In this document: one piece after another, positions 1-64,000 of the stretch
Position numbering within the stretch: the stretch's first letter is position 1
Layout of the letters: the number at the start of each line of letters is the position of its first letter
NCBI GenBank assembly: GCA_035084275.1
Contig: CM068742.1
Location: 310,001 to 374,000, forward strand
From: Hydrolagus colliei
Lineage: Eukaryota
Direction: 5' to 3'
Length of the DNA stretch: 64,000 nucleotides
Translations under genes and position numbers: made by a program
The notes under the pieces: model-generated
The model's input: the letters and a program-made list of their open reading frames with translations, nothing else
What the model was told of the DNA's origin: nothing
Databases searched by the model: none

Positions 1-1149
1 TTGCTCTGCTGAATATGGTTGTCAATGCAGAATGTATATTCACTTTCAAAAGGGAAATTGATGCTGTATCTATAAATTGGAAGAATATGGAGAAATTACA
101 TGGAATTTGGGCTGCTCTAAATTCGTATGTTTCTACATATTGGTGTGTCAAAGATGCAGAGTCAAGTAACTGTCTGCACTGACATACAGTGTTGATTACC
201 AAATGTATAAAACAGAATGAAACTAGTTAAAATTGAGTCATTTTGAGGCTGCAATCTAATACAATGATAAATTCATTATAAATTACTACTTTTACTATCA
301 CGGATCACAAAGTTATCTGAATGGCGTCATTAGTTTAATGATTTATATTCCTCACAGATAAATCATTCCCTATCTATTGCCAAAGATTAAATCTGCTTCT
401 AATGTAAAGTGAAAACAATTACTGAATCATGCTGTAGGTCTTGCTGTGTTAACTCAACGTAACTTGAGGTACGCTGTATTCGGTTGCATTCGTTGGAAAT
501 ACTATTTGCACTATATCACGAGAGACTTTCACATTCAGTCCAAATGTATGACCTCTATGTCAAACAAATCATCTGCCATTTCAGTGAGAAACAACGTCTC
601 AAAACTTCACAATGTGGCATATATTATTAACAGATGGTGTTCTGGTGGTGATTTGGCTTGCTGGCACAGAGGGACGTAATGTGTTTGTGCCCACAATTAA
701 CCACATGGTGAGTTCTTAATTTAGGAAACAACACCAAGAAGAATTTGGACACCTCCCTGCAGGATAGGAGGGAATGAAGCAAAACTGTGTGCCTCAATAC
801 TGGCCTTGCAGGAGCATTCAGACAAAGAAGGCCTTTGGATTAATTTGATCTCGTCTTCCTACGACAGTATTAAGGTGTTTTGTAAAACAGAACCCTGACC
901 ACGACCATTGCTCTTGGTAACCTATTCCAGCTGCTGATTATTCTCTCTTTTAAAAGTAAGTTCTAAAATTGTCTTTCACAACCTGGATCTCATCTTGCTG
1001 AAATCCCTATTCTGGGTTTATTTCCTTGATTTATTTAGCATCGAGTGTATCTCTCTACAAGAATGCTTCTGAGGCATCTCTCTACAAAGCAAAAGTACCC
1101 TAATTTATTTAGGTTTTTCTTGTAGTGTATCCTCTGGCCTGCTCCACCT

Positions 1150-1420
1150 TCCCCTACCCATCCATTCTCACCATTCGGGCGAGCCTTTAGCCACTCTGCC
1201 CCACCTCTGGAACTCCATGCCACAGTCCCTCCACCTTGCCTCCTCCTTCAAGTCCCTCCTCAAGACCCTCCTCTTCAATGGTCCCATCGGCAACTCCTAA
1301 TCCCCATTTTCCCTCCACCCCCTGAAACCCCAGCTCGGATCTGAAATAGTGACTGTCCAGCGCCTTGAGACGTCCTCCTGATGTGAAAGGTGCTATACAC
1401 GTATAATTTTGTTGTGGTTG
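1150..1420 (+). mobile_element. L2 3' fragment
   Basis: GCCTTTAGCCACTCTGCCCC..CTCTGGAACTCC; tail GCGCCTTGAGACGTCCTCCTGATGTGAAAGG. Confidence 0.75.
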
Positions 1421-1590
1421 CTTCCATCAACCTTTCAGGCAGCGCATTCCAGAGGTGGATAAAACAAATTCTCCTCATCTCCCCATTGGTGCTTTGGCCT
1501 ATTATCTTGAATCTGTGTCTTCTGGTTACCGACCCAACTACCATAGAAACAGTTCCTCTTTATATTTTCTATCAAAACCCCACATAACAT
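1421..1590 (-). mobile_element. CR1 LINE 3' ORF2 fragment
   Basis: SVTRRHRFKI...LWNALPERLMEA, CR1-type C-terminal motif. Confidence 0.7.
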
Positions 1591-3443
1591 TGAGGATCAG
1601 TCGTTGTTTTTCTCTGCACTGCCTCCAGAGCCCAAGCACGCTTGTCTACTGTTGCTTCACACTGTTTGAGCTTTGGCTGCAAGCAACCAACCTACGAGCA
1701 GCAACCCCTCAGGCGTGGGCCATGTCAGCTGCCTATTGAATCATTGCAAGATCCAAGGAGTTCCATAAGAAAATGAAAAATAAATATGAAAAAAACTGGT
1801 CATTTACCTTTAAGCCGGGAATACAACACTGTGCTTCAAATGCTGAAGATGCGATTTTGCTAGTCATGTGTTTTCCTTTCACAGATCATGGGACTCTACC
1901 AATCCAATTAACCTCAGGTTTGTTCCTTAAAGGCCCCCTATTAAAACTCCAGAAAATGTATCCATCTTCCCTGTTTAACTACGGGTTACCGTCTTTCATA
2001 GACAACATTCCCATCAACGCAAGCCAGCACCAAGAACACAGCTTGACGTCTCATTTGCAGTATTTGCGTTAGTAACCCCGTAACTTCCAATTTTGTTTTT
2101 AACACATCATCAAATAACAGAGGTTTCTTCTCATCTTGTTTCGTCGTTGCTGTAGTTTGGAGCCTTGTTAATTTAAAACATCATCCTTTGTTTCTGTCTA
2201 AATCCAGTAGTTTGCTTGCATTATCTAAGCTTTCAGCATCTCAGAAGTGCAGACTATTTTCAAATACAGTATATTTATTTCAAATAATACAGTCATCAAC
2301 AGTAATTTTATGCAAAGTTAATACTACATTTATATTGACTCCTCATCGAATGTGTTTGAGGGAGCTAAATCCAGGTATTTGAATAGATTTGTTGAGGACA
2401 GCTTCATACTGATTGGAAACTTTCAGTGAATAATAAAAAACCTATCAAAACCTTTTTCCTTTATTACATCTTTGATGACTAACACGCGTTCATTGTGTAA
2501 ACTGTTGCTCTTCTTCCAGTATTCAGCATCTTTCAAAGATGTAAAAATCAATGTGTCATTCCTCAGCTTTGACCCTTTTAATATCTTGATGTACACATGT
2601 GCCAAAATCAATTATTGCTGTAGAACTAAGCATTCAGTGCTGTAATGCCTGCTCTTGATAGATGATGTAGTTGTACTAGTAATGTAATTATGAATTGTGC
2701 AATGTCAATAAATATTCTGTTAGATGATGGCTTCCATTAACGCTCTACTCTAACTCATAAATTGCTATGGAACTGATTTGTGATCCCGCTCTGAGCTTAG
2801 TTTGTAAATTATTAACCAAAACAATAAAGTAGCAACTTACTATTTTCATCTGATTTGATTTACAGTATTTAATAAGGCCATGACAGTATCACTAAAAGGT
2901 TCCATTCACTTCAATTCTAGCCCATTTTAACTATTTGTTGATACAGGTGCTATGTAGAAATGAGCACATACCAACCGATGTGTCTTTTCTTACCAAAAAG
3001 TAGCTGGGCAATATTGAAAAGGACTAGACAGTAAACCAATACAGAACCTTGAAGGCAGACTTTCATATGATCATTAAATTAATTTCATGCACCAATGTCA
3101 CCTCTCATTTAGTTGTGATGTTGTGTGCCTCATTATACATTTTAATTTCAGTGTTTAGGCAACTGAAAACTCCCTGGAAATGTTAACGTTGAAGGAAAAC
3201 TTTCTCTTAAAAAGCACAGTACCATTTATGACTTGGTACTTAGATGGTTAACTTTCAAGTGATTCTGTTACATTTGGGACGATGGTAAGTGAATAAGATT
3301 CTTATGACTATATAAGTTTTTGTATAACACATTTAGTGTAAGTATTATTATTTGATATTGTATGTGCAATCTATTGTGTATCACACAATCTCTCTGTGTG
3401 AATACTTGCTGGCGGATGCTGATTGTGTTTTTTTTTCTTTAAG

Positions 3444-3470
3444 GTTATGAAGCGCAGGCACCAGATTCAG
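3444..3470 (+). CDS. SORBS2: SORBS2 27-nt microexon (G)YEAQAPDS(D)
   Basis: ttttttttctttaag|GTTATGAAGCGCAGGCACCAGATTCAG|gtaaag; phase 1-1; resembles human GRDSQSPDS. Confidence 0.8.
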
Positions 3471-4848
3471 GTAAAGATAGTTACTGGCTCAGAAAAGCTA
3501 GCCACATATTATAATGAGGCCCTGTGGGATCTCTTTCTCTTCTTTGTTTTTTTTATTTCACAAAGTGGCAATTGTGTAAACAGCGAGAAGTTCCAATTAA
3601 AATTTCCAGTGGGTATCAGTCTGCAGATTTCCTTCAGAACACTACACTATTATCATTGCTTAATTTTATAACATTGTCCCCTCCCTTATATGGAAATACT
3701 GTATGTTGCCTTTCTCAAGGTGTTTCCATACATGTGGATATAACGTTAAAGCTTATCGTAAGTGTTGACTATAATATATCCTTGAGGCTTGCGCAGCCTG
3801 TGTATGTAATGTCGACTTTCATTATCTTCACGATCAGTGTTTTGGCTAATTATGTTTTAATTGTTTTGTTTGCTGGCTTCATGGGACTCCCCCGGCTTAA
3901 AGGTCATCCACAGCTGCAGACTTTAAACACTTATGAACTCCGTGCTGCTCGACTCAAATAAGTTCATCTCGGTTCTTTAGATTTCTGGAGGGTCAGCCTG
4001 ACGCATATGAAAAGCCTATCACCGTCATTAAAATTACCCAGATCATGTTCCACATATACTTCACATGGAACTTCCGGTGCTTATGTCTTTTGGGTACTTT
4101 TCACCACCAGGCGGTTTAATTGAATCTCTAGTTTTCTCGGTGTTCTGGGTGTGATGCCTTTTGCTGGCGGGCCTGCGTTCTGTAACTTTGCCATGTTAGG
4201 AACATAACTTTTTTGCAACGAATGCCACAAAAAAAGTCAGAACTGTGATACCACTCCAGCCAGAATGTATTGAAGAGAATTGTTGCTCTGCCTGACACAA
4301 GAAATGTACCACATTAGAAGTCGCATTTCTTAACAATGCACCAGCAATGCTTGTTTTCAAAAACTTGGCAGAGGAGTTCATTTGTTAGTAAATTTATTTT
4401 ATTTTCGAAAAGTACTGGGACCTTCTCCTTCTCCTCCTCCTTTCAAACAATAGGTGAGGCTGTTGGTAGACCCGATAAATTAACGACGAGCCATGATTTA
4501 AAATTGCAAATGTAAGAATGTAAGTCGTGTTTTGATTTTATTATTTTTATGTATAAAATCAACATTCGTAGGAATCTGACATCAAACAAAAATGATACTA
4601 AAAATGAAACTAGTAACTAGCCTGGATAAGAGGACCCAGATAACTAGATACAGTAACTCGGCTCAGGTTTGCAGCCAACCCAATTATTTTTCATCATTAC
4701 TCCTTACTTAATTTTTCAGGATTATTATAATTTAATTCTGCCTGCAGGTAGAATTAAGTATTTTTCTTAACTTGTGTCTCCCTAGAAAAACACTGGCAAA
4801 ATGTATGAATTCTGGAGGGGGGAGCTTAGACAGCAATAAAATGGCTTT

Positions 4849-4882
4849 CTGTGTGTGTATGCTTGTGTGTGTGTGTGTGTGT
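4849..4882. repeat. (TG)n microsatellite, interrupted
   Basis: Read directly from the sequence. Confidence 0.85.
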
Positions 4883-5436
4883 TTATATTTTCAGCATGAT
4901 AATCTTGGCTGGAAAGTCATATTTACCAATAAAATCTATAGTGAATACCCAAATTGTAGCTACTCGTACTCTGTCCCATTCGTACTTCCTAATGGGAAAC
5001 TATTTTTCTTAAGCGGTATTTTAAAAATGGTGTGAAGATGTGATTACGTCAAATGAGAGATATCTGCTCTGTTCATTTCTCCCCTGTTCACAGTGCACAA
5101 AGTAGAAAGTGTACTCTTCTCCGGTTAATGTTCATTATTTTTGTACATTTCCGGGGCCACGGGAGGGGAGGGGTTCGGGGGGGGGGGGGAATGTAGGTTT
5201 GTGCACAGAAGTGAATGGGACCTAATTTCCCTTGTCAATCAGTAAGATGAACAGCGACCTTTCGATATGTGCCTGAAGTGATCTCCACTTCCCTGGTGTA
5301 AGTAAGAGTTGCCTCAACAAGCATCCAAATGCCTCCTTATTTACAGAATGTTCTCCTTGTAGCCCTTCCAATAAAACCGAGTGTAAAAACTAACAGTGGA
5401 TATAAAGTAAGGCAGATTTTACCTTGTGCTTTGCAG

Positions 5437-5579
5437 ATGTCTGGCGGTCTTACGGTATCAATGACAATCCAAGGTGGGCCCTGAACGGTGAGGCTCACAG
5501 CTCGTCACTGACGGCCAAAGGTTTCCGCAGCGTCAGGCCAAACCTTTCATTTCCCGAAAGGAAAACTCCCCCGCAGCAG
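5437..5579 (+). CDS. SORBS2: SORBS2 exon DVWRSYG...[22 protein letters not shown]
   Basis: ctttgcag|AT...CAG|gtaaat; phase 1-0; matches human WRSY...[18 protein letters not shown]. Confidence 0.92.
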
Positions 5580-8500
5580 GTAAATGCGTTATTGGTGTGT
5601 TGCTCCCCACACACATTTCTGTGTAGCACCTTCATCAGGTTGTTTTCCAAATGAACGCTTACAATTTCCGTCAGGCAGGGGATGGGGATCGGCCTGGGTG
5701 GGTGGGTGGGGGGTGGGGGAAGGTGACATGCCATGTAGAGTATGTGAACTGATTACAAGAACTGATGTGGTTTAATGGGATCAAACATGAGCCTCATTTA
5801 AACCTAGGATGCATCTCACACTAGAAGCATCTGTTTAAGCTTCTGCTGGAAGGGACCAAACAAAGCAAATCTTTCCTTGACGCAGGTTTAAGCCATGATG
5901 GCAGTGTACTGACTCTAAAACGACTGCATTGTTTTCAGGTTGCCTTTTATCTTGGTAAATAGAAGCACAAGAAGTAGGGAGATATTCAGCCCATCAAGTC
6001 TGTTCCGCCAGTTTATTAGACAATAACACATATTTTTAATCCCTACAGTTGTACATTATGCCTGAGGTTTTGGATGATTATCATTATGACCAATTAACAA
6101 TTGTTCTTTTTATTTCTAACATTGATTTAACACCCTACAGAACTACCTCCGAGCACACAACATACCAGTTATTTATCAAACTGCAATGCACATACCTGCC
6201 ATAAAGCGGATTCTGTTGGTCACTCTTCCACCCAGTGTGGCTCCTAATACAGGAAATTGATTCAGTTCAACAATTTAATTACAATAAAAGCTGTTCAGTA
6301 GAATTATAAAATTGAGTCCAGTCTGTAAGTATACATTGGAGTTTCAATTATTTATTATAATGGACAGTTACTATATTGTGTAATTGAAACTGGCTTAACC
6401 TAATACTTTGTCGGACTGTGTTTTTTGCGTTGTTGACAAGTCGCACAGTTAAGATGGGTTCTCCCGAGATGGATGTGAGAAAGTGAGATATAAAATGTCC
6501 CCAAGGGCACATTCAAGATGTACTGGGATACAAATTTATTACGAAACTCAATTTATAAAGAACAACAGTACTTTGGCACTCTGCAACAGACTGCCTTTCA
6601 TTCGTATCAGTCGTGAGGAATGCTGCCCTGCTTGCACTGTAATAAAATTCAAATAATTCATGCTATGTCTGTGACTTAAACCTACTTTTCTAATTATGGC
6701 AAAAGAAAGTCTGGCCTCCCAGCGTCCCCATAAGGATCTAAATTTACTGTGGGTGTAATAAGTCAACAAAGCTTTTGACTGACTTTAGTTAGTCACTCAT
6801 TGTTTCAGACAATCTCTCTCACTCTCACGCTTTTTAGGGAAGGTGACTCAAAGCAGCAACAAAACTAGATTTGGTGAAAATGGAATCTCCCTTAAAAGAA
6901 ATCCCACACTGGAAGCCTGAATCCTGCTGTGGATTATTTCAGTGAATATTTTTTCCTTCCCATTCAGTGAATTCATTGAGAGTTATTCACGATGATCAAT
7001 CCATTCCCACGTTATCATTGATATTTTGTCACTAAACCTAAATTTTGTTTTGCTTCTTGTGAAAAACCATTCACAGCAATCAAAGCTAAAACCAATTGGA
7101 TTTATAAGGCACACTTCATGTGGGTTCTCATCTCGGAACAAAGCTTAGATGCTGGTACGCCTGCAGATCAAGAGGCTCGTCATTATTTGTTGGTGTCCAC
7201 AACATCCACAGTTTATATTTTGAGGCCAATATTGGAAAATGCAAACACAGCCACATGTAACTTTTACCAAGCCAATACGCCTGCAGGTTATGTGTAATTT
7301 GATGTGCTTTAGAGGAAAGTTCATTTTAATTTTAAAAAATTGCGTTCAGCGGTTCTTGTGACAAGTAATGGATGCGCGTGTCAAAAAGCACATCTGATAC
7401 GGTGTTCGGAGTACCAAGAATTTGGACTAATGGGAGCTCTGCTGGTGCAAGCTTGGAACAATATATTAGACTGACAACTCTATTATTGAACAACTTATCG
7501 TCTGCTTAAGAACCACAATAAATTTATTACGTTGCTCTCTACCTGACAGCAATAAATTTATTGAGAATGTATAATATGTTCCTGGACGTTTCAAAGCAAT
7601 GTTAAGCATCAGAACCTTTACCATTTAACTTTTCAAACATGTTGTCATTTTTCAGACAATTCCCCCAAACCCCCCCCCCCCCCCCCCCCACCACCCTTTC
7701 TGACACTGACCTGCAGAATTATGGAACCGAGTTTCTGATTGCATCAGACCTTGTATCGCACAAGGAATGAAGTGGCTCGAAATATTTTTTTTTCAAATGA
7801 TTTGGCCTCTGAAAATCACTTACACCACTACCATGTAGTATTGTTTAGATTGGGGTGAAGGAATTTTTGGAAGGATTTGATTTCCATGGTTCTCTTATGA
7901 ATGCATCTGGGTTGTCCTGCACTGAGCAATGTCACTGTCAATGTGCTTCACAGGTATTGAATAAATCAACCGTTTAAATTCTGTCAGCATGTTTGGGTGC
8001 ATAGTGTTTACAGCATTACATTACAGTTGTGAATATGTAGATATGATTGTAATTATTATGTACAGCAGGATTTTGCTTTTCATAGTGGAACAGACTCAAT
8101 GGGGTGAATCACCTCTCACTGTTTAGGATGTTTTATGGCCTATGGAGTACTGTACGATAAGAGAAATGTGTTGGCAGTTTTCTCATAAAATAACATACAC
8201 ACTGTTAAGAAACCAAATGCTCTGTTCGCATTGCTTTGTATAGATAAGCATAATATGAATCATGGCTGTACAAGTGGGTAATGTTCTCTTCTAATTGTAA
8301 TTCAGGTTTGTCATCTATTTCCTCTTCGGGTGAGGTTCAAATTGGCTAGTGCTCCCCACCACCCACGAGGACAATGTTGGGTAGAGCTAAAATAACTCAC
8401 CGTTTTAGCCTTAAGTCCATTGCCATAAAACAACAAATAAGATCGATATAATTTGGGCCTATTAAAATTTGGCAATTTAAGAATTTTTAAACGGAGTCTT

Positions 8501-8858
8501 TAATTTTGAAGCTGTAATTTCTGATGGTTCTTTAAAATGTTGCAAGCACATTTCAAGTTGACCTGTTGCTGCAAGGAACTTTGCTGCACAGCCTTGATCT
8601 TTTCTTGAGAGCTGTTTTGTTTAGATTTTTTAAAATTAGATTTAAAAAAAACTCCAAACAGAATGAATTGCTCAGAACCATCATTGTTTGCTGAAAGGCA
8701 AAAAGGTGTAAAGTAAGTTTTTAAATGTGTTTTGAAAGTACTGTGTTATACTCAATGTTCTAGCTTCAGACAAATCTCTTGCTGACACTTTCCAATTTTG
8801 TTTTCTTTTTCCTTCTGTTTGGTTTCTGTCTTTCCTGCTGTGTGGTTGTCTTTGGCAG

Positions 8859-9479
8859 GTTCCTTCTCCACCACCCAGAAAGGAAAGCTTTAACTGGTAT
8901 CCAATAACCAATCCTGGCAACTCCCACACATGCTCTGGTTCAAACCAGGGATCTATAAATAGAAGCTGGCCAGCACTCCCAACATCTAACCCGCCAATAA
9001 CCTCCAATGTTACCTGTGTGATTAATGAGGAAGAGTGTGTGCAGAGTGCTTCACATTTGTTTCAACAACCCAGTACGCTTTCCTGCTGTTCACATCAGGC
9101 CCCATCTGACCAGGCCTCTACGTGTAAAGTAGTTGACCATAGTAACACCAACACTTCACTCCAAACAAAGTACGGGCACCTTCAAGAACGTAAAATTAAC
9201 ACCATCAAGCTAACTCTATCGGAACGTCAAAAGGTTGCTAATTCCTCCGCGCCTCACTCTGACGTGAACCCCTCACTGCATTCACCTTTCCCTGGAGATA
9301 GGACAGAGCCTGAGAGACACACAGCCTCTCTCTCCATTCAAATAGTTCCAACCAGTGTGCATACAACAGAACAAGGACCCCCACCTGTAGAAGCTGCAGA
9401 GAGTGGAAGGAAGCTACACAGGGACCCGATACAAGTGCTTAATGCTCCGCCCTGTGTACAGTCCGCAGGGGATCGTCTG
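8859..9479 (+). CDS. SORBS2: SORBS2 probable 621-nt cassette exon VPSPPPRKESFNW...SAGDRL
   Basis: Long pyrimidine tract then ggcag|GTTCCT; stop-free in the frame of ORF 9018; donor CTG|gtacat; symmetric phase 0-0; Pro/Ser/Thr-rich. The 3' boundary is less certain. Confidence 0.7.
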
Positions 9480-9914
9480 GTACATACTTTTCTTTTATTA
9501 GCAATAGTTAATATGTTTTTAATATTTTATTTTCTATCTACAGGAGATTTGCACGCCAACCAATTAACTCTTTGCTTTTATAGGTATCGAATGGCTTTTC
9601 TCTAAAAAAAATGTCAGCTATAGATGCTTATTCACTGTAAAAACATTTGATTGTAAACATTTATATGTGTAATAAGTTGAATTATTCAACTTTTTGTGTG
9701 GACTAAGTGAAGTTACCCCAAGCCTCCATCAGAACTGTGACCATGTGTACTAGGGACAAATCTTAAGGATCTATTGGGACTATGGGGTAATAATGCCTCC
9801 AAAATATATCATTTTTAATTTAAAATATGGTTACTCAATCCACAACTGTTTCTGGGTACGATCGGCTGCCGTGTTTCCCCCACAAAACTTACAGTCAATC
9901 AACTTTACAATGTA

Positions 9915-10186
9915 CAGTAAAACATCGATAATCTGACACTCCAAGAACTGGCCACTCCTTAAAACAGGCCGGATTTCAAAATACAAACAGTATTACATTG
10001 GTTTCTGATGTCGGCAAATCTCCTGAGGTTCGGAACAGCTGCTTGTGTCCACTCTGTCACCCAGCACTGTGGGAGAGGCTCGGCCATTGTTTGGCTTCAT
10101 CTCTAGTGTAGGTTCTAAACACCAGCAAATTCTGAAATCCGAGAGGTGCAAGCGCCCAAACGTGCCGGATTATCGAGGTTTAACTG
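9915..10186. mobile_element. Tigger-like MITE nested in a SINE
   Basis: TA|CAGTAAAACATCGATAATCTGACAC ... GTGCCGGATTATCGAGGTTTAACTG|TG; SINE core on the left and SINE tail on the right. Confidence 0.78.
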
Positions 10187-12084
10187 TGTTCTCAATGACA
10201 TGATAAGCCACTATATTAAATGCAAGGAATATTATTATTATGCTATGATATTAATTTTCTCTCACTTCCGCAAAAAATATTTATTGTTGCTCATTTATCT
10301 TTGCCATTCACCTTTTAATCATGCTTCTTTGCTCAGTTTAACAGTGCCAAGGTGAACCAAAGCAATGTTATAAATGTTATATAATATGTATTTAATTATG
10401 GGGATTCTCTTTATGCATTCCACCAGCACATAGTTGATAAAAAAAACTTATTTCCAGTACTGTACCTGCCTAGTTGCAGTCTTGTTATTCAGAAAGTTTG
10501 CCTGTGTCAGAGTGACCAGTTCTAGTCTTATTTGGTTGAGTTTGAATGAAAGGATCCATATCGTTGTTTTCTAAAGAGGATTATAATAAAAATCCTTGCA
10601 TTTGATATAGTGCTTATCACGTCTTCTAGACGTCTCAAAATGCTTCACAGAGTTTACTGTAAAGTGAATTGACTGTACATTTGTGGGCTCAATGGGGCAG
10701 CCAGTTTATTGATGTACTTCACAATTGTTTGGTGTTCAGACCCTAAATGAATGGATAAGATGTAAGATAAGTGTACAACCCACCAAGGTCAAAATAGTAG
10801 CAGAGAGAATAAGTCAAGATATGGTTAGAAAATGCATGACAGATTCTGGTGAAGAAAGAAAAGCCATTTGGTCCATTGATCTTATTCTATTACACTGCCA
10901 ACCCTACTGTCTTCTCTTCATGGCACAGATTTTTTTTAATGAGTCAAGTGCCTTGGCTTAAAAATCTGTCCTAGTACTGAAACCCATGTCAGTTATTGAT
11001 TACTATCTGTCCAAAGAAATGCTTTATAAGCTCATCTCAAACTGTCCCCAGGCAGCCATGAACTTGTTTCATGTGTTTTATTTTTCTCTCATTTTTAAAC
11101 ATCTTATACAACACTATTTCACCCACAAAATACACAGTCAATCCCCTTTACAGTACATCCTGTGAAGCACTGTCTTGACGACATAATTGAGCATTATTTT
11201 TATTAAGGCATGTTGTGAGACGTCTCATTTAGTGTAGGTCTTAATCTTTCATTTTAATAATAATAAATAATAATCTTTACACGTCTTAATAATCCACGTC
11301 TTACCGATGTCTCAAAGCGCTTCACAGAATACAACCACGTCCCAAGGTAGGGACCAGAGCAGGGCGGGAGGGGTCGAGGGAGGGAGAAGAAAAGAGGGAA
11401 AAAATGGGGGGAAAAGAGGTAGAGACCAGAGAAGAGGGGGAGGGGTCGTGGTTGGGGGAAGCAATGTAGGAAAATTGACTGTATATTTGTGGGAGAAACA
11501 CGGCAGTCAAATTGCGCACAGCAGTGTCCCACAAACAGTCGTGGAAGTGGGGTGAGGGGAAAAGAGGGTAAGGGGAGGAGCCGGGATAGGGGGAAGGAGA
11601 CCAGGAAAAACAACAGTATATTTAATTTCCCTGTTGAGGAATTAATTTGCCTTGAAGTATGCCACCATCCTTGACAATGTGAAGAATGTATGCATCCTTG
11701 GCAGATTTATACTTGAATTGTACCCCATTCTGTTGTTAAACTCACCCCTTATACTCCTGAAATTTGCTAATTTAAATTGAAAAGCCCTGTAGGCATTCAG
11801 AACAGAGAGTTCAGAGTATAGAGTTCCACTTTCATGACTTTGAAGGAAAGAATGAGTGCAATAGTTTTGATAACACAATGTGCAGATGCAGGAAGCAGGA
11901 CGATGCAGGCGACAGAACACAGATGCTACCTCATCTGACCCTGAGCTCTCGGAATTCTTAGCCAAAGTGATGTATTATTTTGGTCAGCTGGGTTTTGGAC
12001 ACACAAGGAAGCTCATCACCATACTTAAAAATTAGATAACTTCAAGTAGCATGTAGGGCAATGAGGCATTGCAAGAATTTGTAA

Positions 12085-12345
12085 ATAATAACAACGACGC
12101 AATTGCAGTTGTATAGCGTGTTTTAAGACGGGAGGATGTCCCAAGATGCTGGACAGTCAGTGTTTCAGAGCTGAGCTGGGGTTGGGATCAGGGAGGGTGG
12201 AGGGGAAGCCGGGTGACCATTGGGACCATCGAAGATCAGGGTCTTCAGGCGGGTCTTGGGGCTAGGGAGGGATTGTGGGATGGAATTCCAGAGGTTGGGG
12301 GCAGAATGGCTGAAGGCTTGCCTGCCGATGGTGGGGTGTGTGGGT
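12085..12345 (-). mobile_element. L2 3' fragment
   Basis: Tail GGGAGGATGTCCCAAG and TGGAATTCCAGAGG similar to the 61155 copy. Confidence 0.75.
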
Positions 12346-12347
12346 CG

Positions 12348-13480
12348 ACAACAACAACTTTGATTTATATAGCGCCCTCCATGTCGGACGGCGTCTCAGA
12401 GCGCTTCACAATAATGGGTCCCGGGGGCGAGCCAGGGGCAAGGGGAGAAAGGTGACCAAAGGCGCGGTCAAAGAGAAAGGTCTTCAGCTGTGACCTGAAA
12501 CTGGGAAGAGAGGGGGCGAGGCGAAGGGAGTGAGTTCCCGATGGAGCAGGTCGGGAGACTTGGAGCAGGCCAGAGCACACTGAGAGGAGGGAGCGGGCAG
12601 GTTGGTAAGGGATTAGGCGGTCGCAGATGAAGGGTGGGGCAAGGCCATGGAGGGCTTTAAAGGCGAGGACCAGGATTGACTGGGAATAGTAGATGGTTGG
12701 GGACAGGGATGGGAGCATTTTGGGCAAGTGGATCGGTTATGGCAACCAAAATGCGCACACTGTGTCTAGGAGCAGACAGATAGGGGTAGGGGGAGGGGGC
12801 AGCGAGACATGGTTAGCCCATCGGGCTGGTGTGGATCATGAGTGGGGGTGGAGCCTGGGCTTGTGTGGATCATGGGTTGGAGGGAGGAGGAGGGAGGCTG
12901 GGCTGGGCTGCTGTGGTTCATCAAGTGGGGGAGGGGTGGGTTGCTGGCTTGTTTTTCCAGTGATTGCAGGGCTGGGTAATTCAAAAGATGAGGGTGGGAT
13001 GACATCCCGAGGTTGCTGGTTGGCTGAGGCCTTGACGATGGTGGGAATGGTGCTTCAGACCAGCCGAGCGTGGGATCCACGTGATATCTCCGCGCCTCGA
13101 GCCTACGCCCATTTTGGTCGTAAATTCGCTACAGTAATTTACAATGATGAGGCCTCCAAAGGGGCCAGGTCAGCCTCACAGGTCCCGCTCTTGCCCCTTG
13201 AGTCGCTCCAGATGCCGGTTCCGAGCTCGCGATTCGGGTCCCGCCCTCGACAATGACCGCGAGCCGTGGAACCCGAAGTCTCGAGGCTCCGAATCTCAGA
13301 CACGCTTCCAGCCCCCGCTCGCAAGTAGGTCTCCGATCCCAATTCCCGGCTCTCCCAACACCGGGAGGCCTCGAGCCCAAGGACTCACAATGCTCCCGCT
13401 CGAGTCCTGGCAACTACCGTTCGGTCCCCAGGTGCCAAACATGGTAGGACCAGGCACCAATCCGCCACCATCTTACTCCA
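12348..13480 (-). mobile_element. L2 3' end (12348 to about 12680) joined to a GC/CpG-rich segment, probably the element's 5' UTR
   Basis: ILVLAFKALHGLAP...FRSQLKTFLFDRAF plus (TTG)n tail; the adjacent CpG-rich block begins AAGATGGTGGCGG on the minus strand. Confidence 0.65.
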
Positions 13481-13521
13481 TTACGTATTTCTCATAATAT
13501 GATATCTAACAAAATTAGAAT

Positions 13522-13764
13522 TTAATAATAATGATCCTTGCATTTGATATAGCGCTTTTCGCATCTTCTGGATGTCTCAAAGCGCTTCACAGAATATACT
13601 GTAAAGTGAATTGACTGTATATTTGTGGGCAAAATGCGGCAGCCAATTGCACACAGCAGCGTCCCCCACAAACAGTCGTGGATTGAAATTACCAATTTAT
13701 TATTGGATTTTTTTTCGTTCGAGATTATTATCAGGCGTTTGGAGTAAGGAAACTTGCCCAAGGT
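13522..13764 (-). mobile_element. tRNA-derived SINE lacking its head
   Basis: Core and (ATT)n tail of the same family. Confidence 0.88.
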
Positions 13765-14769
13765 TTCTACAAGCGTGTATGGAATTCTCAGTTAGGTTTG
13801 GAGACTCTCAAGCCAATGGGTCTCTGTGCGTGTCAGACACATGGCTGATCACAGTGACGGGTTCCCACACGTGATTTGGGAGGAATTGGGGTACATTTTC
13901 CTCAATTTAAAATCAGAATGCTCCCTGTGTGAATCTTGGACGATATACATTTAGGTTGTCTCATCTTTGAGGGTACAATAAAGATGGTGTAATTGGCTCC
14001 CCGTGAAACAAGGAGGAAAAATACAACCGATGTTTTCCTACTGACTACAATCCCAACAATTCCCGATCAACATTGGGAGGCTAAGAGGTTCACACATATG
14101 AATGAAGGTCACATGTAGCTTCCCCGCTTTAGATTGAATAGCCCCACATACAGGCTCAGATGTGATGAATAGCTACTTTGATCAGGTGGGAGCCAAGTTA
14201 ATTAGCGCCAAAGGCTTCCTGTATCAGAGGATTGATGGAAAGTTTTGTTTGGAATCATTTTATTAAATATCTATGGGTATGGCAATGTTGAAGTTAGACG
14301 TTTATATTTCTTGAGTTTGTAAAATTGTTCAACATTTTGGGGTAAAATTGCTGTTAGAGAATCAATGATGGCTGGCTGTAAACTCTTAATTGCTGTTTGC
14401 TACATTGGAACTGTCTGCTTCGTTGGTCGTAGAACCTTGATTGTTATATAACAGTAACATTCTGTGCTTTTTTTTAATAGAAAAGAGCGTATGGTAGTTC
14501 TTCCATTAAAATAATTAGTACATAATTTGTTTTTTAACATTACAAAGCATGTTTGACACTTATTCAATTGGTGCATTTTTGTATACCAGATACTTAGCCT
14601 GAATTTCTAAGCTTACAGTTTGGTACAGCTCCAAGATAATTAATTTGTTCCCCCTGTAATTTTTATTTATAAAACGTGATGAGTGACAGCATCCCATGCA
14701 GAGTAAACTGTGCCTTTTTCTTTGTAGAAAACCATTCATTTCAGTTACTTTGGGTTTTACATGACTATT

Positions 14770-15140
14770 TTCCCGCCATCTCTCTCTCTCTCTCCTCCCT
14801 TTCCCCCACCGTGACACAGATGAAATCCGCCACTTCCTGCCTCGACTCCCCCTCTCCACCCAACTTCTGGTCACTCAACTCTTCCTCCTCTGCCCACTGC
14901 TGGTTAACACAATCAATCATTCCTTCTCCTCAAGGTCTTTCCCACTCCCTCTCAGAACAGCTGTCATCACCCATCTCCTTTTTTTTTTACAAAAAACTAC
15001 CCTCAATCCTTCCCAGCTCATAAATTTCAGACCTTCTCTTCCTGGATAAACTTTTATGAATGCGTATTTGCAAACCTTTTCAGTCCAGTTCTCACCTTGC
15101 CACACAGCGCAGGGACAGCGCTTATCGAAGTAACAAATTG
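14770..15140 (+). mobile_element. Degenerate L2 ORF2 fragment
   Basis: Pyrimidine-rich; reverse-complement similarity to 62440-62680 (MK..TSCLD.LP, NFRP.S). Confidence 0.6.
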
Positions 15141-15805
15141 TCCAACTCTAAATGCAAGTTGTTATTTTCTGTTTTCAGTTGTCAGTGCCATCATTGTTCA
15201 TAATAGCAATGTATTGTTTTTGTTCATTATGTTGAGCATCCAAAATGATCTTGATTAGTTTGGTCCTTTATTAATGGATGTAGCTACATGTAATTCTACC
15301 TTGGGTCCTCCTCTTCAATCATATTTTCTAGAGAAAGAAAATTTGATTCAAATGCACAGCTCATACTCTGCTGCTTTTGTCGAGGGACTCGTTGCAGCAA
15401 GTGAACAATTTAAAAAGAAAATGGATTGTTTTGTGTGTGTGTTATAATGGATTTGTGGTCAGATTATTATCTAGGTTGAGCTGACTGATAGCTTGTCCCT
15501 TTTGAAGCGAAATGACAGTCATTGCTAAGAGCAGCTAAGCACTAATTAAAATTCATTTCTTGGACCTTGATGCAAGTTAATCAGTCTAATTATTTGTGTT
15601 GCTTTGTGCGTTTGAAACAGATTAGGTTTGGATTGTAACATTTAAATGCAGAAAGATGAAATCTTGTTAATTCTGGTACCATCTTCAACTAATTGGAAAA
15701 AAAAGGAGTGCCTGAAGTTATTATTTATCAACTGCTTGATTAATTGCCCCCACTATTTAATAACTTAATGACATGTTTACATCCCTAATATTCTCCCTCC
15801 TTCAG

Positions 15806-16267
15806 AACATGACTGCAGTGGCTCAGTCAGAAGAGGAAATGGCACCCAAGATTAATCCTTCACAGGCATGCGGGCAAATCTCACCAGGAGTGTCTTCACC
15901 TTTACCTCTGGTACCTACTAACAGGAACTCTCTGTCACCGCACACCGGTGTGAGCCCAGAGCAAAGTGCCTTGCCAACTTTCGATGACTTCATCCCTCCT
16001 CACCTTCAGAAAGCCCTTTCCCCCGCCCCGTCATTGTGCGGCTTTCCTCCCCCACGCTTGAATGAAACATCGTCCCTTGCCACTGAATGCACTCTGAGCG
16101 AATATTCGTCTCGGACTGTGAGCGAGTCCTCCACAGCCATTCTAGATGAGCTGCAAACCTGTGGCTACGACACCACTGATCATTCCGCCACTCCGTCCCC
16201 AACCCTGAGTCAGACATCCGCGTTAACTGACGATAAAGCCACCGCCACCGCTGCTGCTCCCATTCAT
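15806..16267 (+). CDS. SORBS2: SORBS2 462-nt exon NMTAVAQSEEE...LPTFDDFIPPHLQK...AAAPIH
   Basis: ctccttcag|AAC...CAT|gtaatt; phase 0-0; lies in ORF 15773; carries the DDFIPPHLQ motif of the vinexin/CAP family. Confidence 0.85.
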
Positions 16268-18211
16268 GTAATTATCCTTCCTCTTTATCCTTGGTGGTGT
16301 CATTTCAATGAGGGAAACTTAACCAGATTTGTTCACGTCATAAGTGTTGGCATGTGCTCTACCATCTGTACTTTTCTCACCCACTGTCATTTTACGCGGG
16401 TACTATTCACTAACAGCTTCACAATTGTGGATGTCACTGTCTTGAATCAGGTCTACTTTATATGGCTATCTTAAAACAACCCAGCACATCTCTAACTCAG
16501 CACTACATGATGGCTTAAAATTTATGCTGTGTAAGTTTGGGGGAGTTTTTCTTCCAATCCTGATTCATATGGAATTCAAATCGAGGTTTATCTGAAAGTT
16601 TGCTTTGATATCATGCATATTTTAACCACTGTTTTACCTGTCTTTAACCTTTGTTATCTTTGCCTACTGACCATCTATCTCAGAGCGCTAATGGATTATT
16701 TTTGTTTTCAGCTCATGCCTTGCCTTAATATGTAACATTTCCCCTCCAAATTGTCAGAATAACTATGAGTGTAATATTACCCCTAACCCATGCAGAGTAA
16801 ATTTTTAAAATAAACTGCTCAGACTATCTTTTGGTTTGTTTTTGTTTTCTCTTTTTTCCTACTTATTTTCATTATTTTAAATTGAGTGCAAATACACATC
16901 CCTAGTGGCCAGAAGAGCATTGTGGCTCAATGGTTACTGCAGTTTACAAAGAGATGTTTTAACCTGTTTTAGACTATATTAATTAGATTTTGCTCATTTG
17001 ATCAGTCAGTCTATTTCATCAATTGTACTGTTCGCTTCAAGATTTGGACACAAACTACTGTACTTGTACCAAATCCGCAACAAAAAAACTTCTGTTATAA
17101 AACTTTGTTTCTCAGATTCTCAGATCTGCAAAAGATGCAGTTAAGATGCAGTTAAATGCTATTGCAATCTTGCTTTGTTTGAAGATCGAACGCATTTGGT
17201 TTATTGCGTCCTTGATAGTCGTGTGTGCACTGTTTACGCTCTATGGTTAAAATTGCAATGCTGAAAATTACAGTGCGTAGTAAACAGCATTTTGGATCAA
17301 CCACAAGTTGAATTGGGTTTGAAGAATATAGACAAATTCATGTGGTTCAACATACAGCAATAAACATTTTGACAAATGTGTGTTGTTGATTTGTTGGGCC
17401 AACAGCAATTGTGGACAGACTTTTGAACCCCCATTGTACTCACACAATTGTACATTTAGAATCTCTATTCTTCTCCCCGTTGGCCCTTTGTGCTCCCACT
17501 ACCACTCCTCCTGTTTCTGGTTCCCATCTGTGTGTTTTTGCTTCTGTATAAAATTAAAGCAGAAAATGATGAAGCATTGAGAGATTTATCAATAATACCG
17601 AGCAGGGACCCACTGGTATATTTGGAGTTCTTCAGTGAATCTAATTGCCAAAAACTCTGTCTGGCATCATAAACCACCAATATGCATTGCATGCCTTGAT
17701 GTTCATTATTGTTTAAATCACTCATGCGAGAGAGAAGCCGGGATTTTACCAAATGTTTGTCATTTCCATTGCTTACCCTATTCTAACCGGGAATTCTTCC
17801 CATGGATTGGAACACTGACTGCATGGCATTCACTAAATCCCAGTCTATTTATATTTGGTCATTTGTGGTTATCACAACTAATAGCCAACATTTTTCAGAT
17901 AGGAATCTATCTTGGAATTGTGGAAACTCGGAATGCGACTGAGGCAAAAGTAATCTGGAGCATGGGATTGTAGTAATATATTGTAGAAATATTTGTTTGG
18001 CAGATTGGGACCTACCAAACTCTTTGTATCTGTATTGTGGACAATTTTAACTAATACATGAATGTACGTTTTGTTTCTGTACGTACTAATCACAGTTACC
18101 TTTCCTGTTTGAAATTCTTTGCATCATTTATCCCTCTTTCATAAAGAGTAGTGACACTGGGGTTAATTGTGAGATGTTTGTAATGGTCTGTATTGTGCTT
18201 GCTGTACACAG

Positions 18212-18356
18212 GTGGTGGCAGTGAATGGGAATTCCATTACTGACAGTGGAAGCCCGATGGGTAGCTTTCCAAGGTCCTTTTCTCCATCATCAGCATATCC
18301 TTTGTTGGCCTCAGGCAATCCAAACATCGTTGCAATGCAGCACAACAGAAAGATGG
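18212..18356 (+). CDS. SORBS2: SORBS2 exon VVAVNGNS...SFSPSSAYP...IVAMQHNRKM
   Basis: acacag|GTG...ATGG|gtaagc; phase 0-1; matches human TVNGNS...PFSPSAY...IVMQH. Confidence 0.92.
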
Positions 18357-18416
18357 GTAAGCTGTGTAATATTCGCCTGGTTTGATTGGGCAGAAATCGG
18401 GTGTTACATAGGAAGA

Positions 18417-18655
18417 GAACATAAGAACCAGGAGCAGGAGTAGGCCATTCGGCCCCTCGAGCCTGCTCCGCCATTCAGTAAGATCGTGGCTGATCTTCTG
18501 ACCTAACTCTGATTACCTGCCCTATCCCCATATCCCCTAATCCCTCTATTTTTCAAAAATCTATCAGTCTCAGCCTTGAAAATGTTCAGGGACTGAGCAT
18601 CTACAGCCTTCTGGGGTAGTGAATTCTATAAATTCACTACCCTCTGAGTGAAGAT
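18417..18655 (-). mobile_element. CR1 (or CR1-tailed SINE) 3' end
   Basis: Minus-strand tail GGCTCGAGGGGCCGAATGGCCTACTCCTGCTCCTGGTTCTTATGTTCT, typical of chondrichthyan CR1 3' UTRs. Confidence 0.8.
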
Positions 18656-18659
18656 ATAT

Positions 18660-18890
18660 GCATTTTGATATAGCGCTTTTCACATCTTCTAGATGTCTCA
18701 AAGCGCTTCATAGAATGTACTGTAAAGTGAATTGACCTGGGCGAAACGCGGCAGCCAACTGCGCACAGCAGTGTCCCACAAACAGTCGTGGATTGAAATG
18801 TCCAATTTATTTGGAGGGATTATTATCAGGCATGTGTGTGTGGAGTTAGGAAACTTGCCCAAGGTTTCGCCCTGACCTGCCTGGATTCTT
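18660..18890 (-). mobile_element. tRNA-derived SINE, partial
   Basis: Same family; abuts a CR1 fragment. Confidence 0.85.
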
Positions 18891-21122
18891 TAAATGCAGG
18901 AAGCCAGGCTATATCTCAAAATTGAGATGTTGGAATTGAATGGAAGCGTTATAGGGTCAGACAGCTGCCAGTGTCGTGAGTTAATTTGTGGTCCCAACGA
19001 CAGACCACTTATGATGATTGATTTATTGAATGCTTTATCAACAGATTCCTTTGGCTCAGGTTAATTTCTGCTTCACAAGATCAAAAGACCATTTCTGAAC
19101 TTGTTCAGGGACTTTCTTGACCTGCAGTTTCCAGTGGAAATTCAAACCACTGACAAAAAGGTTGAAGGATTTCTGTGCCATAAATAAGGTTGCCGTGTTT
19201 CCACAGAAAGAAGCCTTCAGCATGTGCAATCAGCAAAAAAACGGTGTCGGTACATGTCGGTACAATCAGTCTAAATCCACAATGAGAAACATTGTCTCAT
19301 TCACATCCAGAACACAGCTGGGTTTGAGAGGGAAGGTTAAAACTAAACTAGACAATGTCAAGGAATGAAGATGAAACTTGTCATTGATCTTAATGGTAGA
19401 ATAACAATGGTAGAATGAGTGGAACCATATCTGGAGGGGTTCTTTGTCAAGGTTGGAGCTGAAGGAGAACAGTGAGCTGGAGAAGACTTCTATATTTTTA
19501 AGACAGTGATGAATTGGGATAGGAAGGAGGGTTGCACATGAGTTCCAAGAGACAACTTTGCCAAGCAAGGAAAAATATTCATTTGAAGCACTAAAGGAAA
19601 AACATTTTTTTTACAAACTGAAAACAAAAATTCAGACTATTGACTTCAAAAAATGTTGATCCCTTTAAAGGGCTATGTTGTTCAACATTGTATGCAGCCA
19701 GATTGATGGCAGAGAGAATTGGTTCAATATGAATTCCCGTGGATTCTGAATTGATTCTGATTTCTTCGACAATAAACTCCAATTAAGCAGAGCAGAAGCG
19801 AGAGTTGATTGAAACTACGTTTGTTTCATCCAATAACCCAGCGGCCTACCCACAATCTACGGCACACAAACTATTGTTGCTTTTGATGTTTGAGATTTTA
19901 AAAAAAATTTGTTCTGGAAATTAAGTAACAGAACTATCAAACTCTGCTGGCAGCAGCTGCCAGCTACTTGACTTTCAAAAATTAAAGATGATATAAACCA
20001 AACCTACAACTTGCTAATGTGGAAAATGATTTCCATGGACAGATGGTTCATGGTCTTCCATTATAATTGTGCAAAAACCTGAAACAATTAGTATTGCATA
20101 CCTTTGGAAGGATATTATTGTTCTCTAATATTGGTTAGAATAATATTGGTATTAAGTTTGCATATTGGTTGCCGCTTTTAGCAACAATGTACATAAGAAA
20201 TTGGGAGAAAACTATAAAGCGCTTTGAAATATTTCACGATGAAAAGACACTATCTCAAACGCAAGGAATATTATTATAGCTGTGATGAATGAGATGAGCA
20301 CTTTGTCTTGTATCTTGTCCCTAGTCATCTTTAATCAGCCTTTCGTAAAAAAAATTATTCCTGAATTTGTCACTGAAAACCATAGCATTTAATTTCTAAC
20401 ATACGAATTGTAGGTTTTTATTTAGTTGTAAATTATTTAACCAATCATTTAGTTGATTTCCCTCTACTTTTAGTTTTATGATATTTTCCCAAAATCTAAA
20501 AAAAAACAGTAATTCAGTTTATCGGTTGAAATTGGTCATTTAGAAATTCAAACGATGAACAATAAGCATGTGATTGGATTTGAATTGCATTATGTATATA
20601 CTGTAAGCATTATGTACACTTATTTTGATTAAGATAATCAGTTGAAGTTGTGCCAGTACAAACCACAACAACATAACTTGCATTTACTGCTCAAGCCATC
20701 TCACGAGAGTTTCTCCCCATGTCCTGACTAACAATTTCCCAAATAAAATTGCTCACTCATTCAATGGCTGCTTGTGGGACTTTGAAATATCACCTTCAGC
20801 GACAAAATTCACACAGTCACACCACTTCATCATCATATATTCCATGAAGCACTTTGAGACATCTTACTAACATGATACGGCATTATGTTAAATGCACAGG
20901 ATTTTGATTTTCTCTGAATTTTCTTTTCTAAAACAATTGATAACAATCCTTACATTTGTTTGATTATGGCACCTTTCGTGTTGGGAGGACATTTCAAAGT
21001 GCCTCATTGGATATCTTGCAAGTGAAGTGTGGTCACCGTATCTGAAGATGCATTTTTGATTCACGCACTTTTAAATGATTGTCAGGTATATAATTCTAGT
21101 TTTTTTTCTTACTTCCTTGCAG

Positions 21123-21292
21123 AGAGTTTGAGGACTTCGCAGCAAAGTCGATCTCTTGGCGTCGATATGATCAGTATTGATCCACTTTACAGAACCTCAG
21201 AGGAGGAGAAGAAAGTGACAGTAATTAAAGCACCACATTATGCAGGCATTGGCCCTGTGGATGAATCGGGAATACCTATAGCCATAAGAACG
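21123..21292 (+). CDS. SORBS2: SORBS2 exon, SoHo domain N-part ([31 protein letters not shown])
   Basis: ccttgcag|AG...ACG|gtagga; phase 1-0; canonical sorbin-homology motif. Confidence 0.97.
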
Positions 21293-24200
21293 GTAGGAAA
21301 ATATTCTTTCACTCTATTCCCTCTCTGCAGTTTCTACCAACAAGTTGGTTTTCTGCCAATGCAGCTGTTCCAACATCTTTCCCTACTGAATGTGAAATAT
21401 TGTGCCAAATATTATTATTAGTAATAATCCTTGCATTTGATATAACGCCTTATCATGTAGTTGAAACGTATCAAATGCTTCGCAAAATATACTGTAAAGT
21501 GAATTGACTGTATCTTGTGGGAGAAAGTAAGACTGAATAAGGAATTTGTAGACTGCTAATTGTATATTTTTGTGGAAATGTAAATATTAAAGGTACAATG
21601 GGATTTTGTCCATAGGTCAAGTGTGGGCTACTAATTTACAATTTTTTTTAAAAAAAGGGCTTATTTTAATTAGCAATACTTAGGACGTGCAGTTCATGTG
21701 CAGGAAATACTTATTATTTTTTATTGTTCTCTGGTCATGGTCCTGCAACTTTTAGGCAATTGCTTCTACATTGTATTCGTACATTATTCATATCCTTGCC
21801 TAGAAATTATAGCATAGAAGCAGTCCATTTGGTCGATCGAGCCTAAGCTGGTGATAGCTGCTCTACTGGAGCTATATAGTCTAATCACAATTTCTTTCTC
21901 TTCCTCATATCCTTTTGTAATATTTTTTAAAAGACGGAAACTGCTAAAGCGAAAGTATGCATCGAATGTTCTCTTAAAATATATTGATGCGTAGCTTCCT
22001 TTCAATATGTGATGACCTGCAACCTGTACTCAAGGATTACTACCTCAGTCTGTGTCAATATATGTCTATGTTCAAGGGCACACATTTTACAATTAATTAG
22101 TTTCCTCTTATCCACATATAATTAATTTGTAGGCAACTGGGAATTTCAGTTAAATATTTGAATTGTTATCTGCATTGCAATACTTAGTCTTGTTCTTATC
22201 GGGCTTCCAAGCCTCCACCAAGATCACTGAACTAAAGTGGTCTTTAATTCTTTACACTATTCGTTAACTACAGCAAGGTCACAGTCTGAATTTTTTTTTT
22301 AGAAAGGCTGTATTTTGACGTGTGTTTGTACCAGATAAAATTACTGATGCTTGACTGGAGTCTACCATCGGAAAAACTCTAAATCTAGTCTTTCCAATTT
22401 CTCAGTTAAAAAATTAACTTTCTTCTATCCACTAATTAATCTTATTTCTTAGTCAGCTGGGTGTCTGACACATGCGGAAACCCATCACCATGCTTAAGAG
22501 TATCTAATTAATCTTGAGTAGCATTTCTCTCCTATCCAACAATTGCTCTGGAAAAGAACTGAAGAATTTTTTAGCAAATTCTGCAACAATCTCACATTTT
22601 AAGATTGTGGTATTTCTGCTAAGACTGAAGTAGTTCAGACCTTTCTGATCGATACCACAAAGGGTAGCCTCCTTACCCACCCTTTTTTATTTTCCCTCGG
22701 CTTTTTCAGTCTGAAGCCTCCCCGACTGGTGGCAGGAAGTAATTATTGATATGTGGTATCAAATAAGAGGAACATAATGAGCACTCAGGGCAAACCTATC
22801 ACCAGCTGTATATATTGCTTGTTTTAATTGTAGACTTTTTTGTGCATCTCACATTCCACAGATAATTGCCATGTTGCACAAGCAGCACTTCTGTTTTTCT
22901 ATTTTTGTCCACTCACTTCGACAGCTATTGTGGCATGATCCTCCATTTGAATGCGTGTAATGATACCCCTAGATTTAGCGAGTCTGTAACCAGTGTGAAA
23001 AAAAATCACAGCTGCATATTTCTTCTTTGTGTAGATGGGAGAAAAAATGTGGTTCACCCAGAGTTCACTTAGGCTGTTCATCGGTGGTTAACGTGTGTTT
23101 TTCATGCTGAAAATCTTCATCAATTTCCATTCGAGTGCAATTATTGCTTCACGTTTTTAAAAAAAGTCACAATAAAGCATTTACAAATGGAATAAATAAT
23201 TGTAGATGAATTACATTGAGCCACTACTTGCCACGTATCAAAACTTGCGCCTTGTCCAAAAACAATATGTGACTGTAGTTTCTTGAATCAACTCTCTTTC
23301 TCTTTCTCTCTTTCTCTATATATACATCACTCAATAGATTTTCAGACAGCAATGCATATTGAAGGCCAAGTATACAACGCTAATTGAAAATTGTTAAGAC
23401 ATTCATTCAGCACACTGGAGAATCAAGCTAATTCAACAAAAGCTTCTGGAGTAGCAGTAATATTCATGATTGAAATCATAAATATTTTATGCAAATGCAG
23501 TTGTGATCTAACAGTATCTTCTGTGTATGAAAGAGAAAAATAAATCTATCACAACAGTGACTTCCATACAAAATAGCACTTCTGCACTGAATCGCCCTAT
23601 TTTTGGGTGTTTGAGATGAGGAAACCTATCACCGAGTTTAAGATTATCTAAACCATATGGTGAGTTCCACATTGGTATGCCACTTTCACATGGCAAAATG
23701 CCATGTCCCTGAGCTTTGAACAGAATGTGCACTCTCTCCCTGGAGGAACACATCCTGCTTAATTCCAGGGAGTATTAGAGATAATTTGGCGAGAGCCGAG
23801 GCTGTGTGTTGGGGGTACTTCTGTAAATTAACCAGTTAATAGTTCAACCACAAAGTTTGCCATTGAGATCACAGACTATCAGGTCTCCCCTGATTATCAA
23901 GCTGGAACCATCCTGCCCAGTGGGGTTTGGGCTTGCAGTGTTATCAGGAGCTGAGTGGGAAGAATCCCGGCTCGGAGTGGCAAACAATTCCTTGATCTCT
24001 GTGGCAAATAAATACTTGATGATTTAACACTGATGCCACATTTTGATTTTCCCATTTATCCAGATTTTGGTGTTCGGCACCAGCGCCCTGAGACATCCTC
24101 CCAATGTGAAAGACTATTTACAAATGCAATTTGTTGGTTATTGTTGTTATTGCTCAGATGCCATATAGGTTGTCCCACCACATTTCTCTTTCTGTCCTCT

Positions 24201-24585
24201 TAATACCGCTAACTCCAGAGGAGGGTTGGGTGAGGGTGGGGTGGGGGTAGGGGGGCTCAAATGCCAACAATTTTAAAGGGAACCAGGGATAATGGAAAAC
24301 CAGCATCTGAAAGAGAAAATTGGATCAATGCTACAGGTTCTGACTTTCATTGGAACTAATTGGGCTGCTATGTGCCTTTCTGTTTGTTTCCACTCTGATC
24401 CCACTGCCTACAGCTTGCTCAATGGACACCATGAGTAAGATCATCATGAGCGACTAAAACAAAGTTTTGACAGTTGCCAGCATGCTTTGGGTGAAAATCG
24501 TAACTAGATTTTAGGTATGGAGTAGAGATTTATTGTGTGTATCTTTTTAAGTAATACTAATTCTGACTTACAAACTGTAATCTAG

Positions 24586-24652
24586 ACAGTGGATCGACCC
24601 AAAGACTGGTATAAGACGATGTTCAAGCAAATACACATGGTGCACAAACCAG
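24586..24652 (+). CDS. SORBS2: SORBS2 exon, SoHo domain C-part ([22 protein letters not shown])
   Basis: aatctag|ACA...CCAG|gtatgt; phase 0-1; matches the recalled human peptide. Confidence 0.97.
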
Positions 24653-25082
24653 GTATGTTTCCTGTTTGTGACAGTAACATGATTTTATTTACCCGTTCAG
24701 CCCCCATTTCACTTTCTTCGTAGCCTTAGAAATATTATTTCATACTCTTTATCAGTTGGTTATACGGTTAAACAAAAGAAAGCGACACAGACTCCATACT
24801 CTGCTAGGTTTTCCTCCCTTGTAGCTCAGAATTCTCCACTTGAAAATGTTTTCCTTCTTTGATTCAGGACAGCGTTAGCATGAAATGTTCTTTATAATGC
24901 TGACAGTAGGATTATTGCCGACAAAACACTTTGCAGTAAAATTCTGTGAATTGCTTTGAGATGACATGATAAGTAGCTATACCCAAATCAAAGATTATTA
25001 TATTATTATCTAGTGTAAACCCATCAATTACTATTGAGTGAAAGGAATTTGCCTTTCAACATTGCTTTTTTTATGTCAACAG

Positions 25083-25130
25083 ATGATGATAACGATGCAT
25101 ACAATGCTACATATGCATACACTCATCCTG
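25083..25130 (+). CDS. SORBS2: SORBS2 48-nt exon DDDNDAYNATYAYTHP
   Basis: caacag|AT...CCTG|gtaagg; phase 1-1; resembles human DDDTDMYNTPYTYNA. Confidence 0.9.
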
Positions 25131-28100
25131 GTAAGGATTTTTATCTTAGTACTTTGTTAAAACTAGTAAACAACTGTTTATAATTCAGGAACATAGGAAA
25201 AGGAGGAGACGATTCAACCAATAAAACCTGTTTCACTGGTGTATTAAAACCTTGTAGAACTTTCAAGACCAACACCCTGCCCTTTCAATATACCCCTAAT
25301 ACCTCTATTATTTATGTATCTGTCAATCTCTTCTAAACATCCCTACTGATTCCACCTCTACATCAATCAGGATCTTCCTACACGTTTAAATGCGACCAAA
25401 ATGCAGCCTATTTTATCTGCTGAAATGCTCATCTTCATTCACCATTGCTACAGTTGCTATCTTTTCATGTGCCTTACAGTATGTCCATCAATTATATTGG
25501 TGTGTTAAGCACATGATGCCTGGCTTCTAGCAACTGAAACATCAGCAAGATTAATCTTAAATAATACTTTCGTTTAGCTATATTGAAGAAATTTTAAGAA
25601 TACCTTTTTGGCCAATAATTCAGTTGTTTCAGTACATCGCAATATAATTATTATTCAACAATATGTACCATAGCTGACTATCTGTATTACATATATGAAA
25701 ATATATCTTTATCGGTGCATTGCAGAAATACAGAAAACATCCAAATGCAAATTCTTGCCATGTGAAGTTACAGTGTGTAGACATCCATTGGGTTATATTC
25801 AAAGTGCCTTCTCCAAAATAACATACATACAAAATTCACGGTCAACATTTCCAGGTAAATCCCGTGAAGCACCCTGTGGCATCCTCACATTGAAAACACT
25901 ATTGCAAAAGGAAGGATTATTATTGATTTATATTATTATTTTACTGGCACACAGTAACCCCTACACAACAGATTCACAGAGACTCCTAACTCACCTTATG
26001 TACTGAAAGAAATATTTGAATAAAATTGGAATTAATTTGGTGACTTGTTTTCTAGGGGATGAGGAACAATTACTAACTCAGATTCTCCTCCTCCTGGTCT
26101 TCAACCAATTTGTTGGTCTCAATCAACTTCTAAGTACAGTTTTGTGACACAATTGACAAGTAGCTCCATGTCAAAAGACTTGCAAACAATCTAGCTTTTT
26201 TCAATTACTTTATTTTCCTTAAATCCATCGGGACCCTTCTTTCCAAATATCTGTTTCTGTTACTTGAACCTTGGCTTCGATTTTCTCTGTTGAGAGAGGC
26301 TCAATCAGTGTCATCTGTTTATTAAATCCATCTGCTGTACAAGTATCCAGACCACAAAGTGTACAGAACAAAATGTTGTCAGGACATTCTAATTTGTTGT
26401 CTTTACTTATCAGGGATCAAAAGGTTGAATCACTGATCAATTCACAAACCATTCGACTGCCAGTAGCACATGTGGATGCTACTGTCAATCTAGATAGGCT
26501 TCAAGGCCTCTATTTCAATGAGGCTAATAATTTAGCAATTACATCAACAATTAGTGTGATAAGGTACTAAGAAGGTGTGCTAAATAGTTTCTAATTGTCC
26601 ATTTGAAATGCACCAATATACGTTCTGGGAATTGTAAATTTACACATAAAGGCACAACCGATGGAGCTGGCTGTATTGCATTGTACAGGAGAACCAAGTA
26701 CTATTATTACATGTAATAATCTGGCTGCTTTCCAAAGTCATTAATGGCTTTTATTGAGCAGCTAATTCTTCAGGTTGACAATGTCTTCTTGCCCTCTTGC
26801 CCACCGCCTCTTCTCCGCCACTGCTACACACTGTATCCCTCCAACAACTGTGTCACGATTCAACAAATGAAGCGGGTATGGAGCGGACTTATTTTCAAGT
26901 CCACCCAAGACTTGAAGGGGGCAGCAGGGGGCAGAAGAAGGGGGCAGCAGTTATGAGCTTTGCCAGGAGCCCACTTTGTATTCACAGGTTTAAAATACCC
27001 AAATTAATTTATCCTGCAGTCGCTTGTGATGAGGTTACCAGTTGAGAGCAAAGGCACTGACATTTTGTTAGCTGTTGACTGCTAAACTCACTGAGTTTAA
27101 CCTGAGTATTAAACCCTTTACTTTGACTATTAAGCAAGTACCTCCTTCTAATTGCAAGTTTCAGCAATTTGCTGCGTTAGTGAACGTCCTGATAGAAGAC
27201 ATTAAACTGACAAATATGGGCTGCAAATGGTACAAATATGTTACACCATTTATTGCTATTATTATTCAGGTCAACATCACCTGGACTAAAATATCTTACC
27301 ATTTACACATGGAAGGGTGCAGTTATGAAATTAACAATGAATTAATACAGGAATTCCTGCTAGCTGCTCATGTCTGTTTTCTAAACCAAACTAATAACAG
27401 CAGTGTCATCTCTCACTAAATGAGACTAGCAGAGAGGGGCTGACAAACAGAGATTAACAACAAAATTACATTTATAGAGTGCCTTTCACGTCGGGAGGAC
27501 GAAATTAAGAGCAGCTTCTCTTCATACCAAGCTTGACCAAACTCAGCACGATATGCTACACTGCCTGTTGAAACTTATTGCAATTTTCGCTCATCATGAA
27601 AGGTTAAATAAAACCAATATTTGAAATAAAATATCCAACTATACAATACACAGTACAAATTACACTTACGTAGCGCCTTTCGCGACAGGAAAGCATCCCA
27701 AAGTGCTTGACAATTCTGACTGAGCTGTGGGGGGGAGGAGGGGCGGGAATATGGTATTGATTTTTTTAAAAAGAATTTCGTCATATTTAAGGAATAGAAT
27801 TTAAAATGGATTTTGAAATACAGTACTAGCTTATGGTTCTGGCTGTGTTTCCAATTTAGTGGTGATCATTTTCAACCGTCAATGGGTAATAACTTAACAT
27901 TGTATCTCCCTGAGTAATTTCAGAGAGGCCCTTTTTGATGATTGAAAAATATTCCTGCCAGACATAAATGCAGGAGTGGAATCTGGGGCTTTCGAGATGG
28001 AGTTATACACTTATCATTTTTCAGATAGCTGAAGGAATATTTCAAATCCTATATTAATGCTATTCTTCGAATCAGCAGTAATTCCAATGGAGGATTAACG

Positions 28101-28237
28101 AAATGTATCCAGAATGTTTCCTAAGATCGATTTGATCAAATCAGTAGAGCTTGCTTTTATTTGTACAGTATTTACAGTTACTTGCGAGAACCTCTGTGTT
28201 GCTTTTGAGATCATTATTTTCATTGTTTTTGTACTAG

Positions 28238-28409
28238 ATTCATTCACCTCTGTTCAAGCACACCCTCCACCCAAAACACACACTTATAGACCTTTATCAA
28301 AAAGTGTCTCGGATAGCAGCGCTGATTTCTTGAAGGACTCTGCTCCTTTACCACCACCTCCACCGCCACCTTCACAACTGAGGTATCGAGAAATGGCCTT
28401 TACAGAAAA
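28238..28409 (+). CDS. SORBS2: SORBS2 proline-rich exon DSFTSVQAHPPPKTHTYRPLSKS...PPPPPPPSQLRYREMAFTEK
   Basis: gtactag|AT...AA|gtaagt; phase 1-2; matches human KTQTYRPLSKS.SD. Confidence 0.94.
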
Positions 28410-28789
28410 GTAAGTACAATACAATTTTATATTATATCTATTTGGACATTATTTGAGATATGCATTTATCCAGCTGAATTGTCTGAATCTAATCACTGTC
28501 AGTTTAGCTCAGTGCTCAACTCGATGTCATCAGTGGTCAACTTCTGATGATGACAGATCATTGAGGGTTCAGTCCCTACATTACGACTTGATCTTAAAGT
28601 CTAAGATGATTCCAGTGTAGTCCTGAGAATCTACTGTCTTGTCTCCAACTTTGGGTTGAGATCTTAAAACTAAGTCTACTGAAGTGAGCAGCAGCATTAA
28701 AAATCCCACAGCCATTTTCTAAACAACAAGGATGTTTCTCCTGAGTGCCCTTAAGATATATTAGTCAGATATACTAAGCTTTTTTAGCT

Positions 28790-29087
28790 AACTCCTGTAG
28801 CTTACAAGTATGAGACCTGTGTTCGAATCCAGGCAGGACAGGGCCAAACCTTGGGTAAGTTTCCTTACTCCACTCGCCTAATAAAAAATTTGTCCAAAAA
28901 AAATCCAATAATAAATTGGTTATTTCAATCCACAACTGTTTGTGTGGGGGACGCTGCTGTGCGCAATTGGCCGCCGCGATTTGCCCACAAATATACAGTC
29001 AATTCACTTTACAGTATATTCTGTGAAGCGCTTTGTGATGTCTAGAAGACATGAAAAGCACCATGTCCAATGCAAGGATTATTACTA
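28790..29087 (+). mobile_element. tRNA-derived SINE
   Basis: B box GTTCGAATCC, core and tail of the same family. Confidence 0.88.
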
Positions 29088-30499
29088 TCTCTGGCCTGTG
29101 TTGGGACCCTGCAACATGCACACTGATTTTCCCTATTAAAGCAATTGTTACACTCGACAGTAATGATTGTATGGTACTTTAAGATTTTAATATAAAACAC
29201 TATAAATATGCAAGTTATTGAGTGGAGTAATTTTTCCACAACAGATATCATGATTACCAGTTTCTCAATATCTTAACAGTTTCTCAAACTTTTTGGAAGT
29301 TTTCCTTATAAAAGCTTATTTGAATATTGGCTTACAGTAATTGGGCCTGTAATATTTACTGCATAATTGTTTAGAAATAATGTAAGATTGTTAGTGTGAA
29401 TATTTGGAGGATGAATTTGGATGATTGCATTTTGCTCCTTTCTCTGAAACCTCACAGTATTAAAATTGAAAAGATTAGACATTTCTTGGTACACATGTCT
29501 GTTGAACCTGTTGCCTCTCAGTCTTCCCTTCTTCCTATACTGTGCGTTCTTTCAAAACATGAGCTTTCCTTGACTTCTCACCTTCTCTTTCACTGTTTTC
29601 AAACTTGGTGGTGTCCTGCACTGGTGGCCTTGAGCTGGCTATCATAATTTAAGAACAGCATTGCAAAGATTTTTTTCTGGATATCCTGTAGGCATCAGAG
29701 TTAATTGCCCAAATAGGTTTTCCTGTTCCTAAGAATTCTTACTACAGTATTGAAGTTCTCGCCTAACCACAGTTTGGATATATATGTGCATGAAGAACCT
29801 TGTGCAGCCACATTCATTGGTGGAGCTAATCACAAAACGGGTTTCCACAAGGTAGTCCATGTGTTAGATGCTTTGTTTTCATTTAGACCAACAGTTGGAA
29901 GCCCCCAAAATTCAGCTAAAATGTTTTCAAAAACAATTTAAATCTAAGCTCAGAATTGTGGAAAAATTCCTAAATCCAGTATTAATTGGGGAGTGCATTT
30001 TCAGCAGAATTTAAAATGAAATCGGCTTCCAAATTGAGTCTGAATTTAAGCATTTTCCACAATGGCAATCTCAAATTTTAAGACTGAAGTTCTGTAAGTG
30101 CCTACGGTGGAGCGGTTTTAACCTTGAGAAACAAACCTGCCTGGATTCGAACACGGGTCTTACATTTTATAAGTGGTTTTATAAGCGCCTTCGGGCTTAC
30201 CGCCCCTAAGGTGGAACTATATCACTAGCTGCTCACTGAGGCTAGTTGGTAGTGTTATAAGCCACACAAAACGAGGTGTTTTATTTGAGTCCTTGAGATG
30301 TCCATGCAGCTTTACCCACTCTTGTGGCTGAAGCTGGCATGACATCACATTGCCATTATGACGACATCTCAGTGACTGAGATAAATAGGATTTAACATCG
30401 GACGATCGATTATTCTTATTTAATGGACCGGAAGGAAGTGTGACGTTTTTTTATTTCGACTCTGGTTAATCCACAAATGCACTCATGTAAGTATCAGAC

Positions 30500-30920
30500 T
30501 TCACTGGCTCCCTGTCCCCGAGAGGATCAACTTCAAGATCCTCACCCTTGTTTTCAAATCCCTCCACTCCTCTGCACCCCCCCCCCTACCTCTCTGATCT
30601 CTCTCCTCAAACCAGCTCCCATTGCCTTTGCTCCTCTGGGTCTGGCCTCCTCCATGTCCCCCCGAATCCTCCGCTCCACCCTCGGCGGCCAGGCCTTTAG
30701 CCACTACGCCCCGAGGCTCTGGAACTCCCTTCCTCACTCCCTTCCCCTCGCCCCCTCTCTTCCCAGCTTCAGGTCACAGCTGAAGACCTTTCTCTTCGAC
30801 CGCACCTTTGGTCACCTTTCTCCCCCTGCCCCTGGCTCGGTCCCGGGATCCGCTATTGTGAAGCTCTGAGACGCCGTCCGGCCTGGAGGGCACTATATAA
30901 ATCAAAGTTGTTGTTGTTGT
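30500..30920 (+). mobile_element. L2 LINE 3' end
   Basis: AFSHYAPRLWNSLP...FRSQLKTFLF followed by a (TTG)n tail. Confidence 0.88.
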
Positions 30921-31076
30921 ATCATGTTCATGTGTCAAACATTCACTTCAAATGCAAAGATTTAAGTCACCCAAGCCGATGGTCATTTTTTTTGAATGAA
31001 GACGCTTCACAAATTCTGAAACTGGGGGCCACAAGTGCGGTGTAAAGGGCATCAGTATAAAAAAGTTTCCTTTCAG

Positions 31077-31191
31077 GAATGACTGGGATCCTCCTGACAG
31101 AAAAGTTGATACTCGGAGATATCGTGCTGAACCAAGAAGCATATTTGAGTACGAGCCGGGAAAGTCGTCCATTCTGGAGCAAGAGCGGCCG
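31077..31191 (+). CDS. SORBS2: SORBS2 exon [38 protein letters not shown]
   Basis: cctttcag|G...CCG|gtagga; phase 2-0; highly conserved family motif. Confidence 0.96.
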
Positions 31192-34100
31192 GTAGGAACT
31201 TTCTATTCAAAGCAATTTTTCCACAGATATAACATGAATAAATAGAATTGTTTTTGCCAATATCTCCTGGCGGACACACGAGTGAGCACCTGCCTCTCTG
31301 TCAAATTGTGGGTTTCAATGCCGGGCGAACTGTTTTGCTAGTCTGGTTGCCACTGTTGGCAGCAAATTTTCATATACTTTCGACCTTGAGTCTTAAGTTT
31401 TCTCAGCCAAGCTGTTGACAATGAGCAAAACGCACCCTTTTTTTAAAAAAAGAAAAAGTAAACCCCCCTCATGGCTTTGTGAGGTGTGTCCTATTTTTGT
31501 CTGATCACAAAGACCATTGATTCTGCTTATGATCCAAGTGAAACCAGGCAACTAAACTAGGCTTCATGGTAGTAAATAAATCCTATGAAGAACCAAAGTG
31601 CAAATTCACGTACAAATATATTGGCATCTCTGGCCTTAAGTAATGCAGTAAATTTAAAAACAAAAGAAATACACAAGAAGATTCCGACTTTACTTTAAAC
31701 AAAATGAGAATGAAAGCATGGAAAAATCATGGATTAGAGTTCTGATTTCTGATCACAGAGCATGTATACCAGGGTAGAATCAGACCCACTCATTACTATT
31801 GTTATTATTTATGATGTCCGTCATTGTTGATTAGCTCACTGATTTTCACTGACGAGACTCTTTGCAGGAAGAATGTCAATGTGACTTGTTTGCTTAAGAG
31901 ATGTAGGCTCCTATGACTCAAGCCAATTGAGTATTAACGTCAGCGATTTTCTTAACTAAACATCAAGATTGCCAATTTGGAGAAACTTCTCTTGGTGATA
32001 ACTAGAACGATTCCGTCATTAAGCAATCCCATTTGATATTGCACGAGGACAAGAGAAAATTGGGTAAGAAAATGGAGTGAATTGAATATCTCAAATTGTT
32101 ATTTACTTGATTTGTATGCGTACCAGGTTTTTGGGTGGTGTTTTCTGAATACATGTTCATATTTAATGACTCCCAGATGAAATGTCAATATCTTACACTC
32201 GTTTCCTATCAGCAGTTGTGAACTGGTGCTATCTTTTTGTCGAGTGGCCAATTTAAAATGTGAAGTGCATCCGACAACAGGAGTTGTCTGCTTGATTAAG
32301 ACATTTGAAAGCTTTGAAAACGTCTGTTTTCGTTGTATCAGCATCAGAAAAAAAAGTTATTTAGAGGGAGGTTATAAGAAGTGGCATGGAGACTGAATTG
32401 AACCCAGGCAAGAAAAAATTTACATAATGAAGAATATTGAAGGGTTTGGGTCAATTAATTTGTGTGTGTCAATCCACTTGACAAGGACCTTCCCCAGAAT
32501 AATACCCAGCCACAGCCTAAAACTGGTTCTAACCACCAACCTGAAACTATGAGGGTTTCAGCAATGAGAGACGAAGGGAGAATCATTTATACTTGAGGAA
32601 GCAGCAAATCACATAATCCTGAAAACTCATATTCTTCCTTTAGAAGAATATGAGTTCATAAATGGCATTGAGAAAGTGAACCTAGAACGTTTGCAAGTCT
32701 CGAGACACCAAACAAGGTTTGCGGTTACAAAGAGCAATTTCTAGAAAGGTGCAAGAATATTTTTTCAAATCGAGAGAGTAATCAACTGGAACTGATTTAC
32801 CAGGAAGGGCAACTGAAGCCAGGGCACTGGATCATTTTACAAAAAGCTTGATCTTGCAATAGGACAATAGAATTGGGTACTTTGGAAGGATAGGATTAAA
32901 GCTGTAATTAGCAACTGTAACGTGTTTGAAATGTGGAAATGCAGTGGGGTTTAGGAGCTACGAGCCGATAGCAGACCCCGGGGATTGGAAGGGAGTTCTA
33001 TTAACATTAGTTCTAACAATAAGAAACCTTCATTCCATACTCAACCTCTTACTGTTCTCAAAGTCTAGTGCTTCAGCGGCACCGCTTTATAAAGACAAGA
33101 GGTTCAGTGAGCCACAGTATGTGGCTAACAAAGGAAAAATGTCTCAGAAAAGCAAGAAAATGAAGACAGCAGGGAGTAAGGTGTTCTCAGCCCATCGTGC
33201 TCGAGAAGTTGGTCTCAAACACAGAGAAGAGGAGGAGGATCGGGAGTGGGTTGTAAGTGATGCACACACAGAGGCCTAGTTAATAAGATGGCCTATTGTT
33301 CCAAGACCCACTTTATTTGGGTTTAGATTGCATATTATTGTTACCGTTATAAAATGTTCACGTGAAGTGGGATTGACCAGTAGAAACTACTGCCCCAACA
33401 GCTATTTAAAAGCATCTATAAACAAAGCTTTACTTCACTAGGTTAATCAGTTTATTATTGAGATGAGTCCTGGAGCAATATGCCTACTGCACTTTTTTCC
33501 CCCACTCTGACCTTCTTATTTTGATTTGTAAGATTAAGCATAAAGGTGTCATTCAGTATTTGTGACTTGGAACAAATTTTTACCTTTTATAACCATTTGA
33601 TTTTTTTTCCAATAAATCTCTTTATTGGAAACATCTCTTGAAAACAAGAGAACATTCTCTTGTTTTCAAGAGAATGTTCTCTTGAAAACATTTGTGATTG
33701 CATAGGACTGTACTTTTCTCTATCTCAAAATAAAAGTTCAATTTTATCTTAAAATTAATATCCCTGGCCTGTTTGGGGATTCAAATCTACCAGTGGTTTC
33801 ATGGTCCAAAGTATTGAACAAGATTAATAACTGTACTATCTTTGAACTATTAAACCACATGTGAACCTGAAGTGCTGTTCAAGATTGAGCGTAGTCTTTG
33901 CAGATGGGAACTTCAGTATTGATCCAGTGTTAAGTTGTCCAGTCTCTCCTGCTCTCTGGGTGTATGTGTCTACGTAACCATAATTGTGTATATTAACCAA
34001 TCTGTACATCGAAAGAGCATCTTTTTGAGTGAGTTAAAACAAAGGGTGTTTGATGGGCAGGAGTTGCATTATCGCAGCACTCATTGAATTACGGAGAGAA

Positions 34101-36249
34101 TGTGTTCCGCTTGTTTGACTAACGGACGCTGGCTGTTTGTGTCTTGGACCAGAGGTTCTGAGAAAACGAGCAGCTACAATTTATGACTGGAAGAAATCAT
34201 TGCACCCGCCTTAAAATCGTCTGAATATAGTTTAACCCGATGTGGCATTTAAGCAGATCAATGACAAAAGTCCCGCGGGTTTATAAAGGTTTGAGTACAA
34301 GCTTAAACGATAAAGGTAGTACAGTATTATACAGTATTAAACTGCATGCCTGCCTTACCGAAGCACGTGTTAACCTTTCATTTTGTTATGACAGCAATTG
34401 TGAAGTTGTATTGTCACAACTGAGGACCACTAATGCATGGCACTCACGTGCAGAATTGCACAATGGATGATGGTGGTAGAATTCAGTTGTAACTGATATC
34501 GCCGAGAGGTTGAAAGGTGTTGAGAACAATGAGTGTTACAGCTGAATAAATCTGTTCTCTGGAATACGTTAGTTACACCGAGCGTTGCTTGTATTTAGAA
34601 CAGTTCCTGTGTGTCCCTGCACCAGTAAAGATTAGATGTTTAAGTAGCGAAACTGGTGTGAAATAATCCATGAATGAGCTGCCAGGTGCTGATTGATGTG
34701 AAATTCAGTAGAAATCCTTGTCATGTAAATTGTATCTTTTTTTTTGTTAATCCACTTATGAAAATAAAATTTACAAAATTAGACTCCTTTGTAGAATCTC
34801 AAGGAACCCATTCCACCATGTATTTCAGAAACTGGACACGACTATTAGACCAACCACTAACAGTAATGACGAATAAGCTTATTGCTTTCTTGACTGATCT
34901 TAACCTCATCTACCCGACTGCTCATACTATCCCTTCTAAATCCCAGAGGTAGATTGTTGGAATGTAATGTGCACTCTCACTAGAGGGATGCATCTTGCTT
35001 GCCTAATTCTGTAAAGTATTAGGTAAAGGTTAACAAGAGCCAAGGCTTGGGGACCCCCAGAATGTGTGTTTTGGGTATTGCTGGTCCGATTTCTGTAACT
35101 TTGATGCCCAAGTTCATTTAGGGCATTTAAAAGATATTCAGTGAATGTCGTCCACCCTCTCGTATCTGAACAAATCATGTTGACTTGGAAGCCATTTACA
35201 ATCAGTAGCATTTCCTTTAGAAGTACGTCTTATTATTTCAGTAATCATAAATTTCTCACAGTGCAGGGTCACATTCCTAGCTCCAAACTCTGATTTTACC
35301 TCTGGTACCAAAACCTTCCATTGTGTTTTTGCCCACAAGACCATTGTAGCCTTTATCAAATTGAGACTTCTACACCCAGAGGCTGTACTGATATGAAAAG
35401 CTATATATTCATCTCCTTGTAGTTAATGGGCAACATTGACAGTTGTACCGAATGTTGACGTTGAGAATTGAAATGAGGCATACGTTGATGTTAGAGTTTG
35501 TTTCTGGCATCCGAACCATTTTGAACCAAATGGCCTTTGAGTTAACAACTTCATGCTGCAAGGAGCATCTGAAATTGTCTTTAGATATTCTCGTGGTCAC
35601 CATAGGCACATCAACTCACATGTGGGATCTGAAGAGCACCTTTACAATTTGCTTCCAACTTTTGGTATCATATGGCTGGAAATGGAAATAAAGGCATTCC
35701 TGTTTTGACTCCGTGATGTACTACCCGTGGAGTGAGAGATGAATGTCTAATGAAGATGATGTGGCTGGAAATCCAGAGCAGCATTCTTACACGAGGAAAG
35801 AAGATATAAAAGCTACTGTGAGAAATGTTACCGAAGACAATTAGTCCCTCAGACTCGAATGTAACAGTGTTGGAGTCTGGCGATTAGTGACATTACTTTA
35901 GTTTGCGTTGCTCTTAGTGGTAAGATATGTTAGTAAGGATTCTATGCTGTGTACTGCATGATCCTACTTTTATTACAGTCACAATTAATATCATATCACC
36001 TATTCATGCTTATTAAACAATACAATCTACAACATCTACAATGTTTGTTGTGCTCTGACAAAACTGTCGAGCCTTCAAAAAATACTTTGAAGCGTGTGCT
36101 CAGTAAAATAATAATTTCTACATTTAATAGTCCTTTCCTGTTGGGACAGTATCTCAAAACACCTCCCAAGAAATGTGCTGTGAAGGACAATGACTGTATT
36201 TCGTATGCCAATGGAATATTGTGTTGTGTGGTGGGGAGAATGTATATGC

Positions 36250-36605
36250 GACACAAAGTCCTGTGACACTTTCCACTTACTGAACAATCTCACCGAACTT
36301 ATGTACGCTAAAGGAGAAATTATTTCCACTAGTCAGTGACAAGAGGACACCAATTTAAGACAGTAAATGAGCAAATGGGGGGAACTTTGGAGACTTTTTT
36401 TTTTGTCACTCACAGAGAAGTAAAGATATGGAATGCTCTGTTGTGGGAGAATAATATTAGCCCAGCTTCCTGAAGATTACTACAAATACACTAAAAGTGT
36501 ATGGGGAAAAAGGCAGGTAAATTGGACTTGCCCTTGAGGGAGCCAGCACAGACATAATAGGCCAATGGCCTTCTTATGTGCTGTAAATTTCCACGGTTCT
36601 AATGA
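36250..36605 (+). mobile_element. Old CR1 3' end
   Basis: ACAAGAGGACAC, TGGAATGCTCT, GGCCAATGGCCTTCTTATGTGCTGTAAATT. Confidence 0.6.
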
Positions 36606-36639
36606 AGCTCTGCTGAAAGAAAAAGTAGGTTGTGTTTTG

Positions 36640-37597
36640 ATCATTTGCCAACCAACTCCACGCCCACCTCTCCTCCCACTCCCTTTTCGAAGCCCAGAAT
36701 GCCCACAGTACAGAGACTGCGCTTGTGAAAGTCACAAGCGATATCCTCTCTATCTGTGACCAGGGCTCCCTCTGCCTCATTATCCTCCTGGACCTGTCGG
36801 CTGCGTTCGACACAATCGACCACGTCATCCTCCTCCACCACCTGTCCTCCGTCTCCAGCAATATCTCACCCCAAAAGCCACTGAAACCCTGGTTCTTGCC
36901 TTTGTCACCTCTCGGCTGGATTACTCCAACGCCCTCCTCGCCGGTCTCCCCTCCAGCACAATCCATAAAATCCAACTCATTCAAAACTCTGCGTTTGGAA
37001 ACCCCGTGTGGTCACCGTAGACACATCAAAACTCTGCCGCCCGCATTCTCATCCGCTCTAAGCTTCGCTCCCCTATTACCCCAGGCCTCGCCAGACTTCA
37101 CTGGCTCCCTATCCCAGAGAGGATCGACTTCAAGATCCTCACCCTTGTCTTCAAATCCCTCCACTCCTCTGCATCTCCCTACCTCTCTGATCTCCTCTCC
37201 CCCCAAACCAGCACCCACTGCCTTCGCTCTGGGTCTGGCCTCCTCCATGTCCCCCCGAGTCCTCCACTCCTCTGGACCTCTCCAACCTCCTCTCTCGTCC
37301 AAACATCACCCGTTGCCTTCACTCCACCGGGTCTGGCCTCCCACTTGACCTCCCTCCGCCTCACCCTCGGTGGCCGTTGCCTTCATTCACTACGCTCCGA
37401 GTCTCCGGAACTCCTTTCCTCAGTCCCTTCACCTCTCCCCCCCTCTCTCTTCCCAGTTTCAAGTCTCAGCTAAAGACCTTTCTGTTTGACCGCGCCTTTC
37501 TCCCCCTGCCCCTGGCTTGCCCCGGGATACGTTATTGAGAAGTGCTCTGAGACGCCGTCCGGCGTTGAGGGCAGTATATAAATCAAAGTTGTTGTTG
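36640..37597 (+). mobile_element. L2 LINE fragment, internally deleted
   Basis: KVTSDILSICDQGSLCLIILLDLSAAFDTIDH jumps straight to the SRLDYSN/LHWLP region; tail GAGACGCCGTCC...TATATAAATCAAAG(TTG)n. Confidence 0.88.
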
Positions 37598-38081
37598 CTT
37601 CTGGGAATTTTTATACTTCACAGTGAGCAATTTATTTGGATTCATTTTGCAAATCCCGTTTAAAAGAACCCATCAGTAAGATCAGCGAGTGGATTGCTAC
37701 AGGTGCTGGCAGAATTTTAGTCAACTTCTACCATACAATACAAAGGTACAGTTGCTTGAACGATTTGCTGCTTGAATTACTTTATGGCTGGGAGGATCAC
37801 AGGGTCTAGTCAAATGATTAAAACTGCTTTGTTGGTTTCTGCAGAGGTCATTCATTTCTAAAGAGGTGTTAATTAAAGGGCAACATAAATGTAGATTATC
37901 GACTGAAAATACATCAACAACCCAAATCATCTGTCAAGATCAATGTTTTTTGGCTAGCTGGGTATCTGACACACTCAAACTTATTACCATGCTTTTTTTT
38001 GAGGGATTAGGATCAGGCGTGTCGAGTAAGGAAACCTGCTCAAGCCCCGCTTGGATTCAAACCCAGGTCTCTTGCTTGCAA

Positions 38082-38297
38082 AACGCAAAATGCTACAGAT
38101 GCTGGGAATCTGAAACAAAAACAGAAGTTCCTGGGGAAACTCAGCAAGTCAGGCAGCATCCATGGAGAAAGGAAAAGGAGTCAACGTTTCGGGGCTGCAA
38201 CTCTTCGTCAGAACTGGTTGTAGACCCGAAACGTTGACTCCCTTTTCTCCATGGATGCTGCCTGACCTGCTGAGTTTCCCCAAGCAACTTCTGTTTT
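38082..38297. mobile_element. Penelope-like (pLTR) inverted-repeat element with 14-bp TSD
   Basis: About 75-bp inverted arms (38117-38194 and 38223-38297); direct repeat TCTCTTGCTTGCAA at 38068-38081 and 38298-38311; hammerhead core motif inside. Confidence 0.75.
38177..38215 (-). ncRNA. Minimal type I hammerhead ribozyme-like motif
   Basis: Minus strand AGUU-CUGACGA-A-GAGUUGCAGCCCC-GAAAC-GUU-GACU: core boxes, imperfect stem II, palindromic ACGU stem III, stem I AGUU/GACU. Confidence 0.65.
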
Positions 38298-39299
38298 TCT
38301 CTTGCTTGCAAGGTGAGTGTTCTAACCACTGAGTTGGACTTCTCTTCAGAGGAACACATCTCAGTTACGTAATCCTGGAATTCAGGATAATTATTGTTTA
38401 AATCAGATGTAATTATTTACACACATACAGGTAGCCTGCCATAGATAGTATATTTTGGGAAGTTTGCAAAATTTACTGGGTTGTGATTATTTAGTCTTTG
38501 AAAGAAATGCATCATTGGGGACCTTTAGTTGTACGTAAGATTCTAATTGAGATTGAGAAAATAAACTCCAAACACTACATTCAGTTATTGCTGAGGCAGC
38601 AGAACAAGAGGTTTGAAGGTTGTAAAGGACAATTATGGAAAAATATTTACTCGTTGGTTGAGGTCGGGGAACTGGATTCAGTGAAGAAGTGGCTGGGTGC
38701 TATGCTGGAAGACTGGTGAGCTCTGGAACAGTGAGTTCCTCTAAACTTCATCTTAACTTCTCCTTTTTCAGCATAATTCCTCCATACTAGGGTTTGATAA
38801 TCACGGAGTCAGTTTGAAGCGGGATATTATGACACTGACCAATGAAAAACCCACTTTTTCGATGTGAAATTAAACTACAGTTGTGTACACAAGAGTGGAG
38901 GAGATGCGGAGTAGGCTTGAGCAGAAATGAAAGTAGAACATTTATTACTAGTGTAGATGTAAACATGTTGCTGCCTTATATTGAGTGATGGAGATAATTG
39001 GAAGGCTGTTCAACCATAAATGGATGTGACAACAGCATCTGCTGAAGACGAACTTCAACAGTCTTCCCAAAGGGTGATCATAAAACAGTGGATTTTATTC
39101 TGCTTTAATTGTGAGCAAACCAAAACTATTTCCTCAGTATTTATTTGCGTCAGTTACGAAAATAAATTATACAGAACACCATAACATCACTATGAATATA
39201 AGAGGATTTAGAAATTCTTAATCACTGAAACATCTCAAAAGTGCTTCAGAGCAATTAACTGTCAAGGATAGTGATTTTTTTTGTTGACAAGTTGATCTT

Positions 39300-39990
39300 C
39301 AGTGCACATGGTCTCTGGTCTCTCCAGCTCCACCACCATTTATGAAGTGCAGTTGATGCAAAACTCAGCCACCCATAACCTCAACTCTACCAAACGCTAT
39401 AGCCAACGTCTTTGCCAGGTTTTATGGCCTCCGTATCACAGAACAGATAGATTTCAAGATCCTCACATATTAACAAATCACTACTTGCTCTAGCACTTCC
39501 CTACCTCTCTCACCTGCTTCTAATTCATTGCTCTACCCACCCTCTTCAATCAGTAACTAAAGCCTTCAGCAGGTCTCTCAACCTCCCTACTCCACCAATA
39601 GTGGTAATGTTTTCAGCTACTGTACCCGGCCGAACCTCTGGAACTCCCTACCTCAATCCTTCAGATTGGACATCTTCAGATCGCACATTGAAGACTTCCT
39701 TGTTTACTGTACCTATGGTCCCCTTCGCCTTTCTGTCCAGGTCGGCATGATTGTGAAGCATCATAAGCATGGTTGTGAAGAGGAAAGTTTTTCAGATGGT
39801 AATTGAAGAGGGGGAGAGAGGACAAGGCGGATTGATTGTGGGACAATGTTCCAGAGTTTCGAGTGTAGTGGCTGAAAGCGCGACTTCCATTGGTAGGCGA
39901 AGGGTGGGAGGACAGTCCCAGTTGATTGGGGAGTGAGATTGTGGAGTGAGGAGGTCATGGAGATAGAGAGGCTCCAGAGAGTGAAGGGAT
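39300..39990. mobile_element. Two old L2 3' fragments tail-to-tail (+ 39300-39740, - 39770-39990)
   Basis: QLMQNSA, TTTCAAGATCCTC and CTCTGGAACTCCCTACC on +; LWNIVPQSIRL on -. Confidence 0.6.
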
Positions 39991-40630
39991 ACACTAGTTA
40001 TGTGTATGAAACAAAGCTGTAGATATCGGTGTTAAGCTTTTTATTAATAGGACAAAAACGTCAATGATGTAAATCACAGTTATAAATTGAAGAAGTTATA
40101 CATTTATCAAGTCAGTAATCTCTCAGGCCTTAATGTTGTTTACTTGTTTGTTGTGAATCATTTGTAGTTCTATGTTGCATGTTTCAGTGGCTTAACCAGC
40201 ATCTGTGGAAAGGAAGTGAACAGGGCTTCTGTGTGGTCTAAAGTGAGTTGTTCTGTTTTGTGTGGAGTTTCTGCACCCCTAATAGAAACTGCTGATACCT
40301 AACACATTCCTGAGTGTGAACAGTACAGTATCTACTTTGTTTGATTTCCTGGATAGGCTATTAAAAAGGCTGAACAGTGCATCGGGGATTTTGAGAGCAT
40401 TAGCACTGAATGATACCTTTACGTTGTGGGAATAGAAACCAATATATTGTAATCATAGCACCAACACGCTTTCACCACAATATTTCACGAGCAAAATTTA
40501 AAATGATGTTCATATTTTTCTATTATTCTTTTGTTGACCTAGAGATGTGGCATTTTGAGATGATGTGACCTGACATTCCCATTTTGTTTAGTTTGCATTT
40601 TCCTTTCCTTTTCCTTCACTTCTGCTTCAG

Positions 40631-40714
40631 AGTGGTCGAATAAATCCAGATGAAATAGATTTAGAAAACGAGCCCTGGTATAAATTCTTTTCAGAACTGG
40701 AGTTTGGACGTCCG
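40631..40714 (+). CDS. SORBS2: SORBS2 84-nt cassette exon SGRINPDEIDLENEPWYKFFSELEFGRP
   Basis: cttcag|AGT...CCG|gtaagt; phase 0-0; matches the known alternative-exon peptide IDLENEPWYKFFSELEFG. Confidence 0.95.
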
Positions 40715-41428
40715 GTAAGTTGAGTAGCGTAATTGGCCAACACCTGTAGCCTAGATATATGTAGAGTCCCATTTGTTTGCAAAAGGGACAGATTGATTCA
40801 TTTTGAGCAAACTGTTCATGTACTTTATTTTATTGTTATAAATTTTTAACTGGTACCCCCCCCATCTGTAAATCTATACTGTTGAGTAGTGGTGGTGCTT
40901 TAGAGTGAAGGTCTCTTTCGGTTGCTATTAATTGCTTGTAGCCTTAAGACTCCTTGTGTCGGTTAATTTTGCTGAGTGGCAGAAATGATAAGGGAAAGTT
41001 TTTTAAAAAAAATTCAGTTAGATCATTGCTCAGAGTTGTACAAGACTGAATGGAAGTAAAAAAAAATACCTGTACTAAATTATGTGATAAGATTTCCCTC
41101 AATTCATTTCCACACAGTACCATGAAGACTTCTATTTTATTAGTGGCTTGTTGTCAGCCTGCCATTTTCATATCCATTTATAATCATTTGACCAGCGGCT
41201 TTGTTTAAATTCCCAGGCTCTGCAAGGGCATTTGTAGCGTGTCTGGCTGTCCGTTCCACTCTTGTCTCTTCGTTTTCACTCTTATTTCTGTTATTTATTC
41301 TGTTGTTTGGTGCTTTCAGTTCCCAGCTCACCTAACCGTGTCACCTTTTCCTTATGTTCCATCCCATGGTGCCATTTGACTTTCCTCCACTCATCTCTTC
41401 ACCTCCTATATGCTGCTTGTGCCACCAG

Positions 41429-41494
41429 CCTCCCAAAAAGCTTTTGGACTATGTGCCAGAAAGGTCTCCCCATCTTTCTGCTGGGATTATAAAG
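41429..41494 (+). CDS. SORBS2: SORBS2 66-nt exon PPKKLLDYVPERSPHLSAGIIK
   Basis: ccaccag|CCT...AAG|gtaaca; phase 0-0; resembles human PPKKPLDYV. Confidence 0.9.
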
Positions 41495-43079
41495 GTAACA
41501 GCTAATTCTTTTTTCTTGAAATGCAGTACTTTGCTGTCACTGTTGCATCCTTTCGTGGTTATTATCACTGATACCATTTCGTGTGAACTTTCAGTTAAAC
41601 AGATAGCATTTTCCAGACTCTTGAGGTTCATTTGCACAAGCCTCTCACAGGAGTCCTGGTCCTCCCAAGGCTTCTCTGATTGATATTATTTTTTCTCCCA
41701 TCTTATTATAGATATCATCAATATGGAACTTTGGTGGTGGGATTGGCCAGGGTACTTTCATCCTTAGCGTCTAGCTAGTTGATGAAATTTATTCTATTTT
41801 TTAAAAAAAAGAAAGCAAAACTTGCCCGAACTTTGAATATTTGCACCTTTAATTTCTCTTATTTCTATTTTCAATCAATCAGAAGAAACTTTCTTCTATT
41901 CTCTCTTCCCTTTCTTTAGTCACTCAAGTGTTAGACTACAGATCGACGGTTACAATCTTGACACTTATCTTTGTCTCTAGATCCACTAAACAAAGGCTCA
42001 ACTTTGTGAACAATTGGCAAGCAAAGTGAAATTTCGAAGTTCGTGTTAAAAAAAAACAAGTTGTTAAAAATAAAATTGGCTTTCAAATGACTTTGAAGCT
42101 GTAGTTTCAGTTCTTTCCCATTAAGCTAGATTGGCAGCCAAACTGCTTTGATCCAGCAAAAGATTTTCGAATATAGACTTTATCTTCCATTCCATCATTC
42201 CACATTTATTCTTGAAATGTATTGTATCTTCAATTAATACATTGGATGTGCAATTTTTGAAGCAGTCAAAAGTGAGGCTAAAGATAACTTGATTCTATGT
42301 GTGTGGATAGGGAAGGAAGATGATGGAAAATAGTCCTTGTAAATACAGAAAGGAAATAAACAACTGGATGGAATAATGGGACTTATTTTGTTCTTGCACA
42401 GTCATTTACTGCAAATACACAGATTGTAACAAAACAACAAGAGTTCAAGGATGCAGGGAAAATATATATTTAAAAAGGAATCTGATTTTTCACTGAGATG
42501 GTGGGGGCGGGGGTGGTGGAAACGCAATTTAAAGTTTTAATAGCAAACGCTATTTAAAGTTTGGAAGCCACTGCTCTTAAGATTTGTTTTTGCTTTACTC
42601 ACTGCTTGCTTTCTGTTGACTACTTGCTTGTTCTCTTTATTCAGTCAGGAGATGATCTGTCATTGTCCTTGTCAAAGGGTATACATCAGGTTCCAATTTA
42701 TAAAGCATTGTCACAGCAGCTCTCTGGCTTAGTCCCACAAGATCGCCATGAAAAATTGGTATTTTATACCCCAGGTTTTGAAACATTGACAGAATTCGAT
42801 GCCCAGACGGGCATCAGTCGGCAGATCCTTGTGTCATTTTTGCAGCATTTACGAGAAGTATGATCCATCTGTTGCACAGATGTTGAGCAGTGAATCTGCC
42901 TGAATGAGTTGTGTGCTTTGTGAAATACCATCAAGCTTGTTAAGTTAAATCTGTGCAAATGGGTGCAGGAGAGATAGAAAATTACAGACATATTTTTCAA
43001 ATAAAATTCAAAACTGAACTTTGGAAACCACCAGGTGTAGACTCGCGTTCATTATGCACCATTTACGTTCATGTCACGT

Positions 43080-43395
43080 TAAAACTTTATTTTTTAAAAA
43101 AAAAACACAGGTCTAGATAGGGAATTACAGGTACACTTGGATTACAGGTAACCAATGAAACAGATTGGTGGTTAGTTATACAATAAAACCCTTTCATTTC
43201 AGTTTAATACAGAATTAAGTGCATTTCCTTCTGTGTAAATGCTTGTGGACAGCGGCATTAACTTCTGTGATCAACTATAATGTAGAGGATTTATTGAATA
43301 ACTAGCCACCAATCTGTTTTATTATAAAACCTGTAATTCAAATGTATCTGTAATCCCCTCTCTGGGCCTCCTTTTTTCAAAAAGTTAATGTTTTA
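43080..43395. repeat. Foldback / palindromic MITE-like element with about 140-bp imperfect arms
   Basis: GGGAATTACAGGTACACTTGGATTACAGGT..AAACAGATTGGTGGTTAGTTATACAATAAA pairs with TTTATTGAATAACTAGCCACCAATCTGTTT..ACCTGTAATTCAAATGTATCTGTAATCCCC. Confidence 0.8.
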
Positions 43396-43879
43396 CACAT
43401 TCTACAGATGAGATAATCCCGTCTGCTTGTTCAAAAGGACATTGCAGTGTTAAATATCTTTCTTGGGGAAGTTTGTTTTCAACGTATGGTCAACAGTTTG
43501 CTGGATAATATTAGAAATTCACCTAATCTCTCTAGGGAAATTTGTTGTGTGCGAAATGGTTATCGAGGTTGTTTATATATTTATTTAAAAGTCACTATAT
43601 GTCACATGAATTACCTTGAATTCCCCAGATAAACTTGTTTATTCAACTCATGGCTGTTTATGGACATTGCTATGACACATTCGCCTACAAATAGGCACTG
43701 TACTTAACAGTAAATCACATGAAGCTCTTTGAGAAGTTTCAATTACATGATATGAATGAAAGGATTATTATTATATGATTTTGAGATATTTGAATGTTAC
43801 AGATGCTATCGTATGGTACATGGTACATACGCACGGTTACAACATGATGCATTATAGGCGTTATTATTGTCTTCTTAGT

Positions 43880-44184
43880 GTGGAGTCCCGCAGCTCAGTG
43901 GTTAGAGCACTCGCCTTACAAGTGTGAGACCTGTGTTCGAATCCAGGCGAAACCTTGGGCGAGTTTCCTTACTCCACATGCCCAATAATAATACTGTACC
44001 TAAAACAAAATGTTTAATTGATCATTTCAATCCATGACTGTTTGAGGGACGCTGCTGTGTGCAATTGGCTGCCGCGTTTCGCCCACAAAATATACAGTCA
44101 ATTCACTTTATAGTATATTCTGTGAAGCGCTTTGACACGTCTAGAAGATGTTCAAGGCGCTATAACAAATGCAAGGATTATTAT
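43880..44184 (+). mobile_element. tRNA-derived SINE, full length (Deu-like core, L2-like tail)
   Basis: A box CAGCTCAGTGGTTAGAGC; B box GTTCGAATCC; core GCTGTGTGCAATTGGCTGCCGCGTTT; tail AAGCGCTTTGA..CGTC...GCGCTAT..AAATGCAAGG(ATT)n. Confidence 0.9.
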
Positions 44185-44433
44185 ATGCATGGCCCATGAT
44201 ATTTTCTGTACCTGATGGTTCAAATGGATTCAAATCAATGCATTTTAACACAGGCAGATAAATATATTGTGAGATTTTCCTTCATGTTACTGTACTCAGT
44301 TGATTTTAGGGTGAGAGCGAAGATTAAGATATGAAAACTTAATCCATTTTGTTTCTCAATGCTTGCATTTAACAATATACCTATAATGTTGAAATGTCTT
44401 GAGCTGCTTCACAGGAAATTGCAATTGACTGTA

Positions 44434-45883
44434 ACAACAACAACAAATTACATTTATAAAGCGCCTTTCACGTCGGGAGGACGTCCCAAGGCGCTGAACA
44501 GGAGGCGTGTGACCCGAGCTGGGAGGGGAGTGTTTGGGAAGGGGTGAAACACGAAGGGGAGGTAAAAGAGTTCGGGGTGGAACAAAAGGCACGATCGAAG
44601 AGGAAAGTCTTCAAACCGGCCTTGAAAGAGGAAAGGGAAGAAACGAGACGGAGGGATTGAGGGATGGCATTCCATAAGGTGGGAGCGGAGAAACTGAAGG
44701 CCCGGCCTCCGATGGTGGGGCGGTTCGGGCGGGGGGCTTGGAGCAGGCCAAGTCCTGTTGAACGGAGGGTCCGGGTGGGCGTATAGGGGGAGAGTAGATC
44801 GGTTAGGTAGGATGGGGCAAGGCCGTGCAAGGCCTTGAAGGTGAGGACGAGGATCTTGAACTCGATCCTCTGGAGGATGGGGAGCCAGTGGAGACGGGCG
44901 AGGGTGGGGGTTATGTGGTCGCGGAGGCGGGTGCGGGATAGTACACGGGCTGCAGAGGTTTGGATGGCCTGCATCCTGTGAATGGAGGAACTGGGGAGGC
45001 CGACGAGGAGAGAGTTTCCGTAATCCAGCCGTGAGGTGATGTACTCGTGCACGAGTGTTTCGGCAGCGCGGGGGGTAAGATAGTTGCGGAGCCTGGCAAT
45101 GTTGCGCAGGTGGAAGTAAGCGGTGCCGGTCAAGGCTCGGATGTGGGGGAGGAAGGAGAGTTTTTGGTTGAACATGATGCCGAGGTTCCTGATTGGCTTT
45201 GTGAGGTGGAGAGTGCAGCCTTGGATGTTGAGGCTGGCAGCGCCCGATGTGCGGAGGCGCTGGCTTGAGCCAATCAGGAGGGCCTCGGTCTTGCTCATGT
45301 TCAATTGCAGGAAGTTGTCCCTCGTCCAGGACTCGATGTCGGACAGACATGCTGTCAGAACATCGATCATCTGGGGGTTGAGGGATGAGGCAGAAAGGTA
45401 CAACTGGCTGTCATCCGCATACATGTGGAAATTTACCCCATGTTTGCAGGTGACGTCGCCCAGAGGGAGCGTGTAAAGGGTGAAAAGGAGGGGGCCGAGG
45501 ACAGAGCCCTGAGGGACACCGTGAGAAACTGTGCGGGGGTTTGAAGAAAAACCATTGGAAGAAACAAAGTGTAAACGGTGGGTCAGGTAGGAATGGAACC
45601 AGTCAAGGACTGTGCCTTGAAGGTTGAGGTGGGAGGAAAGACGTTGAAGGAGGATGGTGTGATCGACTGTGTCGAACGCAGCAGACAGGTCAAGGAGGAC
45701 GAGGAGGCAGAGGGAGCCCTGGTCACAGGCGGTTAGGATGTCATTTGTGACCTTGACCAGGGCAGTTTCTGTGCTGTGGATAGGGCGGAAACCTGATTGG
45801 AGGGGTTCAAAAAGTGAGTGAGTTGAAAGGAAAGAGCGGAGCTGGGAGGCAACCACTCTTTCAAGGACCTTGGATAAAAACAA
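44434..45883 (-). mobile_element. 5'-truncated L2-clade LINE with uninterrupted RT and C-terminal ORF2 portion
   Basis: ORF 44468-45883 has RT motifs QSGFRPIHSTETAL, LLDLSAAFDTVDH, GVPQGSVLGPLLF and YADD, plus L2-type LHWLP..RIEFKIL; the 3' tail ends in (TTG)n. Confidence 0.95.
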
Positions 45884-45992
45884 TTGTAGTGACTGTTTTT
45901 AGATAAACTATGATTATGTTGTTTACTTCACTGTAGACCAGATTGCAAGTCTCTACCAAACTGATTCTAATTTTATACATTCTTTATATAGA

Positions 45993-46306
45993 TGGAACTT
46001 CTGTAGGTCAGTGGTTAGAGCACTTGCCTTACAAGCGTGAGACCTGTGTTCAAATCCAGGGCGATACCTTGGGCAAGTTTCCTTACTCCACACGCCTAAT
46101 AATAATCAGTCAAAAAAACCCACAATAATAAAATTGGTCATTTAATTCCACGATTGTTTGTGGGACACTGCTGTGTGTAATTGGCTGCTGCATTTCGCCC
46201 ACAAATATACAATCAATTCACTTTACAATATATTCTGTGAAGCGCTTTGAGACATCGATAAGATGTGAAAAGCGCTATATCATATGCAAGGATTATTATT
46301 ATTATT
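45993..46306 (+). mobile_element. tRNA-derived SINE, full length
   Basis: Colinear with 43880-44184. Confidence 0.9.
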
Positions 46307-47329
46307 AAATACATACTTGTATTTGATAAAGTGCTTATAATGTTAAATTAATTGGTGTTCTTCAGTCTCAGACTCTTGATGGTATTGTATATTTTTAAAT
46401 ACAGTACTGTATCTTGAACTATAACACCACAGTGTGGTGCAACGTGGGATTACACCCATATGTATCAAGTGAATTGTTTTCATCCATGCCATCAAAGGGG
46501 TTCCTTTCCTCGCACTTCTTCGATGGTCGTTTGCAGAGACAAATAGCCTAGAAACAGGTCAAAGGCAAACCTCGCTGAACGTCAATAGCATTGTACATTC
46601 ACATCATTGTCGTACTTCAAAATATTCCAGCTTCTCTTCAATGCTTGGGACCTAGTGTTTACAATTACCATTTCCCCCAAAAAAGTTTTTTATTTCATTC
46701 ACATGTTCCTTAGCATCACTATCACTGAAGACAATAGCTGCTCACAGTTCAATCTGAAATGAATGTTTTCAGCACGTAATTCTACATTAAACAAATATTA
46801 CATGTTATTGTCATTTGAAAATGTACAGATATTGAAATCGAAAAATTGTGATCTTGCCACAAAGGCTGTACATTTGGTGAGATGCAGTGTAATTTGTCAG
46901 TAAATTCTCCTCCAACAACAAAATTGTAAATATACAGTCACTACACTTTGGTGTAAATCCTGTGATTCGCTTGAAATATCCTCCTAACATGAAGCGTGCA
47001 GATGAAGGATTTCTTTTAAAAGTAACATAAAGTATGGGACATTTAATGAGTAAAAGGTTGATTTTTTTTAGTTAAGCAACCTTTGGGTTTGTGCTGTAAA
47101 GATTGGGTTTGTGCTGTTTGAACGGTAAGATTAATATTTCTAGATTACTTTAAACATTGGTGAACCATAACAGCATTTTTCAATATGTTGCTGTATCATC
47201 GGTAAAGTTAACCTTTATGCAATTCCTATCAAGATCTCCAAAATCAGTAGAACAATTAGTGATTTAGATGCAAGTCAAATGGGCCATAATGTTTATGTCA
47301 ACAAGTGTTGACAGTAACAATCCCTTGAA

Positions 47330-47500
47330 AAAAATAATAATTTGGTCACTCGATCCATGACTGTTTGTGGAATAATTGGCTGTGCGTTTCGCCAACAAAT
47401 TAAACAGTCAATCCACTTTACAGTGTGTCCTGTGAATCGCTTTGAGACGTGTCAAAGGCGTGATAAGGCGTAATATCAAATGCAAGGAATATTATTATAA
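47330..47500 (+). mobile_element. SINE 3' half
   Basis: Core and tail of the same family, followed by (TA)n. Confidence 0.75.
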
Positions 47501-47501
47501 T

Positions 47502-47523
47502 TATATATATATATATATATATA
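47502..47523. repeat. (TA)n microsatellite at a SINE tail
   Basis: Read directly from the sequence. Confidence 0.9.
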
Positions 47524-47714
47524 AGCCGTATTGACTTTGTGAGATGCAATGGGCATCCATGGAGGGAGATGCTACCGAGGCCCAAGATATGTAGGCACTG
47601 ACTGGAGGCATCGGGCCCATCTTGTCCATGCCTGCTCCTTTGAAAAGAGGACTATTATAATGTCCTACAATAGGACATTATAATGTCCTATAATGTTATA
47701 GGACATTAGCTTTC

Positions 47715-48135
47715 AGGACTTAATGCCCGATAGGCAGCTTGCGAGTACAGCATTGGTCCTCGAAATGAGGGTGGAGGCGGAGAGATAGTGTTGGGTGTCA
47801 TCCGCATATTGACCCCCGTGTCTGCGGATGATGTCACGAAGGGGGAGCATAATAGATATTGAAAGGAGAGTGTCAAGGCCCAAGGCCTGAGGGATGCCAA
47901 ACGTGACAATACAGAGGCTGAAGGAAAAGCCATTCGTGACGACAAAGTGGGGGTGGTGTGAGAGGTAGGATTGAAACCAGGCAAAGGGTAGGTCTGCAAA
48001 CATTGTGCTGAGAGGAGAGGTGCTGGAGGAGGACAGAATATTTGACAGTGTTGAAGGCAGCAGAGAGGATAAGGAGGCTGAGGGAAACCTGGTCACAGAT
48101 GTTCAGAATGTCATTCGTGACTTTGGCTAGGGCAG
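47715..48135 (-). mobile_element. Degenerate L2 RT fragment
   Basis: YADDTQHYLSAST..LASCLSGIKS; AWFQSYLS. Confidence 0.82.
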
Positions 48136-48758
48136 GCAGTGCCTGAGAGAGGCTGGATGTATTTGGAAAAAAGGAGAATGAATATGCACCTCAGTCATAA
48201 TAGCCCACAATTTGCAGATTTGGTTGAGGTGCTTGTCATTGAAGAATCCTCGAATATTTACCGCAGATTCTGTCCACTCTACAGTAGTATCAACACTCCC
48301 ACTGGAGCTGTCCTAATCGCTGTCATTTCTACCCAAAATGTAATATTCTAACTCTTATTCAATTGCCTTTTGTGTATTTGGCTTCAAAAGCTGTGTGTGA
48401 TGAAAGAACCCACATTCTAATAATCCTGTGTAAAATAAATTAATCTGCCTTTCTTTTTCCCTCTGGCAATAAGCCTAATGGTGACATTAAAATCATCCGA
48501 GCAGTCCAATTAAAAAGTCTGCTGTTAAGGGGTTATGATGAGCAACAGCAAGCAGCCTGATTTGGTGTAGGGTGTTTTTTTTCTGTGATGCATAATATGT
48601 ACTTCCATCAAACCTGCCAATCTAATTGTCTGCTTGACAGCAAGTTCCATCATTGCAATGCAGTTTTACTGCCAAACCTGGAAGGAAATAGAAGAAACAT
48701 TTTGCTAATTTTGCAGTAAGCTAATGCCTTTCTTCAACTGTTTTTTTTCCACCTACAG

Positions 48759-48808
48759 ACTTCCTTGCATAACCCTTCAGTGGACAGAACCACAGATAGA
48801 CCTTCCAG
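48759..48808 (+). CDS. SORBS2: SORBS2 50-nt exon TSLHNPSVDRTTDRPS
   Basis: cctacag|ACT...AG|gtaaac; phase 0-2; resembles human ASLYQSSIDRSLERP. Confidence 0.9.
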
Positions 48809-48892
48809 GTAAACATTAATAATTTCTAATGACATTAGTTCTGATATTTGCTGCACAGTGGTTGTGGTCCAGGTTTTCACCAAACTCATCAT

Positions 48893-49390
48893 TATAGAAT
48901 TATACAGGACAGAAAGAGGCCATTCGGCCCATCTTGTCCATGCCTGCTCCTTTGAAAAGAGCTGAAAAGTTCATCCCATTCCCCAGCTCCCTTCCCATAG
49001 CCCTGCAAATTTGTCCTCCCCAAATATCTATCTACTCTCTTGAAAGTAGTTATTGAATCGGCTTCCACCACCATTTCAGGTCATGCATTCCAGATCTGAA
49101 CAACTCGCAGTGTGAAACAATTTCTCCTCTTGTTTCTTTTGGCAACTATTTAAAATCTGTGTCCTCTGGTTACTGACCAACTCTCTATGGGAAAGACTGA
49201 CTGTCTACGCCATCGAATCCCCTCGTAATTTTGAATACCTCTATTAACCTTCTCTGCTCCAAGGAGAATAATCCTATCTTTTCTAGTCTCTCCTGATAAC
49301 TGATTCCTGATACCATCCTGGTAAAATCTCCTTTGCACTCTCTTCAAGACCTTGACATTCTTCCTAAAGTGTGGTGCCCAGAACTGTACT
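48893..49390 (-). mobile_element. CR1 LINE 3' end
   Basis: KRVQRRF, SVTRGHRF, VVEADSITTFKR.DRY; 3' UTR GGGCCGAATGGCCT. Confidence 0.85.
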
Positions 49391-49827
49391 AATGCCAGAT
49401 ATTTTGCAGGAACAAATGCACAATGTAACTCAACGTCAGTGATTAATGAAACTAGAAAATGGACTACAATCTTGCAGATGCAGAATCAATTTTAACATCA
49501 TCAGTTTCAAAAGAAAGATAAATAGATGAGTTACAAGCCTGAAATTCCGTATAGTCTTAGCCTGACCATTGAGACCATTTTGTCTTAACTTAGAAACCGA
49601 TTTCTGTTTACTAAGCAAGCAGCCAACATAGCGGCTATATCCATGAAGAGAATGACCAATTTTACCTGGGGGATTGTTGCCCAGGTAACCGGGAGAAATA
49701 GAGCCATAGAAAATTACAGAACAATATCTGTGATAGCTCTATTAAAAACAATTGTTGAGTTCCATTTACCTACCCTTTCCACATATTTTTGTAGTTTGCA
49801 TCTTTTTAGGTGTGTATATAAAATAAT

Positions 49828-50103
49828 ATTTGATCACGCGCTTTTCACGTCGTCTAGACGTCTCAAAGCGCTTTGTAGAATAAAGTGAATTGACTGTATA
49901 TTTGTGGGCGAAACACAGCAACCAATTTCACATGACATTGTAGCACAAACAGTCGTGGATTGAAGTGACTGATTTTTTTTGAAGGATTATTATCGGGTGT
50001 GTGAAGTAAGGAAACTTGCCCACGGTTTCACCCTGCCTGGAATTGAACCCAGGTCTCTTGCTTACAAGGCGAGTACTCTAACCACTGAGCTACAGGACTC
50101 CAC
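49828..50103 (-). mobile_element. tRNA-derived SINE, near full length
   Basis: Reverse complement of the same family, including the tRNA head. Confidence 0.85.
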
Positions 50104-50226
50104 TGCTTTACATATCCTTGAGAAATTTCAAAGTGTTCCACAGAATATACTGTGAAATGAATTGAATGGATGTTTTGTGGGCGAAACACGGCAGACAACT
50201 GCGCACAGCATTGACCAATTTATGTA

Positions 50227-50433
50227 GAGTAAAAACCCATTTATCCAGCACCCTGGGGACCTGGCCAATGCTGGTTAAAGCACGTGCTGGATATTCGGCC
50301 GAAAACGCACCCCAAAAAAATTAAGATGCATTTTTCCAGATAAATTCCGGTTAATCGAATGCGGACTTTTTTTGAGGTGCCGGTTATACGGAAGTTACGG
50401 TCGATCGGGTGACGGTAAATGGGCTTTTACTTG
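50227..50433. mobile_element. Tigger-like MITE related to 53899-54572, opposite orientation
   Basis: TIRs GAGTAAAAACCCATTTATCC / GGTAAATGGGCTTTTACTTG with TA flanks; its right 80 bp reverse-complement the left end of the 53899 element (TTCCGTATAACCGGCAC..AAAAAAGTCC.CATTCGAT.AACCGG). Confidence 0.78.
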
Positions 50434-51009
50434 TAGTTCCCTTTTGAAAGCTAATATGGATTAATCAAAAGTATGGAACCCAATCATGCCATGTGATCTT
50501 TAAACTCTACCTCACCTGAACAGCCAAACGAGATCTCAGTTTAACATCCCCATCAATGACAACAAAATTACATTCATGGAGTGCATTGATAAATAACATT
50601 TATCAATGTTAATGATAAATAACATTTATCAATGCAGGTCTCCCCTAGTATTGCAAGAGATCAAAACGCCAGCATGGGGCTTGAACCCACAATATTCTTT
50701 ATTAATAACAACTTTGAAATTGCTTCCATATTATCTGTTACTAATCTTTTTCTAAAAAAAAGATATATTATGGATTTAATGGAGGCAGCGAAGCTTTGAG
50801 GTCCAAATAATTCCATCCAGTTAATGATGACATCCTTTTTGAGATGTGATCTCGAGTTCCCTTGCAAATTGGGTCAGGGGGGAATCTGCAGTTGGTATAG
50901 TAGAACAGTGTTTATTTGAATTTTAATGAAACATCTGTTACTGAATTAGCCATGTGTTCAGATGAGGATAAAATGTGAATATTTAAAAAATATATTATTT
51001 TTTTCATTT

Positions 51010-51300
51010 GCGGAGCCCCTAATGGTTAGAGCACTCGCCTTACAAGCGAGAGACCTGGGTTCAATTCCAGGCAGGGCGAAACCTTGGGCAAATTTCCTTT
51101 CTCCACATGCCTAGTGATAATCCCTCAAAAAAACAATAGTAAATTGGTCATTTCAATCCACGCAATTGGCTGTCATGTTTTGTCCACAAATATACAGTCA
51201 ATTCACTTTACAGTATATTCTGTAAAGCGCTTTGAGACGTCTAGAAGACGTGGGAAGCGCTCTATCAAATGCAAGGATTGCTGTTATTTTTATTATTATT
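51010..51300 (+). mobile_element. tRNA-derived SINE
   Basis: Same family. Confidence 0.88.
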
Positions 51301-51571
51301 CTGATTCAGAAGCAATTTGAGGCAGGTTTGCACCCTAGTGGTGAAAAGCAAATCATGCAACTTTTATATTGGTGCAATCTGATGCTTTTGAAATTCTAGA
51401 TTTTATTGTGATCTTATGAAAACAACAGGAGCTGGTCCTTCTACTTCACTTGCAGTCGATGGACAAAGCGAAAACTGCCTGTCGTTCTCACTCACTCTCA
51501 ATCATTCACTCTCCAGAGCACAAAAGCAAGGGAAAGAAAATCATGCAAACAGTCTCGTTTTATTCTGTTAG

Positions 51572-51750
51572 TGCCAGGAATACATCAGCAAGTGACTACA
51601 GGAAGAGACGGAAGTCTGAGCCAGCAGTTGGTCACCAGAGAGCACAGAGCGACCAAGCTGTACAGAAAGGTGGTGACCCACAAAGCTTCAGCAACGTAAG
51701 CAGGAAGTCATTGACCAGTTCCTCTCCATCATCGCCATCCAGAGTCAAAG
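51572..51750 (+). CDS. SORBS2: SORBS2 exon ARNTSASDYRKRRKSEPAVG...SSSPSSPSRVK
   Basis: ctgttag|T...AAAG|gtagga; phase 2-1; a second in-frame acceptor would start the exon at 51578. Confidence 0.94.
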
Positions 51751-53898
51751 GTAGGAATTAGGAAATACAGCCGCGAACGCAAGACATTCGGTTAACCGAA
51801 TGAAATTGGTAAAAAGGAAATGTGTTCAAATGCACCTTTAAGAGTTAATAAATATTTCTAATTGTAAAGAGAAATTGCTTTTGCAGCTCGGTGACTCTCA
51901 GCAGGCCTCTCAGTGAATGAATGAGCGAATGGAGATTGTTTGTTTCTTTTTGTCAAATAGCTAATGAGATGAATGGCCAGCTTTACCTTTCTCCTATTTG
52001 AAACAGTCAAATTGCCTACCAAGGATGCTCATGAGTGTACTCTGGCTGCTAGCCTCTTTAGGTTAGCGATTTCTCCTCAAATGCCTACAAAAGGCAAATT
52101 TGCAGCAACGACCATGGTTGCAATTAGGGTATTTGCATATGCACAAAGAAGGAAATCAAGCTTGATAGTTTGTAGAATTATTATTATTATAATTAAAAGT
52201 TGGTAGAATATTTCACAATGATCTTAAGAGAGCAGAACAAATGAAACAAGTGGATTAGAAATTCTGGTAAACTTCTGGTTTGAGGGCATATCTGACTGGA
52301 AAATATTGATTTTAGCTCGTGTGTTCAATTTTATTCACAAGCAATAAAGGGACCTGCAGTATTTGAGATGTATATGTGGTTTCTGCTTTGTCAGATTAAT
52401 AATTATTGCTAACAATTAGAAAAATTCTTCTAGTCACAGTTCATCTCGATAAGTAAATAGTGGATAGCTCAAATAAATTAAGTTAGAGGCAGGAATATTC
52501 CCATTTATAACATTCACACTGTTTTCTTATTTACTGTAGTTATTACAATCAAATGGTTTATTAAACTAGGGATGCAACATTTTTGGTAATTATGGTTTAA
52601 AACAAATGATCAAAATGTGATAACAAAGAATTAAGAGTCAGCATTTTGTGTTGCTTTAGTTTGAGAAATGTTGTTAAATTATAAATCTATTTGACAAAGT
52701 GGAGGTTTCTTATGGAGGACCATTTCCACTATGTTATCCATGCAGCATTGTTGAATTTTTCAGAACGTTGAAACAATCTTGTAAGTTTTGGGGACCACAA
52801 TTTTTCCACTAAAAGGTTTGCGTAGTGTTCTTAATTTTCCTCCTGGGATGCAAGGTTTATAGCTGGTGTTGATCACATTCTTCAGTTCTTTTGCATTAAG
52901 TGTACAAAGGTGTGGATGCATGCCTGCTCTCTGGTTACCTTTATATGACTGTAGACTGCTCCACTTAAACGGTTGTTTTAAATGTCACTTGGAGAATATT
53001 TCTGTTTCCCTCTCGTCCCATTTTCTGTATCTTCTTCCATCGCGCACTGCATCAAACTGTTGAGAGCGCAGTTCCTCTGCCAAGTGGTGCTGTTTTATCA
53101 AGCCAAGGGGCATTGAAAGGAAACGGAGGGATCTCTCTCTCTCTATTCTCTTTGTTTCCTCTTCTCCTGTAAGAAAACCTCCACTCTGCAGCCCTGGCCC
53201 ATGTGGGAATTAACATGAGTTTGCACTTGTTACCCTTGTAGCTGTTTGCACCCGTATTTGTCTGTCATCTTCATACACTTGTCAAAAAGATGGCGTTTTG
53301 TTTTCCTGGGGATTTAATATTTAATAATACGACTGATTCGTGGAGGACAGGAAGTCATTGTAAAGGCTTGTGTTTTATGTATTAGTGTTACAAAATTTTC
53401 TGCTTGACCACTTTTAGCTTTGCTTAAATATGTCTATTTTTACAAACTATTGATGCTTTGGGACTGGGAGTATCTCAGTACTAACTGCTTTAACACTTTT
53501 GTGCATATAGTCGCTAAACCCCGTGAACATTGCATTACTATATAATGTCTTTGCCCTGCGTTGAAATGCCAGTAATAACACAAAATGATTAATTTCCGCT
53601 AGATCATATCAGAAAAAAGTACATTCTTATAAACAAATGCCAGCAGCTGAGTATCCTGCTGTTTGAATATAACAGAGATCTAATCCTATGAGGAACTGAA
53701 AGAAATTCAGGTGAAAAGGTTTCATCATTTTCACCACACCGAAAAGGTATTATAAGTGAGGCTTAGACAAGTGATAGAATAATCTGAGAGTTTTGTGAGT
53801 TGGAGCTCTTACGTTTGTGGTTAAAACACTTTAAGGGCAATGTAATCACGTAAGTGAGTTGCATTAAAATACAGGCCAACCCCATTATAATACAATTA

Positions 53899-54572
53899 CA
53901 GTGGGAGCCCGTTTATCCGTGACTCGATGCACCGGCATTTCCGTATAACCGGCACGCCCCCAAAAAAGTCCCCATTCGATAAACCGGGACTTATCCGGAA
54001 CCATAGAGGAGGAGCATTTGTAAATGCGTAAATAATAACATTGGCTCTCACCGTCAAAACCACTCTCGCCACCACCCCGCTGGTAGATGCTGCGCTTGAA
54101 GCCATGATGCTGCGGTTGAGGTTTACAGTCCAGTGACTCCCCCCAAAATGGAGCACGCCAAGCGGGCGAAAAAAACAGAGCGCATATGATTTTTAAGTCA
54201 CACGAGCAGCAAACCGATAACGCTAGTCGATAACCCACATTGTTGCGCAGGTGCAGTATTTTGCCACAGGTAGAGTCTAAGGTTTCGGCTTGCAGCTAGT
54301 AAAGTCGCGCGACTTTAAAATCGCTTCTTTCACCCGCCTGGCACCCCCCTCAGCGATTCAAAAAAGAATCGCTGGACTGCAAACCCCAACCAGCAAAGGT
54401 GGGAAGCGCGAGAAAGCAGCCCCAACAACAAGCACCAACACAACATTCTGTCACTATCTGCCATTACTTAGTCTGGTGTGTATGGTGTGCGTAAAAAGAA
54501 CTTTAATTTTTTTGTGGTGGGTTTACGGTCGCGGGCCGCCCGAATAGAAGCCGGATAAACGGGCTTCTGCTG
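53899..54572. mobile_element. Non-autonomous Tigger/pogo-like (Tc1/mariner superfamily) DNA transposon
   Basis: TA|CAGTGGGAGCCCGTTTATCCG ... CGGATAAACGGGCTTCTGCTG|TA: imperfect TIRs, TA TSD, CpG-rich, no transposase ORF. Confidence 0.82.
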
Positions 54573-55151
54573 TAAGGTTAATAAATTCAGAATCCCGCAT
54601 AATAGTGCTCGTACTATAATACACCTGCCTGTCATCGCTTTGGGTAGCTGGGTTGCCTAAATCAGCAGATGGGAGTAACTTCCACTCGAAAAATAAGAGA
54701 ACAATTCAGTTCAGTTTTATTTTATCAACAGACAAATGACTAAAAAGTCTCAAAGGGTATAAAAATGCAGTCAGCCAGCTCTCGATGCACCGTATGGGCT
54801 AATTAATGGCTGTTCACATTCAACTGCCCTCTGTCACACACTCGCATCATCTCATAGAATCTAAAAGGCCAATATATTCACATGTTTTTTCTGGGCACTG
54901 TTAATAATACAATCAACATCTTCAGGACCTTTAAGGGGAGCAGATGAGGGTCTTATTGAAACCAATCAGAACATGTTGTTAATATTTGTAGAGCAAAGTA
55001 CATTATATAGTAATTATGTTCAGGTCTTCTGTATCTTGAGTCTTTCTTTGCATTTCTTAACGATAGTTGCTGCTATTGAAATCCTGTCCTTTATGCCTGT
55101 TAACTCTGGAAATGTCTCTCTTTTAACCATGCTGCTCTGTGGATCTGAAAG

Positions 55152-56711
55152 GTGGGAATAATAACAAATCATATCCACCTCTTCTTAGCTGTGTACTTCA
55201 CAACCAAAATGCTTCTCATGAGTTAGATTACGGTAGCCGCTATAGCCAGCCTCTGGTGATTATTACACCGAGCCCGAAAAGATCTGTCGTTTTTAAGAAC
55301 AGCTGGCAGATGAACCGACAGAACGCCGAAGCTTGGAGTAGCACCGAAGAAGCCACTTCGCCTAAGATCAGGTCTCGTAGCTGCGACGATCTGCTGCAAA
55401 ATGACTATGTCCAGGAAGCTCAGACCAAGTCTGAGAGCATGGTATCATTGGTTTGTGATGAACAACCCAAAGACGAGAACTCCAGAGGCTGGCTCTCACC
55501 GCACGGCCCTGGGGGGCCTCCCTGCCACAGACCACGAATCCGCCATAAGTCCGCACATGGTAGTAGCAAAGGGTTCTTGAAATTGTACAAGAAAATGCAC
55601 CACATAAACCGCAAAGACTTATTGAATCCAGAAGTGATCTGCTCGGTCAAATCCAGGATTTTACAGTACGAACAGGAGCAGCACAAAGACAACCTTCCAG
55701 ACTGGAAAGAATTGTCCGATGAGGTGCCGAGGGATATGGTACCAACTAGGATCTCTGAATTTGAAAAACTCATTCAGAAGTCAAAGTCCATGCCTAACCT
55801 TGAGGGGATTTTATCTGATAACTGCTTTACAATTCCAAGGAAAGCAGCCTGCCCCAGACGGCGTCTATCCATTGAATCTCTATTAGACGAGGAAAACCAC
55901 GGCAGAAAGATCGCGATGCTGCAGCAGCAGTTTTATTCGTCAAAATCTATTGTGCCAATTCACATTAAAGTGGCCAACGAACAACAACAAAGAATGGCAT
56001 CCCAGTTTGAATATACTGAGATGGACAGCGACCATGAGGCTGTGGTTTCGGACCTCAGTGATTTTATTCAGATTGAAGGCTCTTCCTTCTGCAGTGAAAG
56101 TGACTTTGACCATTTCTCTTTTACATCTTCTGAAAGTTTCTACGGCTCAAGCCACCATCTCCACAACCATAAACATTACCTCAGTTCCTGCAAAGGGAGA
56201 TGTCCTGCTTCCTACACGAGGTTTACCACCATGCTCAAGCACGAAAGGGCGAAGCAGGAACAAAAACCAGCTTCGAAAAAGCCAGAACCTGAATCCAACC
56301 TTTCAAAGCTAGCATTCCTCGTCAGTCCAGTGCCTTTCAGAAGGAAAAAGGGCTCAAATCCTCAAAAGAAACCTGAAAAGTCAAAATCTAAATCGTCTGT
56401 GTTCGAAGCATTGGATTCTGCTTTGAAAGACATCTATGATCACATCAAAGCAGAGAAAAGGCGAGGCAGCTTACCCGATAACAGCATATTACACAGACTT
56501 ATAACAGAGCTGCTTCCAGACATCCCCGAAAGGAATTCATCCCTCAAGGTCCTAAGGAAGAAAAGTAGTCCACAGCCTTCCCAGCAACAACCAGAAGATA
56601 TAAACGTTTCTTTGTACCAGTCTGATTGTGAAAAATGTCCTTTTAGTGCCTCTTACCAAGATATGGACACCAACAACAACCCAGAAAATGATTACACACT
56701 GTGCTACCAAG
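55152..56711 (+). CDS. SORBS2: SORBS2 1560-nt nArgBP2-type (neural isoform) exon
   Basis: ctgaaag|GT...CAAG|gtgcag; phase 1-1; within ORF 55139. Motifs [39 protein letters not shown] and [17 protein letters not shown] match the mammalian large exon. Confidence 0.97.
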
Positions 56712-59700
56712 GTGCAGCAGCATTCCTAACCTTCAGTGTGTGTCTGAGAGTGTCTCTGTGTCGATCCACCATTTCATTTTCCATCTGTTTTAATGCTTGA
56801 CGACATGAATTTTAATAAGGCAACGTAACACTTCTTTGACGCATGATTACTTTTTCATCTTTTGTCTTTAAAATTAAGATTTGGAAATAGAAACGGCCAG
56901 TTTAGCACAATTAATTTGCTCTTTTTTTTAATTCCAGAAAAATGTCTACAGCTAAGCTAACATGACATCAGTCTCTTGTCAGCATCATATACACTATGAT
57001 ATATATATATATATTCACTTTTAGGTTTTTATCTTAAATATTTCTGAAATGTGTCAGTAGTATGCCTTTAAAATAGCAAAACAACTAAATTAAACAGTGG
57101 GATGCATTTGTTACATTGACCTATTTTGAACCACACATTTAAGCAGAAGTACATTACCACATGCTTGAGATTCATACAATAAAAGTGAAGTTTGTAGTTG
57201 TTCCATATAGATACGTCCGGTAATCTTTCCCGCCTCTTGTCCATTGAAGACCGAGCTACCCATTAGGACTTTGCCTTGCCATTAACAGGATGACCCTAGT
57301 GACTGAATCTGCCGTTGAGCCAGGAATACTGCAGACCCGCCTGGTTTAGGAACCGGATTACCAAGACTGCCACAGAGGACCGGCTCGGTATCTGAAATTC
57401 CATTGCCAGGCATGTCACCTTGGAACCAGTTGAGCTCCAAGGAGACCTTGATTACCTCCCCCTTCCCCAGGAGGATAGACACTAGTTGGCGTTTTTACAT
57501 CCACAGGCGTGGTTTGGTCCCTCACGAGGTGGAATGGTACATAGATCCGTAAACCTGTGAATGAAACACAAACCTATTCAGGTCTACCACGTTTTGCTGA
57601 GTTATTATGCCAGTGTAAGAAATATCAGTATAAGAAAGTATAAGAAATATTGGACATATTTTATTAGAATCAAGGAAAAACATAACTCGCATAAGGTTTG
57701 TAGAGCCACAGGTAATAAAATTTTATTCTAACCAAATGATTTTCCTTTTGTTGAAAAAGTGTGTTTTATTTTTGCCATTTCAGCCCACTTAAAATCATTG
57801 CTATTTATTTCAACACATTCCAATGTATCGTCTGTGTTGCCGTTTGGTATCATGTTTTAACGGGTTATTGTTTTTTCCTGCTTGGTCTGAATATATACGT
57901 CACCCCATTGTAAAACGCTACTAATAGGAAGTGATACTAATGTGTAGTACTTCAAATGCAAGAGGAAGACTTCCCTATCTTTGTGTGATCCCTACGTGTG
58001 TTCATATATTTTGCTTTATTATAGTGTATATCAATTCATCAATGGAGTATTATTCCAGGCACTACAAGTTGATTTGAGATCCATTTTGAATCTAATATTG
58101 CTAACAGTCTAATCTTAACAACTGTACTACACCATTAATCAACATATAGTACAATATTAGGAACTTTTGTCTACCAGAAAGCATTCACTATACTTTCCAG
58201 TAAATCTAGTGCAGCTCTGGCAAGTCCACTGTCAAGAAAGGCCTTGTATATCAATTCATAACGAGATAATTATCAAAATCACCGAAAAGTATCACTTTAT
58301 TCCACCTATTACAAAAGCCTGGCTATGAGCATGAATTCCTCCCCCCACAGATGTTTTTTTTTAGTTCAACCGGGTGTCTGACACGCACAGCTCCAAAGAA
58401 GCCCAATCACACCCCCTCAGCAGGAGCACATTGCATTAGCCATTTGACATGAAATAATCTGCTACTTTAAAACCTTTGAAAAGGAGCTAATGTTAATCAA
58501 TTTTAACGTTGATGAAACCACTACCTACATAACAAGGCAACCTTTAACCAAAATGACCATGTTTGGTATGTTTCCTCTCCCAATTGATTACATCATATGT
58601 GCTGTATGTGCTCGGTGGTGACCAAGGTACTCATATTACTTTCATATGTCCAGCTCCAGCAGTTTCAACTAGTTAGGCCCAAGGCCAAAACGAATCTCAA
58701 TGGTAAGTGTCCCTTTCAGTTCACCCACAGATCATTGAATATACTTCTTCCAGATCTTAAACCTTCTGTGCAGAATTTAGCTCCACTGAATTTTGCAATA
58801 AAATACACTTGTTAGAATATTGCATGCTAATGTAGGTTTTATTTACCAAAGACCCATTAACTAACTGCAGGATAATAATAGATAGATATGCGTAAGAAGG
58901 CAGTAATTGATTCAAATTGTACCAGAGGAATTTATGACTAGCCTTTGACTGATAGAGAATGTGTTGTGAGTTAGATTCAAGAAGATAGTACATCATCTGA
59001 AGAGGCTGTATAATTTGAGCTCCTGTTTCAGTGCAATAATACTGGCTGTTTAGGCAGTGCAGGATGGCAGGAAAATGTACAACTCATTTTATATTCCTGG
59101 TCATTAAAATCACATAATTTGGCCCTTTTAATTTCTAAAACAGTGAATGCAGTTTTATTCAATTTCTCCCTCTCAGCATTTGAAGGCTTCACAACACTAT
59201 ATACCCTGAGAGTTAAAATGGAAGGCCCACGAGTTGGCAGGGATTTAAATGTTCAACTAACAGTAGCCGATCAGCGGAGCAAAGGTGGCAACTGCAAATA
59301 CATGTCCTGGGACAGACAAAAAAAAAAAGTGCAAAATCTGTACTCACACTTTCCCATTATTGCAACAGTTTGAAATGCTCCCAAATCACCTTCCAAAGGA
59401 GATCGTTTGCCAATCTCTGTTTCCACAATCTTCGATTCAGCTGAGCCGCTGCTGCGGTAAGATAGGATCCTCAGCTGCTCCCATCAATAATCGCTCTCAC
59501 TTCGCCCTCTCTGTAAAACAGAATAGCATTCATATCCCCCACAGCATAATCTATTTATGTTTTATTCTAAAGGACACACCGGGCAACATTAACTCAGGGT
59601 TCATTCATGTGAAGGAAATGCTATCAGTTATGAAACACTAGCATTTATATCTCCTGAGTAAAAATGGATTGAGTGTTTCACTCGAGTATTAATTATTTGC

Positions 59701-59979
59701 TTACAGATAGAAGGATTCTTGCACGTGTAGAAGAATTGTACCCCGAAAATCTGTCCTTTCCTTGGGAAATACTAGGTTCCTGTTTCTTGATCTTACTTCA
59801 GAATCCTCACAGGGTGAAAATCACTGTAGGGTTTATTCTACCTAAATCACAGGTAGTATTATTGAGCACAATCATCCTGCAGTTTTTTGTTATTTGACCG
59901 AGTAGCTAAAAAAAAACTGGTCTGTAAAGTTTACAACTTTGTATGGATCGTTTAATTTGTTGCTCTTTATTTTGAATAG

Positions 59980-60080
59980 ATCAGGAATCTCCTAGGTATA
60001 TCTCTGAGATGGGTCGATATACACCAAGGAATCAAAGGGAAACCCCAGATGAAATATGTAGACGCTTGGAACAAAGAGAG
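59980..60080 (+). CDS. SORBS2: SORBS2 exon DQESPRYISEMGRYTPRNQRETPDEICRRLEQRE
   Basis: tgaatag|AT...GAG|gtaacc; phase 1-0; resembles human DRESPR...MGR..PR...TP. Confidence 0.92.
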
Positions 60081-60542
60081 GTAACCAGATATTTTTAGTG
60101 TATACGAGTCTAATAGAGGGTATTCAAAACATACACTCATTCACTCACTCACATTTCCCCTATGTTAGAGCAAAACTGCACTTACTTAGTCCGGATCCTG
60201 GTGTCTGATTCAAGCAATACTTTCTCATACTCATATTCTCACACTCACACTTTTGTTTGCTTCACTCGTTCACACATTCTCATTCTCACACACAAAGATA
60301 TTGCATGCTTCATGTCATCATGCAATCTAGTTGATTGACTGAAAGCATCAACCATCAGAACTGATACGTTCAGCCAGGCTACTAGTTGGGGAAGCTATTG
60401 TTGCCTTCAACACTCCAGGTGATTGGGAGAAGGGGGGATTCAGCCAAGGAGAACCTGGATCCCAGGTATGGTGCCAACAGTGTAGATCCCTGGCTGTCCA
60501 CCACCTGGGACAGTCCTGTAGACAGTCCTGACAGTCCACTTT

Positions 60543-60800
60543 GTGGAGTCCTGAAGCTTAGTGGTTAGAGCACTCGCAAGCAAGAGACTTGGATTCAATT
60601 CCAGGCAGAGCAAAACAACAACAACAAAATTACATTTATAATTTCACGTCGGGACCACAGGTGAGTTTCCTTCCCACACGCCTAATAATGATCCCTAAAA
60701 AATAATAATAATAATTTGGCCACTCAATCCATGGCTGTTTGTGGGACACTTTTGTGCACCATTGGCTGCCGCATTTTGCCCACAAATATACAGTCAATTC
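60543..60800 (+). mobile_element. tRNA-derived SINE interrupted by a short inverted L2 tail (about 60612-60654)
   Basis: Head GTGGAGTCC..AGTGGTTAGAGCACTCGC; insert AACAACAACAACAAAATTACATTTATA..TTTCACGTCGGGA. Confidence 0.75.
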
Positions 60801-61154
60801 ACTTTACAATATATTCTGTGCAACTGCATTTTTTAAAAACTGGATTCTGCAGTAACATATTGCAAGGGAGAAAAAAAATTGGGAATTTCAACCCCATGTA
60901 TTTTCAGTCAAAGCACTGTATGAAAAGTAGCATGTTTTATCTAAACTATTTGGTAAGTCTATTTCCAAGCACCATATTCAGATTTCGACAGATAGGGACC
61001 ACAATTTAGCCAAACTCACACAGTGCCACTGGAGCCACTTTGGAGAGCACACAACAAACATTTCCCCGTAATGTGAGTTGCTAGTGCCTGATCAAGAATA
61101 TGTGAAGTGGTAGATTTAGTTGAAAGTTGAAATTAACCCATTATAAACAACTAT

Positions 61155-62680
61155 GACAATAACAGCAACAACAAAGACATTTGTTTAGCACCTTTCACGT
61201 TGGGAGGACGTCCCAAGGCGCTGGACAGTCGGTATTTAGGATCCGAGCTGGGGTCGGTAGCGGAGAGGGTGAAGGGTAGGGGGGTGACCAATTGAATGGT
61301 CGAAGTGGAGGACCTCTAGGAAGCCAGGGATGGGGCAAGGTGGAGAGACTGCGGGATGGAATTCCAGAGGTTCGGAGCAGAGTGACTGAAGGCTCACCCA
61401 CCAATGGTGGGGTAGGTGATTTGGGCCATGGAGTAGCTGGAGCCCGTTGAGCGGAGGGAACGGACAGTGCGATAGAGGTTAGGAGGTCATAAAGGTGGGG
61501 CAAGGCCATAGAAGGGCTTTGTAGGTGAGAACCAGGATCTTGAATTGAATCCGAGTGATGGAAAGCGTGGAGTCAGGTGAAAATGGTTATGGTAGGGGTG
61601 AGGAGCTCGGTGCAGGAGAAGACACGGGCTGCAGAGTTCTGGATGATCTGCAGCCTGTGGAATGAGGAATTGTGGAGCCGACAAGCAGGGAAGGGAGTTG
61701 GTGTAGTCAAGCTTAGACGTAATGAAGGCATGAACGAAAGTATCAGCATCCTGTGGGGGGAGGTAGTGGCGGAGTCAATGTGAGGTGTAGGTGAGGGAAG
61801 GCAGTGTGGGTTATGGCATGGTTGTGGGGAAGAAAAGGCAGTTAAAGATCGAACAAGACAACAAGCTTCCTGACTGGCTTAATGAGGTGGAGTGTGTAAC
61901 ATTCAACTGTAGAAAGTTTGTTCTTATCCAGGACTTGATATCTGCCAGGCAGTCTGTCAGGACATTAGTGGTCCTGGAATCGAGAGTGGAAGCAGAGATA
62001 GAGTTGGGTGTCATCCGCATACACATATGGAAGTTGAACCCACTTCTGCGGATGTTGTCACCAAGGGAGTGCATACAGATGTTGAAAAGGAGAGGGCCAA
62101 GGACAGAGCTCTAGGGAATGCCACATGTGACAATGCAGGGTGGGCGAGGGGTGGCTGGAGGAGAAGCTGTTAGAGCCTACAAAATGGAAAAACAGTGGGA
62201 GAGGTAAGATTTGAACCAGGCAAGGGTAGATCCATAAAGATTGAGCTGAGATGAGAGTTGATGTAGGAGGATGGAGTTGTCTGCAGTGTCAAAGGCATCA
62301 CAGAGGTTAAGATGGACTTGGAGGCAGATAGAGCCCTTGTCCCAGATTTTCAGAATGTCATTAGAAACTCTGACCATGGCTGTTTCCATACTGTGGTGGG
62401 AAAGAAGAGTGAAGCTGTGACGTGACAACTCGTTCCAGGGCCTTGGAGAGGAATGGGAGGTTAGTTAGGGCAATAGCAGGAGAGTAGGGATGGATCCAAG
62501 GAAGACTTCTTTCACGTTGGGGCTAATGACAGCTGTTTCAAGGCAGTCTAACCCTCAGTGCCAATGGCTAAAGTGAGGTTGAAGATGTCGGTTAGAAGAG
62601 GAGTCAGAAGGTGGAGCTGGGAGGTGAGGAGAGAGGTGGGGATAGGGGTTGAGGGAGCAGTTGGTGGGCTTCATTTTAGA
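61155..62680 (-). mobile_element. Degenerate L2 LINE, about 1.5 kb
   Basis: Frameshifted RT remnants (HSMETAMVRVSNDIL, AFDTAD, CLADIKSW); same 3' tail as the 44434 copy. Confidence 0.88.
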
Positions 62681-62902
62681 AATAGCACTAAATAATCACC
62701 AACAGTGGACCCAGTGACTACTATCGGTGGCTTTGTCCACTCCAGCTTAATCAAGTTTGATAGTTGGGGTTGAGTGGGGGTAAGGGAGGGAATGGGGCAG
62801 ATATTGACTGGTGTGAATTTCCGATTTGGTAATTAATACCAGTGATGATTATCTCATTACTCAAAGCACAATAGTTTCTGATGAGTTTATTTTTCTTTTC
62901 AG

Positions 62903-62949
62903 AGACAGCCTGCTAAGGCAGTATATGACTTTAAAGCTCAAACCGCAAA
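62903..62949 (+). CDS. SORBS2: SORBS2 exon, start of first SH3 domain (RQPAKAVYDFKAQTAK)
   Basis: ttttcttttcag|AGA...AA|gtaagt; phase 0-2; AVYDF SH3 motif. Confidence 0.96.
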
Positions 62950-63074
62950 GTAAGTACTGTTTCTTTACTGTTTGTAGTTTATTTACTGCTTGTAGTTTGT
63001 GCATTATTTTTCTAGATGGTAATGTTTCAAGCATGCCTGCTGCATGATACAATACAATAAGCACAATACAAAAT

Positions 63075-63320
63075 TAAATTTTTATAACATCTTTCACATC
63101 GGGAGGACGTCCTAGTCGCTGGACAGTCAGGGATTTAGACCCGAGCAGGGTTTTGAAACCGGGGAGGGTGGAGAGCAGAGAGGGTAGAAACGTGGCAGAA
63201 GACACATTCAGAGGGGAGGGTATTGAGACACACCTTGAGGGAGGCAAGGAAGGGAGAGAGGGTAAGAGAATGTAGGATGGAGTTCCATAGGGTGGGGGCA
63301 GAAAGGCTGATGGCCCGATC
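63075..63320 (-). mobile_element. L2 3' fragment
   Basis: TTTCACATCGGGAGGACGTCC tail; SAPTLWNS remnant. Confidence 0.75.
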
Positions 63321-64000
63321 GCTGATACTGAACAAATATAGCAAACCAAGAAGGTATTAGGAAATTATCTGTCAGTGATACCAAATTGTTTCTTCCTTGT
63401 CACCATCAACACTGATTGCTGATAGTGGCAAGGAAACAACAATTTTGTTTTTAACAATTTTATATTGTTGGCCTACATCTTTCTCCCCCATCACACGCGT
63501 GGTACCAATAACTGCTCAACAAAAGGTTAATACAATTCAGTCATAAAGTCAGTTTCCTGCTCTAGAGGAAACAATTCCAGTCACCCCACAGGCTAGACAT
63601 TCTTCACCATTTCCATTCTCCTCAACGCAATTGGCTGTCACGTTTTGCTCACAAAATATAGTCAATTCATTTTACAGTATGTGCATCGAGACATCTCGAA
63701 GACATCCCCCCCAAAAGTTATTTTTGACTATGCCATGCCTTCATTAATAATTTTGGGTGATTTTATTTTACATTTGTTCTAAGAAATAATTTATTTTCAT
63801 TACCAAAGCGTACTTTTATGACTTTTGACCTTGTTTGAATTTTTTTTAAATGTATGTTTGCTTTGTTCTTGTTTATGGCATTTTCCTTTGCTGTTTGGAA
63901 AATGACAGCAGTTAAAATTTGTGAATGATTTTCCTTGGGTAACACAAAGCACATTGTATTCCAGCGCGTTGTAGTCATTAATATGATAAAACCTGTACCA

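Follow-up and report, generated by a model that had tools for sequence, protein, structure and literature searches.

RESULTS

An inverted insert within a SINE of the SORBS2 intron

The 64-kb window, by which we mean the whole stretch of DNA that was analysed, contains SORBS2 exons at 31075-31209 and 51567-51758 (+), which are 95% identical to Callorhinchus milii SORBS2, match the Sorb family and flank an insert lodged in a SINE; these matches point to a fish of holocephalan type. The intron bounds derive from one C. milii isoform, and alternative exons inside the intron are possible. The host SINE is a tRNA-headed repeat of about 300 bp with at least seven further copies in the window. Numbering the element from position 0, the first base of hammerhead stem I, the features of the locus are as follows:

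31210-51566 (+), SORBS2 intron containing the insert; the exons on either side match C. milii SORBS2 residues 666-710 and 720-782
37981-38333 (−), host SINE, tRNA head plus the first part of the body, 3'-truncated and split by the insert
38068-38081, left target-site duplication (TSD), 14 bp; its last 3 bases are also the tail end of the element, which leaves this boundary ambiguous
38298-38311, right TSD, 14 bp
38082-38217 (−), long arm, spanning −2 to about 136 of the element, from the 5' stop shared across the family to the distal (tail) end
38082-38115 (−), tail, element positions about 100-136, present in the long arm only
38216-38298 (+), short arm, spanning 13 to 98 of the element and finishing at the proximal end, without tail or CUGANGA box
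38216-38217, central head-to-head junction, a 2-nt overlap common to both arms
38179-38215 (−), minimal type I hammerhead motif: stem I of 4 bp, CUGACGA at 38211-38205, an extra A, stem II at 38203-38191 with two broken pairs, GAAA at 38190-38187, an ACGU palindrome and a predicted cut after GUU (38183/38182)

The initial annotation of this DNA had described a 216-bp insert within an exact 14-bp duplication, and both were confirmed: TCTCTTGCTTGCAA stands at 38068-38081 and again at 38298-38311, on either side of 38082-38297, and in the SINE tRNA head it reaches from the anticodon loop across the 3' strand of the stem. The inverted arms are equally real, but the length of about 75 bp first assigned to them was slightly short, since 82 bp are paired in the plus-strand hairpin 38117-38298. 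This makes the insert a long hairpin, with a fold z of −17.6 against 200 shuffles. The reading of the minus strand from 38215 to 38179 as AGUU-CUGACGA-A-GAGUUGCAGCCCC-GAAAC-GUU-GACU also holds, as does the observation that the plus arm, which begins within stem II, has no CUGANGA box. With a long arm from −2 to 136 and a short arm from 13 to 98, the insert is typical of its two-armed family, and the locus is an ordinary dead insertion. In a search for an empty allele, public contigs broke at the repeats of the locus, and no listed piece spans the insert site; an 82-nt piece (organism B) crosses the left junction with just 27 letters of flank, and another, from run X7, departs from the window sequence within the right TSD.

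A hammerhead motif carried by the insert

The sequence of this copy and of its family supports the proposed minimal type I hammerhead with a palindromic ACGU stem III, both displaying the CUGANGA and GAAA boxes, an NUH site, the extra base after A9 and the palindromic 15.2-16.2. The ribozyme had been called complete, which is true of the single-stranded core bases but not of stem II, where two of the four Watson-Crick pairs (A13:C23 and U15:C21) are broken. Folding predicted no stem II in the insert copy, the family form folding at −4.2 kcal/mol, and a probability of about 0 for all hammerhead pairs of this copy in its hairpin context, because the motif lies inside the long hairpin. When the hammerhead model check suggested earlier was carried out, no hammerhead family match was obtained in Rfam; the Rfam miRNA matches to the insert stayed below the gathering score and were discarded as hairpin artefacts. 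As initially annotated, the full motif is antisense to SORBS2 (gene on the plus strand, motif on the minus strand). This orientation, the broken stem II and the predicted locking within the hairpin make self-cleavage of the insert copy unlikely.

Across the family, stem changes are one-sided, from U.G to C-G at pairs 3:33 and 16:20, and no two-sided compensatory change was seen in the hammerhead stems of the copies. Genomic hammerhead copies decay at CpG, core and stem II being kept in 19 of 52 unselected arms. The best explanation for the motif is that it represents inherited cargo of a Penelope-like element (PLE).

A long-plus-short rule governs the two arms

Arm layout was counted over 217 distinct loci, after dropping L038 together with ten duplicate loci and L166, which holds no element; L061-L063, L124-L133 and L243-L262 were used separately, outside the counts. 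Element 3' ends were bimodal, falling at about 93-109 and about 130-142. Both 3' ends could be placed in 92 two-armed loci, and 89 of these combined one long with one short arm, two were intermediate and one was apparently long+long; this last locus turned out to be an adjacent separate insertion. The rule was equally evident in the 89 hammerhead-selected loci, a set chosen without regard to ends, where 35 of 37 two-armed copies were long+short and the one-armed copies comprised 19 long and 24 short (p about 2e-11). TSDs of 13-15 bp accompanied 54 of the 89 long+short inserts.

The two arms appeared to originate mostly from one source, since minority variants were common to both arms of one insert 123 times, as compared with 38 (maximum 56) for shuffled partners. 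Discordant arms were found in three to six inserts per diagnostic column, and these few pairs may reflect two RNAs or later conversion. At L046 and a few other loci the arms differ at a two-base subfamily marker, a hint of two RNA templates or later conversion.

In L1 twin priming, the second nick primes internally on the RNA, leaving an inverted 5' part inside the TSD. The present family shares the inverted part within the TSD, but its priming sites are fixed and its arms usually duplicate the same sequence. A tail-only inverted arm without overlap was found in 8 of the 89 inserts, and two more have kb-long partners; such insertions, up to 2 kb long in the series L243 (C33), L255 (C16), L041, L048, L049, L077, L210 and L216, have textbook twin-priming geometry.

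The long-plus-short rule is best explained by priming from both target nicks at two fixed RNA sites. The layout could instead arise by fold-back, in which one cDNA or RNA end primes its own copying into the inverted arm. The 2-nt junction overlap suits this self-priming as well as the annealing of two cDNAs, the short arm of the 38082-38298 insert is nested in the long one, arms have subfamily variants in common, and self-priming on an antisense template has been proposed for Adineta Penelope elements (PMC3846280). Against it, in 31 of 89 inserts it is the tail-less arm that reaches further 5', by more than 5 nt, an outcome that together with the eight tail-only arms excludes a single folded-back cDNA. 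Fold-back likewise gives no cause for the second arm to stop at about 100, a position that is also the end of 24 of the 43 one-armed copies. We thus regard it as unlikely, and retain priming from both nicks.

The insert is the end of an abundant Penelope-like element

The suggested origin from a Penelope-like element is supported by the ORFs of the parent element and by loci selected through the endonuclease. Searching the 1.0-Gb genome of origin with the minus arm gave 2,281 candidates, and the 40 copies scored were 93-95% identical. Exact searches returned 563 matches for a 32-mer over the hammerhead, 1,543 for a tail 23-mer and 2,653 for a tail 15-mer (control 12), and 1,011 motifs in the genome present an intact-looking core with both stems. 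Locus L061 contains broken ORF pieces with a reverse transcriptase (RT; YIDD, DKG), a CX4CxxC linker (CQRRRCNTC) and a CCHH GIY-YIG endonuclease (EN), followed by the 3' UTR and the hammerhead unit. Pfam comparison of the parent ORFs yielded GIY-YIG (E 0.0027 and 0.00046) and RVT_1 (E 1.9e-5), all below curated cut-offs since the parent copies are broken. Ninety-three longer homologues of RT/GIY-YIG type were recovered, the best, from a shark, with 64% identity. The hammerhead unit terminates 28 of 30 endonuclease-selected loci, and none of 30 long loci was a full-length copy with an intact 5' end (pLTR-ORF-pLTR). The insert represents the last ~140 nt (hammerhead and tail) of an abundant Penelope-like element of RT/GIY-YIG type, and is not a separate retrozyme.

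The linker motif and the host group suggest that the parent likely belongs to the Neptune clade, Nematis sharing the linker. Neptune elements are described with a CX2-5CxxC linker between RT and EN and a C-terminal CCHH GIY-YIG (PMC8557442). L061 has the same RT-linker-EN order, with its CQRRRCNTC linker and CCHH-type nuclease; our family differs from the Neptune elements of that account in yielding no intact ORF and in showing no microsatellite targeting, and its placement rests on the linker and the host group. Sister PLE subfamilies, whose stem II loops differ, occur at L174, L175, L178, L127 and L157; they have the same ends and use the same SINE hotspot.

A common 5' stop just before the hammerhead

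Of 70 arms reaching +5, 55 stop at −4 to +5, just before the hammerhead, and about 10 of 83 tail-selected arms extend beyond −65. A TATA-like word lies ~30 nt upstream of position 0, which we take to resemble the initiator consensus; on these two features, an RNA start would be the likeliest cause of the pile-up at −4 to +5.

The stop also resembles a splice acceptor. Element positions −130 to +1 and 90-107 (L061 760-720 and 640-615, minus strand) form strong splice-acceptor-like stretches with a pyrimidine tract and CAG. A likeness to splice acceptors has been noted for Drosophila Penelope in PMC4209133. The two stretches may bear on PLE intron retention and on the exonisation of sense-oriented intronic copies.

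The stereotyped 5' stop and the excess of short over ORF-bearing copies are features that a self-propagating hairpin element or retrozyme would also show, the hammerhead producing unit-length or circular RNA, and a recent preprint derives animal retrozymes from PLE pLTRs (bioRxiv 10.64898/2026.07.22.740005). Nevertheless, 5' ends avoid the predicted ribozyme cut (32/33), only 6 of 121 arms beginning at 28-37; centres and arm lengths differ from copy to copy in every case; a tandem array of the unit occurs at none of 217 loci; the core has mutated at CpG positions as neutral DNA does (G9>A in 11/52, G25>A in 13/52); and the stubs lack the TATA-like upstream stretch. From the non-autonomous or retrozyme-like unit first envisaged we keep the stereotyped length, but centre and 5' ends are particular to each copy, ORF copies have the same end and arms do not begin at the cut site, which renders such a unit improbable. 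Derivation of the insert from the end of an ORF-bearing PLE is accordingly maintained.

Target sites and a SINE hotspot

The target-site counts cover loci whose TSDs near the ends measure 9 bp or more (121) or 11-18 bp (107), leaving aside the junction-selected loci L164-L182 and the insert locus. Host-type SINEs, which make up 9.3% of flank bases, contained 18 of the 121 sites, and seven fell within a 13-nt window of the SINE 3' body (0.6% of bases; p 7e-6, the window being chosen post hoc). Genome-wide, this 3'-body site gave 65 + 58 pattern matches, of which about 57 and 53 join a single 14-15-bp segment, in both orientations, and a control anchor 14 nt upstream returned no SINE junction among eight matches. 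The hotspot accounts for at least 4% of the 2,653 tails, and takes about 4-6% of insertions. Its TSDs measure 14-16 bp; an example SINE copy lies at 46005-46305 (−) of the window, and the loci are L168-L182.

Composite SINE-PLE amplification was considered as the cause of the hotspot and rejected, 14 of 15 loci having different 5' ends, 11 having TSDs, three belonging to a sister subfamily and both orientations being represented. As 14 hotspot loci differ in 5' ends and subfamily, 11 of them with a TSD, they must be separate insertions. A resemblance of targets to the tail motif TACAG was also discarded, TACAG not being the top k-mer.

A symmetric weight matrix from the 99 other sites showed A at −14, C at −12 and A/G at −10 from the centre; held-out sites scored 4.0 bits and random DNA −2.0, a separation that is somewhat optimistic, as the register was fitted. 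By this matrix the hotspot came 2nd-6th among about 240-300 positions in five of six SINE copies, and the insert site fell at the 97th percentile of random positions (4.3 bits, the mean at other sites being 4.0). A loose mirror-symmetric nuclease preference, and not tRNA-head targeting, explains the insert site.

The suggested targeting of the anticodon arm is not supported by these counts. That the element seeks SINE tRNA heads, for instance via Pol III factors or the anticodon stem-loop, is hardly credible: the insert and the tail of L165 do meet the anticodon arm in the same register, and two more head junctions exist in opposite orientation, but the head received none of 121 mapped sites (1.6 expected), the 4 + 4 genome-wide head-pattern matches include only four real-looking junctions (the insert locus and three others), the resulting two or so per orientation equal the arithmetic prediction from anchor density, and the 3' body, whose anchor is just 2.4 times commoner than the head anchor, holds about 110 junctions. 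There may be a weak preference for the anticodon-arm site, L165 being its second case; the landing of the insert in a SINE tRNA head was likely chance.

The heads of these SINEs can also resemble tRNA genes, as in the ARAGORN call of tRNA-Thr(TGT) at 50029-50098 (−), which is the head of a SINE copy. The anticodon is TAC or TGC in other copies, and the call therefore does not denote a true tRNA gene.

DISCUSSION

Starting from the observed TSD, arm layout, parent element, long-plus-short rule and loose symmetric target preference, we consider it highly probable that the insert is a dead two-armed stub of the terminal ~140 nt of a PLE, made by double nicking and two-site priming, with the hammerhead as inherited cargo and the SINE head hit through a loose preference. 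The two target strands would be nicked by the element nuclease at points 14 bp from each other, and the element RNA would be reverse-transcribed from either nick: priming at a distal site (~136) would yield the tail arm, and priming at a proximal site (~100) the other. Synthesis of the long arm would then continue as far as a fixed 5' end of the RNA immediately ahead of the hammerhead, that of the short arm would stop at +13, and the two cDNA ends could be joined via the 2-nt overlap. The SINE head would have been struck because SINEs are common and the site suits the loose preference of the nuclease.

Some observations call for caution about double priming. The arms of 60-odd two-armed copies overlap, so that strand displacement or two RNAs would be required, and the extra bases, without overlap, at 21 of 32 scorable central junctions count against a simple form of the process, as do the discordant arm pairs. 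In vitro work on an Anolis PLE bears on the proposal from both sides. In that work, the element cuts and extends both strands from two internal RT start sites bounding the tail, and its enzyme is predicted to be a dimer; the same study reports no strand difference in RT start site, which counts against our proposal (PMC11167929). On balance, we lean towards a general version in which a dimeric enzyme would cut a mirror-symmetric target, leaving a stagger of 14-15 nt, and would prime one RNA at two fixed sites, generating the inverted-plus-tail layout. Priming near the 5' end of the transcript would account for the abundant ~140-nt hammerhead stubs, and the symmetric preference for a two-orientation hotspot, at one base-precise position of the commonest SINE in the host, that takes about 4-6% of insertions.

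The two-armed layout and the ribozyme class are already published. An inverted 5'-truncated copy and a one-sided tail of 30-40 bp figure among PLE features in PMC8557442 and PMC3846280, and the first of these states the origin of the inverted/tail structure as unresolved. Compared with the EN+ PLE insertions of these two papers, including Pen2a_Av (PMC3846280), our insert has the same head-to-head arms within one TSD, one-sided tail, 5' truncation and hammerhead in the terminal repeat. It differs from them in being almost devoid of coding sequence and in belonging to a family for which a strict long-plus-short rule has been counted. Family TSDs measure 13-15 bp, in contrast to 8-10 bp in the Adineta examples, and the symmetric target preference contrasts with the microsatellite bias of such insertions.

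The metazoan PLE minimal hammerheads of PMC4209133 share with our family a 4-bp stem I, an extra nucleotide between A9 and G10.1, the G10.1-C11.1 pair, a palindromic 15.2-16.2 that offers no stem III as a monomer, and thousands of solo copies with some opposite-strand pairs. Our family is distinguished by a stem II of 4-5 bp, as against 6-8 there, and by a GUU triplet, stem II being broken in the insert. Poseidon PAc of Anolis, although of another clade, resembles the family in its two fixed RT starts bounding the tail, the cutting and extension of both strands and its AT-rich targets; the text consulted does not trace the inverted layout to a single priming event at each site (PMC11167929). 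Non-LTR retrozymes are likewise non-coding, with a type I hammerhead and PLE pLTR ancestry, but are defined as tandem repeats with a hammerhead per unit, whereas the insert consists of one inverted pair flanked by a TSD (bioRxiv 10.64898/2026.07.22.740005).

Our literature search retrieved no paper on two-site double priming for PLEs and none on a PLE hotspot in a SINE; its scope lay outside Repbase, Dfam, Arkhipova 2006, older subscription papers and supplements, which may name the family. Given the open question of PLE integration, the family statistics weigh more than the locus. The long-plus-short rule, the tail-only arms, the fixed 5' stop and the base-precise target provide exact substrates and predictions for a purified-protein test, and the SINE 3'-body hotspot could serve as a defined DNA substrate for the GIY-YIG nuclease of a retroelement. 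For the host gene, the insert would form a ~82-bp hairpin in SORBS2 pre-mRNA, a putative substrate for editing or dicing.

Other features were observed in the intron and at L061. An open frame rich in charged residues at 33060-33279 (+), unmatched by the C. milii isoform used, is a possible alternative exon of SORBS2. A MITE-like element of about 316 bp with inverted terminal halves of ~70% lies at 43080-43395 of the window, and long RT-like open frames occur at 44468-45898 (−) of the window and at 3787-6615 (−) of L061, the latter matching RVT_1; we take both to be L2/CR1-type LINEs.
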